Assembly: GCA_037305845.1 (NCBI GenBank) | Contig: CP147778.1 | Location: 416,001 to 480,000 of the forward strand | Source: Candidatus Freyarchaeum deiterrae | Lineage (GTDB): Archaea; Asgardarchaeota; Jordiarchaeia; Jordiarchaeales; Jordiarchaeaceae | Reading direction: 5' to 3' | DNA: 64,000 nucleotides | In this document: positions 1 to 64,000 of the stretch, piece by piece | Layout of the letters: each line of letters opens with the position of its first letter | How positions within the stretch are numbered: the first letter of the stretch is position 1 | Program-made: the position numbers and the translations under genes | Notes under the pieces: generated by a model | Told to the model about the DNA's origin: nothing | Database searches by the model: none | What the model saw: only the letters and a program-made list of their open reading frames with translations

Positions 1-356
1 TTAGTGAACTAGTTGTGGAGAAAGCCTTGCACAAACCTGTAGGCGAATACTCGAAACTCTACCCCCACGTAGCTGCTGGTAAACAACTGGAAACACGCGG
101 AATCACTTCCAGCGAGGGGCAGCTAATCCGGTACATCTACGTGAATCAAAGGAGCCCTAATCCTCTCACCAGGATCCAAGCTCTACCCTTATACGATGGT
201 CGAAGCTACGACCGAGAAAAGTACGGTCAACTCGTTCTTGAGGCGGCGGAGACTCTCCTAGGAGTTTTCGGTTTTCATCGGGAGAAAAACGAGTTAAAGC
301 CACTCCTCAAAGAGACCGCAGGCAGCAGTCAAGTCGATAAAAGAACTCTCTACTAA
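1..356 (+). CDS. Family B DNA polymerase, C-terminal (thumb) part; gene truncated by window start (PolB2-like)
   Basis: Frame open from the window edge: ELVVEKALHKPVGEY..PHVAAGKQL..G..IRYIY..NP..R..YDREKYGQLVLEAAETLLGVFG resembles the archaeal PolB C-terminus. Confidence 0.7.
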   Translation, partial: SELVVEKALHKPVGEYSKLYPHVAAGKQLETRGITSSEGQLIRYIYVNQRSPNPLTRIQALPLYDGRSYDREKYGQLVLEAAETLLGVFGFHREKNELKPLLKETAGSSQVDKRTLY

Positions 357-661
357 TAAATAATATCCTAAAATTTCAGTCGTATAAAATCACTGTCCAA
401 GGGCTGGGACCTAATAGAGGCGTTTCAACTGCAGTATTTTCTTTCCTACTAGTGAAATCTATAAAAGTTGATAATTCTAAACAGCCAAAATCCTTTTTTT
501 AAAAAACACAAAAAACTCAAATCAAGACAAACAAAAAAGAACAATTTCAAAAACAAAACATATGTTGCGCGTCTAGATGAAGTATGAAAAGGCTTTTCAC
601 GGTAAATAATAAAAAAAAAGATGGAAGGCTTGGTTTTGCATCTTTTTCAATAGTCTTGAGG

Positions 662-1787
662 TTACCTTCTCCTAACCAAAATCACTGCGATACTAACCAG
701 CACGACAGCAACCAAGATTCCGCCAAAAAGCATCAGGTTTGATGTTGATTGCCCTGAATTAGCGATGGATATGCCGTAGACCATTAGAAGCGAAAGTAGA
801 TTGCTTGGTTGAAGCAAGCTGAAATACGGGTCGATGCTTATATTGCCATCTGTAAAGTTCTGATGAGAGAAAGCAATGCTAATTGTCATCTCGTCTTCAT
901 TCAAGAGGTAGGTCGAATTGGCTTTGCAGGGTTGGTTGGTACTGTTGTACGCGCCGTTGAACCAGCTAAACTTAGCAACAGGACTTCCCATTGAATCGAC
1001 AAAGTCGGTCTCGGACAAATCTTCATTACCCATAAGCGAATGTGAAAGACCACTGGTACCATTTACAATATCGGAACCTTCTTCCGCCCATCTGTACATA
1101 TATTCAGAAGAACCCTGAACACGTGATTCAAGATTTATCACCAAAGCAAGATATCTAGAACTATTAAGATTACTTCCACTTTCTGTTTGCCACTTGTAGT
1201 TCGTAATATTTAATCCGAATTTTAACGTTACATTATCTGGAACTGTTACATTTGTATTATTGAATTGTATGGTTGTCGATTTAAAGAAGAGTGTGATACT
1301 GAATGTGATGTTGAAAGCACCAGTTTTCTCATACCCATTTAGGGAAATCCGAATGTAATCAAATGGAGGAATAAGGGGAGACCAAGCTATATGAAAATCA
1401 GTCCAGTTCCAAAAAAACGTCTGTGGTTAAGCTGTACGTTTTCAAAACGTTGTCGATGCCTTGGTCGAAACGCCCATTTGAATTGCTATCGTTGAATTCT
1501 GTTAAGTTTGCAAACTCTAATCCGAACCTGCTATTCGCTATGCCTTCATGGGTAAAATTCGCTGACATTAAATCGTTTGTAAGGTTAACCATCATCATGT
1601 TTGTGAAGAACGATTTGGTATTATTATCCCACCCGCTGGGCAGCGGTATACTTTGTCCTGATAGCTTATTGTTTACTGTTGGGATGCTTGTTGCTTTTAC
1701 TGGAGCTGTTAATGCTGGTAACGCCATAAGCAGTGTAAATATTATTACTGTTGCGAAGGCTACTCCTAGTATCATCTTCCTTCTCAT
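662..1787 (-). pseudogene. Secreted, C-terminally anchored glycoprotein (~374 aa) split by a +1 frameshift in a T7 run
   Basis: ORF 1398-1787 has a signal peptide; ORF 662-1144 ends in a TM helix plus RRR. Removing one base from the A7 run at 1411-1417 gives one stop-free frame (..TDVFWNWTDFHIAW..LKFGLNITNYKW..YLALVINLESR..). Many N-x-S/T sequons. Confidence 0.8.
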
Positions 1788-1982
1788 TTTTCCTTCCCCA
1801 ATTTTTTTGGATGAGCATTATATAGTAAAAAAGATTTATTTAAAAATTTTCATTAAACGGTTGGATGGTTTAAAAAATAGTTTCTTTAAATTCTCAAAAA
1901 TTAAGAAAAATTATAAGCTCTTTGGATTGTTCAAAGAGGTTGAAGAAGGCTATTTTAAACTTTTAATTGATTAAAAATAGAA

Positions 1983-2465
1983 TTAAGATGAGAATGCTTT
2001 GCTGATTTCTTTAAGCTGTTTTTCGTTTATCTGGTCTAGCTTGACGCTGATGGTTTTGACGACCTTCATGTCCTTCTCCTCCAGTTTCTTCTTGATGCGT
2101 TTCGGGAAGTTCTCTCTCCCCATTCCTGAGGAGACGAAGACAACAGCCTTCTTATCCTTAACTTTCTCCAGTTTCTCAATAAAGGTGTTCACTGGCGGAG
2201 CGTTTGTGAAACCCCAGATTGGGCATCCCACGATTAGCGCATCGTAGTCCTTCATGCTCTTGATTGGTTTAATTTCCGGTTTCCTCCTAAACATGGTGTC
2301 GAAATTTATGCGTGGGTTTAGGTGCATTAGCTTGTTGCTGTACTCTTTAATCATCTCTATTTTGAACAGGTCCACTTTCCCGGTCGATTTGAGGGTTTTT
2401 TGAATTTTCTCAGCTATTCTTTCGGTGTTACCCGATTTTGAATAGTAAGCCAGCAGAATATTCAT
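1983..2465 (-). CDS. Flavodoxin family protein
   Basis: YYSKSGNTERIAE FMN-binding loop; YDALIVGCPIWG. Confidence 0.85.
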   Translation of the reverse strand: MNILLAYYSKSGNTERIAEKIQKTLKSTGKVDLFKIEMIKEYSNKLMHLNPRINFDTMFRRKPEIKPIKSMKDYDALIVGCPIWGFTNAPPVNTFIEKLEKVKDKKAVVFVSSGMGRENFPKRIKKKLEEKDMKVVKTISVKLDQINEKQLKEISKAFSS

Positions 2466-2559
2466 TTTCGGTCAGCTATTAGCATCTTTTTTATCGGAGG
2501 AATATGAATAATTTTTTGATCTTTGAATTCTGTCCTATTTGTGTTTTGATTGTTTTGGT

Positions 2560-3360
2560 TTATTTTTCGAGGAATTCTATTACTTTTTGGGCGAAGTCTT
2601 CGGCTACTTGGGTGGTCATTCCGTGGCCCACGTCGTCGTACAGGATTAGTTTCGCTTTGGGGATGCGTTTGGCTATTATTTCGTCGTTCTGGTAGGGTAA
2701 GAGTACGTCCTCTTTGCCTGCCATTACTAGGGTTGGTCTGTTGATTTTTGGTAGTCTGTCGTATGTGTCGAACTCCATGCAGGCTTTTAGCTGCCTCATG
2801 TAGGCGTCTTCGGTTATGGGGGCGATGAGCAAGTGGTTTACCTCTCTCTCTATAACCTCTGGATTGTTTGTGACGTAGTCCTTGGGGAAAAGTATATTCA
2901 CTAGTCTTCTGGCCATCTGCTCGTCGGTTCGGTCTCCTCTTTCCATCAATACTGCAATGGTTTCTTGTGGTGTGGGGATCGAGTTGGTTCCTCCGGGGGT
3001 TGTGGAGCAGAGAACTAGTTTTTTGACTCGGTCAGGATAGTTCAGAACGAGCTCTTGAGCTATCATGCCTCCCATGGATACGCCGAGAATATGGGCTTCA
3101 TCTATCTCGAGTGAGTCCATAAGGCCTATCGTGTCATCTGCGAACATTTTTATCGAGTAGTCGCTCTTGGGAGCGTCGGTTCTTCCGGCTCCCCTATTAT
3201 CGAATATCAGGGTTTTGAAGTGTTTGGAAAACTGTTCAATAACTTCTTGTGCCCACCAATCTTTGTTGGCGGTTAATCCCATTATCATCACGAGAGGATA
3301 TCCTTTTCCGTGGATTTCGTAGTACATTTTAATATCGCCGATTCTTATCTTAGGCAACAC
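2560..3360 (-). CDS. Alpha/beta hydrolase (3-oxoadipate enol-lactonase-like)
   Basis: FDNRGAGRT, GVSMGG nucleophile elbow, Asp (GKED), His (VGHG); GAGGTG SD. Confidence 0.9.
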   Translation of the reverse strand: MLPKIRIGDIKMYYEIHGKGYPLVMIMGLTANKDWWAQEVIEQFSKHFKTLIFDNRGAGRTDAPKSDYSIKMFADDTIGLMDSLEIDEAHILGVSMGGMIAQELVLNYPDRVKKLVLCSTTPGGTNSIPTPQETIAVLMERGDRTDEQMARRLVNILFPKDYVTNNPEVIEREVNHLLIAPITEDAYMRQLKACMEFDTYDRLPKINRPTLVMAGKEDVLLPYQNDEIIAKRIPKAKLILYDDVGHGMTTQVAEDFAQKVIEFLEK

Positions 3361-3600
3361 GGCACACCTCCTCTTGTCTCAGATAATATACCTTAGCAGA
3401 GATTTAAAATTATTTGTATAAAATACCTACGAATCGTCTATTTATTTCACATCATTATTAGTTAATGATTTCTTACTCAAGAACACTAAACTGTTTCCAG
3501 TTTCAGATATTAAGATGTAGTTAGAGCCAAAAAGGGCAGAAAATAAATCTAAATTATCTCAGAGGGAAAAAATAAAAAGATGGGGGTTTTGATTAGTTTT

Positions 3601-4398
3601 TTAGCTTTTTAAGAATTTTATTACTTCTTTGGCGAAGTCTTCGGCGTTCTGTGAACACATGCCATGTCCGGAGTCTTCAAAGGTTACCAGTTTTGCTCCC
3701 GGTATTCTCTGCGCAAGCATTTTGGAGTTCTCCCAAGGATCTACAACATCCTTCTTTCCTGTAAGAACTATGGTGGGGGCCTTTATTTTTGGCAGTTTGT
3801 CGTAAGAGTCGAATTTAGACGTTGCAATCAACTGCCGCATATACGCGTCTAGAGGCATAGGGGCTATCATTACTCGCCTTAATTGCTCCTCAATGAATTC
3901 TGGGTTATTTTTTCTGTATTCCTCAGGGTAAAGTAGGTACACGAGTACCTTCATGAGTTCCTCGCTGGTCGCCTCCATAACACTCCGAACTTTTTGGACT
4001 GTTTCAGGCGGGAAAGGAACAGATTTCGGTCCACCGCATGTGGTGGAAACGAGAACCAGTTTATCGATTCTTTGAGGGTAACTTAGGGCCATCTCTTGGG
4101 CGATTCTGCCCCCCATAGAGACGCCCAGTATGTGGGCTTGCTTTATTCCCAGCGCATCCATTAATCCCAATGTGTCGTCTGCGAACATCTTAATCGAATA
4201 ATCAATGGCTGGTTTGTCGGTTCTTCCGGCTCCTCTGCTGTCGAATATCAGGGTTTTGAAATGTTTGGAAAACTGTTCAATAAGGTCTGGAGGCCACCAG
4301 TCTTTGTTTGCGCCTAGTCCCATTATCATTACCAGTGGTGGCCCCTTTCCATGGGTTTCGTAATAAGTGTTTATGTCACCCACTTTCTTTTTGGGCAA
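3601..4398 (-). CDS. Alpha/beta hydrolase, tandem paralog of 2560-3360
   Basis: FDSRGAGRT, GVSMGG, GKKD, SGHG; long shared blocks with the neighbouring copy. Confidence 0.9.
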   Translation of the reverse strand: MPKKKVGDINTYYETHGKGPPLVMIMGLGANKDWWPPDLIEQFSKHFKTLIFDSRGAGRTDKPAIDYSIKMFADDTLGLMDALGIKQAHILGVSMGGRIAQEMALSYPQRIDKLVLVSTTCGGPKSVPFPPETVQKVRSVMEATSEELMKVLVYLLYPEEYRKNNPEFIEEQLRRVMIAPMPLDAYMRQLIATSKFDSYDKLPKIKAPTIVLTGKKDVVDPWENSKMLAQRIPGAKLVTFEDSGHGMCSQNAEDFAKEVIKFLKS

Positions 4399-4988
4399 AT
4401 TGTCACACCTCGCATATAATTGCTCTACTTGAGTTGTGTTGGGTTTCTTTTTAAATTTTCACTTATCGTATATCTGTGGGGTTGGTGTGAAGGAAGAAGC
4501 CTATTGAAGAGGGTTGATTTGTCTGGAAAACGCGTTTAAACGCTGAAAAGGAATCGGTTAAGCATTGTAAAGGTGTCTTTAAATTCGGCGTTGCATGATT
4601 GTTTCCGAAAAATCAGATTTCAGATTTTCGCCTCTTTTCTGTTAGTGTTTTCTACGAGGAGATTTCCCTCTTATTAATCTGAAACCTGGATACAAGCTCA
4701 AGTAATCTCAAATAATAAGAGAAAAAAATATATGCTGAGAAATTGAAAATTTAGTAAATTCAATGTATGGGGTGAAAGAGAATTTAACTGATTGTGAGAT
4801 AACAATACCTTTCTCGTAAGGTCGTAGAGAAAACAGGGATTATGGTTGTTGTGAAGGATGCCCACTTGGCTTACCGCAATAAACCTCTGGGAGAATCAAA
4901 TCCTGTTAGAGTGCTACACCCTTGAAAAATTCATAAAAAAGAATAAAAGGCTTATAAGTTATAGAGTTTTGAAAGACGAAGAGGAGAA

Positions 4989-5783
4989 TTGTTAGCTTTG
5001 AACTTGAACGATTTGCTGTTAGTAGCATCTTCCGCCCTATCCCTAGCCTGTACGATTTACCTCGCCAGACACTATATTAGGACGAGGAATAAAATCACCC
5101 TGTTATTATTTGTATTCTTCGCCATGTTTTCATTAACCTGGCTTGGTTATCTACTAATTAGTAATGGGGTTTTTGAATTCGACATTGTCACGTACATATT
5201 ATACGTATCTTTGGTTGACTTCGGAGTCATACTTCTCATTGGATTAGCAATGATAAAATTAAGAGAACTATTTCTACTCCCAGCTTCCATACTTCTAATT
5301 GCGTATTTTCACGAATACGCTTTGAGCGCAAGCAGAGATCAGTTAATTAACAGCATTCAGTTTCTTTTATACATCAATTACGGGCAAGTCTTAGGGAATC
5401 CCTTGTATATAGTTATTGGTGACATAATGAACGGCCCTCCCCAAGTCCTCTATAGCGAAATCTTGGACCTGCTATTTAACCCTCTGTCAGTAATAATTCC
5501 GAGAATAGATTTAACTATAATTAGTATTTACCTTCTTGTAATCTCGGCTCCAACGATTGTTCTATTCTACTACCTCTCTTGGAAGAACAGAAGCGGTAGG
5601 TCTCTGGGATTCGCCATCGGTCTTACAGTGTTAAACCTTAACTTGTTTTTTGGTTTAAGCGAGGACATAATTGCCATTACAACCGTTGTAGCAACAGTTT
5701 TCTTCGCTCTAGGAATCTTCGGAATATTCGACCGGATTGCAAAAACAGGCTCCCAAGAAACTAAAAAGGTAGTTACAAAGTAA
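4989..5783 (+). CDS. Uncharacterised multi-pass (~7 TM) membrane protein
   Basis: Hydrophobic helices throughout; GAGGAG SD; close paralog immediately downstream. Confidence 0.8.
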   Translation: MLALNLNDLLLVASSALSLACTIYLARHYIRTRNKITLLLFVFFAMFSLTWLGYLLISNGVFEFDIVTYILYVSLVDFGVILLIGLAMIKLRELFLLPASILLIAYFHEYALSASRDQLINSIQFLLYINYGQVLGNPLYIVIGDIMNGPPQVLYSEILDLLFNPLSVIIPRIDLTIISIYLLVISAPTIVLFYYLSWKNRSGRSLGFAIGLTVLNLNLFFGLSEDIIAITTVVATVFFALGIFGIFDRIAKTGSQETKKVVTK

Positions 5784-5972
5784 CAACACGCTCCTCGAGA
5801 GGTAGTGGAGGAAAAGGGGATTATAGCTATTATGAATGATTCCCATTTGGCTAGGCTTTCCACAATAAACGTGGAGAATCAAATACCTACCAGTGTTCTA
5901 AAGCATCGAAAAATTCATAAAAGAAGACAAAAAACTTAGAAGTAGGAGTGCTCTAAAAGATAAGAGGTATGT

Positions 5973-6785
5973 GTGGTAGCCTTGAATGTGTATGATTTGC
6001 TGTTCCTAATGGCTTTCGCCCTGTCCCTAGCCTGTATGATTTACCTTGCTAGACACTATGTTAGAAATAGGAACTCAATTACCCTGCTTTTAACTGTGTT
6101 CTTCGCCATGTTTTCATTAACCTACATCGGTTACTTACTGATTACTACTGGGATTATCCAATTCGACCTTGTCACGTACCTATTATATGTATCCTTGGTT
6201 GACTTCGGAGTCATACTTCTCATTGGATTAGCAATGATTAAACTTAGGGAAGCCTACTTACTCCCAGCTTCCATAATTTTAATTGGGTATTTTCATGAAA
6301 GCATTCTGAGCTCGAGCAGAGATCTGTTAGTAAGAATCATTCAGTTTTTTTCATACTATAATTACGGACAGCTCATAGGAAACCCCTTGTACATGATTCT
6401 GAGTGACCAATTCTTCGGTCTATTTCCAATACAATATGCTGAAATTTTTGACATGCTCTTTAAACCCCTCTTTGAGCCTACTTCTTTTACCCCCGCAGAT
6501 ATAAATATAATTGGTATTTATCTTCTTATAATCTCGGCTCCGACGATTATCCTATTCTACTATCTCGCTTGGAAAAACAGAAGCGGTAGGTCTCTGGGAT
6601 TCGCACTCGGAATCACTGTGTTAAACTTTAACTTAATTACAGGCGTGGTCGTAGAGATAATGACCATAACAAGCCTTGTATCAATGGTTTTCATCGCTCT
6701 AGGAATATTCGGAATATTTGACCGGATTGCAAAAACAGGCTCTCGAGAAACCCAAGCGGTAGCTGCAAAAAATAAGAGTACCTAG
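5973..6785 (+). CDS. Uncharacterised multi-pass (~7 TM) membrane protein, tandem paralog
   Basis: Shares LYVSLVDFGVILLIGLAMIKLRE, WKNRSGRSLGFA and GIFGIFDRIAKTGS with 4989-5783. Confidence 0.8.
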   Translation: MVALNVYDLLFLMAFALSLACMIYLARHYVRNRNSITLLLTVFFAMFSLTYIGYLLITTGIIQFDLVTYLLYVSLVDFGVILLIGLAMIKLREAYLLPASIILIGYFHESILSSSRDLLVRIIQFFSYYNYGQLIGNPLYMILSDQFFGLFPIQYAEIFDMLFKPLFEPTSFTPADINIIGIYLLIISAPTIILFYYLAWKNRSGRSLGFALGITVLNFNLITGVVVEIMTITSLVSMVFIALGIFGIFDRIAKTGSRETQAVAAKNKST

Positions 6786-7065
6786 CAGTTATATCCCTAA
6801 TTTCACAAACTAAAAATGAAGCTCAATTCAGGTATAGAAGACATAATTTAGGGTTACAATCTCTTTGACCAGACTTTGCCGCAGTCCAACCTTAACCCTA
6901 GTTTCTAGTTTATTTCTTCGACTCTAAAGGTGGGTGTTTAATATTTTTTTGGATGAAGGACTCATCTTTTCAAAAAAAGTCGAGTTGAATAATGGATTCT
7001 TATAAGTATGTTCAGTGTTCATCGTGATTCTGTCTTTACCAAAAAGAGGATTAGAGTTATTGTTT

Positions 7066-8181
7066 TTATGTAGACTCTTTCAAGTAGTTCATTACTTCTC
7101 CTACACTTGTGTAGGAGCTTCTTACTTTGGTCGGGTCTCCGAAGTATGTTTCGTTCCATATTACCCAGTGGCTCATCCCTAATTTAATGAACTGTTCCAT
7201 TTTCTCAATAATGTCTTCGGGGGTTCCCCAGAGATAACTCTCTTGGAGTACATCTAGGGGAACTTTTTCAATCGCCTCTAGTACTTCCTTTTTTGTAAAT
7301 CTTGAGGGCACAAAGTCGGTTAGACCGTAGTACTTATCTCCTAATGGATGTTCATAGCCGCATTTTTCGAATATTTCCGCGGGTGCTGCGAGTGCGTGGG
7401 CTTTGAGTAGGGGTGCCTGCAGTATCCGTAAGCATTCGTCTTGATTAGGGTCGATGATTAAACCCGTATAAAGAGCTTTAGTGATGTTATCGTATTTTCT
7501 ACCTGCCTTTTTTGCAGCTTCTTTGATGATTTGTACTCGATTTCGGTAATCATCTACAGTGATGTTAAAGGGCAGCCAACCATCAGCGTAGGTTCCCACA
7601 AGCTGGGCCATTTTCGGCCTCGCACCACCGATCCATATCGGAGGTCTGCCTGTTAATGGTGGGAGTTCGAATACTGCGTCTTTTAGGTTGTAGTATTTTC
7701 CTTCAAAGTTTAGGAGTTCGTCTCTTTGCGAATTCCAGCAGAGGCGGATAACCTGTAAAGCCTCCTCCAGTCTGCTGACGATATGGTCGTATTTTAGACC
7801 GTAGGGTTCTATGTTTTCTCTTTCTCCCGCGCCTATTCCAAGAATGCATCTGCCCTTGGTGATATGCTCCAGAGTTGCAAAACTCTGAGCGAGCATTGCG
7901 GGAGGATGCCTAATCGGTTCGGTCACACTGGAACCCATAAGGAGAGTGCTTGTAGTTGAGGCGGCGAGAGCTATTGATAGTGTTGTTTCAAAGAAGGCGT
8001 GAGGACTTGAATTAGCGAAATCTCCAGCAATATCCGGAGTCCAAATGCTCTGAGGATACCATCCCATGAGATGGTCGGGGAACCAGATGGAATCATATCC
8101 TAATTCTTCAAGTCTCTTAGCCTGCCTTGGTATACGTTCTATAGGTGGAAAAGTAGGACCGACAGTACCTATTTTCAACAT
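7066..8181 (-). CDS. LLM-class flavin/F420-dependent oxidoreductase
   Basis: GYDSIWFPDH, RHPPAMLAQSFATL, GRCILGIGAGE, PPIWIGG, ADGW. Confidence 0.9.
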   Translation of the reverse strand: MLKIGTVGPTFPPIERIPRQAKRLEELGYDSIWFPDHLMGWYPQSIWTPDIAGDFANSSPHAFFETTLSIALAASTTSTLLMGSSVTEPIRHPPAMLAQSFATLEHITKGRCILGIGAGERENIEPYGLKYDHIVSRLEEALQVIRLCWNSQRDELLNFEGKYYNLKDAVFELPPLTGRPPIWIGGARPKMAQLVGTYADGWLPFNITVDDYRNRVQIIKEAAKKAGRKYDNITKALYTGLIIDPNQDECLRILQAPLLKAHALAAPAEIFEKCGYEHPLGDKYYGLTDFVPSRFTKKEVLEAIEKVPLDVLQESYLWGTPEDIIEKMEQFIKLGMSHWVIWNETYFGDPTKVRSSYTSVGEVMNYLKEST

Positions 8182-8380
8182 TTTGCTACCTCCAATTTAT
8201 CGTAATTAAATCATTCTTTGTCGAATACAGAAAAATCGGGTAGTAGTTAAACTTTTTGTTAGAAAGTTTTAAAACCTCAAACTTTCTTTTCTTTTTCCCA
8301 AAAGACAAGTGTGAGGAGTTTCTGGCACCAACTTTACTGAACTCTTTTAACTTGTGCTAGTATGAAAGGAGGGCTTCGGA

Positions 8381-11095
8381 ATAGCCGAGACTAAAAACTG
8401 GCATAGCATGCCAACAGAAGAGGCTATGAAACTTCTGGAGAGTAGCCCTAGGGGTCTAACCGATGAGGAGGTTTCTAAACGACGAGAAGTGTACGGGCCG
8501 AACAGAATCGAAGAAGTCAGAAAGCGTTCTCCTCTTAGACTGTTTTTTAAGCAGTTCCAGAACGCCATAAACTACATTCTGATTCTGGCTGCTGTAATCT
8601 CGATTATTGTTGGAAATAACTTTCTCGATGCGATGGTAATCATCGTAATTCTCTTTATCAACGCTATTCTGGGTTTTGTTCAGGAGTACCGCTCCGAAAA
8701 GGCTCTGGCGGCTCTTAAAGAATTATCCGCACCCAAAACCATCGTGTTAAGAGAAGGCATAGAAAGAAGAGTTAACACCGAGGAACTGGTTCCCGGAGAT
8801 GTCGTGGTTCTTTCTACAGGTGATAGAGTTCCCTCCGATATCCGCCTTTTTACTTCGGTGAGGATGCGGGCGGAGGAGTCCATGCTAACAGGTGAACCGG
8901 GCTCCGATGAGAAAATTACTGGAAAGTTGCCCGAAGACACCCCTTTGGTGGACAGGCTGAATATGGTTTACTCCGGAACCAGCATCACCGGGGGAAGGGG
9001 TTCTGGAATTGTTGTAGCCACGGGCATGAATACCGAGGTGGGAAAGATTGCTGAAGAAATCGAGGAAGCTAGCGGAGAAAAAACTGATTTTCACAGAAGA
9101 ATATCTAGTCTAGCTATTTACCTCTCAATTCTTGCCGTAGTATTGGCGAGCGTCCAGGCGGTTCTAGCCTACTTAAGGGGTATACCCACGTACACTGTTC
9201 TTCTCTTCGCATTAACCTCAGCGGTTGCAAGCATTCCGGAAGGACTCATAGCCGTTATCACCATAGTCCTTGTAGTCAGCGTTAGAGTTATGGCTAGGAG
9301 GAACGCTATCGTCCGCAATCTGCAAGCCGTGGAGACTCTGGGCTCCGCCACCGTGATATGCACCGACAAGACTGGAACCCTCACTAGAAACGAAATGACC
9401 GTGCGGGTGGTATATCTGAACGGTGAAACCATAGAGGTTACTGGAGAGGGATACGCACCCATAGGGAACTTTGAGAAAAATGGAGAGATGGTAGATCCCG
9501 AGAGTCATCCACATCTCAAATTGTTTCTGAAAGCCATGGCGCTCTGCAATGATGCCAGACTGATTTCGGAGGATGATAAATACTCCATTTTCGGAGACCC
9601 CACCGAGGGTGCCTTGGTTGTGGCGGCGGCTAAGGGAGGAATCAATAAGGAGGAAGAAGAAGAGGAAACTCCTCGTGTGGATGAGATTCCCTTTGAATCA
9701 GAACTGGCGTGTATGGCTACTGTTCACGACTTCACTGATGAAGAAAAGTACATTTATGCTAAGGGTTCTCCCGAACGTATAATCGAGCTGTGTAACGAAA
9801 TTTACGTAGACGGCAGAACCGTAGAAATAACCAGTGAATTTCGAAACCGAGTGCTGGGTGTAAGCCATGAATTAGCATCAAAGGGTTACCGGGTTCTGGG
9901 AATTTCTTTCAGAATCGTAGGAAGCTCCAAATACCGTTTAGCTAGGGAGGACTGTGGCAGGGACTTGATTTTATTGGGGCTGGTTGGTATGGTTGACCCT
10001 CCAAGAAGAGAGGCCATAGAGGCGGTTAAGAGGTGTAAAAATGCTGGAATAAAAGTGGTCATGATTACTGGTGATCATCGGGAGACCGCTAGAGCCGTAG
10101 CTGAGGAAGTGGGGATAATGACCAAGAAAGACCGCATTCTAGAGGGGAGAGAACTAGACGTTATTCCCGAGAAGGAATTCGAAAAAATAGTGGAGAAAGT
10201 AAAAGTTTTCGCACGAAACGAGCCCCGCCACAAGCTGAGAATCGTGAAGGCTCTTAAAAAGAGAGGCAACATCGTAGCCATGACCGGAGACGGAGTTAAT
10301 GACGCTCCCGCCCTAGAAGAGGCGGACATCGGCATCTCCATGGGCACAACTGGTACTCAGATCGCCAAGGAGACCTCTGACATAGTTTTGACCGATGATA
10401 ATTTCGCCTCAATAGTGGGAGCAGTCGAGGAGGGTAGAACGTCTTTCAATAATCTGAGAAGAACGCTTTTATATCTGATATCGACAAGCGTCGCAGAGGA
10501 TATGACTGTACTCTTAGCTCTTCTTTTAGGTTTTCCACTACTCCTCCTGCCTCTTCAGATTTTATGGATCAACCTAGTCACCGACGGGTTTTGCGACAAA
10601 ACTCTGGCCATTGAACCCAAATATCGGGATGTTCTCAAGGACCCGCCGAGACCTCCGAAGGAGAGAATTGTTTCTAGGGGCATGCTGTATCATATAGCGT
10701 TCATGGCGTTGATAATGTCTCTCGGAACCGTGTTTGTTTACTATTTTTCAATTCAATCTTTGGGACTATCGGTGATCATTAAAGGTTACAATGAACCTCG
10801 GACGGTGGCTTTTTACACTCTTGTTTTCTTCCAGCTTTTCAACGCGGTGAACTCTAGGTCTCGTGAATACTCCATTTTTAAAATCGGATTATTCTCGAAC
10901 AAGTACCTCGCTCTGGGACTAATCATTTCGTTGGTTTTGAATATCTCTATCGTTTATGTTCCGCTCTTCCAGCAGCTTTTTGAAATTGTACCTTTGACTC
11001 TCTACGACTGGCTCATAGTTTTTCTGGTTAGCAGCAGTGTTCTAGTAATAGAAGAAATAAGAAAAGCAGTTGCACCTAAACTATTCCGTAGATGA
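8381..11095 (+). CDS. Cation-transporting P-type ATPase (type IIA, Ca2+-like); first ATG 8408, probable ATA start 8381
   Basis: DKTGTLT, LTGE, PEGL, KGSPE, MITGD, TGDGVNDAPAL, LWINLVTDG. Confidence 0.92.
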   Translation: MAETKNWHSMPTEEAMKLLESSPRGLTDEEVSKRREVYGPNRIEEVRKRSPLRLFFKQFQNAINYILILAAVISIIVGNNFLDAMVIIVILFINAILGFVQEYRSEKALAALKELSAPKTIVLREGIERRVNTEELVPGDVVVLSTGDRVPSDIRLFTSVRMRAEESMLTGEPGSDEKITGKLPEDTPLVDRLNMVYSGTSITGGRGSGIVVATGMNTEVGKIAEEIEEASGEKTDFHRRISSLAIYLSILAVVLASVQAVLAYLRGIPTYTVLLFALTSAVASIPEGLIAVITIVLVVSVRVMARRNAIVRNLQAVETLGSATVICTDKTGTLTRNEMTVRVVYLNGETIEVTGEGYAPIGNFEKNGEMVDPESHPHLKLFLKAMALCNDARLISEDDKYSIFGDPTEGALVVAAAKGGINKEEEEEETPRVDEIPFESELACMATVHDFTDEEKYIYAKGSPERIIELCNEIYVDGRTVEITSEFRNRVLGVSHELASKGYRVLGISFRIVGSSKYRLAREDCGRDLILLGLVGMVDPPRREAIEAVKRCKNAGIKVVMITGDHRETARAVAEEVGIMTKKDRILEGRELDVIPEKEFEKIVEKVKVFARNEPRHKLRIVKALKKRGNIVAMTGDGVNDAPALEEADIGISMGTTGTQIAKETSDIVLTDDNFASIVGAVEEGRTSFNNLRRTLLYLISTSVAEDMTVLLALLLGFPLLLLPLQILWINLVTDGFCDKTLAIEPKYRDVLKDPPRPPKERIVSRGMLYHIAFMALIMSLGTVFVYYFSIQSLGLSVIIKGYNEPRTVAFYTLVFFQLFNAVNSRSREYSIFKIGLFSNKYLALGLIISLVLNISIVYVPLFQQLFEIVPLTLYDWLIVFLVSSSVLVIEEIRKAVAPKLFRR

Positions 11096-11297
11096 AACTG
11101 ATACCTATTCCAAAAATTAAGCAGAAGAAGCTAATTGCATACAAAAATTTCTTTTGAGAATATTGTTTTTGGTATCCCTTTTTCCAAACGTGTTTTCTGT
11201 TTGTTTCATGAGCTTTTAACAGAAACTTTCAAGCTAAAATTTAATAAGGGGCTCGTAGAAAGTTAAGCAGTCTTGTTCGCGTTTACGAGGTGGTTTC

Positions 11298-11729
11298 ATG
11301 TATAGTAAAATAATGGTGGGCACCGACGGATCCGAGACAGCAAAAAAAGCTGTTGACAATGCCATCGAACTCTGTAAAAGTTTGGGAGCGGAGCTTATAG
11401 CGGTTAGCGCAGTTAACATGGCGCCTGTGTCAGGCATAGAAAAAACTGATGGGAAAACATATAACAAAATTCGGGATGAATTTGAACAACACGCAAATGA
11501 AATTCTTGATGAAGTTGAAAAAAAGGCGGCAAAGGAAAATTTGATGTTTAAGAGAATAGTCAAATTGGGTGACCCTGCAGATGTTATAGTGGAACAGGCA
11601 AAAAGGGAGAAGGCAGACCTAATAGTGATAGGGACTAAAGGACTTATGGGTGTCCAAAGAGTAGTTCTGGGAAGCCACGCAGAAAAAATTGTTAGATGGT
11701 CGCCAATACCAGTTCTCGTTGTGCGTTAA
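11298..11729 (+). CDS. Universal stress protein (UspA family)
   Basis: KIMVGTDGS, GDPADVIV, DLIVIGTKG..LGSHAEKIVR..PIPVLVV. Confidence 0.92.
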   Translation: MYSKIMVGTDGSETAKKAVDNAIELCKSLGAELIAVSAVNMAPVSGIEKTDGKTYNKIRDEFEQHANEILDEVEKKAAKENLMFKRIVKLGDPADVIVEQAKREKADLIVIGTKGLMGVQRVVLGSHAEKIVRWSPIPVLVVR

Positions 11730-11955
11730 ACATTTTTTATAATAGCCCAACCAAATCTCTTTTTTGTTAACAATTCGCCTCAATGCAAAAGATATGCTTG
11801 GTGTCTTATTTGAAATTTGATTCTTCGTCAGTCTAACTGGCACTTGTCACATCTTTTATCGTCATATTCTTAGCACGCGAGGATTTGTAGTCATCTTTAT
11901 ATGTCTTTTGCGATTTTTCTTTTTTTGTGAGCACGCTTTATATTGAGGAGATAAT

Positions 11956-12900
11956 ATGAGTACCTTGGAAGAGCGAATTATGCAGTCGGTGGAGAAGGTA
12001 GGGCCGGCTGTTGTGAACGTAAGTACGACTCATTTGGTACGGGATTACTTCTTTCATGTTCACCCCGTTCAGGGGATGGGGTCAGGCATCATCGTCGATG
12101 CTGACGGCTACGTGGCGTCGAATAACCATGTCATCGCGGGGAGCATGCAGGTGAGTGTAACGACTGTAGACGGCAGGAATCTTGAGGGAAAAGTGATTGG
12201 TACCGATCCCACATCTGACGTCGCCCTGTTAAAGGTGGATAGCACTGGCTTACCGACCGCTGAACTCGGCGACTCCGACAAGCTGAGGGTAGGCCAGATT
12301 GTAATAGCCATCGGAAACCCGTTCGGTTTCGCGCTAGGCGGCGGCCCAACGGTTACTATGGGAGTCGTGAGCGCATTGAAAAGGAACATACAGGCGGAGG
12401 AACGGATCTTCGAAGACCTCATCCAGACCGATGCTGCGATTAACCCTGGGAACAGCGGCGGCCCCTTAATCGACCTGGAAGGAAGGGTAATAGGTGTTAA
12501 TACCGCAATGATTCCATTCGCTCAGGGCATAGGTTTCGCGATACCAATAAACGAGGTTAAAGCGCGACTGGAGGATCTGATTAAGTATGGGCGGGTTATC
12601 AGGCCATGGCTTGGTATCGTAGGCCTCGATCTGACGAAGGAGATAGCGGCATATTATAGATTGTCAGTCAGTGAGGGTGTCATCGTGACCCGCGTCATGC
12701 GCCACAGCCCGGCGCATAAAGCTGGCATCCGTGAAGGAGACATCCTCCTCAAGCTTGAGGATGTTGAATTGAAAGAGGTGGGAGACCTTCAAAAGACCTT
12801 GAAAATGAAGAAGCCGGACGAGATGGTCAAGCTCGTCATTCTAAGGGATGATAAGCAAGGCATTGTAAACATCACGTTAGGTGAGACCCCGGAGACCTAG
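11956..12900 (+). CDS. HtrA/DegP-type trypsin-like serine protease with PDZ domain, no signal/TM segment
   Basis: GSGIIV..NNHV, DVALLK, QTDAAINPGNSGGPL, C-terminal PDZ (PWLGI..SPAHKAGIREGD). Confidence 0.92.
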   Translation: MSTLEERIMQSVEKVGPAVVNVSTTHLVRDYFFHVHPVQGMGSGIIVDADGYVASNNHVIAGSMQVSVTTVDGRNLEGKVIGTDPTSDVALLKVDSTGLPTAELGDSDKLRVGQIVIAIGNPFGFALGGGPTVTMGVVSALKRNIQAEERIFEDLIQTDAAINPGNSGGPLIDLEGRVIGVNTAMIPFAQGIGFAIPINEVKARLEDLIKYGRVIRPWLGIVGLDLTKEIAAYYRLSVSEGVIVTRVMRHSPAHKAGIREGDILLKLEDVELKEVGDLQKTLKMKKPDEMVKLVILRDDKQGIVNITLGETPET

Positions 12901-13044
12901 AAGAAAAAACTTGATTGTGTTGGATTTATTTCGGTTCTTCAATTGGATTTTGGTTGTAGGATATTACTCTTATCTGAGAGAGTATTTTAATTTTTATTAT
13001 TACTTTTAATAACATGTATCTATCCAAATGTAGTATTGGTCTTC

Positions 13045-14019
13045 TTATTCGTAAAATCTTTTTAACATTTTGCAAATTGCTAAATCTATCCATAAATTAA
13101 GATTTGTACCTGACTTGTTCTTCAACAAGTTTAATTCCCAAAGCCCGTTTTCTTTTTGGCTGTCAATTAGCCATTTAAGCGCTTTGCCAATCTGTGGAAT
13201 GTCTTTTGTGAATCCTAGTAATGAAAGGGAATCAAGTGCGGATAATAAATCTGTAAACCAGAAGGGAAACGCGAATTTGATCCAATAACTAGGGTCTCCC
13301 CGGTCTGGATAATTATCGGATTTAAATAAATGTGACGTTAGTAGCTCTCCTGCAGCTTTTGCCTCTTTCGACTTTCGATACTTTTCGTGAGCTGCAAATC
13401 CACGTAGTACTACACCGGTTACTAAATGAGAGAAGGGTTTTGATGAATCTGGTTTTATTGTATCATTATCTAAAGCTATTATGTCTAATTTGGCACCGAC
13501 GGTGCGAAGGGGTATAGCCCAGCCTCCATCATTTTGGCGAATAGAAAGAAGCCACTTGAATCCTTTGTCTACGTGGGGATCATTATTGTAACCTGCTTTT
13601 GTTAAAAGTTCCATTATCCCCGCAGTGTAATTGGGAGTGTATTGTTTTCCATAAATTCCTCTAAAGTCTCCTTCTTCCGTCTGAAAACTGAACAGGAAGT
13701 CGGCAGCCTTTTTTATTGCGGAATGTTCTCTGGTGAGACCGTATTTTTCTACTAGTTGACCTAGCATCCGGTAAGTCTCAAGCTGATTATAGTTTTGTTC
13801 TGAACGGACACGTGCTCCGCTGCTAGGATATTTCCATGAACCATTATCCAGTTGTTTACCAATAATTTTTGTTACGTCTGGTAATTGCCATAAATCTTGC
13901 ACCGGGTTATCTTTTTCTGATAATAAATCACGCTTAACAAAAAACAATAGGGCTTTATTTTCTGAACTGATGAGGAGAGGAAGCGGATTATATCGTAATT
14001 GTTTCAACCAACTATCCAT
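13045..14019 (-). CDS. Prenyltransferase/squalene-cyclase-like alpha-alpha toroid protein of unknown function
   Basis: QW-like repeats QLDNGSW, QTEEGDF, QNDGGW, QKENGLW. Confidence 0.7.
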   Translation of the reverse strand: MDSWLKQLRYNPLPLLISSENKALLFFVKRDLLSEKDNPVQDLWQLPDVTKIIGKQLDNGSWKYPSSGARVRSEQNYNQLETYRMLGQLVEKYGLTREHSAIKKAADFLFSFQTEEGDFRGIYGKQYTPNYTAGIMELLTKAGYNNDPHVDKGFKWLLSIRQNDGGWAIPLRTVGAKLDIIALDNDTIKPDSSKPFSHLVTGVVLRGFAAHEKYRKSKEAKAAGELLTSHLFKSDNYPDRGDPSYWIKFAFPFWFTDLLSALDSLSLLGFTKDIPQIGKALKWLIDSQKENGLWELNLLKNKSGTNLNLWIDLAICKMLKRFYE

Positions 14020-14235
14020 TTTTTATTTTCCCTCAGTATAGTAATTCTAACCTCTTTTCATTGTTGCAAAAAGTTTATTATGGATGAATATGTTTTCAAA
14101 AAGTTCTTGTCTCGTGTATTACTCTTATTTTTTGAATCTGCTTTATATTGTATCTGCAAATATTAATAAATAGGCACTACTTACCGTTAAGCAGAAGGAG
14201 TATAAAAGAATAATAGAATTGGAGGCAGGGCATCA

Positions 14236-15204
14236 ATGCACAAAATTGGTTTGAACGTAAGAATGGTTCTAGTTATGGCGCTAATGTTCTCGGTTCTCTT
14301 CGGATTATTCGCAGGCGTATCTTATTTATTGGGTTACTTCCAACCCTACATATACGTACTGATGGCGTTAGGTATCATGGCGGTACAGTACGTCTCTGGT
14401 CCAAAAATTGTTGAGTGGACCATGAAAGTGAAATATGTGACTCCTTACGAGGAACCTCGACTCCACGGCATAGTAGACGGTTTAGTATTAAAATTGGGAA
14501 TAAGGAAACCCAAAGTGGGGGTATCCGATGTGAAGATTCCCAACGCCTTTGCATTCGGAAGATGGAAAGGAGATGCCCGAGTTGTAGTTACCAAACCACT
14601 TCTAGAAAGGCTTGATGACGGCGAATTAGAAGCCGTGCTCGGACACGAACTCTCACATGTGGTCAACCGCGACATGATCATTTTAACCATTGTCAGCGTT
14701 GTACCCCTAATATGCTACTACGTTTTCGTTAGTCTAGTGTGGGGTGGAGGTATGAGCACTGGAGGAAACAGAAACGCGGGGTATGCTGCAATAATCGGAC
14801 TAGGAGCGTTTGCCATGTACTTGGTGACCAACCTATTGGTACTCTACGTTAGCCGAACCAGAGAATACTACGCTGATGCGGGCAGTGCAGAATTGACCCA
14901 GCAACCATACAACCTAGCTTCAGGCCTCTACAAGCTGATACGGGCCAGTAAGGACTTGGAGGAAAAGGAACTCCAACAAGTTCAAGGAGTAAGAGCTTTC
15001 TTCGCCACCGACCCCTCAAAGGCTAGAGGCGAACTCAGAATGCTCATTGAAGCCGACTTGAACAGAGACGGAAAACTAGACGCCTACGAAGTGAAAAAAT
15101 TCGCAGAGAATGCAAAACTGGGAAGGTTCTCTGGATTAGCAGAAATATTCTCCTCGCATCCGAATCCTGTGAAGAGAATCGTTAAGCTCAGCGAGATGTA
15201 TTAG
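14236..15204 (+). CDS. htpX: Zinc metalloprotease HtpX (M48)
   Basis: PNAFAFG, ELEAVLGHELSH, SRTREYYAD, SSHP; membrane helices. Confidence 0.92.
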   Translation: MHKIGLNVRMVLVMALMFSVLFGLFAGVSYLLGYFQPYIYVLMALGIMAVQYVSGPKIVEWTMKVKYVTPYEEPRLHGIVDGLVLKLGIRKPKVGVSDVKIPNAFAFGRWKGDARVVVTKPLLERLDDGELEAVLGHELSHVVNRDMIILTIVSVVPLICYYVFVSLVWGGGMSTGGNRNAGYAAIIGLGAFAMYLVTNLLVLYVSRTREYYADAGSAELTQQPYNLASGLYKLIRASKDLEEKELQQVQGVRAFFATDPSKARGELRMLIEADLNRDGKLDAYEVKKFAENAKLGRFSGLAEIFSSHPNPVKRIVKLSEMY

Positions 15205-15334
15205 GGTAACCTTCAAGTAAATAGGGTTTGAGGATAGCGTCCTCACCCTTCCTGTTCCTAAAAAAATAGTTTATTCTATTTTTGGAATATTCTCATTTTA
15301 CGTTTTGGTGATTGTTCTGGAGTTAGTATGGCGC

Positions 15335-16753
15335 TTATTGTTTTTCTTCTGTTTTATCTCTAATGATTCTTTCGACGCATTTCATGGCGGATTCCGCTGC
15401 TGAATTCATGCCTACGCCTCTTCCTCGATAAGTGTCTCCCGCGAAGTAGAGGCCTTGTATGCTTGGTGCTTTTACGTCTGGTTTGTTTTTTCCAACCATT
15501 CCCGGTTTTCTGGCTATGCCGTCTATTCCTATGTATCTGGAGGGAAGCGTCCATTCAATGTGGTCTTCGAAGCCTGGAAATATTTGGGTCAAATCGTCCC
15601 AGAGAACATCCAGTCCCTCTCTCACCCACCACTTATCAAGAGCATTTTCGGGTTGGCAGGGGCAACTCACAGATAGTAGGAACTTTCCTTGAGGGGCGAT
15701 GTCTGGGTCAAAGTTTGAGGGTGCAAAACACTGGAAGGGTAGACCGGATTGGGGGAGTTTTAGAGAAGCGCGATACTTCTTGTCATCCCAGAGAGCTTCA
15801 TCTAGGCCTAATATGTATCCGATTGCGGCGGTGGTTTCTGCGGATAAGCTGTTTATTTTACTAATGAACCAAGAGGGAAACTCTTCTGATGGGAGTATAC
15901 GCTCCAGAACCCAGATAGGGACTGCACATATCACCGTATTAGCTCTCAGGAACTCGGTCTCATTTACTAGCCAGGCTTCAAAGTTTTTGGGGGCGTCTTC
16001 AACAGCTTGCTCCAAGGACACACCGATAACTTTCGAGTCTTCGATTAGAACTTCGTTTATACTCGATTCCGTGAAAACCACACCGCCTTTTTCTCTGATA
16101 ACCTCGACCATAGGTTTGACTAGATTTATGGTTCCTCCCTTAGGAAATCCTGAGGCGAGAAGTGCTTTTTTCGCTTCCAAGTTCTTCTTCATATCGTAGA
16201 TTATTTCACTTGCTGCCATCTCTTCCCAGTCTGTGATGGTTGTAATCATCATACCCAGATAGCCGAAAAGGTCTTTAACATTCTGGTTATCGGTTATGCC
16301 TTCCACCCATTCTTGAAGAGAAGAATCGTCCAAGTTGTCAATATCCTGATAGCTCGTTTCATGAATGGCCTTTATCAGCTTCTCGAAGCTCTCGTTATCG
16401 GAGCGACTGAATTTTCTATATTCCGAAATGTCCTGCCATTTATCATCGGCCCAAACGTTTACCCCCTCAGACCAGGCTGACAATTCAAATCCTTTCCCTA
16501 CTTTTGATAGTAACTCAGCTACTGAGCTAACGCTTCCCTGTGGGAGGGCATGAAGCCCAGTATCAATAGCGAAGCCTCTAAAATTCATGGTGGTAGCTCG
16601 GCCGCCGACGTAAGGAAGCTTCTCAAAAACGGCAACTCTATAACCCTTAGATGCCAAAAGAGACGCGCATCCCAGACCAGCAACGCCTGCACCAATAACC
16701 ACTATGTCAAAATCATAATCCATCATAAAATTAACCCCATGCCATTCCTGCAA
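15335..16753 (-). CDS. FAD-dependent oxidoreductase (phytoene desaturase/amine oxidase family); likely start near 16726
   Basis: VVIGAGVAGL..FEK..VGGRA..DTGLH; GLYFAGD. Confidence 0.85.
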   Translation of the reverse strand: MQEWHGVNFMMDYDFDIVVIGAGVAGLGCASLLASKGYRVAVFEKLPYVGGRATTMNFRGFAIDTGLHALPQGSVSSVAELLSKVGKGFELSAWSEGVNVWADDKWQDISEYRKFSRSDNESFEKLIKAIHETSYQDIDNLDDSSLQEWVEGITDNQNVKDLFGYLGMMITTITDWEEMAASEIIYDMKKNLEAKKALLASGFPKGGTINLVKPMVEVIREKGGVVFTESSINEVLIEDSKVIGVSLEQAVEDAPKNFEAWLVNETEFLRANTVICAVPIWVLERILPSEEFPSWFISKINSLSAETTAAIGYILGLDEALWDDKKYRASLKLPQSGLPFQCFAPSNFDPDIAPQGKFLLSVSCPCQPENALDKWWVREGLDVLWDDLTQIFPGFEDHIEWTLPSRYIGIDGIARKPGMVGKNKPDVKAPSIQGLYFAGDTYRGRGVGMNSAAESAMKCVERIIRDKTEEKQ

Positions 16754-16960
16754 AAATCAAGTTTAATTGAATATTATCCGCTATAATTTAAACTTTGTTC
16801 CTTTCTAACAATTTTTTACGAACGCCGGAGTTAGGAACGAACATGAGGAAACCACTCAATTTAAATATGGTGTACTCTTCTTAAAGAGTTTAAAAGAAAA
16901 AAAAGAAAAACCATGAAAAAATATAATATTTTAATTTCATTTCGAGGAGATGGTTTGTGA

Positions 16961-17746
16961 ATGGTAAGTTACACGGATATAGTTTTTGAGAAGAAACCCC
17001 CAATTGGTTGGGTGACTCTCAATAGACCAGACAAGTTTAACTCTATAACCTCTAAGATGGTAGAGGAGCTTAGTGACGTTATGAGTGTCCTATGGGACGA
17101 CGAGAAAATAAGAGTTCTAGTGATTACGGGAGCAGGGGATAAAGCTTTCTGCGCCGGAGCAGACATCAATATGTTTGAGGGACTAAAACCAAGCAGCATG
17201 TTTCACACCATACGGAAAATAGCTGAACTTACCCAAAAGATAGAGAAATTTCCCAAGCCAGTGATAGCAGCCGTCAACGGCACCGCCCTGGGCGGAGGAT
17301 GCGAAATAGCTATATCCTGCGATTTCAGAATAGCAAGCGACAAAGCAGTATTCGGACAGCCAGAGATACGATTAGGACTGATACCCGGAGCTGGTGGAAC
17401 GCAGAGGCTCTCAAAACTCATTGGTCTGGGTAAAGCTAAGGAACTCTGCATGCTGGGAGCCAGCATTCCAGCCGACGAAGCCTACCGCACTGGCCTAGTT
17501 AACAAAGTGGTTCCCGCAGACAAATTAAGAGAGGAAGTTCAAAACTTAGCCACAAGACTAGCTGAAGGACCCCCAGTTGCGCTCAAGATGGCTAAGTACG
17601 CCTGCAACTTTGGAACCCAAGTACCACTAGACATTGGATTAGTGCTAGAGTCCGGGGTGTTCAGCATTCTTTTCGGAACCGAGGACATGGTGGAGGGCAC
17701 AGCTGCCTTTCTAGAAAAAAGAAAAGCCAAATTCACAGGCAAATAG
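16961..17746 (+). CDS. Enoyl-CoA hydratase/isomerase
   Basis: LNRPDKFN, AFCAGAD, ALGGGCE, GQPE..LGLIPGAGGTQRL (both catalytic Glu present). Confidence 0.92.
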   Translation: MVSYTDIVFEKKPPIGWVTLNRPDKFNSITSKMVEELSDVMSVLWDDEKIRVLVITGAGDKAFCAGADINMFEGLKPSSMFHTIRKIAELTQKIEKFPKPVIAAVNGTALGGGCEIAISCDFRIASDKAVFGQPEIRLGLIPGAGGTQRLSKLIGLGKAKELCMLGASIPADEAYRTGLVNKVVPADKLREEVQNLATRLAEGPPVALKMAKYACNFGTQVPLDIGLVLESGVFSILFGTEDMVEGTAAFLEKRKAKFTGK

Positions 17747-17924
17747 TCACCCTCTTCCTTTTTTTTAAAAAAACCTTTAAAAGGGTCTTACACACGAAAA
17801 TTGAAGTTAAAATTAGGAATAAGTGCTAATCCAATATTCTAGGATACGAACAGCAGTGAAAAAGAATCTAATTGGCTCCATTCAAATTTTTTAGGCGCAA
17901 GCAAAAGTGAAGTATATGCGAAGT

Positions 17925-19046
17925 TTAAGAACGCCTCTCATCTTCTTCAGCAAGTTCCGTAAATAATTCTTTCAGGCGGGGTGTTAACTTCTTGGGAGTG
18001 CGTACAAGAACCCTCACGAATTCGTCTCCTCTTCCCTGCCCCGATATGTCGGGAACCCCTTTACCTTTTAGTTTGAATAACGTTTGACTCTGAGTGCCTG
18101 CAGGTATTTTCAGCTCAGCTTTACTGTTTATTGTCGGCACCTCAATTTTCGCGCCGAGTGCAGCCTGTGAAAAAGTTATAGGCACATCCGTTATTAGGTT
18201 GTTTCCATCTCTTTCGAAGATCGGGTGCTGTTTGACATGAATTACTACGTACAGGTCGCCTGGGGCGCCTCTCCTTATTCCCGCCTCTCCTTCGCCTCCT
18301 ATTCTCATTCGGGTGCCAGTGTCAACTCCTGGGGGTATGTTAACGTCTATTTTGCTTTTAACCTGAATCCTGCCCGAGCCTTTGCATTCATGACATGGGT
18401 ACGCGTTTAGCTCTCCTCTTCCACCGCACCTTGGGCAGGTCGTAATCTGTACGAATCTTGTGGCTCCTGTTTCCCTCACCTGCTGTAATTGGCCCGTCCC
18501 TCCACACTGTGGACACCTGGTCCCTTTTTTTCCGGGTTCTATTCCAGTACCCTTACACACATTGCATTCCTTCACATGGGGAACGGTTATCTCAGTTTCT
18601 AGTCCCGATACCGCCTGTTCCAGGGTTATTTCCATGTCAAATCTCAGATCGTCTCCCGGTATAGACTGCCTCTCCCAAGACCCCCTGCTTGGGCTGCCTC
18701 TGCGTCCGCGTCCGCCGCCTCCGAATAGACTTTCGAAGATGCTGTCGAAACCTCCAAATCCGAAGCCTCTGAATATGCTTTCGAAGTCGACGTTCCGGAA
18801 TATGTCCTCCTGCGTATATTTTCCGCTTATTCCCGCATGTCCGAATTGGTCATACTGCTGTCGTTTCTCTTCATCAGACAATACGCCGTAGGCTTCTGAG
18901 AGCTCCTTGAATTTCTCTTCAGCATCCGGTGATTTGTTACGGTCTGGGTGATACTGCATAGCCAGTTTGCGGTAAGCGGTTTTTATCTCATCCTTTGTGG
19001 CATCCTTGGAAACGCCGAGTACATCGTAATAGTCTCTTTTTGACAT
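17925..19046 (-). CDS. dnaJ: Chaperone DnaJ
   Basis: J domain with HPD, G/F region, four CxxCxGxG repeats, C-terminal domain. Confidence 0.97.
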
Positions 19047-19128
19047 ATGTGTTCCCCATAAAGAAAGACTGTTTTTCACCAAAAAATAGTAATGAAAAGA
19101 ATAAAAAAATTTTGGGTAGGGTTAGGTT

Positions 19129-21060
19129 TTACTTTTTCTCTTCGTCAACTACTCTGTAGTCCGCGTCAACAACTTTCTCTTTCTTGCCTTCTCCAGAGGG
19201 ATTTTCTGCATAACTCGCTTCTGCTTGTGATGCTCCAGAGTCTCGCTCATATGCTTGTTTTGCCTGTTGTTGATATGCTGTCTGTTGGCGTTGTGCTGTC
19301 TGTTGGTATGCCGCTGTACCCACTTCTTGTAGAATGTTTTTCAAAGCCTCAATTTTGGTCTTGATTGGTTCTGTATCTTTTCCTTTCATCGTGTCCTGTA
19401 ACTCTTTAACTGCTTCTTCTAATCTGCCTTTCTGATCTGAGGTTACTTTGCTACCCAGGTCCTTTATGGTCTTATTCGTCGTGTAAATCAGTGATTCTGC
19501 TTCATTTCTGGTCTCCGCCTCTTCCTTCTTTCTGCGGTCCTGATCCGAGAACTGGTCCGCTTCTCTTACCATGCGTTCCTTATCTCTACCGGAAAGCTTG
19601 GTCGAAGCGGTTATGGTTATTTTCTGCTCGTTTCCCGTAGCCAAATCCTTAGCGGATACATTCAGTATGCCGTTCGCATCTATATCGAAGGTAACCTCAA
19701 TCTGCGGCACTCCTCTGGGTGCTGGTGGGATACCTGTTAGGTTGAACATTCCCAGCGAAACATTGTCAGCAGCCATTGCCCGCTCACCCTGAATAACGTG
19801 AATTGTAACCGTCGTCTGAAAGTCTGAAGCTGTGGAGAATATCTGACTTTTCCTTGTTGGAATAGTGGTGTTTCTATCAATAACTTTGGTGGCAACTCCT
19901 CCCAGTGTTTCTACACCGAGGGTTAGAGGAGTTACGTCGAGTAGCAGAATATCGGTTACCTCTCCCGCGAGCACACCACCCTGGATAGCGGCTCCCATAG
20001 CCACACACTCCATGGGGTCTACTCCTCCCTCCGGGGGCTTATGCATAATGTCCTCCACGAATTTGCGGACTATGGGCATTCTGGTTGGTCCGCCTACGAG
20101 AATAATTTTGGCAATATCGTTAGGAGTGATTTTAGCGTCGGAGAGAGCTTGCTGCATTGGTCCTCGGCAGCGCTCAATAATGGGAGTAACCAGTTCCTCC
20201 AGCTTCGCCCTCGTCAGGGTCATACTCAGGTTCTTGGGTCCGCTCTTGTCCGAAGCTAGGAATGGAAGATTTATACTCGCTGTTAACGAGGTAGAGAGCT
20301 CTATCTTTGCGGTTTCCCCCGCTTCCCTAAGTCTTTGCATGGCTGTTGGATCTTTATGTAGGTCGATTCCAGTGCTCTTTCTGAACTCTCCTGCTAGATA
20401 TTCGAGAATTGCGTTGTCCATGTCCGTGCCGCCGAGCTGGGTATTTCCGCTGGTGGATTTTACCTCGAAAACACCTCCACCGAACTCCATTATTGTAACA
20501 TCGAGCGTGCCGCCTCCGAAGTCAAAAACCATGATTCGCATCTCTTTCTCAGCCTTGTCCAAACCGTAAGCCAAGGAAGCTGCAGTAGGTTCATTTATGA
20601 TTCTCACGACATCCAAGCCAGCAATGGTACCCGCATCTTTAGTCGCCTGCCTCTGATTGTCGTTAAAGTATGCTGGAACAGTGATTACCGCTTTGTTTAC
20701 TTTTTCTCCTAGGAAAGCTTCTGCATCCCTCTTTATCTTCTGGAGAAGGAACGCTGAAATCTGCTGAGGTGTGTATTCCTTACCTCGAATTTTCACCCTG
20801 TAGTCGGTGCCCATTTTTCTCTTAATAGCCATTACTGTTCCTTCAGGGTTTGTAATAGCCTGTCGCCTTGCGGGTTCGCCTACAAGGAGTGTTCCGTCCT
20901 CGGTAAATGCCACGAATGAGGGAAACGCTTTTCCGTAGAGTGATGTTCCCTCTGCGCTTGGTATTATTACTGGTCTGCCAGCCTCCATAACTGCGGCTGC
21001 AGAGTTACTTGTACCCAAATCTATACCAATTATTTTTTCCTTATTTCCTGACTTTGACAT
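19129..21060 (-). CDS. dnaK: Chaperone DnaK (Hsp70)
   Basis: [47 protein letters not shown]. Confidence 0.98.
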
Positions 21061-21080
21061 TTTTTAATGCCTCACAATCG

Positions 21081-21668
21081 TTAATTTTTATTAATTTCAT
21101 TGGAGTTAGCATCAATACTAACTGGCTTTTTTGCTACTTTAACGGTGCTCGGTCTAACTACCTTACCGTTGAGCATGAAGCCCTTTCTCACTTCTTCAAT
21201 CACGGTATTGTGGGGGTGGTCTTCTGTTTGAACCGTGAGTGTAGCTTCGTGTAGCTCTGGATTGAAGGGCTTCCCTAGAGCCTCGATCTCGCATAAACCC
21301 TCCTCACAGAGGAGTTTCTGGAACTTATTGAAAACCATCTCCACGCCCTCCACCAAAGTTTCCTTATCTTCAGCATCTTTGCCGTTCTTGATTGCAAGCT
21401 CCAGTTCATCCAGAACCACTAGAAGCTTGGTGATCAATCGTGCTTTCTCCCGGTTTAGTATTTCCCCCTTCTCCTTCTCCATTCTCTTCCTGTAGTTTTC
21501 GAAATCAGCCTGTAGATACTTCAACCTGTTTAAATTATCTTCCGCTCTTTTCTTTTCTTCTTCCAAAGATTTTTCCAACAATTTCATCTCTTTGGCTTCG
21601 TCCTGGATTTCCTTCTTACCTTTCTTATCCTTTGATTCTTTTGTATTCTCCTTCCCGGGTTCAGCCAT
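21081..21668 (-). CDS. grpE: Nucleotide exchange factor GrpE
   Basis: LQADFENYRKR, FNPELHEA, KGFMLNGKVVRPSTV; directly upstream of dnaK. Confidence 0.96.
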   Translation of the reverse strand: MAEPGKENTKESKDKKGKKEIQDEAKEMKLLEKSLEEEKKRAEDNLNRLKYLQADFENYRKRMEKEKGEILNREKARLITKLLVVLDELELAIKNGKDAEDKETLVEGVEMVFNKFQKLLCEEGLCEIEALGKPFNPELHEATLTVQTEDHPHNTVIEEVRKGFMLNGKVVRPSTVKVAKKPVSIDANSNEINKN

Positions 21669-21728
21669 AAAGATTCACCCCAATGTTCTCTATATAAATA
21701 ACTTCATCATTGTAATATAAAGGTCACC

Positions 21729-22433
21729 TTAACGCTTGGATTTTTGCTCCTTTTCCTCTATTGTTTTTAGCCCTTTCTCCTTCAGACCTCTAACAACTTC
21801 CTCCACGGTACTCTCCCTCATGTCGAGTTGCTCTGATATCAACTCGCATGAAACTTTTTTCTGATTCAGAATCCTATGCATAACTCTTCGTTCCTGGCTG
21901 GTCATATTTCCCATCGATAGGCAAGCTTCCTTCATAGCTAGGTTCCTTATGTAGAGCAATTTGGCACGCTTCTTCTCCATTAGGTCAACTTCATCTTCTA
22001 CATCAGAAATAAAAATGTTTAGCGCATCCAGCTTTTCTCCCTTTTCTTTAGCAGTAGTTATTTTATGCAGTCGTTTTTCAAGTTCGTCTTGGTCTGTTTT
22101 ATCATCAATCCACTCTTCGGGGTTATCAAAACACTTCAGTGACTCCATGTACAGGTTTGGGGCGAAATCTATTCTTAAAGAATAGAATTTTTTGATAGAA
22201 TACTGTTTTCTCTTCGGGCCTGCTGGGCTTTCTTCCTCGGTGCTCTCAATTATGCCCTCCGTCTCCATGTTATTAAGGTGCTTATTCACATTCTGCTGTC
22301 CCAGTTTTAGCTCTTTCGCCAACTGTAGAGCATAAGTCGGCTCTTCACTAAGCTTCTGAATAATCTTCCTCTTGACAGGATTATCAAGGACTGACACAAC
22401 CAATTCCAGTTCATCTTGATTACAACTACCCAT
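21729..22433 (-). CDS. ArsR-type winged-helix regulator (Phr/SurR-like), probable heat-shock repressor
   Basis: LDNPVKRKIIQKL..P.YALQLAKEL..GQQNVNKHL..GPKRKQYSI, coiled coil, second C-terminal HTH; between hsp20 and grpE. Confidence 0.85.
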   Translation of the reverse strand: MGSCNQDELELVVSVLDNPVKRKIIQKLSEEPTYALQLAKELKLGQQNVNKHLNNMETEGIIESTEEESPAGPKRKQYSIKKFYSLRIDFAPNLYMESLKCFDNPEEWIDDKTDQDELEKRLHKITTAKEKGEKLDALNIFISDVEDEVDLMEKKRAKLLYIRNLAMKEACLSMGNMTSQERRVMHRILNQKKVSCELISEQLDMRESTVEEVVRGLKEKGLKTIEEKEQKSKR

Positions 22434-22557
22434 AATTCCCACCACAATCATTTTTTAGATAAGAGGAAATGAGCTAACTTATCCAACCTCTTTCCTACAT
22501 AGCTTTAACTCGAGCACGCTGCGCCTCCTCCTCCTGGGCTTTTACATGTTGCAGTCC

Positions 22558-22618
22558 AGTTTACAACTTATCCCATTTTACAAATTATAGTTGTCTACTC
22601 CAAGTTTATTTATTTAAA
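22558..22618 (-). promoter_or_regulatory. Promoter of regulator/grpE-dnaK-dnaJ: BRE-TATA plus two palindromic operator-like sites
   Basis: Minus strand CGAAATG-TTTAAATA (TATA 22611-22618), then AGTAGACAACT (22589-22599) and AGTTGTAAACT (22558-22568). Confidence 0.6.
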
Positions 22619-22763
22619 CATTTCGCATATCAAATTAATTAAAAAGGAAGACAGAAAAATAAAAAATCTAAAGCATTCTTGAAAAAAGCATCATAATTAC
22701 TCGCAAAATATTACAATAAAAATTATACAAAGGAGGATGAATAAAGGGATTTTACCATTTCCC

Positions 22764-23312
22764 TTAACCTTCCTTGATTTCCACTTTTACCGGTTTTTCT
22801 ATTGTAGTGGGTTCCTTCTTAGGTATTTTCACTGTGAGGATTCCATTCTTTATTTCGGCTTTAGCCTTATTGGGTATAACCTCTTTAGGGAAGACTAAGT
22901 ATCTTCTGAATGATGTGTATGATCTTTCCCTATGGATATACTGCTTTCCCTTCTCCTCTTTGTCTTCCACAGCTTCTGCGGTTATGTCCAATCCTTCTTT
23001 GGTAACATTAATCTTTAGCTCTTTTTTCGTAATTCCGGGCATTTCCGCTTTAACAGTGTAACTGTCACCATTATCTACGAGATCCACACTTGGGTATCTT
23101 ACTACGGGTTCAAACTCTGAGAACCACTCTGGGGATATTACCTCGTACCACGGTCTGGTAAGATAATCTACAGTTCTCTTGAAATCTTCAACTACGTCGT
23201 CGAATGGCCGTGATGTAGTGGCATCTGTTTTAGTTCTTGTTGTTGTAATATCTGTTTTTTCTTCGGTCTCTTCTTCTTCCTCCTCCTCTTCCGGTACATT
23301 TTCGTCGCTCAT
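22764..23312 (-). CDS. Small heat shock protein Hsp20
   Basis: PSVDLVD..YTVKAEMPG..ERSY.SFRR..P..V..AKAEIKNGILTVKIPK; C-terminal VxI. Confidence 0.95.
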   Translation of the reverse strand: MSDENVPEEEEEEEETEEKTDITTTRTKTDATTSRPFDDVVEDFKRTVDYLTRPWYEVISPEWFSEFEPVVRYPSVDLVDNGDSYTVKAEMPGITKKELKINVTKEGLDITAEAVEDKEEKGKQYIHRERSYTSFRRYLVFPKEVIPNKAKAEIKNGILTVKIPKKEPTTIEKPVKVEIKEG

Positions 23313-23343
23313 TTATTATTTCCTCCATTATTCATCTTATTAT

Positions 23344-23396
23344 AGTATACAAACTCCAGTTGTAAACTTGGAAGGCATGACATATAAATCTTTTGG
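23344..23396 (-). promoter_or_regulatory. hsp20 promoter with operator palindrome
   Basis: Minus strand CCAAAAGA-TTTATATG (TATA 23381-23388), followed 12 nt later by AGTTTACAACT (23358-23368). Confidence 0.6.
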
Positions 23397-23610
23397 TTAA
23401 CAACCTCACCGCAACCAACAGAAAACACAACAACAAAAACCAAAGAAAACCCAAGACACACAAATTAACCAAAATATAAAAATCAAAAACAAGTAATGAA
23501 AGTACCACTCAACAAAGGGCATTCGTCACCCCTTTTGTTGGAGGGTGGTTCCAGTAATTTGAATGCTTCCAACTCCCGAGGTTGAAATAGCTAAAAATAA
23601 ACACAGATTG

Positions 23611-24276
23611 TTATTCTTTTTCGTCAAGCTTTTCTCTCAATTCGGGAATACTCTTTACTTCAATATCCGCTAAAGGAGTGGGAATCTCTTTTTCACTTAC
23701 TAGTGTGGTTTTCATTCCTAACTTCTTGGCTGGTGCCAAATCCGATGAAACGCTGTCCCCGACCATCATTACGTAGGAGGGCTTCAAGCCAAAGGTTTTT
23801 ATTATAAGTTTGAATGGTTCGGGATCTGGTTTCCCTTTTTCCGTTTCGCTAGCGGTGATTAGGGGTTCGAAGAGATTCGAATCTAAACCTAGTGCTTTAA
23901 GAATGTTAAGTGTGGTTTTTCGGCTCAGATTAGTTAGCATGGCGATTTTCCATTTTCCCTTCATGTAATCCAGTGTTTTCCTTAGTTCGGGGTCGGGTTT
24001 AAGGAACTTTGAAGCGTCCACAGAGTCTACAGCCTTGTAGAAATCCGCTCTCGAGATACCCATTCGGTCAACTATGTCGGAAACGGGGGGTCTTCTGAAA
24101 CCCTGTCCCCTAAGTTCCTCAACTATCTTTAGAAATTCTTTAAGGATCTCCTCCTCGCTCTTTCCGGTCTTTTCTTTGATAAGTTTAAACACCTGCGAAC
24201 GCCACTCGTTCGCCAGCTCCTTTGAGTTGTAGAGTGTACCCTCCAAGTCAAAAATCAGAGCCTTAACATCCAACAC
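23611..24276 (-). CDS. HAD-superfamily hydrolase
   Basis: IFDLEGTL, LTN, KPDPEPF, MVGDSVSSD. Confidence 0.9.
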   Translation of the reverse strand: MLDVKALIFDLEGTLYNSKELANEWRSQVFKLIKEKTGKSEEEILKEFLKIVEELRGQGFRRPPVSDIVDRMGISRADFYKAVDSVDASKFLKPDPELRKTLDYMKGKWKIAMLTNLSRKTTLNILKALGLDSNLFEPLITASETEKGKPDPEPFKLIIKTFGLKPSYVMMVGDSVSSDLAPAKKLGMKTTLVSEKEIPTPLADIEVKSIPELREKLDEKE

Positions 24277-24519
24277 TAGGCACCCCTAAAAATCAAACGG
24301 ACTTGATTAAAATACCATGCCTCAGCAATTACTCAAAAGCTTTATGGTAAGTCAAATTCTCCAAAGAAAGATGGATGTAGAGTTTTTCCACAGTCCTGTT
24401 GTTTGGGAATCAGAAAAAAATAAATCTGAGACCTAGTTAATAAAAATCATACTCTCTAAGTTACGGAGAGTATAAAGGCATGGGAGAGGGTAGACCTTAC
24501 AGTAGTAGGAGGAGTTTTT

Positions 24520-25392
24520 ATGGAGAAGAAGTATCCTTATGGAAAAGGGATAGTTAAATGGATTTCAACCGACTGGTTGATGGATCATCTTGAAGATAAA
24601 AACTTTATGATTTTGGACACTCAACCGGACATCCACGATTATATCCAAGAGCATATACCTAACGCAGTCTACATGAGCGAGAAAATGCTGCGTGCCCCCT
24701 TAAGGAGAATGCCCGGTGCATACGTTTCTCCGGATATTGCCCAGCTAATCTACCGCCGCCTAGGCCTGCGGCCGAATGTACCGGTAATTGTCTATACAGG
24801 TACTGGGCCTTTCAAAGGTTGGGGCGATGGCTTGGAACAGACGATGGTAGTGTATAGTCTAATCCGCTTTGGTCACAACAATGTCTACGTTCTCGATGGG
24901 GGCATTGACAAATGGAAGGCAGAGGAGGGTACGCTCACCAAAGTCTACACCAACGTTGAAGAGTCCAACTTTAAAGTAAAGGTTCGACGCGAATTCTTTG
25001 TTGAATACGAAGAATTCAAGAAGATAAAGGACAATGAAGATGTGCTCCTGCTGGATGCACGCCCTACAAACGTTTACGAGGGTCAAGGGCCATGGATTAA
25101 GCCCGGACATATCCCCGGAGCGGTCAATCTGCCGTGGGCCAGCCTTATGGACGATAAGAACAAGCGGTTGCTCAAGCCCGACGATGCGATTCAATCTATT
25201 CTGGATGCACATAACGCAACACCGGACAAGAACATTATCTGCTCGTGCGGAACGGGTCGCGAAGCGACCAACGAGTTTCTCCTGTTTAAGTACTATCTGA
25301 GCTATCCCAATGTCAAAATTTATGAGGGTTCCTTCACCGAATGGGTTGATTACCCCGAAAACCCAACGGTGGTTGGAAAAAGCCCTCGCTAA
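24520..25392 (+). CDS. Tandem-domain sulfurtransferase (rhodanese)
   Basis: HIPNA and GHIPGA signatures, LDGG, active loop [14 protein letters not shown]. Confidence 0.92.
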
Positions 25393-25480
25393 TTGAATCG
25401 AATTGCATTGAATTATCTCTGACTGCTCCACCTTCGGCCTGTTATTAATTAAATGACATCTTAGCTAGCGTTTCGTCAAA

Positions 25481-26032
25481 TCACCGCTTAGTGCTTACCT
25501 CAACTCCGTCTTCGTCTGCTGGAATATATTTGCTATCGTATTTTCCAGAGGTTCTCACATAGTTCAAGTAGTCCCTCATAAGCTTCTCGAATATTCCTGC
25601 ATTATCCGCCACAACAACACTTCCATTGTGAAGCTGATCCTCAATTAACCGCAGATAATTCATATATTCTCTTTTTTCAGCGTCGAGGAAGACCATGTCG
25701 AATTTGTCTTTAATCATTGGCAAAAGTTCCATGGCATTTCCGACCAGTACCTCTACGACTGGCTTTATTTCGGCTTTGAGTATGTTCTCCTTCGCCGTCT
25801 TCGCCTCAGCCGCGTCGATCTCAATTGTAATAATACTTGCGTCACTCTCCAATTCTTTTCCCATCAGGATTGCCGAGTAGCCAATAAGTGTTCCAATTTC
25901 CAGAACGCGTTTGGGTTTAATCTTATGAATAACCTCCACTAGAATTTTACCCTTGCGCGGGCCAATTATAGGAAGTGACTCCTCCTCCGACATCTTTTCT
26001 ATAGTTCTTAAAATCTTATCCGCTTTGCTCAT
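25481..26032 (-). CDS. O-methyltransferase (class I SAM)
   Basis: VLEIGTLIGYSA, FDMVFLDAEK, VVVADN. Confidence 0.9.
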   Translation of the reverse strand: MSKADKILRTIEKMSEEESLPIIGPRKGKILVEVIHKIKPKRVLEIGTLIGYSAILMGKELESDASIITIEIDAAEAKTAKENILKAEIKPVVEVLVGNAMELLPMIKDKFDMVFLDAEKREYMNYLRLIEDQLHNGSVVVADNAGIFEKLMRDYLNYVRTSGKYDSKYIPADEDGVEVSTKR

Positions 26033-26288
26033 AGTTATTCCCTATATCATCATTATACTCTAATCAATTTCAAATTTCTAGAGAAACTTTCTACCTAAAA
26101 TTATGGTTTCGGCATCTGCGATATTCTGCTGAAATCTTGTTTCCTCAACGGGGTGAAAGCAATCTTTTCAATTTAAAGATAGAAAAATAGGAATGGTTTA
26201 TGAAGCAGCTCATTCCATTTGTATCTTTCATTATTACTATGAGCTAGGATATTCACAAGCCTAAATTAGGCTAGTCAACGCTTTTTCA

Positions 26289-26855
26289 CTAATCAGCGTT
26301 TCCTTTTAGTCTTCTAGTCCAATTAACTAGATACTGTAGTACTAATTTTAATATTTCTCTTGTTTGCTGATCTTTAAGTTTGCCTTTGTCATCAAATTTT
26401 TCTGTTGCATTTGTTAAAAAGAATTCTGGGGCGTTCATAGGATGCATGTTAAGAGTAACGCAGATTTGTCTAAGATGATACTGGGCTTTCGCAGCTCCGA
26501 AAGGTCCTATGGATGCGCTCAATATACCGACTGGCTTATCGTTAAAGGGATTGTCCCCGAAAGGTCTTGAAGCGGCATCGATTGCGTTTTTTAGAACACC
26601 GGATACAGAGTAGTTGTATTCTGGTGTTGCAATTAGAAGAGCGTCTGCAGCCTTAATTTTTGCTTTGAAGTCCTTAACCTTTTGGGGCGGATTATTTTCG
26701 AAGTCTTGATTGAATGGGGGGATTCCCTCAAGGTCAAATATCTCGAGTTTTGCATCCTTCGGCAACACTTCCATAGCTGCACGTAGCAATGCTTTGTTGT
26801 AAGAACCTTTTCTTAAACTACCTGCAAAACCTAAAATAGAAATTTGATTAGCCAT
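26289..26855 (-). CDS. NADPH-dependent FMN reductase
   Basis: GSLRKGSYN, ATPEYNYSVSGVLKNAID. Confidence 0.92.
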   Translation of the reverse strand: MANQISILGFAGSLRKGSYNKALLRAAMEVLPKDAKLEIFDLEGIPPFNQDFENNPPQKVKDFKAKIKAADALLIATPEYNYSVSGVLKNAIDAASRPFGDNPFNDKPVGILSASIGPFGAAKAQYHLRQICVTLNMHPMNAPEFFLTNATEKFDDKGKLKDQQTREILKLVLQYLVNWTRRLKGNAD

Positions 26856-27044
26856 AATTTACCTCCTCTTAATTTGCCCACTCATGGTTCACAAGAAAAA
26901 GAAAAGGGGTAACCTTCCTTAAATTGTTATCGCATGTAAAATGAGTTAGTAAACTTGCATATTCTATGTTACTATCCTCAATATGGAAACGCTTATTAGT
27001 TTCAGCCTTTTCATCTATTTACTCATACGAGAAGGAGGGATGTC

Positions 27045-27356
27045 ATGCCAATAGATCCTGATTTTCAGAAGAATCGAAAGATCGCCAATCAACATCAAGG
27101 CCATAATGTCTGGGGGCCAGTGAAACCCCCAAAACAACTTGGCATACATGGAACAAATGTGGCGGTTGACTGGGACATTTGCGAAGGAGACGGCATATGT
27201 ATCGACGTCTGCCCAGTAACCTTATTTGACTGGGGCGATTCTCCGGGGAATCCAATCTCTGACAAGAAATCCGACCCAGCCAGAGAAACAGAATGCATTC
27301 AGTGTATGGCGTGTGAAAATCAATGTCCTGTCCAAGCAATAAAAGTAACCGCCTAA
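27045..27356 (+). CDS. zfx: Zinc-containing dicluster ferredoxin (Sulfolobus/Thermoplasma type)
   Basis: N-terminal IDP..HxxH..GIHG extension, CxxDxxCxxxCP, KSDP Asp ligand, CxxCxxCxxxCP. Confidence 0.88.
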   Translation: MPIDPDFQKNRKIANQHQGHNVWGPVKPPKQLGIHGTNVAVDWDICEGDGICIDVCPVTLFDWGDSPGNPISDKKSDPARETECIQCMACENQCPVQAIKVTA

Positions 27357-27660
27357 GAAATTAGAACATTGACCACTACTTGATCTTCCTATTTTTTATT
27401 TTCATTTTCTTTTTCTAATAACTCAAACCTGCCCCTGAGTAATTCCCAATCAAACGGAATATAATTTATTTCACTCCTTGCAAAATTTTCTCCAATAGTT
27501 TTTCATACATCTTTCCAGAACTGGAAAGGACTTTCCCGTGATGCAATTTGGAGAATAATTGGTTATAGACTCAATTTCTTCGGAATTAAAGTTTGACTGC
27601 ATTCAACCAGATAATAGTCTTATCGAGATGACGAGTGCCAACATCAATGAGTCTATGGTT

Positions 27661-28428
27661 TCATTTTGCCTTTTTCTTACCCCAAATGTAGATCCATCCC
27701 AATTTGCCTTCGATTTTATAATCGCTGAAGGAAGTCTTCGTCATAATCTCTTCTATCTCTTCGCTGGTGTAACTTGCAAGTAGTGAGCCCGTTGGTTCGT
27801 TGATTCTTCTAATTGCATTTGCGCCCAAAAACCTGAGAGCAAAATTCTGAGCAAACCTTAAAAACCACAGGAATAGTCTGCGGGCATCCCTCCTCATGTC
27901 AAGTATCAGCATCTGCCCACCCGGTCTTAGGACCCGGTAAATCTCGTCGAAAGCAGACTGAGGATCAGCCCAATGGTGAAGAGACAGAGTACTCACCACG
28001 AAGTCTTGAGTTCCCATGTCGAAGGGCAAATTGTCTGCAGAACCCTGCCTGAACTCTACCCTTCGGCCATGCCCCATTGAGCGAAAGTTGGCCCTTGCTA
28101 TCTCAACCATCTCATTGGAAATGTCAACACCAACCAGCCTATTCTTTGGCAATTCCTTTGCTATGACCTGCAACAGATATCCCGGACCGCATCCGACATC
28201 GGTGATTGTCCCTTTAACTGCATACTTTTTCAGTTTCTTTACAAAACTCCGCCTGATAAGCCCAAACTGCGGCATCCTGCTTATGCGGTCGTACGCCTCT
28301 GCAGCCTTTGGATCTTCAATTCCTTGTAGGCTCACCGTCCGCGGAATCTTTAGCCGAAATGAACCAACAAGGATGATTAAAAGTAGAACGGCGCATAGAG
28401 CAAGAACGATTAACTCAGTAAAATACAT
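27661..28428 (-). CDS. Class I SAM methyltransferase with N-terminal membrane anchor
   Basis: DVGCGPG, GVDIS, SLHHW, RVLRPGG; hydrophobic N-terminus. Confidence 0.88.
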   Translation of the reverse strand: MYFTELIVLALCAVLLLIILVGSFRLKIPRTVSLQGIEDPKAAEAYDRISRMPQFGLIRRSFVKKLKKYAVKGTITDVGCGPGYLLQVIAKELPKNRLVGVDISNEMVEIARANFRSMGHGRRVEFRQGSADNLPFDMGTQDFVVSTLSLHHWADPQSAFDEIYRVLRPGGQMLILDMRRDARRLFLWFLRFAQNFALRFLGANAIRRINEPTGSLLASYTSEEIEEIMTKTSFSDYKIEGKLGWIYIWGKKKAK

Positions 28429-28606
28429 AGTCAGTCACTTTCAACCAGGCATAATATGGTTTTTAAAAGTTATATAGGTTGATGCATAAAAAGTTTTTTT
28501 TGGTGGGTTTTTGTTGCTTTTGTCTACTTCGGAAAGCTCTAATAAAAAGAGAGTAATATAAAAAATATTTGTTAGACAAAAAAGTTAGTAAGGTTATTAT
28601 GCCTAA

Positions 28607-31538
<2,932 letters not shown>

Positions 31539-31597
31539 GTTTTATCATCCCCTTAGTAAGCTACTAAAATTTTAAGTTCAAGTTTGGAGAACTTGTC

Positions 31598-31726
31598 TTA
31601 TCCGCCTGTTGCGGTATGCCTTCCAATGCAGCAGTCGCAGAGAGATGTTTCGCCACAGTACGGACAGCAGCATTGGCATTCGTCTATCGGGTTGCCACAT
31701 GTTTCGCACGTTTCTATTTCTATCAA
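31598..31726 (-). CDS. 42-aa Cys-rich protein ending in Gly-Gly (not in the ORF track)
   Basis: GGAGG SD at 31736-31740, TTG start, MIEIETCETCGNPIDECQCCCPYCGETSLCDCCIGRHTATGG*; 59 bp upstream of korA on the same strand. Confidence 0.8.
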   Translation of the reverse strand: MIEIETCETCGNPIDECQCCCPYCGETSLCDCCIGRHTATGG

Positions 31727-32378
31727 GCTATTTTTCCTCCTCTTATAATCCTTCAAAATATCCCGTGCATTAGGTAGATAAGTTCTATCCGAGAAAAAAA
31801 AGGTTTCGATTTTTGAGACCCGCGTGAACGTTTCCCACTAAGATTTGAGAACTAAATATGAACCAGAAAGTCTGGTGCATTTTGAGGGTTGAATACACTT
31901 TCTGCGGGGGAGATTTTTGTCTTTTTTAGTTTTCAATTCACGTCTAAAATAAGCCTTAAGAAATCTTCTTTAAGAAAAAGGAGGAAAAATCTAGCTGATA
32001 GAAAAATAAGAGGTGTAATAGAACGCCCATAAACCAAATAGACCCCAAAGAGGATTTTACCGACTTTTTATCTACATAATTTGATTAAAAAATAGTTATT
32101 CCGGGGTATGAAATTTGCGGTTTTTGAATTATATTGCTTAAATACTAAAACTTGTTGGAGAATGAAACGGGGATATTTTCAAATATATTCCTAAAAATGG
32201 TACAAAAGTCGAAGTTTAACTATAAAATGGGAAACACATGTATGAAAACGTTTATATACTAAAACATATTGAACATAAAACAATAACAATTTAATGTATA
32301 TTCGAACAGGATGTAAAACGCTAAAAACTATGCTTGTTTAAAATGCATGCTTTTTGTAGCAGAGGCGTTAATAAAATT

Positions 32379-34403
32379 ATGAAAAAATCCTCGGTGGAGA
32401 AAAACCAACGCGGTAAACCCAATAAACACCCAACAAAATCACTAGGACCAGTCTCGAACCTCGAGGAATATGTTCTGCCCGATTGGTGGCGGCGTATTTT
32501 TAACTCCCTATATCTGAAAACCGATGCAGATGTAGTGGACGACCAGAAAATAACGAGCCAAGAAGTGGGTCTATTTTCCTCAATTCTGAAACTCTCGCAG
32601 GATGACAGAATTCTGGATCTATGCTGTGGACAGGGACGACACTCTCTGGAACTGGCCAGAAGAGGATTCAAGAACGTTGAAGGGATTGACCGCTCTCAGT
32701 ATTTAATTCAAAAGGCTAAATCACAAGCCAAAAAAGAAGGACTGAACGTTCGGTTTAGAGAAGGCGACGCTAGAAAACTCCCCTATTCATCCGATACCTT
32801 TGACGCGGTTCTGATTCTAGGGAACAGTTTTGGCTATTTTGAAACCACTCACGACGACTTGAGAGTACTAAAAGAAGTACACAAGGTCCTAAAACCATGG
32901 GGCAAAGTGCTCATAGATGTTGCTGATGGAGAATTCTTGAGGGAGAATTTCCAGCCCCGATCATGGGAATGGATAGACAAAAAACACTTCGTCGTCAGGG
33001 AAAGATCAATTTCTGCCGACGGCCAGCGTCTTATCTCAAGGGAAATAATTACAAACGCAGAGAAGGGGGCACTTGCCGACCAATTCTATGCGGAGAGACT
33101 ATACACAAAGGAAAGCATAATTAACCTTTTGAAAACAGCGGGCTTAAACAGTACCACTTTCCACGGCGAAATCTTCACAGATTCTCAGCGTAACCAGGAT
33201 CTGGGTATGATGGAAAGACGGCTCATAGTCACATCCGTGGTCAGAAAAGACTGGGCTCCTATCAAAAGGAAGCCAGGAGAAGAAGTGAGAAACGTAGTAG
33301 TAATTCTAGGCGACCCCAAAAAACCTGACCACCTAAAGCCGGGCGCAGTGTTCGACGACGACGACTTGTACACGATTGACCAGATGAAGGACGCTTTAAG
33401 GGAACTAAAAGGCTACAGCTTCTCATACCTGAGTAACCACGATACCCTGCTTCAGGATTTAATGAAACTGAAGGGTAAAGTAGACTACGTCGTTAACCTC
33501 TGTGATGAAGGTTTATACAACGATCCAAGAAAGGAGCTACACGTTCCGGCCTTTCTAGAGCAGCTTAACATACCTTACACTGGTTCAGGCCCTCAGTGTC
33601 TAGCTCACTGCTACGACAAATCCTTGGTGCGGGGTGTTGCAAAGGAAATGGGAGTTCCTGTTGCTAAAGCCATCCTCATTAAATCTGGTGATGCAACCGT
33701 TGATTTGACTTTCAGTTTCCCAGCTATGGTGAAGCCGAACTTTGGTGACTCCAGCTTCGGAATTACACAAAAGAGTGTTGTAAATAGCTCTGAAGAACTT
33801 CTAAACGCAGTTTCCGATGTCCGCGAAAAGTTTGGGTACAATAAACCAATCCTTGTTGAAGAATTCCTCTCTGGAAAAGAAGTCACCGTGGGGATAATTG
33901 GAAATCCCCCTGAGTCGTATAAAGTGTTACCCATCGTAGAGGAAGATTATTCGTCGCTGCCTGAAGGACTCCCCAAAATCTGCGGATACGAAGCCAAGTG
34001 GCTCCCTGACTCCCCATACTGGAGCCTAACATCCAAAATAGCTGAACTATCGGACGAGACAAGAAACATCATCGTAAAAGGATCATTGATGTTATACGAA
34101 CGACTCGAAGTCCGAGATTACTGCCGTTTCGACTGGAGGCTGGACGCACGAGGCAATCCAAAACTCCTTGAGGTGAACCCGAACCCGGGATGGTGCTGGG
34201 ACGGACACATGGCGAAGATGTCAAAAATAGCAGGAATGACATACTCCGAAATGCTGGAAACTATTCTACAAGCCGCTGAACAACGAATAGGAATGCGTCC
34301 AATAAACGGTAAAAGCCTGCTAAATGGTAATGGCAAAAGTCATAACGGTAACGGTAAAAGCGAGGAGCAACACACGGTCCTAGTTTCACCAACACAAAAA
34401 TAG
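32379..34403 (+). CDS. Class I methyltransferase fused to a D-Ala-D-Ala-ligase-like ATP-grasp domain
   Basis: ILDLCCGQGRH (N-half); IPYTGS..DK, VKP..SSFGI, LVEEFLSGKE, RFDWR, LEVNPNPG (C-half). Confidence 0.88.
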   Translation: MKKSSVEKNQRGKPNKHPTKSLGPVSNLEEYVLPDWWRRIFNSLYLKTDADVVDDQKITSQEVGLFSSILKLSQDDRILDLCCGQGRHSLELARRGFKNVEGIDRSQYLIQKAKSQAKKEGLNVRFREGDARKLPYSSDTFDAVLILGNSFGYFETTHDDLRVLKEVHKVLKPWGKVLIDVADGEFLRENFQPRSWEWIDKKHFVVRERSISADGQRLISREIITNAEKGALADQFYAERLYTKESIINLLKTAGLNSTTFHGEIFTDSQRNQDLGMMERRLIVTSVVRKDWAPIKRKPGEEVRNVVVILGDPKKPDHLKPGAVFDDDDLYTIDQMKDALRELKGYSFSYLSNHDTLLQDLMKLKGKVDYVVNLCDEGLYNDPRKELHVPAFLEQLNIPYTGSGPQCLAHCYDKSLVRGVAKEMGVPVAKAILIKSGDATVDLTFSFPAMVKPNFGDSSFGITQKSVVNSSEELLNAVSDVREKFGYNKPILVEEFLSGKEVTVGIIGNPPESYKVLPIVEEDYSSLPEGLPKICGYEAKWLPDSPYWSLTSKIAELSDETRNIIVKGSLMLYERLEVRDYCRFDWRLDARGNPKLLEVNPNPGWCWDGHMAKMSKIAGMTYSEMLETILQAAEQRIGMRPINGKSLLNGNGKSHNGNGKSEEQHTVLVSPTQK

Positions 34404-34581
34404 AGGGGAAGTAAACAGATTCCCTTTTATTTTTTCATTTTCATTTTTTTAAAGAATTTCATAGTTGCAATTACTTCTTAATTCTAATTCTGATACATTT
34501 TTTATCTATTAAAAGTAAAAAAAAAGAAAAAAGTTTATCCTCTAAACTTGAGGAAGCTAGAAGATAAGACAATACCGGCTT

Positions 34582-35100
34582 TTATGGCTGCTGTGATTCC
34601 AGAACCTCTATTGTTTTACTGCAGAATTGAGGAAGATCCGCCGGCATACGGGATGTGACCAGTTTTCCATCTACTACAACCGGGCTGTCCTCGTAGATAC
34701 CGCCAGCATTCTTGAGGTCGGTGGCCACGGAGTACCAGCAAGTAGCTCTTTTGCCTCTGATAACATCGGCTTCGATCAACATTTGGGCTGCATGGCAAAT
34801 AGCGGCAATCACTTTTCCCTTCTTAAAAGCGGATTTAACTAGTTCAACCAATCCCTTGTTAATTCTCATACTGTCAGGTGCACGACCTCCGGGTATTACA
34901 ACTGCTACATAGTCGTCAATCTTCACTTGGTCGGGGGAAAAATCAGTCCTGTAAGGAACTCCGTACTTGCCGTGATAGCTTTCTTTAGCTTTAGCGCCGA
35001 CGATTTTCACTTCGTAGCCGGCTTCCTGAAGTCGATAATAGGGGTAAATGAATTCTGAATCTTCAAACCCGTCGTCAATCAAAATAATTATTTTTTTCAT
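34582..35100 (-). CDS. PfpI/DJ-1 family protein
   Basis: GFEDSE, IPGGRAP, AAICH, DGKLVTSR.PADLP. Confidence 0.92.
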   Translation of the reverse strand: MKKIIILIDDGFEDSEFIYPYYRLQEAGYEVKIVGAKAKESYHGKYGVPYRTDFSPDQVKIDDYVAVVIPGGRAPDSMRINKGLVELVKSAFKKGKVIAAICHAAQMLIEADVIRGKRATCWYSVATDLKNAGGIYEDSPVVVDGKLVTSRMPADLPQFCSKTIEVLESQQP

Positions 35101-35120
35101 CCTTATCCCCCATTAAGTCG

Positions 35121-35672
35121 TTATCCTTTCATGCTCATTGTTATTTTTATTTCGGCGAACATTTCTCTCTTCGCTTTGCAGATGGGGCAGATGTACGGCG
35201 GGTCGTCGCGGTAGACAACGTAGCCACACTGTCTGCAGTACCACAGCTTCTTCTTAATCTCAATAGGTTCTTCAGTTTCAACAGCTGCTTCCTCTTCAAC
35301 CTTCTTTTCAGCTACACCTTCCGTGGGCTGAAAAGCTCTAGACTGCTTCTCCATAGGTCTACGCTCAGGAATCGACGTCGAGGGAGCATTACCCTCATAC
35401 ACGTCCTGACTGACGTAAAGTGAGCAGTAGCACTGTCCGAATTCCGCTACATCTGGGTCTCGATAGTCGCAGGGACAAATTATATCCCGGTCGATGTCGA
35501 GTTTTCCTGCAGCTAGTCTGCAGGGACATGAGGGATATCCATAGCGTTCCCAATTCTTTTTAAGTCCTTCAATTAACCCCTTGAGAAAATCTGGATCCGG
35601 ATTTAGGTAGTAGCCGTAAGTCTTTGCGTCGCTTTCAGCTCTCTTCTTAACTTCATCCAAGGTTGGTGTCAA
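35121..35672 (-). CDS. Ferredoxin:thioredoxin reductase catalytic-type subunit with C-terminal rubredoxin-like domain (FDR-like)
   Basis: CPC..CPC..CYC motifs; C-terminal CxxCGY..CPIC. Confidence 0.92.
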   Translation of the reverse strand: MTPTLDEVKKRAESDAKTYGYYLNPDPDFLKGLIEGLKKNWERYGYPSCPCRLAAGKLDIDRDIICPCDYRDPDVAEFGQCYCSLYVSQDVYEGNAPSTSIPERRPMEKQSRAFQPTEGVAEKKVEEEAAVETEEPIEIKKKLWYCRQCGYVVYRDDPPYICPICKAKREMFAEIKITMSMKG

Positions 35673-35953
35673 AACTCTAAAGCCTCCTTTATATCGTCTA
35701 CACGATAACCGTTGATTAATTTGTTATCGTCTATAATTAATACAGGGAAAGAAAGAACTCCTCCTCTATTCACAATATCTTTCCTGATTTGGTCGTAATC
35801 ATCCTTTTCACATAAATCCACATCCACATACTCGTACTCTACACTGTTCTCCTTCAAAAGCTGCTTCGTTCTTCTACACCAAACACAGGTACTTATTGCG
35901 TACATCAGGACTTTGTGTTTATTTTTCGAACCCGGTACTTTTACAACATTCAT
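35669..35953 (-). CDS. Glutaredoxin/NrdH-like redoxin (methanoredoxin-like, CVWC)
   Basis: STCVWC, SFP cis-Pro; 4-nt overlaps with both neighbours. Confidence 0.9.
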   Translation of the reverse strand: MNVVKVPGSKNKHKVLMYAISTCVWCRRTKQLLKENSVEYEYVDVDLCEKDDYDQIRKDIVNRGGVLSFPVLIIDDNKLINGYRVDDIKEALEF

Positions 35954-37347
35954 TTTTCAGATTCCTCCTCTTCAACGTGTTTCAAATTACTAAAAGCCCA
36001 CTTTACAACCTCTGTTGCAGCGGGGTGAATATGCATAGCCAAAACAATTGGAGCATAACTCCCATTTCCATAATTCATCGCATTAACTACCTCCTGTATG
36101 AGTTCGGGTGCAAAGGGACCTATTATGTGCCCGCCCAGAATTTTTCCGGTATCATGCTGCACAATAACTTTTACAAATCCTTCCGGTTCACCCATCGAAG
36201 AACCTTTAGCCGTTTCCTTGTAGGTGTAGTAGCCCACCAGAATCTTCTTGAACTCTTTTTTCGCATCGGCCTCCGTTAAGCCTACCGACGCGATTTGGGG
36301 ATGAGTGAAAACTGCGTGTGGCGTAGCAAATAGATCCACTGGCACCTTATTTTTATCAAAAGCGTTATGTACCGCGACTTGAGCCTCATAATTAGCTGCG
36401 TGTCTAAACATCTGTTTATCAATAGCATCTCCGAAGGCCCAAATATTTTTCTTGGTGGTTTCAAGAAACTCATTAACCTTTATGAATCCCTTGCTGTCCA
36501 CCTGTACACCAGTTTTCTCCGGCTTAAGCAGATCAGAGTTAGGCTTGCGTCCCGCAGCTATCATCAAAGCCTCAGCTGAAAACTCCTTTTCCTGCTGATT
36601 GGTTGTATCCTTAGCCACTACGGTTTTGACGCTATTCGTCTCTTTGAGTTCAACTACCTGATGATTCATGTATATCGCCATTCTTTTTTCCATTTCCTTC
36701 TTGAGCAAGTCTGAAACCTCTGGCTCTTCAGCCGGTACAAGTCTTGGTCCCAGTTCAACCATTGTAACTTCGGTGCCCATGCCTGCGAAGAAATGAGCGT
36801 ACTCGCAGCCAATGTATCCTCCACCAATAATAACGATGCTTTTGGGTAGTTCTTCCAGCTCTAGGACGGTCTCATTCGTTAAATATTGAACACTATCAAT
36901 TCCTTTAAATGGAGGGATAAGTGGCCTCGCTCCAGAGACAATGAATATTTTATCCCCCTTTATCTTCATGTCTCTTATCTGCATCGTGTAATCCGAAACA
37001 AACTCACCCACATCCTGGAACCACTGAATATTCGGATCTGCTTTCACACCCTTAGCCATTCCTTGATTCTCTTCAGTGACAAGGTGGTGCATCCGATGCA
37101 TAATATTTTGAAAGTCAATCGACTCTATCTTAGCCTTTATACCGATTTTCTCTGCTTCCTGAATCATAGCAACAACGTCAGCGGGGTAGATAAGCATCTT
37201 TGAAGGAATGCAACCCCAGTTAAGGCAAGTTCCACCCAGCGGGGGTCCCTTATCAATCAAAGCTACTTTCAGACCGCTCTCAACAGCTTCCGAAGCCACC
37301 ATCATTCCAGAACCTGAACCAATAACAATCACGTCAAACTTATCCAT
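35950..37347 (-). CDS. Pyridine nucleotide-disulfide oxidoreductase (dihydrolipoamide dehydrogenase/mycothione reductase family)
   Basis: IGSGSG, GGTCLNWGCIPSK, GGGYIG, C-terminal HPAATE. Confidence 0.9.
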   Translation of the reverse strand: MDKFDVIVIGSGSGMMVASEAVESGLKVALIDKGPPLGGTCLNWGCIPSKMLIYPADVVAMIQEAEKIGIKAKIESIDFQNIMHRMHHLVTEENQGMAKGVKADPNIQWFQDVGEFVSDYTMQIRDMKIKGDKIFIVSGARPLIPPFKGIDSVQYLTNETVLELEELPKSIVIIGGGYIGCEYAHFFAGMGTEVTMVELGPRLVPAEEPEVSDLLKKEMEKRMAIYMNHQVVELKETNSVKTVVAKDTTNQQEKEFSAEALMIAAGRKPNSDLLKPEKTGVQVDSKGFIKVNEFLETTKKNIWAFGDAIDKQMFRHAANYEAQVAVHNAFDKNKVPVDLFATPHAVFTHPQIASVGLTEADAKKEFKKILVGYYTYKETAKGSSMGEPEGFVKVIVQHDTGKILGGHIIGPFAPELIQEVVNAMNYGNGSYAPIVLAMHIHPAATEVVKWAFSNLKHVEEEESEK

Positions 37348-37734
37348 AATCTCACCTCAAAAAACATTACAAAAACCAATAGCCAAGACACCAGCCATGA
37401 TTTTCAAGCCCTCCACATACATAAACCAGAAATACAAGACTGTATCCAAACAGAAACCAGAAATACAAACACACTATAATACCTTATATCAATAAACGAA
37501 TGTATATAAGAATTTTGATAAACTCCCCCCAGCAAAATTATTCACCTCACTATCTAAATAGCAGAATTTAACGAATTTTATTGTATAGAAATTTTTAAAA
37601 AGAAGATTTCTTAACTGAAGTAAAGTTAGGTCTTTTGAGAAGTGTCCCGCTATCGAAAGCCACATTGGTTAATTCTTCTCTAAACAGTCGCTCAATAGTT
37701 GCAGCTTTTCGTTGCAAACTTGCGAGGAGTCGGT

Positions 37735-38448
37735 ATGATTTCCAGAAAGCATATGACGGAGATAAGTGAGTTCGATAATTGGACAGGGAATGGGATTCCA
37801 TCGGGTAACTATCTTGTTCTCGGTCCTCCCAAGGTTGGAAAGAAGGTTTTTGTGGATCAAGTCGCTTACTTATCTGCCTCTAAGAACCAGCCTGTTGTCT
37901 ACATTACTCTAGATGGTTCACCTGACAGCATTAAGGCGCGTATGATGGAATTCAGCTGGAATGCGGAAGCTTTAGAGAGAAAGAACCTGTTTCAGTTTGT
38001 GGACGGATTCACCATGTGGTACACTCATCCCCCATCAGGCGATAACGAGTTCGCTGTGGAGAGTTTAACGAATGTTTCCAAACTTTTGTCAGTTATTGTC
38101 ACTGCACTAGATAAGGTTGGAGAGGATGGAATCATTATCTTCTCAACTCTCTCTACCTTAATGGAGCACGCGGGATTCCAGAGGTCGTACAGTTTCATGA
38201 CCGGGTTGAAGGCAATAATCGAGGAGAGAAGCGGCCTCGGATTCACCGTGCTGACCAGCGGCATGCACTCGGAAGGAGAGATAAACGCATTCAAGCACAT
38301 TGTTGACGGAATAATCGAGATGCAGTACAAGCCCACAGGCGGAGAGATGAAACGAAGGATGAGAGTAATAGGGATAGGAGCGAGACTGGACTACCTTGAC
38401 TGGAAAGAGTTCAACATCACAACTAGCGGAATCAAGTTAAGCATGTAG
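37735..38448 (+). CDS. KaiC/RAD55-like single-domain ATPase homolog with degenerate Walker motifs
   Basis: GIPSG..LVLGPPKVGKK, VVYITLD, FVD, IIFSTLS, HIVDGIIEM; GAGGAG SD. Confidence 0.8.
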   Translation: MISRKHMTEISEFDNWTGNGIPSGNYLVLGPPKVGKKVFVDQVAYLSASKNQPVVYITLDGSPDSIKARMMEFSWNAEALERKNLFQFVDGFTMWYTHPPSGDNEFAVESLTNVSKLLSVIVTALDKVGEDGIIIFSTLSTLMEHAGFQRSYSFMTGLKAIIEERSGLGFTVLTSGMHSEGEINAFKHIVDGIIEMQYKPTGGEMKRRMRVIGIGARLDYLDWKEFNITTSGIKLSM

Positions 38449-38601
38449 CAACGGAGGCCATAACTTTTTCAGTGCCAAAAGCATAAATATTTCTAATTCG
38501 GAAAAAAAGTGTCTCAACTAAGTAATCACAATGTTTATAAAGTCTAACAAAGAGAAAAAAAGCCATATCAGTTGAATAAAATTTGGAGAGAGGTGTTTTT
38601 T

Positions 38602-39546
38602 GTGGTAATTAGTGTACATGGTCATATACTCAATAAGGATATGTGGTCTGATACCTTCTGGGATTGGCAAGCCAGAACCTTTCAACTGGCTTTCGGTATC
38701 CCCAAGGAAATGTATTTTCAACAGATACTGCCCCAAGTAGCGGGGTTCAATGCGGAGGGGTACGTTAAGGTAATGGAGACTGCGGGCATCGATAAGGCGT
38801 TGGTTATGGGAGTTGACTGGGGAATGTCCGTGGCCGGCGAAGCCAAATGGTCCGTGGAAGAGATGAACCATTGGGTTGCAAAACAGGTAGACGAATACCC
38901 CGATAAGCTCGCAGCCCTCTGCGCCGTGGACCCTCGAAGAGGAGAAAGAGCGGTTAAACTGCTCGCGAAAGCGGTAGAAGAGTGGGGAATGAAGGGACTC
39001 AAATTCCACCCCACCGCAGGTTACTATCCGGATGACCCCAAGTACTTCCCTCTCTATAAGAAATGCGTAGAACTCGATGTACCACTTCACTCACACACCG
39101 CGGTAATAATGGCTCCAATGGAATCCAAATTTGCGGACCCCATACACCTCGACAGCGTTGCGGCGCACTTTCCCGAACTAAAGATAATCGCAATTCACTT
39201 CGGGGGACTTTGCTGGATGCTTAAGTGTATGGATATAATGTGCTTCAGACCCAATGTTTATGCAGAAATCTCGGCACAACAGCCTGGTGCGGCTGGTATG
39301 CCCCAATACTGGCTGACCACTCTAAGAAACATTCTCAACGTACCAGCACTAGTGGGATCTTCTCTCAAAGAGAGGATAATGTTTGGCACCGACTCGCCCT
39401 TAATCACGACCGTAATGGGTGACGACAAATGGGTAGATTGGATCAAAAACATCCCAGAAAAAGCCAAGGAATACGGCTTAAACTTCACCCAAGAAGAAGT
39501 CAACAAAATCCTCAGCGAAAACGCAAAGAGGATACTAAAACTATAA
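38602..39546 (+). CDS. Amidohydrolase family 2 protein
   Basis: VHGH, VDPR, KGLKFHP, LHSHT, FPELKIIAIHFG, IMFGTDSP, ENAKRIL. Confidence 0.9.
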   Translation: MVISVHGHILNKDMWSDTFWDWQARTFQLAFGIPKEMYFQQILPQVAGFNAEGYVKVMETAGIDKALVMGVDWGMSVAGEAKWSVEEMNHWVAKQVDEYPDKLAALCAVDPRRGERAVKLLAKAVEEWGMKGLKFHPTAGYYPDDPKYFPLYKKCVELDVPLHSHTAVIMAPMESKFADPIHLDSVAAHFPELKIIAIHFGGLCWMLKCMDIMCFRPNVYAEISAQQPGAAGMPQYWLTTLRNILNVPALVGSSLKERIMFGTDSPLITTVMGDDKWVDWIKNIPEKAKEYGLNFTQEEVNKILSENAKRILKL

Positions 39547-39586
39547 AACACACTAATTCACCCTTCTCTTTTTCTTTTCCACATAT

Positions 39587-39770
39587 ATGAAAGAGCAGGT
39601 AACTAAAGAACGGGTTGAAAGACGAAAACATGACTTAGCTGTTGCAAAACTTCTTCTCAGAGAGGGGAAGTATTTAGATCTGGCAGTTTTCCATATTGTC
39701 AGGCAATTGAGAAATATCTAAAAGGTTATCTTATTTATAAAAGCGGGGATTAAAGAAGATACACGACCTT
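39587..39770 (+). pseudogene. Degraded HEPN-domain gene
   Basis: Read across two frameshifts: MKEQVTKE..HDLAVAKLLLREGKYLDLAVFH / QAIEKYLKGYLI / LKKIHDL, the HEPN signature; then degenerates. Confidence 0.75.
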
Positions 39771-40151
39771 TTTCTTGGATTCAAGGAGAGCCCTAAAGAG
39801 TGGTCGAGTAAAGAGCCCAGAGTGATTATTTTTTTGATTAGTGTTTCAATGTTGAACTTGCTTGAAACTAGAACTGAAATTAAAAGCAGTTGGTTTCGTT
39901 TAAAGTGTGGAGGAGGCGAAAAAGAAGTACGAAAAAAAATAAGACGAAGTTATATCCGTATGTAAACTTCAAGAAAAAAATTATTTTGTTTGACATTGAG
40001 AGGTGGCGGTGATAAATAATAGTTTAAGATGTATCGCTGAAATCGAGGATAAAAATAAAGCTCGCTTGCTTATAACTCCAATTTGGGAAGAAATATGAAT
40101 TTCATATATATGTGTTTAGTCCATCAAATTTTTCTTTGATAACGAATTTAG

Positions 40152-40877
40152 GTGATGAAAATGTCTAAAAAGGAAACAATCAGCAAGAAAAATGATAACC
40201 CCAAAGATGATGCGGAGGCATGGTTTATCAAGGGCAATGCATTGCTTCGTCTCGGAAAGCGTAAACAGGCGGTAAAATGCTACGATAAGGCTATAGAGAT
40301 AAAACCCAACTATGCATTGGCATGGCTTATCAAGGGCGCAGTATTGCATGGTCTCGGAAAGCCCGATGAGGCGGTAAAATGCTACGATGAGGCGATAGAG
40401 ATAAACCCCAACCATGCAGGTGCATGGCTTAACAAGGGCAAAGCATTGGGTGGTCTTGGAAAGCGTGAAGAGGCGGTAAAATGCTACGATAAGGCTATAG
40501 AGATAAACCCCAACCATGCATCGGCATGGCTTATGAAAGGCAAAGCATTGGGTGGTCTTGGAAAGCGTGAAGAGGCGGTAAAATGCTGTGATAAAGCTGT
40601 AGAGATAAACCCCAACTATGCATCGGCATGGCTTAACAAGGGCGCAGTATTGCATGGTCTCGGAAAGCTTGATGAGGAGTTAAAATGCTACGATAAGGCT
40701 ATAGAGATAAAACCCAACTATGCATTGGCATGGCTTAACAAGGGTTTAACATTGGACGATCTTGGAAAGCGTGATGAGGCGGTAAAATGCTGTGATAAAG
40801 CTATAAAAATAAACCCCAACATTGCAAAGATATACCCCAACCTTGCAAAGAAATTGCGCAGATTATCAAGGAGATAG
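40152..40877 (+). CDS. Tetratricopeptide repeat protein (6 TPRs)
   Basis: AW..KG..L..LGK..EA..CYDKAIEI.P repeated at a 34-aa period. Confidence 0.93.
   Translation: MMKMSKKETISKKNDNPKDDAEAWFIKGNALLRLGKRKQAVKCYDKAIEIKPNYALAWLIKGAVLHGLGKPDEAVKCYDEAIEINPNHAGAWLNKGKALGGLGKREEAVKCYDKAIEINPNHASAWLMKGKALGGLGKREEAVKCCDKAVEINPNYASAWLNKGAVLHGLGKLDEELKCYDKAIEIKPNYALAWLNKGLTLDDLGKRDEAVKCCDKAIKINPNIAKIYPNLAKKLRRLSRR
40218..40820 (+). repeat. Six near-identical 102-bp tandem repeats encoding the TPRs
   Basis: GCATGG(C/T)TTA at 40218, 40320 and onward every 102 bp; GGTAAAATGCT..GATAA.GCT.TAGAGATAAA recurs. Confidence 0.9.
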
Positions 40878-41259
40878 AGTCTGGAACCGATAGGGCGGGG
40901 AACATGACCCAATACTGTTCGAAAGATTGTGTCGAGATGGCTGAGGGGAGCTTGTCTAGAACCGTTTGTATACATCAACTCGGTTTTTTGGAGGATTATG
41001 AGGCGGGTTGTGTGAACATGAATCGTTTGCGAACCCCCATTTCTGGGCGCTATAAAGCATCACTGCTGTGCTGCCTGCTGGACCGGTAGTTGCAGGGCAC
41101 CTGTATGGTGGGCTAGCGCTTTACATTCGTCATATGAACACTTCAGCTAGCAGCGCTTACCATGTACTTTGTCGATTGGGATGGGCTCAAAAAGGAAGCA
41201 GAACGCTTCAGGAAGTCCTTCAAGTTCGGATTAAATTTCCAAATAGACTGTAGCCAGCT

Positions 41260-42129
41260 TTAGGCTTGATAGAAGCTTCTTGAAGGTTTCACTTTTTTGC
41301 TGGATTTGATAAAGGTGCCTTCGTCCAGTTCTCGAAAGGCCTTCGACAGCTCCTCCTCAGTATTCATAACAATAGGCCCTCCCCAAGCCACAGGTTCATT
41401 TAGTGGTTTTCCTGATACAAACAAAAAGCGAAACCCGTCCTTTGACTCTATTCTGATGCTGTCGCCCTCATCAAACAGAGCACAGTGTTGGGATTCTATC
41501 AATGTACCATCGGAGTAGCCTGAACCTTCAATTGCGTGGGCAAACACTCTGCAGCCCCTTTCGGTTGCGTGTTCAAACGCCTTCCCAGCGGCCAATTTTA
41601 CATCGAAGTATTCAACATCAACCGACAAATCTTGAACCGGCCCCCTCGTCCCATCGATCTCCCCTGATATAACCTTAATTTCAACCCCTTCCTCTTCTAA
41701 TGTAGGAAGTTGTTCTTTTGTGATTCCACGGTATTTTGGTTCAGTCATCTTCTTTTTTGCGGGCAGGTTCACCCAGAGTTGGAATCCCGTCATTAGACCA
41801 TTGTATCTTTTCGGCATTTCTTGGTGGATTATGCCTGACCCCGCAGTCATCCACTGAACATCTCCAGACCTTATTACTCCGCTGTTACCTATGCTATCGC
41901 CGTGCGCCACTTCTCCACTCAGCATGTAGGTGACGGTTTCAATTCCTCTGTGGGGATGCCATGGAAACCCCTTGATGTAGTCCTCTGGATTATCTGAACC
42001 AAAATTATCTAGAAGTAGAAATGGGTCGAACATAGGAACCTCATTGAAGGCAAAAACTCGCTTGAGCCTAACACCCGCGCCATCCACTGTCGTTCTACCT
42101 TTCAGAATATTCTTAACTTTTCTCCTCAT
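41260..42129 (-). CDS. Pirin family protein
   Basis: DPFLLLD, GFPWHPHRGIETVTY, QWMTAGSGIIHQE, QLWVNLP, GPIVMN. Confidence 0.95.
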   Translation of the reverse strand: MRRKVKNILKGRTTVDGAGVRLKRVFAFNEVPMFDPFLLLDNFGSDNPEDYIKGFPWHPHRGIETVTYMLSGEVAHGDSIGNSGVIRSGDVQWMTAGSGIIHQEMPKRYNGLMTGFQLWVNLPAKKKMTEPKYRGITKEQLPTLEEEGVEIKVISGEIDGTRGPVQDLSVDVEYFDVKLAAGKAFEHATERGCRVFAHAIEGSGYSDGTLIESQHCALFDEGDSIRIESKDGFRFLFVSGKPLNEPVAWGGPIVMNTEEELSKAFRELDEGTFIKSSKKVKPSRSFYQA

Positions 42130-42279
42130 AGTAATAACACCAAATACCTATCCTTCCCTTTTACTCGCGTAAATTAACCCCGAGCCATTACATTATTGTA
42201 TTGCATATCAAATTCATAATATTTTCGGGTGGTTTTGGGACAAAATTAATTTCACTCTTTATTAAGGAACCTATACGCT

Positions 42280-43921
42280 GCCTAGAGGTTTAGACAACGC
42301 CCCTCTTATGGAATTGCTTGGCATCACTCCTCCCTCATAAATTCTACTCCCTATTATATTTTTGCGCTCTCTACTCTACCATCACGCGTGATAGATAGAT
42401 GGACGGATGGACACGCTGGGCATCAACTTCGAAGGGAAAAAAAGGAGTAGAAGCAATTCATCAACTTCCCCGAAAGGGAACCCACTCTCCTTTCTCTTTG
42501 GTACTTTTAAAAGAATGATTTATCCCAATAATGCTTAAAAAAGCTGATCTTTCTACAAAAGAGTTGATGACAACCACCAAGAAGAAGAAAAAAAGACAGG
42601 GGTGCATAAGTGGTGCTAGAAACAATTATGGTGACTACTGCTACCAGAACGGAGCAGATCCACCTCCAGCCAAACAGCAGAAATAGCATCAACAACAAAA
42701 ACCTGAGCAGGTTGTGCCACTACTCAAAGAACCTCTATAACCAAGCAAACTACATAGTAAGGCAAAACCTTCTCCAAACCGGAAAATGGACGAGATACGA
42801 GGAGCTCGCGGGGGCGCTCAAGAACGCAGAGAACTACAAGGCCCTCCCCGCGCAAACCGCACAGCAGACCCTGAAAACACTGGATAGAAGCTGGAAATCG
42901 TTCTTCAGAGCAACTCAGGAGTGGAAGAAGAACCCGGACAAGTTCCTCGGCAGACCCAAAATGCCCGGCTACAAAGAGAAGAACGGAGAACACCTACTAA
43001 TCTTCACAAACCAGCAGTGCCGAATAATGAGAGACGGAGAAATAAAATTCCCAAAAAAAGTAGACTTGAAGGTTAAGACACGGTTGGAAGACGAAACCCG
43101 CCTCCGGGAGATCCGAATAGTGCCCGAGGGCGGGGGATACGTCCTAGAGGTAGTTTACCACAGGAGGAGGAGGGCTGTGGAGAAGGAACCGCGAAAACTG
43201 CCCCGGGGTAGAGTGATGGGCGTGGATTTGGGGCTGAGGAACACCGTAACCATCGTAAACAACATTGGTGAGAAGCCGATTGCTGTTAAGGGCGGTGTAC
43301 TAAAGTCCATAAACCAATACTACAACCGGGAAAAGGCGCGGTTGCAGAGCGTCTACGACTGTCAGGGACTTAAGACTACTGGTTCCAAGCTTCTGAAGCT
43401 GACCGGGAAGAGGAATCGGAAAATACATGACTTCTTTCATAAGCTGAGCCGTGGAATCGTGGAGTGGTGCGTCAGAAATGATATAGGTACCATAGTGGTA
43501 GGTTATAATGATAATGGTAGCGGTGGTGGCTGGAAGCAGAGTCCGTGTCTTGGGCGGCGTAACAATCAGAACTTCGTTCAGATACCCTTCCAGAGGCTGC
43601 TGCAGCAGGTCTGCTACAAGGCTGAGGAAGCGGGGATAACCGTGGTGGTACGGGAGGAGAGTTACACCTCGAAGTGCAGTTTCTTGGACAATGAACCTCT
43701 GGGTCATTGTGATGAGTACGCTGGTAGGAGAATAAGCCGGGGCTTGTTCCGGTCGAATAAAGGAGTGGTGATCAACGCGGACGTGAACGCCGCCTACAAC
43801 ATTATAAGGAAGGCATTCCCGGAAGCTTTCACTGCGGACGGGATAGAGGGTGTTGGGCTTCACCCGGTTAGAATGAATCTAAACGCGTTCTAGCAAAGGG
43901 GCTCTTTGAGGAAAGAGCAAC
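42280..43921 (+). mobile_element. Solo-tnpB (IS1341-like) element, no tnpA; left boundary uncertain
   Basis: tnpB with hairpin-rich flanks between pirin and trpA; no transposase in the window. Confidence 0.55.
42610..43893 (+). CDS. tnpB: RNA-guided endonuclease TnpB (IS200/IS605 family)
   Basis: SKNLYNQANY, AQQTL..WKSFF..P..PGYK, GVDLG (RuvC-I), HKLSR, EESYTSK, NADVNAAYNI (RuvC-III). Confidence 0.95.
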   Translation: MVLETIMVTTATRTEQIHLQPNSRNSINNKNLSRLCHYSKNLYNQANYIVRQNLLQTGKWTRYEELAGALKNAENYKALPAQTAQQTLKTLDRSWKSFFRATQEWKKNPDKFLGRPKMPGYKEKNGEHLLIFTNQQCRIMRDGEIKFPKKVDLKVKTRLEDETRLREIRIVPEGGGYVLEVVYHRRRRAVEKEPRKLPRGRVMGVDLGLRNTVTIVNNIGEKPIAVKGGVLKSINQYYNREKARLQSVYDCQGLKTTGSKLLKLTGKRNRKIHDFFHKLSRGIVEWCVRNDIGTIVVGYNDNGSGGGWKQSPCLGRRNNQNFVQIPFQRLLQQVCYKAEEAGITVVVREESYTSKCSFLDNEPLGHCDEYAGRRISRGLFRSNKGVVINADVNAAYNIIRKAFPEAFTADGIEGVGLHPVRMNLNAF

Positions 43922-43941
43922 CTATTTGCCCGAGTGGCTTC
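43805..43941 (+). ncRNA. Putative omega-RNA (scaffold to ~43921, guide following)
   Basis: Stems GAAGGC/GCTTTC, GGGTG/CACCC, TAGAA/TTCTA and GCTCTTT/AAAGAGC overlapping and following the tnpB 3' end, the expected omega-RNA position. Confidence 0.5.
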
Positions 43942-43947
43942 TTCTTG

Positions 43948-44784
43948 TTAGGTATGTGGTTTTTTTATGGTTGCTTTTTTTAGTTGGCTGGCGTAGTCTT
44001 TGAGTGTTTCTAGCATTTCTTCTACTTCTTCTTCGTCGTTGTTGTTGTATTTTTTTTCTATGATTTTTATGAATTCGCTTCCCACTATGGCGGCTTCTGC
44101 TCCGTTTTGTATAATGGTTTTCACATGGTCAGGCTTTGAGATTCCGAAACCTACGGCTAAGGGGATTTTTTGCTTTGTGATTTGAAGTGTTTTTCTAATC
44201 AGTTTTATGGTGTAGTCTTGAATATTGTCTCTGGCTCCTGTTACTCCGTAAACTGAGACGAGGTAGAGGAAGCCTGATGTGTTTTCCACTATTTTTCTTA
44301 GGCGTTCCGTTGGGGTTGATGGGGCTGCTAGGAATATTGTATCCACTCCGTGTATTTCTGCGATCTTCTTGTACTCGGCGGCTTCTTCTATGGGGAGGTC
44401 TGGGACGATTACTCCGTCGACTCCTGCTGCCTTGGCGGATTCGAAGAAGTTTTTTGTTCCCATTCTGAAAATTGGGTTATAATAGGTCATTATTACGAGT
44501 GGTGTTTTGTTTTTTTCTTTGATTTCTTCGATTATTTTGAGCACCCCTTTTGGTGTTGTTCCTGCTTTCAATGCTTTGGTGGCTGCGGTTTGGATGGTTG
44601 GTCCATCGGCTATGGGGTCGGAGAATGGAATTCCCAGTTCCATGATGTCTGCTCCCCCTTCAACTAGAGTGTCTACTATTTGGGGTGTCAGTGCCGGTTC
44701 GGGATAGCCAGCGGTGACGTAAGCGATTAAGCCGCCTTCGTCTTGGGTTCTGAGTTTTGAGAATGTTTTTTCTATATCTCTCAT
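43948..44784 (-). CDS. trpA: Tryptophan synthase alpha
   Basis: [41 protein letters not shown]. Confidence 0.97.
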
Positions 44785-45977
44785 ATTTTCTCACCTAGAT
44801 ATTTGGCTACCACTTCAGTGTCTTTGTCTCCTCTCCCAGATATGGTTACCACGATTATCTTGTCTTTGGTTAAGGTTGGGGCTAGCTTTATGGCGAATGC
44901 TAACGCGTGGGATGGCTCCAATGCTGGAATTATTCCCTCTTTTTGGGATAGTTCGAGGAAAGCATTTACTGCTTCTTTATCTGTTGCGGCGGCGTATTGG
45001 GCTCTACCTATGCTTTTGAGGAAGGAGTGTTCGGGTCCGACTCCTGGGTAGTCTAGTCCTGCTGAGATGCTGTTAGTGTCCAGTATCTGGCCGTTTTCGT
45101 CTTGGAGAATGTATGTTAGCATTCCGTGGAATACGCCTTCGGCTCCTCCGATTAGTGAGGCGGCGTGTTTTCCGGTGTCTATTCCTTGTCCTGCAGCTTC
45201 AACGCCGTATAGCTCAACTTCTTCGTCGTCTAGGAAGGGATGGAATGTTCCTATGGCGTTGCTTCCTCCGCCTACGCATGCGATGAGGGCGTCGGGAAGT
45301 CTTTCTTCCTTTTGTAGTATTTGCTGCTTTAACTCGTTTCCAATGACGCTCTGGAAGTCTCTGACCATCATGGGGTAGGGGTGTGGTCCTACCACGGAGC
45401 CTATGAGGTAGTATGTGTCTTGGACGTTTGCTACCCAGTCTCTTAGGGCTTCGTTTATGGAGTCTTTCAGGGTTTTTGTTCCGGATTCTACTTGGTGGAC
45501 TTGGGCTCCGAGTAGTTTCATTCTGAAGACGTTGAGCTTTTGCCGTTCTATGTCTTCGGCTCCCATGTAGACCTCGGCTTTCAATCCCAATACTGCGCAG
45601 GATATGGCGGTGGCGACTCCGTGTTGCCCTGCACCGGTTTCTGCTATGATTCTTGTCTTTCCCATTCTTTTTGCGAGCAGGGCTTGCCCCAACGTGTTAT
45701 TTATCTTGTGGGCTCCTCCGTGGGCTAGGTCCTCCCGTTTGAGGTAGATTTTTGCTCCGCCGAGTTTCTTGGTCAAGTTTTCCGCGTAGTACAGGGGGGT
45801 GGGTCTTCCGGCGTACTCTGAAAGGTAATAGTTCAATTGTTTTTGGAATTCTGGATCCTTTTTTGCTTCTTCGTATGCTTTCTCAAGTTCTTTAACTGCG
45901 GTCATTAGGGTTTCTGGGATGAACTGCCCGCCGTGTTTCCCGTATTTACCATTTATGGGGTATTTCTTCAATTCCAT
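44781..45977 (-). CDS. trpB: Tryptophan synthase beta (TrpB1)
   Basis: [47 protein letters not shown]. Confidence 0.98.
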
Positions 45978-46624
45978 TGCATCTCAACTTCCTTAGCGTT
46001 TTTTATGAATTCGGATACTTTTTTGGGGTCTTTTACTCCTGGTTTTGCCTCAACACCGCTGGAGACGTCGACGGCGTAGGGTTTAACCAGTTGTATGGCT
46101 TCCTTCACATTTTCTGGCTTTAATCCTCCGGCTAGGATTAGCGGTTTGGGGTATATGGCTTCCCTAACAAGTTTGCTGAGTTTCCAGTCATGAGTTATTC
46201 CTGTGCCTCCATACTTTCCTGAGACAAGAGAGTCTAGGAGTATCGCGTCCAGTATGTTTGCGGCTTCCTTGGCAGTGTTGGCTGCTTGAGGTTCAGCTTG
46301 GATTGCCCCTATCAGGTGAATGTAAGGTAAGCTTTTTCGTATCTCTTTGTATCTTTGGTTCAAGCCGTGGATTTGAATGGTGCTGGGATTCAATTCTTTG
46401 TGAATCTTCTCTAGATGACCAAGGTCTTTGGGGACTGTAACTACGACTGTTTCCACGAATATCGGAGCGGATTTTATTATTTCCTTGGCTTTGTTTATGG
46501 AGAGGTTTCTTGGAGATTGGGGTACATCTACGACAAAACCTACTGCGTCTGCTCCAGCGTCCACGGCTATTTGGAGATCTTTGGTGGAGGTTATTCCGCA
46601 TATCTTAACACGAACCCGACTCAC
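45968..46624 (-). CDS. trpF: Phosphoribosylanthranilate isomerase
   Basis: [30 protein letters not shown]; GTG start overlaps the trpC stop. Confidence 0.95.
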
Positions 46625-47403
46625 AGCGATTCCACCAACTCTTTCACTTTTTCCTCTATGTTGCCGGCCTTCATGATAGCAGTTCCTACGAGGAATGCTT
46701 GGGCTCCGCAATTTCGGAGGAAGCGTATGTCTTGCGAAGTGTTTATGCCACTTTCGCTCACAATCACTCTTCCTTCGGTACCGTGTTTGGTTAAGATGTG
46801 CTTTGTGACTTCTAGATTTACTTTGAGCGTTTTTAGGTCACGGTTGTTTATGCCGATCATGTCGGAGTCGGTCTTGAGTGCGTTGAGAAACTCGTTTTCA
46901 GTGTGTACCTCTAAGAGTGTTTCTAGGCCTTTGGAATGGGTGTGTTCAATCATGCTCTGAACATTCTCTTCGCAGTAACCTCTATCAAAGAGTGCCTGTA
47001 TTAGTAGAATTGTGTTTGCGCCATTTCTTGAGGCGAATTCAATTTGTTCCAGACTTAAGATAAAGTCCTTCATTAGTATTGGTACATCCACTTGGTCTCG
47101 TACTTGGGTTATGAACTTGACGTTGCCTTTGAAGTGTTTTGGTTCTGTTAGAATTGATATGCCGACACTGCCTCCCTTCTCCATATCCTTAGCAATCTTT
47201 CCCAAGTCGCTATTCTCCCTTATGGTGCCTTTGGAAGGCGATGCGAACTTGATCTCGGATATGATTGGATTTCCCTTACCGCTCGTAATAATAGCTTCTT
47301 TCAAGCTTTTGGGAGTAGCTGCTACCTTTGCGGTAGTTTCGTAGTATCCTTCTTTTATCGACCTCATTGCGTCTTTAGCTAGTACGTCAATGTAATCAGG
47401 CAT
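46621..47403 (-). CDS. trpC: Indole-3-glycerol phosphate synthase
   Basis: EIKFASPSKG, SILTEP, LMKDF, GINNRDL, VSESGI. Confidence 0.96.
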   Translation of the reverse strand: MPDYIDVLAKDAMRSIKEGYYETTAKVAATPKSLKEAIITSGKGNPIISEIKFASPSKGTIRENSDLGKIAKDMEKGGSVGISILTEPKHFKGNVKFITQVRDQVDVPILMKDFILSLEQIEFASRNGANTILLIQALFDRGYCEENVQSMIEHTHSKGLETLLEVHTENEFLNALKTDSDMIGINNRDLKTLKVNLEVTKHILTKHGTEGRVIVSESGINTSQDIRFLRNCGAQAFLVGTAIMKAGNIEEKVKELVESL

Positions 47404-48454
47404 ACTTCCTTTCATACTCCTCAAGCTTCGATAGCTGCCCGCCGGAAGCTTTGACCATCATCTTTAATTTTTCATATGCGGCTCCGCTTTCGATGGAGTC
47501 AGACGCCAGTTCAATTCCTTCCGATAAATCTCCGGCTTTACCGCCGACAAGTATTCCAGCCGCTGAGTTAAGCAGAACTATGTCTCTTTTCGGGTCTTGC
47601 TTAGAGATGTTGTTTAATAGTTTGAACGTGAGTTCAGCGCTCTCTTCTGGTGTAGTTCCACATATCTCCTGTGGCTTAGCTATTTTGAAACCATAGTCTT
47701 TAGGGGTTATCTCTTTGAGGGATACTTCTCCGTCTCTGAGTTGGGCTATTGATGTTTTGCCAATTATTGAGATTTCATCCAATCCGTCCAAGCCGTGAAC
47801 CACCATGGCTTCTTCACAGCCTAGTTCCCCTAAAACGTGGGCTAGTGGTTCCACTAGTTCTTTACTATAAACGCCGAGTAATTGGGCGTTAGCACCTGCT
47901 GGATTTGTTAATGGTCCGAGAATGTTGAAGACGGTTCGGATTCCTATTTCCCTCCGAGGGCCAATAGCATGTTTCATTGCAGGGTGGAAGTTTGGAGCGA
48001 ACATGAATCCTATTCCCACATTCTCGATAATTTTTTCAACAGCTTTCGGTTCCAAATTGAGGTTGTAGCCGAGTTGCTCTAGCACGTCGCTGCTGCCGCT
48101 TTTACTGGTAACTGATCGATTGCCGTGCTTAGCTACGGCGACTCCTGCGCCTGCAACTATGAAGGCTGCTGCGGTGCTTACGTTAAAGGTTTTCATCTTG
48201 TCTCCTCCGGTTCCACAGGTATCTACTAGTCGACCGCTAACTTTTGGATGAATTTTATAGCAAAACTCTCTCATCACGGATGCGAAAGCTGATATTTCCT
48301 GTACAGTTTCCCCCTTCATTCTCAGAGCAGTTAGGAATGCTCCGATCTGAGCCTGTGTGGCAGCGCCTGACATTATCTCCTTCATTGTGTCCCTAGCTTC
48401 TTGTTGTTCCAAGTCTTTTCCTTCAACTATTTTTTGTATGTTTTCCTTTATCAT
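47396..48454 (-). CDS. trpD: Anthranilate phosphoribosyltransferase
   Basis: DTCGTGGD, FNVST, KHGNRSVTSKSGSSD, RTVFNILGPLTNP, GLDEIS. Confidence 0.97.
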   Translation of the reverse strand: MIKENIQKIVEGKDLEQQEARDTMKEIMSGAATQAQIGAFLTALRMKGETVQEISAFASVMREFCYKIHPKVSGRLVDTCGTGGDKMKTFNVSTAAAFIVAGAGVAVAKHGNRSVTSKSGSSDVLEQLGYNLNLEPKAVEKIIENVGIGFMFAPNFHPAMKHAIGPRREIGIRTVFNILGPLTNPAGANAQLLGVYSKELVEPLAHVLGELGCEEAMVVHGLDGLDEISIIGKTSIAQLRDGEVSLKEITPKDYGFKIAKPQEICGTTPEESAELTFKLLNNISKQDPKRDIVLLNSAAGILVGGKAGDLSEGIELASDSIESGAAYEKLKMMVKASGGQLSKLEEYERKYA

Positions 48455-48458
48455 GCTA

Positions 48459-49040
48459 TCACTCGCCCGCAAGAAAGTTTTTTATCAGTCTATTTCCGTT
48501 TATCGTGAGTATGGATTCGGGGTGAAATTGAACTCCTTCAATCGGATATTCTAAATGCCGGACTCCCATGATTTCTCCACCATCTATTGCCTCGGCTGTA
48601 ATTTCCAAGCATGACGGTGTAGTTTCCCTATCGCCAACTAGGGAGTGGTAACGAGTAGCCTCAAAGGGATTCTTCATTCCCTTAAAGACTCCTTTGCCAT
48701 CATGTTTTATGAGGCTCGTTTTTCCATGCTTCAAATTACTCGCGCGGATAATCTTCCCACCAAAAGTGGAGAAGATTCCCTGGTGCCCTAGACACACGCC
48801 CAGTGTGGGAATTTTACAACTCATTTTTCGCAAAATTTCGGAGCATACACCGAAGTATCGCACATCTTCCGGCGTGCCGGGACCAGGAGAAATTATTATT
48901 CTATCCGGGCGGAGTTTGGTTGCTTTCTTCAAGGTTATTTCGTCATTTCTATAGACTAGGGGTTCTGCCCCAAGTTCTCCTACGTACTGCACAAGATTGT
49001 AGACGAAGGAGTCATAATTATCGATAATAAGAACTTTCAT
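48459..49040 (-). CDS. trpG: Anthranilate synthase component II
   Basis: IDNYDSF, SPGPG, GVCLGHQ, RYHSL, QFHPES. Confidence 0.97.
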   Translation of the reverse strand: MKVLIIDNYDSFVYNLVQYVGELGAEPLVYRNDEITLKKATKLRPDRIIISPGPGTPEDVRYFGVCSEILRKMSCKIPTLGVCLGHQGIFSTFGGKIIRASNLKHGKTSLIKHDGKGVFKGMKNPFEATRYHSLVGDRETTPSCLEITAEAIDGGEIMGVRHLEYPIEGVQFHPESILTINGNRLIKNFLAGE

Positions 49041-50437
49041 AATTTGACCTCCGATAATTCTAAAGCCTTCTGCAAGGCTCCAAGTTTATGTTCAGTTTCG
49101 AACCATTCCGTTTCAGGCACCGAGTCGGCTACTATTCCCGCTCCAGCTTGTATGAAGCATCTATGCTTATCCGCTACCAGTGTTCGTATTGTAATAGCGA
49201 AGTCCATATTGCCATTATAAGAGAAGTAGCCGAGAGCTCCCGCGTATGGGCCTCTCCTCGTGGGTTCAAGTTCCTCAATTATTTCCATCGCTCTTACTTT
49301 GGGGGCTCCAGAAACTGTTCCCGCTGGAAAAACCGCTCTCATGGCATCGTAGCAGTTACGGTCATCTCTTAGCTTGCCCACTACTCTAGAAACTATGTGC
49401 TGAACATGGCTGTACTCATGTACCTCCATGAATTCTGGAACGTGGACACTTCCGAAACTCGAAACCTTACCCAAGTCGTTCCTAGCCAAGTCTACTAGCA
49501 TCACATGTTCGGCGCATTCCTTCTCGTCAGATAAGAGATCTTTTGCTAAAGCCCTATTTTTAGCGGGGTCTTCCACTCTGGGTCTGGTGCCAGCTATAGG
49601 GAAGGTCTCCACCGCGTTTCCATCAACTCTCACAAGCATCTCGGGACTGGATCCTATGATTTTCCGTTCTCCCATTTTTAAGAAATACATGTATGGAGAA
49701 GGATTGATCTCTCGTAATGCCAAGTAGAATCTAGTCAGATCTCCTTTGAACTTGAACTCCTTCCTCTTCGAAGGAACGACCTGAAAAATATCGCCTGACG
49801 CTATGTATTTTTTGGCGTTCTTAACTGATTCTTCGTACTGTTCTTTTGTGACGTTAAACTTGGGACTGGTAAAGGATAAACTTCCAGGGTTGTAGGGCTC
49901 CTTTGCTAATTCTAATAATTCGTCTGAGTGGTCTTCATCCCTGTAATAGTAGAGGGTCTCTCCTCGGATGTGGTCGAATACGACGCCATCATCATAAATG
50001 CCCATCTGAATATCTGGAAATTCCAGGTCGTCTACAGCTCGGTTGGGAAGCTTTTCAAAGTAACGTATTGCGTCATAGGAGATGTATCCCACGGCGCCGC
50101 CTTCCAACCTGAATCTTTTTTGGTTGGATTTTGTTCCAAGTACCTCTTCTAATACCTTGAGGGGATCGTTGGCTTTGGTTATATTCTTCTCCCCAGATTC
50201 CATATCTTGTAGTGTTACCTCGCCGTCTTTCGCCGTTACCAACATTTTCGGCATGAATCCGATGAACGAATATTGGGCCAGCTTTTTCGGCCCCTCCATG
50301 GATTCGAGGAGGTATGCGTGCTCGTATTTTTCTTGTATTTTCAAAAAGAGTTCGGTTGGTGAGAACGAAGTTGGAAACTTTTTAATATTCAACCGAGAGA
50401 TAGGCTTGCTTTCGCTCTTCTTGATGTACTGCTGCAA
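49037..50437 (-). CDS. trpE: Anthranilate synthase component I (true start unclear, see findings)
   Basis: LLES Trp-feedback motif, [36 protein letters not shown]. Confidence 0.96.
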
Positions 50438-50462
50438 TTTGTAGCCAAAGATGATTCCTCAC
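50382..50462 (-). CDS. Putative trpE leader ORF (26 aa, single Trp codon), out of frame with trpE
   Basis: GGAGG at 50470-50474, 7-nt spacer, GTG AGG AAT CAT CTT TGG CTA.. = [26 protein letters not shown]. Confidence 0.5.
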   Translation of the reverse strand: MRNHLWLQIAAVHQEERKQAYLSVEY

Positions 50463-50512
50463 TGTAAAGCCTCCTATAATAAAGCCTAATTATAAGAATT
50501 TATACCCATGTG

Positions 50513-50546
50513 TTATATTTAAAACTTATGTGTACAAAAATATACA
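50513..50546 (-). promoter_or_regulatory. trp promoter TATA with adjacent TRP-box-like pair
   Basis: TTTAAATA at 50516-50523; TGTACA-AAAA-TATACA at 50531-50546. Confidence 0.55.
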
Positions 50547-50674
50547 TAAATAAAATAATTTTTAGTTCATAAACTAGTTAAAATCAAATCTTTGAGAAGG
50601 GCGTTATAAGAAAAAGTATTCCCATAATTACGGAGATTAAAAGCTAAAAAGGAAGTTCTGCATAATAATTTCTA

Positions 50675-51553
50675 GTGAATTTTATGAACCAAAAAATAAA
50701 TGATTCGGATACTAAAAACCCGAGTTTGGATGCAGAAATTAACGCTGTAATTGATGTGGAGCAGTTACAGGTATTGACGAACAAGCATCTGGAGGAAATG
50801 GTGAACAAGGTTTCAGCCATGTTTCCCATGCGGGGCCTCAGTGAGTTCCTCAGGTTTCAAAGCAACGAGTTTGCCTCAAATCTTTTTCAGGCCATCCTAA
50901 CTGTGTTGGAGAAAAAAGGGGAGAAAACAGGTGGAGGAAAGGAAGGAAACAATCGGGTATATCAAGAACTCAAAAAACAATTGAAACACACTTTGAGTAA
51001 AATTATAGAGAATATTGAAAAGTGGGGAACTCCCCTCGGGGAGAGAGATTCCGAAGAAGAAACAAGCGTAGAGAACGCAGTGCCCGTGAGTCCAAAAGTG
51101 ATGAGTAAGGCAGTTTTTGGCGGAGTAAAGGTGGAACAGGAACAATCTTTACCCGAATTGAAGGAAGAGAAGAAAGAGAAACTGAGTGATAATGAAGATC
51201 AGAAATTGATTAGATTTCTGGGAGAGCAGAGAGAAAAGTATAATCCCTTTATCTATGCTTCTGGAGAGGAGGAAATAGTTCATCTCCGTGGACAGGTTGA
51301 AGGCTTGACACGAATTATAGACCGTGTTAAACCCCTTGTAGAAACAGATCCGAGGTACAAGACTATCGTTTTCATCGGAAACCGGGGAGGAACTACTGCC
51401 GAGGAGCTGGGTGATTACCTAGGTCTAACTGAGGGGAAGCGGAAAAGTCTCGTCAAGGAGCTCAAGAACCTTGAAATGATAGATGTTAACGAAAACGGTA
51501 TGATTGTTTTAAAACCCATAAAGACTGAGGAAGAGAAAAAGAAAGAGTTATAA
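50675..51553 (+). CDS. Hypothetical protein with coiled coil and C-terminal winged-helix
   Basis: Long ORF; DPRYKTI..GGTTAEELGDYLGL..LVKELKNLEMID has wHTH spacing. Confidence 0.7.
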   Translation: MNFMNQKINDSDTKNPSLDAEINAVIDVEQLQVLTNKHLEEMVNKVSAMFPMRGLSEFLRFQSNEFASNLFQAILTVLEKKGEKTGGGKEGNNRVYQELKKQLKHTLSKIIENIEKWGTPLGERDSEEETSVENAVPVSPKVMSKAVFGGVKVEQEQSLPELKEEKKEKLSDNEDQKLIRFLGEQREKYNPFIYASGEEEIVHLRGQVEGLTRIIDRVKPLVETDPRYKTIVFIGNRGGTTAEELGDYLGLTEGKRKSLVKELKNLEMIDVNENGMIVLKPIKTEEEKKKEL

Positions 51554-51696
51554 GATTCTCAAAAACCTACGAAAAGAGTATAACCTGAGACTAGAGGCCC
51601 TAAAGTTAGACGTGGAGAACGGTCTAGACATAATTATTTGACAAACATTTGTAACTTTCTTGAATTAAAAGGAAGGCGTTAAATCAACTTTTGAGT

Positions 51697-52548
51697 TTAT
51701 TTTATTGCGTTTCTGAGGTCTTGCAGTGCCTGCTTTAGTGTTTTGTTTTTCAGGGCTTGGAAGCCTCCTACTGTTTTGTGGCCTCCTGATGTGTAGCCTT
51801 GTTTTGTTAGGTGTTGGTAGATTTTTGTGAGGTCTATATTTTCGTTTGTAGCTATAGTTCCGCTTTTTACTCTTTGTTCATTCATCCCTATGGCAATCAC
51901 TATGGGTGTTTTCTCTTCTAGTATGAGCATGGCGTCCTTGGAGGCTCCTCTCTCCCAGCGGTCGTTGAACTGAAATGTGAAGTAGACTGATTCGGGGGTT
52001 AATTTTTCGCACTTCTTTAGGAGCTCTTTTGTTTTTTCTTCCACTTTTCGGTATTCTGTTTGTCGTTTTTCTGCCCATTGTTGGAGCTGTTTCCAGTCTC
52101 CTTTTTTGACCATTTCTGCGACCTGTGGACGTGGGAAGCCTTGGGCGTCTACTCGGTATGCTTTCCAGAGTGTTTGGCTGAGTTTCGATTTTAGGGTTGC
52201 TGTGTCAACTTCCTCCATGGCGGTTCTCCATTTTTTGGGGAATTCCAGCTGCCAGTGGTCCGCGATGAGTGAGCAGACAGCCTTGTATTCTGGTTCCAGT
52301 ATCCACTGGTTGCCCTGCTCATCCATGCCTTGTCTTGGTTGGGTTCCGTGGTGGTCGATTATCAGGGAGTTTCGCAGGCTCGTTACGCGCTCTGGTGTGA
52401 TCTCTATGGAGACAGCGTTTTCAATGGTTAAATCTAGTAGTTCCAGGGGGAATTCTAGGGGCAAGTCGTGAATTCGTGAGAAGAGTCCTGCACCTACCAC
52501 TCCATCCCAGTCACCGTGGGCTACTATTCTTAATATTTTGGGCTTCAT
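51697..52548 (-). CDS. DHH-family phosphoesterase (DHH/DHHA1)
   Basis: HGDWDG, IIDHH, C-terminal SGGH. Confidence 0.8.
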   Translation of the reverse strand: MKPKILRIVAHGDWDGVVGAGLFSRIHDLPLEFPLELLDLTIENAVSIEITPERVTSLRNSLIIDHHGTQPRQGMDEQGNQWILEPEYKAVCSLIADHWQLEFPKKWRTAMEEVDTATLKSKLSQTLWKAYRVDAQGFPRPQVAEMVKKGDWKQLQQWAEKRQTEYRKVEEKTKELLKKCEKLTPESVYFTFQFNDRWERGASKDAMLILEEKTPIVIAIGMNEQRVKSGTIATNENIDLTKIYQHLTKQGYTSGGHKTVGGFQALKNKTLKQALQDLRNAIK

Positions 52549-52642
52549 CTTTATGCAGTCCTGTTTTGTTCAAGTTATTCATGTTTTTTATTTGAAACAT
52601 TAGTAGAGATTATTTTATGTTGTTTAACCCTTTGTGTGATTG

Positions 52643-54733
52643 TTATGTGAACTTTTGGTTCTGTATCGTTTGATGGAGTTCTTCTATTGTTTTTTCCGGA
52701 TTTTCTATTTTTATTGCTTTGGCTAGTGATAAGTCGAGGTTGTGTCTATACTCTTCGTTTAGTTGATTCCATAATGGAGGTAAGCGTTTGTCTAGTATGC
52801 TGTTGAAGTTTTGGCATGTTGTTGATATGCTTTTCTCATCGATTGCATTTATGTTGATTAAGGGTAGTTCAAGGTAATCGTTTTCTAGGAATCTTGTCCA
52901 TGTCTCAGAGATTTTTCTGCCCAGTAATGCTAATATCGAAATGAAAAGAGTGGAGTTGAACCATGCGATCAGTAGTTTTGTTGTTGTTTCGTTTTGGTCT
53001 TTGATTATGTAGAAGTTTTTGGACGCGGCTACCTTCTCTTTGGTGTAGTTTGCAAAAACGCCTCTTCTCCTGAACGTGAGGTCTACCTTGTCTGGTATGA
53101 ATACTTGTCCGAATGGTTTTTTTGTCCTCATTTGTTTATGTACGTGGCTGTACCAGTGTTTTCCATAAGAGTTTATGGCGGGCTTAGCTGTGTTGGAATC
53201 GATTCCCCATTTGATGTAATCTTGTAAATCTACGGGCAAATTTTTGATTTCCATTGGTGGAATTGAGAGCATGTAGCTGTCTACCTTCGCTTCGATTGTA
53301 TTGCTGTAAAGACTGGGTTTGCGTAGAGTTCTTATGAGGAATTCTTTGTTTAAAGCCAGTCTGGTCTTACTTTCAGAATTTTCTATTTCCACGGATCCTT
53401 CATTTTCTTTAACGATGTGCCAATACTTGTTGGGAACGAAAAAGAATTCCGGTCCATACATTTCGACTCCCCTAACGATGCTTTCCCTACCCAACACAAG
53501 GTCCCAGTAGCCTAGTGTGCCGATTTTTAGTCCATGCTTAAACACTTTAACAACAATATCCCTAAGCCTACTCTTCCCGAGAAGAGCTAACCAGTTGATG
53601 TCTAGAAATCGAGGTAAATCATTAATGTTGAATGAGTTTACATTCCTCAGTTTTTGTTTATCAGTAACCAATTTGGCTATTTGCTCAGCATCGTTATTTA
53701 GTTCAGCGAACACGGTTAGCCTGTCTCTGCCAGCTCTCTTAACCGCTGCAACGATGACCTCTTTGAATCCGCTGTCCTCGGAGAATGATGGCCTGGATTC
53801 TAGTTCTATCATTGTGAGGATATCATAAGTTTTTTTTAGAAGAGATTTGTAACCCCTACCATATATCGTGTAAAATGTAGATGCAGGAAGGACGGAAACT
53901 ATTAGCCCGTTGTCGCTCAGCAAGTGGTCTACCAAGAACATGGACAGTGTCTGAAGGCTATTCTCCCTTCGGGTAATATACTCTTTATAACCCAATTCGC
54001 TTATGAGTCTGAGTAAATATTCTCGATAATTTTTTTCCAGATATTTCCATCTGGTGAATGGTGGATTTGTTAAAATGACATCCGCTTTGGGCAGTTCAGT
54101 CCTAGTATTTTGGGGTGAGGCTCGTGGTATTTCTTTAAATGCATCCCCTGTAATTACCGTAATGATGTCTTTTCTTCCATTCACTGCGTGTAATAGTGAA
54201 GCGTATGCTACCAAGGCAGGTAATGTTAGTGGCTCGATGCCCCAGACCTTTTGAATTTTTTCAGTTCCAATTTTTTGAATTGCAGCCGTCAGGGTACGTG
54301 CTGATCCAAGAAACGGGTCGGCAAGTACTATCTTCTGCTTTACTGATGTTTTCAAAAATTCGTAAACCATGGACTCCATAAATTGGATGCCTTGGTCTAT
54401 GGTGTAATAGGCGGCTAATTTTTTTCTTTCATCTTTAGGAATTAACTTTTGTACTTTAGCTTGAAACTCAATTATTGGAGTTTGCTCTTTTATTAACTCT
54501 GATTCAATAAATCTAGTTTCATCTAGACTCAGTTTCCTTAGGTTGGATAATACTGGAGCGTTCCAGGTTTTTAGGGTCTCTAGGTCTTCATCCTTGCCGT
54601 ATTGTAATATGGTGTTTAGGCTGGCGATGAAGATTTGAAAACTTTCAGAAATATTGGGTTCTAATCCCAACTTTTCTAATATTCTATTTTGTTTCATATC
54701 CATTTTCATGGGATTATCACTGTTCCCTCGCAT
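52643..54733 (-). CDS. Amino (N6-adenine type) DNA methyltransferase with C-terminal target-recognition region
   Basis: AYYT (motif X), DPFLGSA (motif I variant), ILTNPPF (motif IV), VLP; gamma-class motif order. Confidence 0.85.
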   Translation of the reverse strand: MRGNSDNPMKMDMKQNRILEKLGLEPNISESFQIFIASLNTILQYGKDEDLETLKTWNAPVLSNLRKLSLDETRFIESELIKEQTPIIEFQAKVQKLIPKDERKKLAAYYTIDQGIQFMESMVYEFLKTSVKQKIVLADPFLGSARTLTAAIQKIGTEKIQKVWGIEPLTLPALVAYASLLHAVNGRKDIITVITGDAFKEIPRASPQNTRTELPKADVILTNPPFTRWKYLEKNYREYLLRLISELGYKEYITRRENSLQTLSMFLVDHLLSDNGLIVSVLPASTFYTIYGRGYKSLLKKTYDILTMIELESRPSFSEDSGFKEVIVAAVKRAGRDRLTVFAELNNDAEQIAKLVTDKQKLRNVNSFNINDLPRFLDINWLALLGKSRLRDIVVKVFKHGLKIGTLGYWDLVLGRESIVRGVEMYGPEFFFVPNKYWHIVKENEGSVEIENSESKTRLALNKEFLIRTLRKPSLYSNTIEAKVDSYMLSIPPMEIKNLPVDLQDYIKWGIDSNTAKPAINSYGKHWYSHVHKQMRTKKPFGQVFIPDKVDLTFRRRGVFANYTKEKVAASKNFYIIKDQNETTTKLLIAWFNSTLFISILALLGRKISETWTRFLENDYLELPLININAIDEKSISTTCQNFNSILDKRLPPLWNQLNEEYRHNLDLSLAKAIKIENPEKTIEELHQTIQNQKFT

Positions 54734-54833
54734 ACTTGGACATCAGTCACCTTTCTCTAGAGATTGTGTATTTTTCTACAATCTTTATAAATTGTCACAT
54801 CTGATAAGGATTTTCGGAACTGTTTAAGGGAGG

Positions 54834-55619
54834 CTACTCTCCCTTAAAGGCTGGTTTGCGTTTCTCTACGAATGCTTGTATGCCCTCTTTTCCCTCGGGA
54901 TGCGCTGCACAGTTGCTAAGTCCTTCCCGTTCTAATTCTAACTGTTTTTCGAATGGTGTGTCGAACGAGTCTGTGAGGAGTCGCTTCGATACTCCGAAGG
55001 AGTTGATTGAGCCATTTGCTAATTCGTGAGCCATTTTTGTGGCTTCCTCCAGTGTGCGTCCATCGTCTACAACTTTCGTTACCAGTCCCCATGTTAATGC
55101 TTGTTCGGATGAGATTGGCTTGTCAAACGCAACGATTTCAAGGGCTCGGGCTAAACCCACGAGTCTTGGAAGAGTGAACGTGCCCCCGCCGTCAACAGAT
55201 AGACCAGACGAGGAGTACGCTTGTCTCAGGATCGCGGAACGAGCCATCACCCTAAAGTCGCAGGCTAAAGCAAGTGAGAATCCGCCACCAGCCGCCACCC
55301 CGTTAATCGCAGCTATCACCGGCTTCTTCATCCGGCGAATCTCCAGTATGGATTGGTGATATCGGGCAGTAAGTTCGTAAAAGCCTGCGGGAGTCCCCTG
55401 TGGATAATCCAAAAACCACTTCAAATCGCCACCTGCACAGAAACCTTTCCCTTCACCGGATATCACTACTCCCCGTACCTCGTCATCTGCGGCGAGAGAG
55501 ATTAGTTGGTTTGCAAATTGTCCAATCATGTCGAGGTCAAATGAGTTTAATTTTTCTGGGCGGTTTAATAATACTACCGCTATATCATCCTCTCTTCTAA
55601 CTTTAACAGTTGCGACCAA
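54834..55619 (-). CDS. Enoyl-CoA hydratase/isomerase (PaaG-like)
   Basis: LNRPEKLN, FCAGGDL, GVAAGGGFSLALACD, GLSVDGG (Asp-type catalytic residue). Confidence 0.9.
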   Translation of the reverse strand: MVATVKVRREDDIAVVLLNRPEKLNSFDLDMIGQFANQLISLAADDEVRGVVISGEGKGFCAGGDLKWFLDYPQGTPAGFYELTARYHQSILEIRRMKKPVIAAINGVAAGGGFSLALACDFRVMARSAILRQAYSSSGLSVDGGGTFTLPRLVGLARALEIVAFDKPISSEQALTWGLVTKVVDDGRTLEEATKMAHELANGSINSFGVSKRLLTDSFDTPFEKQLELEREGLSNCAAHPEGKEGIQAFVEKRKPAFKGE

Positions 55620-55712
55620 AGTTCCTTACCTCCAAATGTTGAACAGAATTTTAAATAACGTTTAGACTAACTACTATGTTCGCAATTTTAATGGTTACGC
55701 ATTTTGCTCAAG

Positions 55713-57368
55713 CTAGGTTTGCTCTCTTTCTACGCCTTCGAAGAAAACTGGCCAGAAGGGGTCTTGCTCGGGTATTTCTAATGGGATAGTGCTTCCGTTG
55801 AGCCGTTTTATTATTTTTGTTCTTGGGTCGTCTGTGACTTTTCCTATTATGGATGCGTTTATGTTTGCTTTTTTTAGCCTGCGAATTATTTCTTTTGAAT
55901 GGGTTGTCTTTGCGGTGATAAGAAGTGAGCCTTCTGCGATTGCTGCTATAGGGTCTATTTTGAAAGCTTCACACACCATCTTTACCTCTTCAGGGTATAT
56001 GAAGGAAGCTTCGTCAATCTTCATGCCTCTTCCGCTGGCATTCGCTATTTCGAATAGTCCTCCTATTACGCCGCCCTCTGTTGCGTCGTGCATTGCGGTG
56101 ACGCCGCCGGCCTCCATTGCGGTTAGAGAGTCTTTCACCACGGTCATCTGTTTACATAGAGCTTTTGCTTTTTCAACGAGTGATTTGGAATAATTTTCAA
56201 GCAATTCTTCCTCCCGTAGAACAGAGAGTATTCCCGCGGTCTCTATTGCAGGTCCCTTCGTCAGAATGACATCGTCTTCTGGTTTTGCGCCGGCGGGTGT
56301 GACATAACTATTTTTATCAGTAATCGCAAACACTGTTATTCCTCCTATTGTGGGAGAAGCGAATCCCGGATAGTACCCGGTGTGTCCACCCACTATTGCT
56401 ATTTCGAGTTCGACCGCGGTATTATGAACAGAGTCTACTATGGTCTTAAAGTCCTCTTGGCTGGTCGTGGGAGGCATTAGAAGCGTGTACAGCATGTATC
56501 TGGGTTTCACACCCATTACGGCGACATCGCTCGCCCCTATGTGAACCGTGTACCAGCCGAACATTTCAAGCGGCTGTTTGGGGATGGAAAAAATAGGGTC
56601 TTCCGCAATAACGAGCACTCTCTCTTTGTCTAGCTCGATAACTGCTGAATCAACACCTGTTAAGGGAGGTACAATAACGGTTTCGTCTTTATTGCCTAGG
56701 CGTTTCAGAAGGAAGTTTGTGAAAATCTCGAGGTCTATCTTACCCACTTTGGGACTGGGTTGAACACTTTTAGCATACAGCCTAGCGATTTCGCATATCT
56801 TTTTTGCAACCTCAATCGGGTCTTTTCCTACGAGCACTGTAAGATCTTCTTTGCCTACAGCACCTGCCTCGTAGAAAACATCTGGAACCCTGCCTCCTGC
56901 TGCTCTTATAGCCTCTTTTACCTTCCAAGGCATCGACGCCCCCTCTATTTCCTTAATCTTTTCCGGCTCTTTGGTGCGGTCAATTACACTGAACACTAGT
57001 CCCTTTTTTTCGCAGTAATCCTCCAACCATTTTATGAGATTGGGATTACACGCGAAGTTTATGCCGGCTCTTATTGAGGGGTCGACCTTGTTTATTTCTA
57101 TGATGAGTCTAGCCATATGGCTCGACGCCCCTAACTTGGGTTTTCCTGCAGCGTGGGGCATACCGTTTATAACAGTTATGCGTCCCTCGATTGCCAGAAC
57201 ATCTTCTGGTCTTTGGGGATTTGGTTTTGCATATACGAGGTTTGTTCGCACTTCAGGAATTAGTGCCGCAAATTCTTTGCATCCCTCAATGTGGTCCAGT
57301 GCCACAAATATTTTCCCATAAATTTCTACTTCTGTTTCCGTTGGTTCGTCACGCTTCATTTTTACCAA
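55713..57368 (-). CDS. ThiN (thiamine-phosphate synthase) domain fused to an AIR-synthase-like (PurM/HypE/ThiL fold) domain
   Basis: LIPEVRTNLVYA..GRI..GASSHMAR..N..MPW..PDV..GAVGKE; then VGKI..GVD..EDP..SDVAVMG..VGGHT..AMHDATEGG. Confidence 0.88.
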   Translation of the reverse strand: MVKMKRDEPTETEVEIYGKIFVALDHIEGCKEFAALIPEVRTNLVYAKPNPQRPEDVLAIEGRITVINGMPHAAGKPKLGASSHMARLIIEINKVDPSIRAGINFACNPNLIKWLEDYCEKKGLVFSVIDRTKEPEKIKEIEGASMPWKVKEAIRAAGGRVPDVFYEAGAVGKEDLTVLVGKDPIEVAKKICEIARLYAKSVQPSPKVGKIDLEIFTNFLLKRLGNKDETVIVPPLTGVDSAVIELDKERVLVIAEDPIFSIPKQPLEMFGWYTVHIGASDVAVMGVKPRYMLYTLLMPPTTSQEDFKTIVDSVHNTAVELEIAIVGGHTGYYPGFASPTIGGITVFAITDKNSYVTPAGAKPEDDVILTKGPAIETAGILSVLREEELLENYSKSLVEKAKALCKQMTVVKDSLTAMEAGGVTAMHDATEGGVIGGLFEIANASGRGMKIDEASFIYPEEVKMVCEAFKIDPIAAIAEGSLLITAKTTHSKEIIRRLKKANINASIIGKVTDDPRTKIIKRLNGSTIPLEIPEQDPFWPVFFEGVEREQT

Positions 57369-57585
57369 TCCTCTTTCCTCTTTCTTATGGAAGTGTCACT
57401 CAATTTTATTTATTTGAAATTAGCATTTTATTCTATTATTGTAAGATACATGAATTCCCATCGCTGTAATGCAGATGAGTGTGGTCGGAGTTTCAAATAA
57501 AAGGATTTCTAACATTTAACTTTATTGCTAGTATGGGGGAACTCTGTAGAATACCAAAATATCGTTAATATGGCAAATAAATGTG

Positions 57586-58302
57586 TTACTCATATTTTTG
57601 TTCCATTTGTTTACCGGGTAACCTTTTTTGAATCGCTTCGCTGGTCAATTCTCGGAGTGCATCTGTTGCTACCCACTTGGCACTTTTTGAATCCAGTTTT
57701 TGTATCTCTTTGGCTGTTTCTGTGGCTTTCTTGTTCAAATCGGGGTTTCGTTTTCCGATCTGTCTCAGTGCCCAATTAACCGCTTTTTTGATGTAGGTTC
57801 TACTGTCGGCAGCTTCCCTCCTTATGATGGGTAGAAATCTCTCAAACTGTTCGTCGCTAGCTTTCTTATCACTAACCGCTAAGCAAGCAATTAGTACAAA
57901 TCCTGCTCTTTTGACAAATTCTTCTTCGTTTGAACTCCATTCAACTGCTTTTTGGTAGGCGTACTTGGTCCACCTAAAGAGTTTCATAATGCACTGGTCG
58001 CATATTTCCCAGTAGTCAAACTCCTTCACCCAAGAGTCCATCTGCTCCTCCGTCACCATTTCGGGATCGTCAATCATAGAGGCGAGTATCCGAGTTTCAC
58101 GGGTATTAGATGCCCACAGCTGTTGAGCGAGAAGGTGGTTCTTTCCTGTTTCTTTGGCAATCTTTCTCAGGTCTGGTATCGACACGCCATAAGTTCTCTC
58201 CGGAGTTATCCCAAACATTGCCATACCCTTAACCGCTTCAGGATTTGACAAGGTTTCCAGTCGTTTAAGAATATCACTGTATTGCATTCTCTTAACCTGC
58301 AT
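57586..58302 (-). CDS. AlkD-like DNA alkylation repair protein
   Basis: GVSIPDLRKIAK, LW..RE.RILA, W..CD, EEFVKRAG, KKAVNWALRQIGK. Confidence 0.9.
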   Translation of the reverse strand: MQVKRMQYSDILKRLETLSNPEAVKGMAMFGITPERTYGVSIPDLRKIAKETGKNHLLAQQLWASNTRETRILASMIDDPEMVTEEQMDSWVKEFDYWEICDQCIMKLFRWTKYAYQKAVEWSSNEEEFVKRAGFVLIACLAVSDKKASDEQFERFLPIIRREAADSRTYIKKAVNWALRQIGKRNPDLNKKATETAKEIQKLDSKSAKWVATDALRELTSEAIQKRLPGKQMEQKYE

Positions 58303-58694
58303 AATGTTTACTTGTGCTTCCGCTTAACGATTTCGGCGTAATAGGTGCTGCTGAATTTCGCACTCTAGAAATCTCTAGCCTAAAGGTAATTTACATCCAT
58401 TTATTTAAGTCACGAAAAGCTTATGTGAGAGCGGAGTTTAAAAGGGATACAAGGATAACAGCTCTCTTGAAACCGTTTTTAACTGTAAGGGATTTGCGAA
58501 GAGAACATGTTAATTCAAGTGAGGAATAAATTAGATGCTAAAACAGGAAACGAAGATGCAAAGTTTAGTAATCTGTGATAATTAAAACTGCGCGCTTCAA
58601 TGTGTTTTTGAGAGCTTAAATTTATCCGAATGTCTATCGTAGATTCGCAAATATGCTAAATGTTATGGGCTGTGCCAATGTGGGGTGAAACGTA

Positions 58695-59774
58695 ATGCCC
58701 GGTCTCAAATTTTCTAGATCAGATAGGAAATCTTCAAAAATGGTTGGTCTTCCTCCTGGAACACTTGTTCATGTTGGAGAGAAGAGAACTGCCAAGGTGA
58801 AAATTACACTTATTGATTATGATGTGAATCATGTTGTGGAAAAGGAGGTAAAATCGATCGATGAGTGTTTTCCCTTCAAAGATACACATACTGTGACATG
58901 GATAAACATAGACGGTATTCACCGAGCGGATATCGTTGAACAAATTGGAAAATGCTTTGACATACACCCTCTCTTACTAGAGGACATAATGAATACCGAG
59001 CAACGCCCAAAAATAGAGGATTTCGGGAATTATCTCTTTATCGTTTTAAAAATGATTTACCCCGACACAAAGGGGACGGGAATAACGACAGAACAGGTAA
59101 GTTTGATTATTCATTCAAATTATGTCATCACATTCCAGGAGCGTCCAGGTGATGTTTTTGAGCCCATCAGAGAAAGAATTAGAAGTGGGAAAGGCCGTAT
59201 CCGAAAGATGGGATCTGATTATCTCGCTTACGCTTTAATTGACGCCATTGTTGATACCTATTTCATAATCTCGGAAAAATTTGGAGAGCGAATAGCAGAC
59301 CTAGACGAGGAGCTGGTAACAAAACCTACCATAGAAACCGTACGGGGTATCCACAAATTAAAGAGAGAGCTGCTATATTTACGCAAAGCGGTTTGGCCCC
59401 TAAGGGAAGTTATCGATATCATGGAAAAAGGAGAATCTTCACTAGTTAAGAAAACAACGATTATATATCTCAGAGACGTTTACGACCACACCATTCAGAT
59501 TATGGATACGATAGAGATATTTCGAGACATGCTTTCCGAAATGGTTGACGCTTATCTTTCAAGCATCAACAACAGAATGAACGAAATCATGAAAGTCTTA
59601 ACGGTCATCGCTACAATATTCATTCCACTGACTTTCATAGCGAGTATTTACGGCATGAACTTTAGCTGGATGCCCGAACTTCAATGGCCTGAGGGTTACC
59701 ATATAGTTTTGATCGCAATGGCTGTTCTCGGGGGTTTAATGCTGATTTATTTCAGGAGAAAAAAATGGATTTAA
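58695..59774 (+). CDS. corA: Magnesium/cobalt transporter CorA
   Basis: GLPPGTL, HPLLLEDI..QRPK, YLRDVYDH, YGMNF..MPEL.W, FRRKKW. Confidence 0.96.
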   Translation: MPGLKFSRSDRKSSKMVGLPPGTLVHVGEKRTAKVKITLIDYDVNHVVEKEVKSIDECFPFKDTHTVTWINIDGIHRADIVEQIGKCFDIHPLLLEDIMNTEQRPKIEDFGNYLFIVLKMIYPDTKGTGITTEQVSLIIHSNYVITFQERPGDVFEPIRERIRSGKGRIRKMGSDYLAYALIDAIVDTYFIISEKFGERIADLDEELVTKPTIETVRGIHKLKRELLYLRKAVWPLREVIDIMEKGESSLVKKTTIIYLRDVYDHTIQIMDTIEIFRDMLSEMVDAYLSSINNRMNEIMKVLTVIATIFIPLTFIASIYGMNFSWMPELQWPEGYHIVLIAMAVLGGLMLIYFRRKKWI

Positions 59775-59805
59775 AAGAGCTTATCCCTGTCAACTTCGTA
59801 ATGAA

Positions 59806-59838
59806 GGTAACCACAGCTTGTACCCTGTGGTTTTTACC
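59806..59838 (+). terminator. Stem-loop downstream of corA
   Basis: GGTAA-CCACAG..CTGTGG-TTT-TTACC followed by a pyrimidine tract. Confidence 0.35.
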
Positions 59839-60055
59839 CTTTCCCTTAAGTGATTTTTATGCGAATTTGGGACATATCACCTGAAAAATTGTGTGGTAAT
59901 CATCTGTTGGGCGAGCACAGGTATAAAAATACGAAAAATTCTGTTCTCTTTATCCAAATTTTTTGCCAGAGCATTTCAGTATAGTTATATTAAAAAAAAG
60001 AAAGAGATATTTTTGTTGAAGCCCTTTGCTCAATTCTGGCTGATTTTCGGCTTTA

Positions 60056-63000
60056 CTAATCTTCTGGTTCGTCATCCTCTTTAGATTCTTCTTCCTCTGT
60101 TCCTTTCGCTTTCCTAGTTTTTCCTTTTGATTCTTCCTCTGTTGATTCTTCTTCGGATTCTTTAGCTTCTTCCTCTGCTGGTTCTTCTTCGGTAGGTTCT
60201 TTTACTCTTGGTCTGCGGATTGGTACCTGTTTTTCTTCGTATTCTTCGATGGTTTGGAGTATTATCGCGCTTGTTTCTCCTGGGATGCCTACTGATTCTA
60301 GGAGTTTTTCTCTCTCTGCGGGGGCTGCGGTTTTAAGTTCTAGAGCCATTGCGTACGCTTCTTTCTGCTTCATTTTTGATTCTACTAGAAGTGGCACTAT
60401 GAGGTCTGCTAGTTCCACTGGTATATATTTCTCCACTCTGGGTTCAACAGCTATAATAGCTAGCTCTTCGCGTAGTATGTCTGCGATAACTTTCTCTCTG
60501 GGTACGAGTTTAACAGTTACTTTTTCTCCGCGGCTGATTGCTCGTATTAGTTCGTCGATTCTCTTTATGATGGCGGGTATCCTAGCTCTCTGGAGGAATG
60601 TGTATCCCATGAACAAAGAGGTGGGTATTGCTATGGCTGCTAATGTTATTAGGAATGTGGATACTGGAACTCTGGTTGGGCCTATCGCAATCGCCCTCTC
60701 CTTAATTGTAACAACAAATGACATCTGCTGAGATTGGTAGTTTGGAGCCGAGATCACTATGTTTATCGGTAGCGAGGTGGGTGACAGTCCTTGGGTGGGC
60801 ACAAGAACCATGTAACTACCAGCACCCAGTTGTAGAGCATGAACTTGTGATACGCCTAAGCCTTCCGCGCTACTTCGCGCGCCGAGAACCGGTAATCCAC
60901 CTGTAACCGTTACAGTCGCGTTGGGCACTGCATTCCCGTTAGCATCCAAGTATGTGAACGAGAGAGGGGCTACTGGCCATGAGTTTTCAACTTGAACTAA
61001 TGGGCCTGCGAAAAGAAACTCTGAAGATCCAAATAGCTCGGGGATCAGAAGCGCGGTTCCAATACTAGTTTGAGCTCCCGACACTTCAAGGCTTAAGGAT
61101 GTAAAGTTGCTGATGTAGTTTTGCTTTGACGCCGCAATAATTAAAACGTAGAAACCGGAGCTTAAAGTCCCATTTGCTAATTGACCAGAGTAGGTACCAT
61201 TGTTATTATCAGTCAAGGTTCCATTGATATATGTGCCCTGTACAATCCAAGACACATTAGCTCCTGTGATAGAGGTATTATCTGTTTGGCGAACAAGTAC
61301 GACGTAGAATGGTATATTCTGATTCCAGGACCCTTGAATTTTGTTAGATGGGGCTAAGATAATTTCTGAGGCTAAGTTAATTGTCACTGGAATGAAGTAA
61401 TCATTTATGGCGTAGTTTTGCAGAGAAGATACTATCTTAATGGTGAAGTTTCCAGTAGTTAGATTACCAAAAACGCTTCCATTAATCTGATATGTTCCCT
61501 TTGCTCCCGTAGGCGGCATAATCTGGTTTACGTAAGAAGTTCCAGAAATGGTGTAAGTAACGTTGACACCGTCTAAAAATACGTTATTATGTGTGTCGAA
61601 TAGGTGGATAATAACGGTAGTTTCATTCAAAAATTCACTCCAAGTTTTAATAATCGGATTTCCTATACCGTTATCACATATCACAGTAACGTTAATGCTT
61701 TGCACTGACAAAAAGATACTGATAGGTGTCGGATATAGTTGATTCGTGTCATGAGGCTTTGCAGTTATGATAATTGTGTAGCTGGCTCCGCCAACAAGTC
61801 CAACTAGAGTAGTATTGAAGTTTGCATAGTAATTGCCTGAGGGTTGTCCAGTAACGTTGGTCATATTTGCATCGTATACTGAACCACTAGAAGTAGTAAT
61901 ATTGTAATTTACCCAATCAGCGTTGTCTATGCTGCTCCCACCGGTAGCATTGAACCACACGTAGAAGCTTACGTTGTCCGTCCAATATTTATTGATTATA
62001 CTACCTAAGTAAATCAAACTGGTTGGAATCGCAAATATATCACGGTTTAATAAAACCATGAACGCCTTGGGTTCGCTTATGTTTATGGGTTGAGAGACAC
62101 TTGTGTTGGTTCCATAATTATAAACAGTGATTCCTGTCTCCAGTGTTGCATTAGTGTATATTTGTATATTTAAAGTAACGTTTGCCCAAGCGTAGAAAGA
62201 GCAGTTGGCAAAGAATAGGTCAACATTCTGAGAGATGTCTGTTAACGAGGCGTTTACGTAGTTCAGTGTTACGTTTGCAGTCTGAACCCTGTGAGTATTA
62301 TTGTCCCAGACTTCAACATATACTGTGGTTATATTCATTCTAATAGTTATGGTACTGTAGGGAGAACTGAAGTCTACTGGGTTCCAGTGCATCGCGTCAC
62401 TAGTATAGTTTTTGTAAGTATTAGTTATGTTCGCTTGTACCCAGTCCTCATACTGATTAGATGTAGAATTCTGGTTTAGTAATAATAAGCATTGTCCTGT
62501 GGAGTTTGAGACTCCTGTCTTGCTTAAGCTCGTTAATGCCGAATCGTTATACGCGTTTACATTTGCCCTAGGTATAGGGTTGTTGTACCAATCTGTGACA
62601 TTAGCAACTAGGGGGTAGAATTTGTTCTTTTCACTACTATTGTTGGTTTGCGTCGGCTTGTTTACCTGATACCATGTGCCTGTAACTTGGTTGAAGCCTT
62701 GGGTTATACCCGCTATGTAATAAGTGAATGGTATTACTATTGGGTATTCGACACTGCCATATTGTGGATCTCCTGGTCTTCCATCATTTCTGAATAGGAA
62801 GCTCAGCGTGCCCGAGTCTATTGGGAGCGTATCTCCATAGCCGTACTCTAGGCTGGTGCGGTTTCCATGTGTGTCATCTGGCCATAGTGGTGCTCCAAGG
62901 AGAGCCAAACCGAGTCCATCGTTACGCACAAGAGACATGTAGTTAAAGGGTTGTGGGGATGATATTTTATCAGTCCAATGCCAGTTAGTAGCAGCTCCCA

Positions 63001-64000
63001 GATTGTAGGTATCTATGTATAGGTTCCATTGGCTTGTTACATTAACGACTGCAAAATCGTAAATGGGAACAGTGCTATAATTACCCGTAGTATTAACAAT
63101 GTTAGCTTTTACATAGCCTTGATAAGCATAAAACGTATAGGTCTTGTTCATCCCACTGTAATTTCCACCACCTACCAAACTAGTATTAGTGAATCTATCG
63201 ACGCTCGTCTTATAGACCCTAACAGTAGCTCTTAGAGGCCCGTTTTCAATAAGTATAGCCGTCCAGTTAAGGGCATTGTAGGGAGGGACGTAGGGAGGCT
63301 GTGAACCCCACCGCTGCAGGTCGTCGGCGTCTATACGGTCTAGCCCGCTGTGCAGCCCTGTTGTTGGAATGATGTTGGTTCCGTTAACCATGAAAATGCG
63401 GAAACATGCGTCGTCATCATAACCGGTGTTGGTATACTGAATGTTATAGGTGCCGCTTATTACACCTGTGTCAAAGAGGAAATAATGAATACCAGTTGGG
63501 TCGATGGTGATATTGAGGGGGGTTGTGTATGTTGGGGCAGTTCCCCCATAGGTGTTGTTATAGTACACGTAGTATGTTGAGGTTCCTCCGTTTGTGACGT
63601 TACAGAGGAAAAGTAGGACACAGGAGGTAATATTGGTTCCACTATAAGTTAGGTTCTCCAATTGTATGGGTACCTCTACCCAATTATTTGTTGATTGGCT
63701 GAAGTAGAGGACTCGTATGCTATTATTGGCGCAGTGCGTAGGTGCAAAAGTTAAATTTGTTATGGCTATTTCGTTTACTCTGTCCGCGTATCCTGGTTCA
63801 GTTACGTTTACTTCTATTCGATAATTCCAACTTTGGTTCCACCAGAAGTTTGGCTGTGGCTGTGGGTTTGCCTTTGAGGCGATTTGGTTTGATGTCTGTG
63901 TGCTGGCAAGGATGCTGTTTTGAGGTGAGAAAGCCGTTTGATTGTTCTGTAGTATGAGAGGTACAGCAATTACTGTGAGTAACGTTAGGATAACCACTAA
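60056..64000 (-). CDS. Large single-pass surface glycoprotein (>1313 aa; N-terminus at or beyond the window edge)
   Basis: Signal-like N-terminus, WWNQSWNYRIEVNV (DUF2341-like), beta-rich repeats with dense N-x-S/T, TM helix, cytoplasmic helical domain and acidic tail. Confidence 0.85.
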   Translation of the reverse strand, partial: LVVILTLLTVIAVPLILQNNQTAFSPQNSILASTQTSNQIASKANPQPQPNFWWNQSWNYRIEVNVTEPGYADRVNEIAITNLTFAPTHCANNSIRVLYFSQSTNNWVEVPIQLENLTYSGTNITSCVLLFLCNVTNGGTSTYYVYYNNTYGGTAPTYTTPLNITIDPTGIHYFLFDTGVISGTYNIQYTNTGYDDDACFRIFMVNGTNIIPTTGLHSGLDRIDADDLQRWGSQPPYVPPYNALNWTAILIENGPLRATVRVYKTSVDRFTNTSLVGGGNYSGMNKTYTFYAYQGYVKANIVNTTGNYSTVPIYDFAVVNVTSQWNLYIDTYNLGAATNWHWTDKISSPQPFNYMSLVRNDGLGLALLGAPLWPDDTHGNRTSLEYGYGDTLPIDSGTLSFLFRNDGRPGDPQYGSVEYPIVIPFTYYIAGITQGFNQVTGTWYQVNKPTQTNNSSEKNKFYPLVANVTDWYNNPIPRANVNAYNDSALTSLSKTGVSNSTGQCLLLLNQNSTSNQYEDWVQANITNTYKNYTSDAMHWNPVDFSSPYSTITIRMNITTVYVEVWDNNTHRVQTANVTLNYVNASLTDISQNVDLFFANCSFYAWANVTLNIQIYTNATLETGITVYNYGTNTSVSQPINISEPKAFMVLLNRDIFAIPTSLIYLGSIINKYWTDNVSFYVWFNATGGSSIDNADWVNYNITTSSGSVYDANMTNVTGQPSGNYYANFNTTLVGLVGGASYTIIITAKPHDTNQLYPTPISIFLSVQSINVTVICDNGIGNPIIKTWSEFLNETTVIIHLFDTHNNVFLDGVNVTYTISGTSYVNQIMPPTGAKGTYQINGSVFGNLTTGNFTIKIVSSLQNYAINDYFIPVTINLASEIILAPSNKIQGSWNQNIPFYVVLVRQTDNTSITGANVSWIVQGTYINGTLTDNNNGTYSGQLANGTLSSGFYVLIIAASKQNYISNFTSLSLEVSGAQTSIGTALLIPELFGSSEFLFAGPLVQVENSWPVAPLSFTYLDANGNAVPNATVTVTGGLPVLGARSSAEGLGVSQVHALQLGAGSYMVLVPTQGLSPTSLPINIVISAPNYQSQQMSFVVTIKERAIAIGPTRVPVSTFLITLAAIAIPTSLFMGYTFLQRARIPAIIKRIDELIRAISRGEKVTVKLVPREKVIADILREELAIIAVEPRVEKYIPVELADLIVPLLVESKMKQKEAYAMALELKTAAPAEREKLLESVGIPGETSAIILQTIEEYEEKQVPIRRPRVKEPTEEEPAEEEAKESEEESTEEESKGKTRKAKGTEEEESKEDDEPED

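Follow-up and report, generated by a model that had tools for sequence, protein, structure and literature searches.

A candidate tryptophan-sensing +1 ribosomal frameshift site ahead of trpE, conserved among archaea

How do ribosomes enter trpE when the only start codon with a well-spaced Shine-Dalgarno (SD) sequence lies in another reading frame? The question arises from the trp operon in a stretch of 64,000 nucleotides (the window, in whose numbering the features below are given) of a host genome that consists of one contig of 3,576,204 bases. A preliminary description had noted an SD-led GTG out of the trpE frame, a 26-codon leader with Trp at codon 6 and an open +1 frame, and we confirmed all of these on the sequence. 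The features of the locus are as follows.

50470..50474, minus strand: initiation SD GGAGG, 7 nt upstream of GTG 50462
50382..50462, minus strand: zero-frame leader ORF of 26 codons (MRNHLW...), with codons 1-6 as its sole conserved part
50452..50460, minus strand: internal element over codons 1-4, SD-like (GAGG-A-ATC), with a GAGG core that ends 6 nt 5' of the P-site codon
50444..50450, minus strand: predicted +1 shift site CTT-TGG-C (consensus NTT-TGG-C), with GGC as the +1 codon
49037..50449, minus strand: anthranilate synthase component I gene trpE, read in +1 from the TTT, scoring above the TIGR01820 cut-off; predicted N-terminal junction MRNHL-GYK
48459..49040, minus strand: trpG, ATGA overlap with the trpE stop
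47396..48472, minus strand: trpD, likely ATG at 48454, 4 nt past the trpG stop
46621..47424, minus strand: trpC
45968..46711, minus strand: trpF, real start probably downstream of the longest-ORF start
44781..45977, minus strand: trpB
43948..44784, minus strand: trpA, ATGA overlap with trpB

The leader reads GTG AGG AAT CAT CTT TGG CTA and onward to a TAA stop at 50384-50382, with codon 6 as its single Trp. Moving by +1 from the CTT (50450-50448) to the TTT (50449-50447) gives TTT GGC TAC AAA TTG, a frame that stays stop-free on the minus strand as far as 49037. Upstream, the trpE frame is shut by a TGA (50461-50459) that overlaps the GTG three codons 5' of the TTT, and beyond this TGA it reads TAG GAG GCT TTA CAG, with no start codon. 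A GAGGA ends 5 nt 5' of the leader CTT, and the spacing between GGAGG and start codons peaks genome-wide at 7-9 nt. The exact motif precedes a long ORF just once in the 3.58-Mb host genome. UGG is not rare there (11.3 per 1000), so slowness at this codon would need a shortage of Trp. The genes trpG-D-C-F-B-A follow trpE with overlapping or 4-nt junctions, in agreement with the tight spacing described initially. The nearest named TrpE relative is that of Ca. Jordarchaeum madagascariense (79%, same genus). Two neighbours lie on the plus strand: a gene of 292 aa divergent from trpE (50675-51553), which has no Pfam or NCBIfam match and is not among the conserved upstream neighbours of trpE, and an ORF convergent with trpA (42610-43893) that by eye resembles TnpB (IS200/IS605).

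We propose the following mechanism for this arrangement. Ribosomes would begin translation in the leader frame, at the SD-led GTG, as the conservation of SD, start and spacing suggests. After five codons, the peptidyl-tRNA would sit on NUU (CUU here) with UGG in the A-site. The 16S 3' end could by then re-pair with the internal RGG-N-AUC; this pairing was computed, and analogy with prfB suggests a stimulatory role. When charged tRNA-Trp is plentiful, UGG would be read and the leader would end after 26 codons, with little TrpE made. When it is scarce, the A-site would stay empty and the P-site tRNA would slip to UUU, a move that keeps the position 2 and 3 pairs, so that GGC would be read and TrpE made. 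Overlapping stops and starts may relay the effect to trpG-A. More TrpE at low Trp is the right sign for a biosynthetic operon. Judging from comparative sequence evidence, we consider it likely that the trpE site is a hungry-codon +1 programmed frameshift sensing Trp-tRNA. The comparisons thus support the Trp-sensing +1 shift proposed in the preliminary description, and it is from them that we infer both the shift and the Trp response.

To compare the site among relatives, trpE loci were gathered from related genomes, GTDB contigs and metagenomes. A first filter, which asked for a start codon exactly 13 nt 5' of an in-frame TTT GG and is partly circular, gave 135 distinct 5' regions. A second filter used the 5' half alone (start plus RGG) to break this circularity. 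It found 134 matches in the +1-requiring frame, with TTTGG in 134/134, and 17 other matches that were scattered; no TTC-GG variant was found among the trpE loci that it matched. The consensus of these 134 distinct loci is SD - RTG RGG N(A/G)T NNN NTT TGG, followed mostly by C. They range over Jordarchaeia, another Asgard family, Bathyarchaeia and a Hadarchaeota bin, and at 80% identity their TrpE proteins fall into 60 clusters, with identity as low as 55%, although the loci share kinship and the counts are not independent. The arrangement has a wide distribution both in Asgard lineages and in the Bathyarchaeia, which are abundant in sediments.

The relatives, aligned in line with the preliminary description, conserve the SD-start, the Trp codon and the +1 offset, TGG being leader codon 6 in every locus. 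The site had been described as CUU-UGG. CTT-TGG is indeed present here, but CUU is not specific: the P-site codon 5 is GTT in 88, CTT in 38, ATT in 5 and TTT in 4 of the 135 regions, and the site is better written as N-UUU-GG, mostly with GTT. Every locus has either AGG (Arg) or GGG (Gly) as codon 2, and the SD-like internal element is the conserved part of the site. Leaders in relatives run to 7-32 codons with scattered stops. This freedom of length after the Trp codon indicates that the product is not the leader peptide as such. The linker from the TTT to the protein fold is hypervariable (18-30 codons), yet the +1 frame is open in 134/134 loci, whereas the other frames are closed in 126 and 129.

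Constraint at the site acts on nucleotides. TTT is found in 130/130 full-length trpE genes, whereas nine other near-invariant Phe columns each mix TTT and TTC. GGC is the +1 codon in 105/130, against 36% in Gly usage, with some TrpE Gly columns biased alike; within the +1 reading it is rare at the first Gly (4/135) and dominant at the second (107/135). Pairing of the leaders with the host 16S 3' end (mean of 134 loci) gives an initiation peak of -7.0 kcal/mol at -16/-15 and a second anti-SD peak of -7.5 kcal/mol at +2, over codons 1-4. The internal SD is about 5 nt nearer to codon 5 than the initiation SD is to codon 1 in these 134 loci. As to 16S rRNA itself, one of the sequences gathered (L022) carries a single 16S gene with two intron-like insertions (~1770-1860 and 3070-3100), one of them just before the anti-SD end.

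An ordinary start further inside trpE was considered as well. The preliminary description had noted that TTG 50437 lacks a properly spaced SD. It is excluded because it is not conserved, being replaced by TCG, CCA or CCG within the genus, but its codon type is no argument: TTG is frequent in the host genome, with 113 of 281 GGAGG-led starts. In 45/135 loci, the first in-frame ATG, GTG or TTG lies past the start of the conserved fold, and some loci have none for >100 codons. An in-frame ATG or GTG directly 5' of the TTT, present in 46/135, is a possible bypass. As for RNA structure, the leader region has no Rfam match, and folding gave z ~0 both at the locus and as a mean over the 134 loci; the attenuator hairpin whose absence had been noted earlier was thus found by neither approach.

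Next, we scanned the host genome for SD-led, out-of-frame starts ahead of long ORFs without a start of their own. This gave 31 candidates, 3 of which head amino-acid pathways, namely trpE, the his operon and leuA, all with AGG - 6 nt - NTT. The first gene of the his operon, hisZ/hisS-like (C1:1344287, minus strand; L184:10288; L185), has ATG AGA AGG GAC TCA GTT CAT, in which a His codon occupies the Trp position. Among its relatives (L186, L228, L293, L296, L297), the cassette persists as TTT CAT in J. madagascariense and, among Bathyarchaeia, as GTT CAT in two and ATT CAC in a third; one more Bathyarchaeia locus shows ATT CAT but no clear start. In the host genus, four genomes (L187-L190) start the his gene in frame, and there the His codon and the AGG have both been lost. 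In the zero frame the his sites retain His, as CAT or CAC, while the +1 residue shifts from Ile to Thr. No other evidence argues as strongly as this synonymous change, together with the swap of Trp for His, that ribosomes read the A-site codon in the zero frame and that the identity of its amino acid is important. A cassette with a His codon probably gates the first gene of the his operon. Two further hisZ-like loci of Bathyarchaeia (L294, L295) have no ATG, GTG or TTG at the gene start and carry a GGAGG 8 nt 5' of an in-frame ATC, which may be a non-canonical start left behind by a cassette that decayed. Just upstream of the host's his operon lies an ORF (C1:1345027-1346235, plus strand) that looks TnpB-like (IS200/IS605) by eye.

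The third site precedes the gene for 2-isopropylmalate synthase (C1:1753156, minus strand; L183; L196-L205), and its out-of-frame start is kept in 10/10 Jordarchaeales copies. The codon after the AGG-spaced triplet is Leu (CTT) in 7 and Arg (CGT) in 3 of them. As the A-site is not consistently Leu, cognate sensing is not universal. In one copy (L205), TAG directly follows the in-frame ATG. The Bathyarchaeia leuA homologues examined appear to be in-frame, and a loose SD-start-RGG-NTTY pattern was unspecific over five genomes.

Lineages that have abandoned the out-of-frame start were also compared. In a quick IQ-TREE ML tree, drawn with midpoint rooting, in-frame trpE occurs at seven separate places among shift-type neighbours; a locus ending at its contig end (L108) was excluded from this count. 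Six of the seven in-frame lineages have lost TTTGG. The leader of L089 is fused in frame with TGG changed to TGC, and L081/L092 have a new in-frame TTG start with TTT changed to AAA/CAA. A relic of the motif survives in the seventh, L056, at an internal in-frame trpE. The operon promoter of L056 carries a complete second copy (L056:4154-4400), which heads a 59-codon +1 frame before trpB2. That frame ends ~30 nt 5' of the start of trpB2, a gene with an SD of its own, and the layout suggests a switch that works as a relay.

The bare 18-nt pattern matches frequently by chance in 121 Thermoproteota genomes, of which 50 matches were examined. Ten of the 50 open a +1 frame of >300 codons: nine are trpE and one is trpS, a tryptophan-tRNA ligase gene of Thermoproteota headed by a Trp cassette (L330:485-1577) without an obvious upstream SD. 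The motif tracks Trp genes and not the protein sequence of TrpE. In the host genome itself, trpS, trpB2 and the arg, aro and ilvB-like genes have ordinary in-frame starts. By eye, its aro cluster (C1:1434048-1446422) contains genes that look like those of the archaeal route through ADH synthase and DHQ synthase II, and no class I DAHP synthase was found in the genome. On balance, we favor a portable archaeal cassette, composed of SD, start, internal SD, NUU and one cognate codon, that would be a ribosome-based counterpart of attenuation. Located ahead of amino-acid operons and synthetase genes, it would allow a gene to be expressed only through a +1 slip, at times when charged tRNA for the amino acid in question runs short. 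Its members would include Trp (trpE, trpS and the trpB2 leader) and His (hisZ/hisS-like) versions, and possibly a branched-chain one (leuA).

Could the conserved pattern be accounted for in other ways? The +1 shift may be real but constitutive, with a fixed low ratio, or may occur elsewhere in codons 1-5, such as just past the start. What is conserved would in that case be a peptide of the +1 frame, G-I-x-F-G, with the Trp codon as a by-product of TTT-GGN. The +1 frame does read G-[I/V]-x-F-G with variation at third positions, where G is avoided for Ile/Val (2/135). The site of ICE msi172 reportedly shares the spacing TGG-GGN-NTN-NNN-TTT. The conserved W and G codons before its UUU (PMC5009743) also fit such a shift. 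However, selection on the protein would permit TTC, which is found in 0/130 against the nine mixed control columns. In addition, GIxFG is absent from TrpE orthologues that start in frame, the linker after the segment is hypervariable, GGC marks the second Gly (107/135) but not the first (4/135), and the his sites hold His in the zero frame as the +1 residue goes from Ile to Thr. We regard a constitutive or displaced shift as unlikely. A reading without any frameshift treats the Trp-codon leader as an overlapping uORF, through which occlusion or re-initiation would govern the use of a trpE start in frame. It would suit the 46/135 loci with an in-frame ATG or GTG just 5' of the TTT, TTG 50437 here, and the trpB2 case of L056, where a short frame ends before a gene with its own SD. 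Yet the in-frame starts are not conserved and are missing before the conserved fold in 45/135 loci, leader stops scatter from codon 8 to 33, and the internal SD lies 4 nt from those ATGs, which is a background spacing in the host genome. Nor would a uORF lead one to expect that the offset stays fixed at +1, that TTT never varies or that the linker is open in +1 in every locus, and control of this kind seems quite improbable.

Alteration of the mRNA before translation, with loss of 3n+1 bases through a small bulge-helix-bulge (BHB) intron, editing or polymerase slippage, is very improbable. Introns in tRNA genes are very common in the host genome (PMC11291895), but a strict BHB is absent at the trpE locus. 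A strict BHB that would restore the frame occurs in 16/134 leaders, at no common position, as against 10 and 3 for the control windows; the mean folding z-score is ~0 and the T run is just 3-4 nt. A BHB intron at the trpE site was rejected for want of a conserved, frame-restoring bulge-helix-bulge. We give hardly any credence to an assembly error or pseudogene, or to TGA 50461 being read through as Trp from an upstream in-frame start. An assembly error is excluded because the same offset is conserved, with intact TrpE, in 134 distinct loci from public assemblies, and the 1-nt indel that the preliminary description had allowed for fails on the same count; the matching published genome is also long-read validated (PMC11291895). 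Where the start codon is overlapped in the +1 frame, 64 loci have TGA and 70 have TGG, as read-through might have it, but these triplets are merely the start codon plus the R of the conserved RGG. Read-through was rejected, the upstream frame being without a start. The favored +1 Trp sensor also has points against it. The commonest P-site codon, GUU, keeps only 2/3 pairs on UUU, and CUU_U was by far the best site in RF2 tests (PMC5009743). The internal SD core lies 6 nt from the site and not at the bacterial 3 nt, an initiation SD stands close upstream whereas RF2 avoids competitor SDs (PMC5009743), and the in-frame ATG or GTG just 5' of the TTT in 46/135 loci counts against it as well.

The promoter region may hold a second layer of control, with the following elements.

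50531..50546, minus strand: operator-like palindrome TGTATA-N4-TGTACA, just upstream of BRE/TATA
50516..50530, minus strand: BRE-like element plus TATA box TTTTAAATA; the start site deduced from it predicts a ~30-nt 5' UTR that holds the SD

A box similar to the palindrome is present in 61/135 motif loci. In the host genome, box and TATA occur together at two places only, before trpE and before trpB2 (C1:2110716). The TATA of relatives lies mostly 44-59 nt before the leader start, giving a 5' UTR of ~20-35 nt. No conserved regulator gene adjoining trpE was found, the best case being an Lrp-like gene in 11 loci. We take TGTACA to be the TRP-box (TrpY) consensus. TrpY of Methanothermobacter and Tar (TK0271) of Thermococcus likewise have a palindromic box beside the BRE/TATA of a trp promoter, and the Tar site, TGGACA-N8-TGTCCA, sits upstream of BRE/TATA (PMC6737238). 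The TGTACA-N4-TGTACA box here is placed in the same way, and it probably adds transcriptional control like that of Tar or TrpY. Both regulators act on transcription and leave the out-of-frame start unexplained.

Trp regulation in archaea has been described only as transcription factors, in two lineages (PMC6737238). One chromosomal frameshift, the -1 shift of fucA1, had been characterised in archaea according to a 2021 review (PMC8211752). Shifts induced by starvation were regarded as errors, and according to a 2016 review none is known to yield functional trans-frame proteins specific to starvation (PMC5009743). We found no description of a Trp-sensing +1 shift of this kind in the literature searched, whose coverage leaves out most subscription journals, and within that scope the initial remark that no described trp operon is controlled so holds. 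If true, the mechanism would provide: 1) a chromosomal +1 frameshift in archaea; 2) a natural use of starvation-driven frameshifting, of which the 2016 review knew no example (PMC5009743); and 3) a cassette of ~35 nt whose sensed amino acid should be switchable via one codon. The starts of TrpE and of some HisZ in these genomes are probably mis-annotated.

In the trpL and hisL attenuators, a short leader with cognate codons lets the ribosome read the supply of aminoacyl-tRNA, and low amino acid leads to more enzyme. The trpE site shares with them a short leader with a cognate codon ahead of the first biosynthetic gene, in the form of one Trp at codon 6 in all loci, in place of their run of codons. 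Unlike theirs, however, its leader runs into the gene in another frame and would supply the N-terminus of the protein, and the site shows no sign of a hairpin or terminator (no Rfam match, z ~0). The large stem I with specifier codon and the antiterminator of a T-box are not found in a 5' UTR of ~20-35 nt that is unstructured and has no Rfam match. The ICE msi172-msi171 (FseA) site of Mesorhizobium also shifts +1 at UUU with Trp and Gly codons shortly upstream (PMC5009743). There, TGG-GGN-...-TTT is the zero frame and the shift goes from UUU to UUC, whereas the corresponding series at the trpE site is in the +1 phase, and the likeness is probably convergent.

Closer parallels lie in sites with a slow A-site codon. 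Shifts of +1 at hungry codons of the Gallant type and at the CUU_AGG_C site of Ty1 and ABP140 are established, and in these, as proposed here, a slow sense codon makes CUU slip by +1, and reading goes on at GGC (PMC5009743). Ty1 differs in relying on a permanently rare tRNA that sets a ratio, whereas the codon at the trpE site matches the end product of the pathway. With prfB, the gene of bacterial release factor 2, the trpE site shares a short zero-frame leader that holds the start while the functional protein lies in +1, a P-site tRNA predicted to re-pair onto UUU, a slow A-site as the proposed sensor, a C after the A-site codon (PMC5009743), and an SD-like purine run just upstream, with alternating Gly/Arg codons. 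The P-site codon able to re-pair is CUU_U here and NUU_U in all 134 loci, mostly GUU_U. In place of a UGA read by the gene's own product stands UGG before trpE, and in place of an internal SD at 3 nt stands a conserved SD-like core at 6 nt. The trpE site would thus sense charged tRNA-Trp and not release factor; it would shift after 5 codons only, in an archaeon, and gate a biosynthetic operon. As proposed, it works like prfB or Ty1 and is a member of neither.
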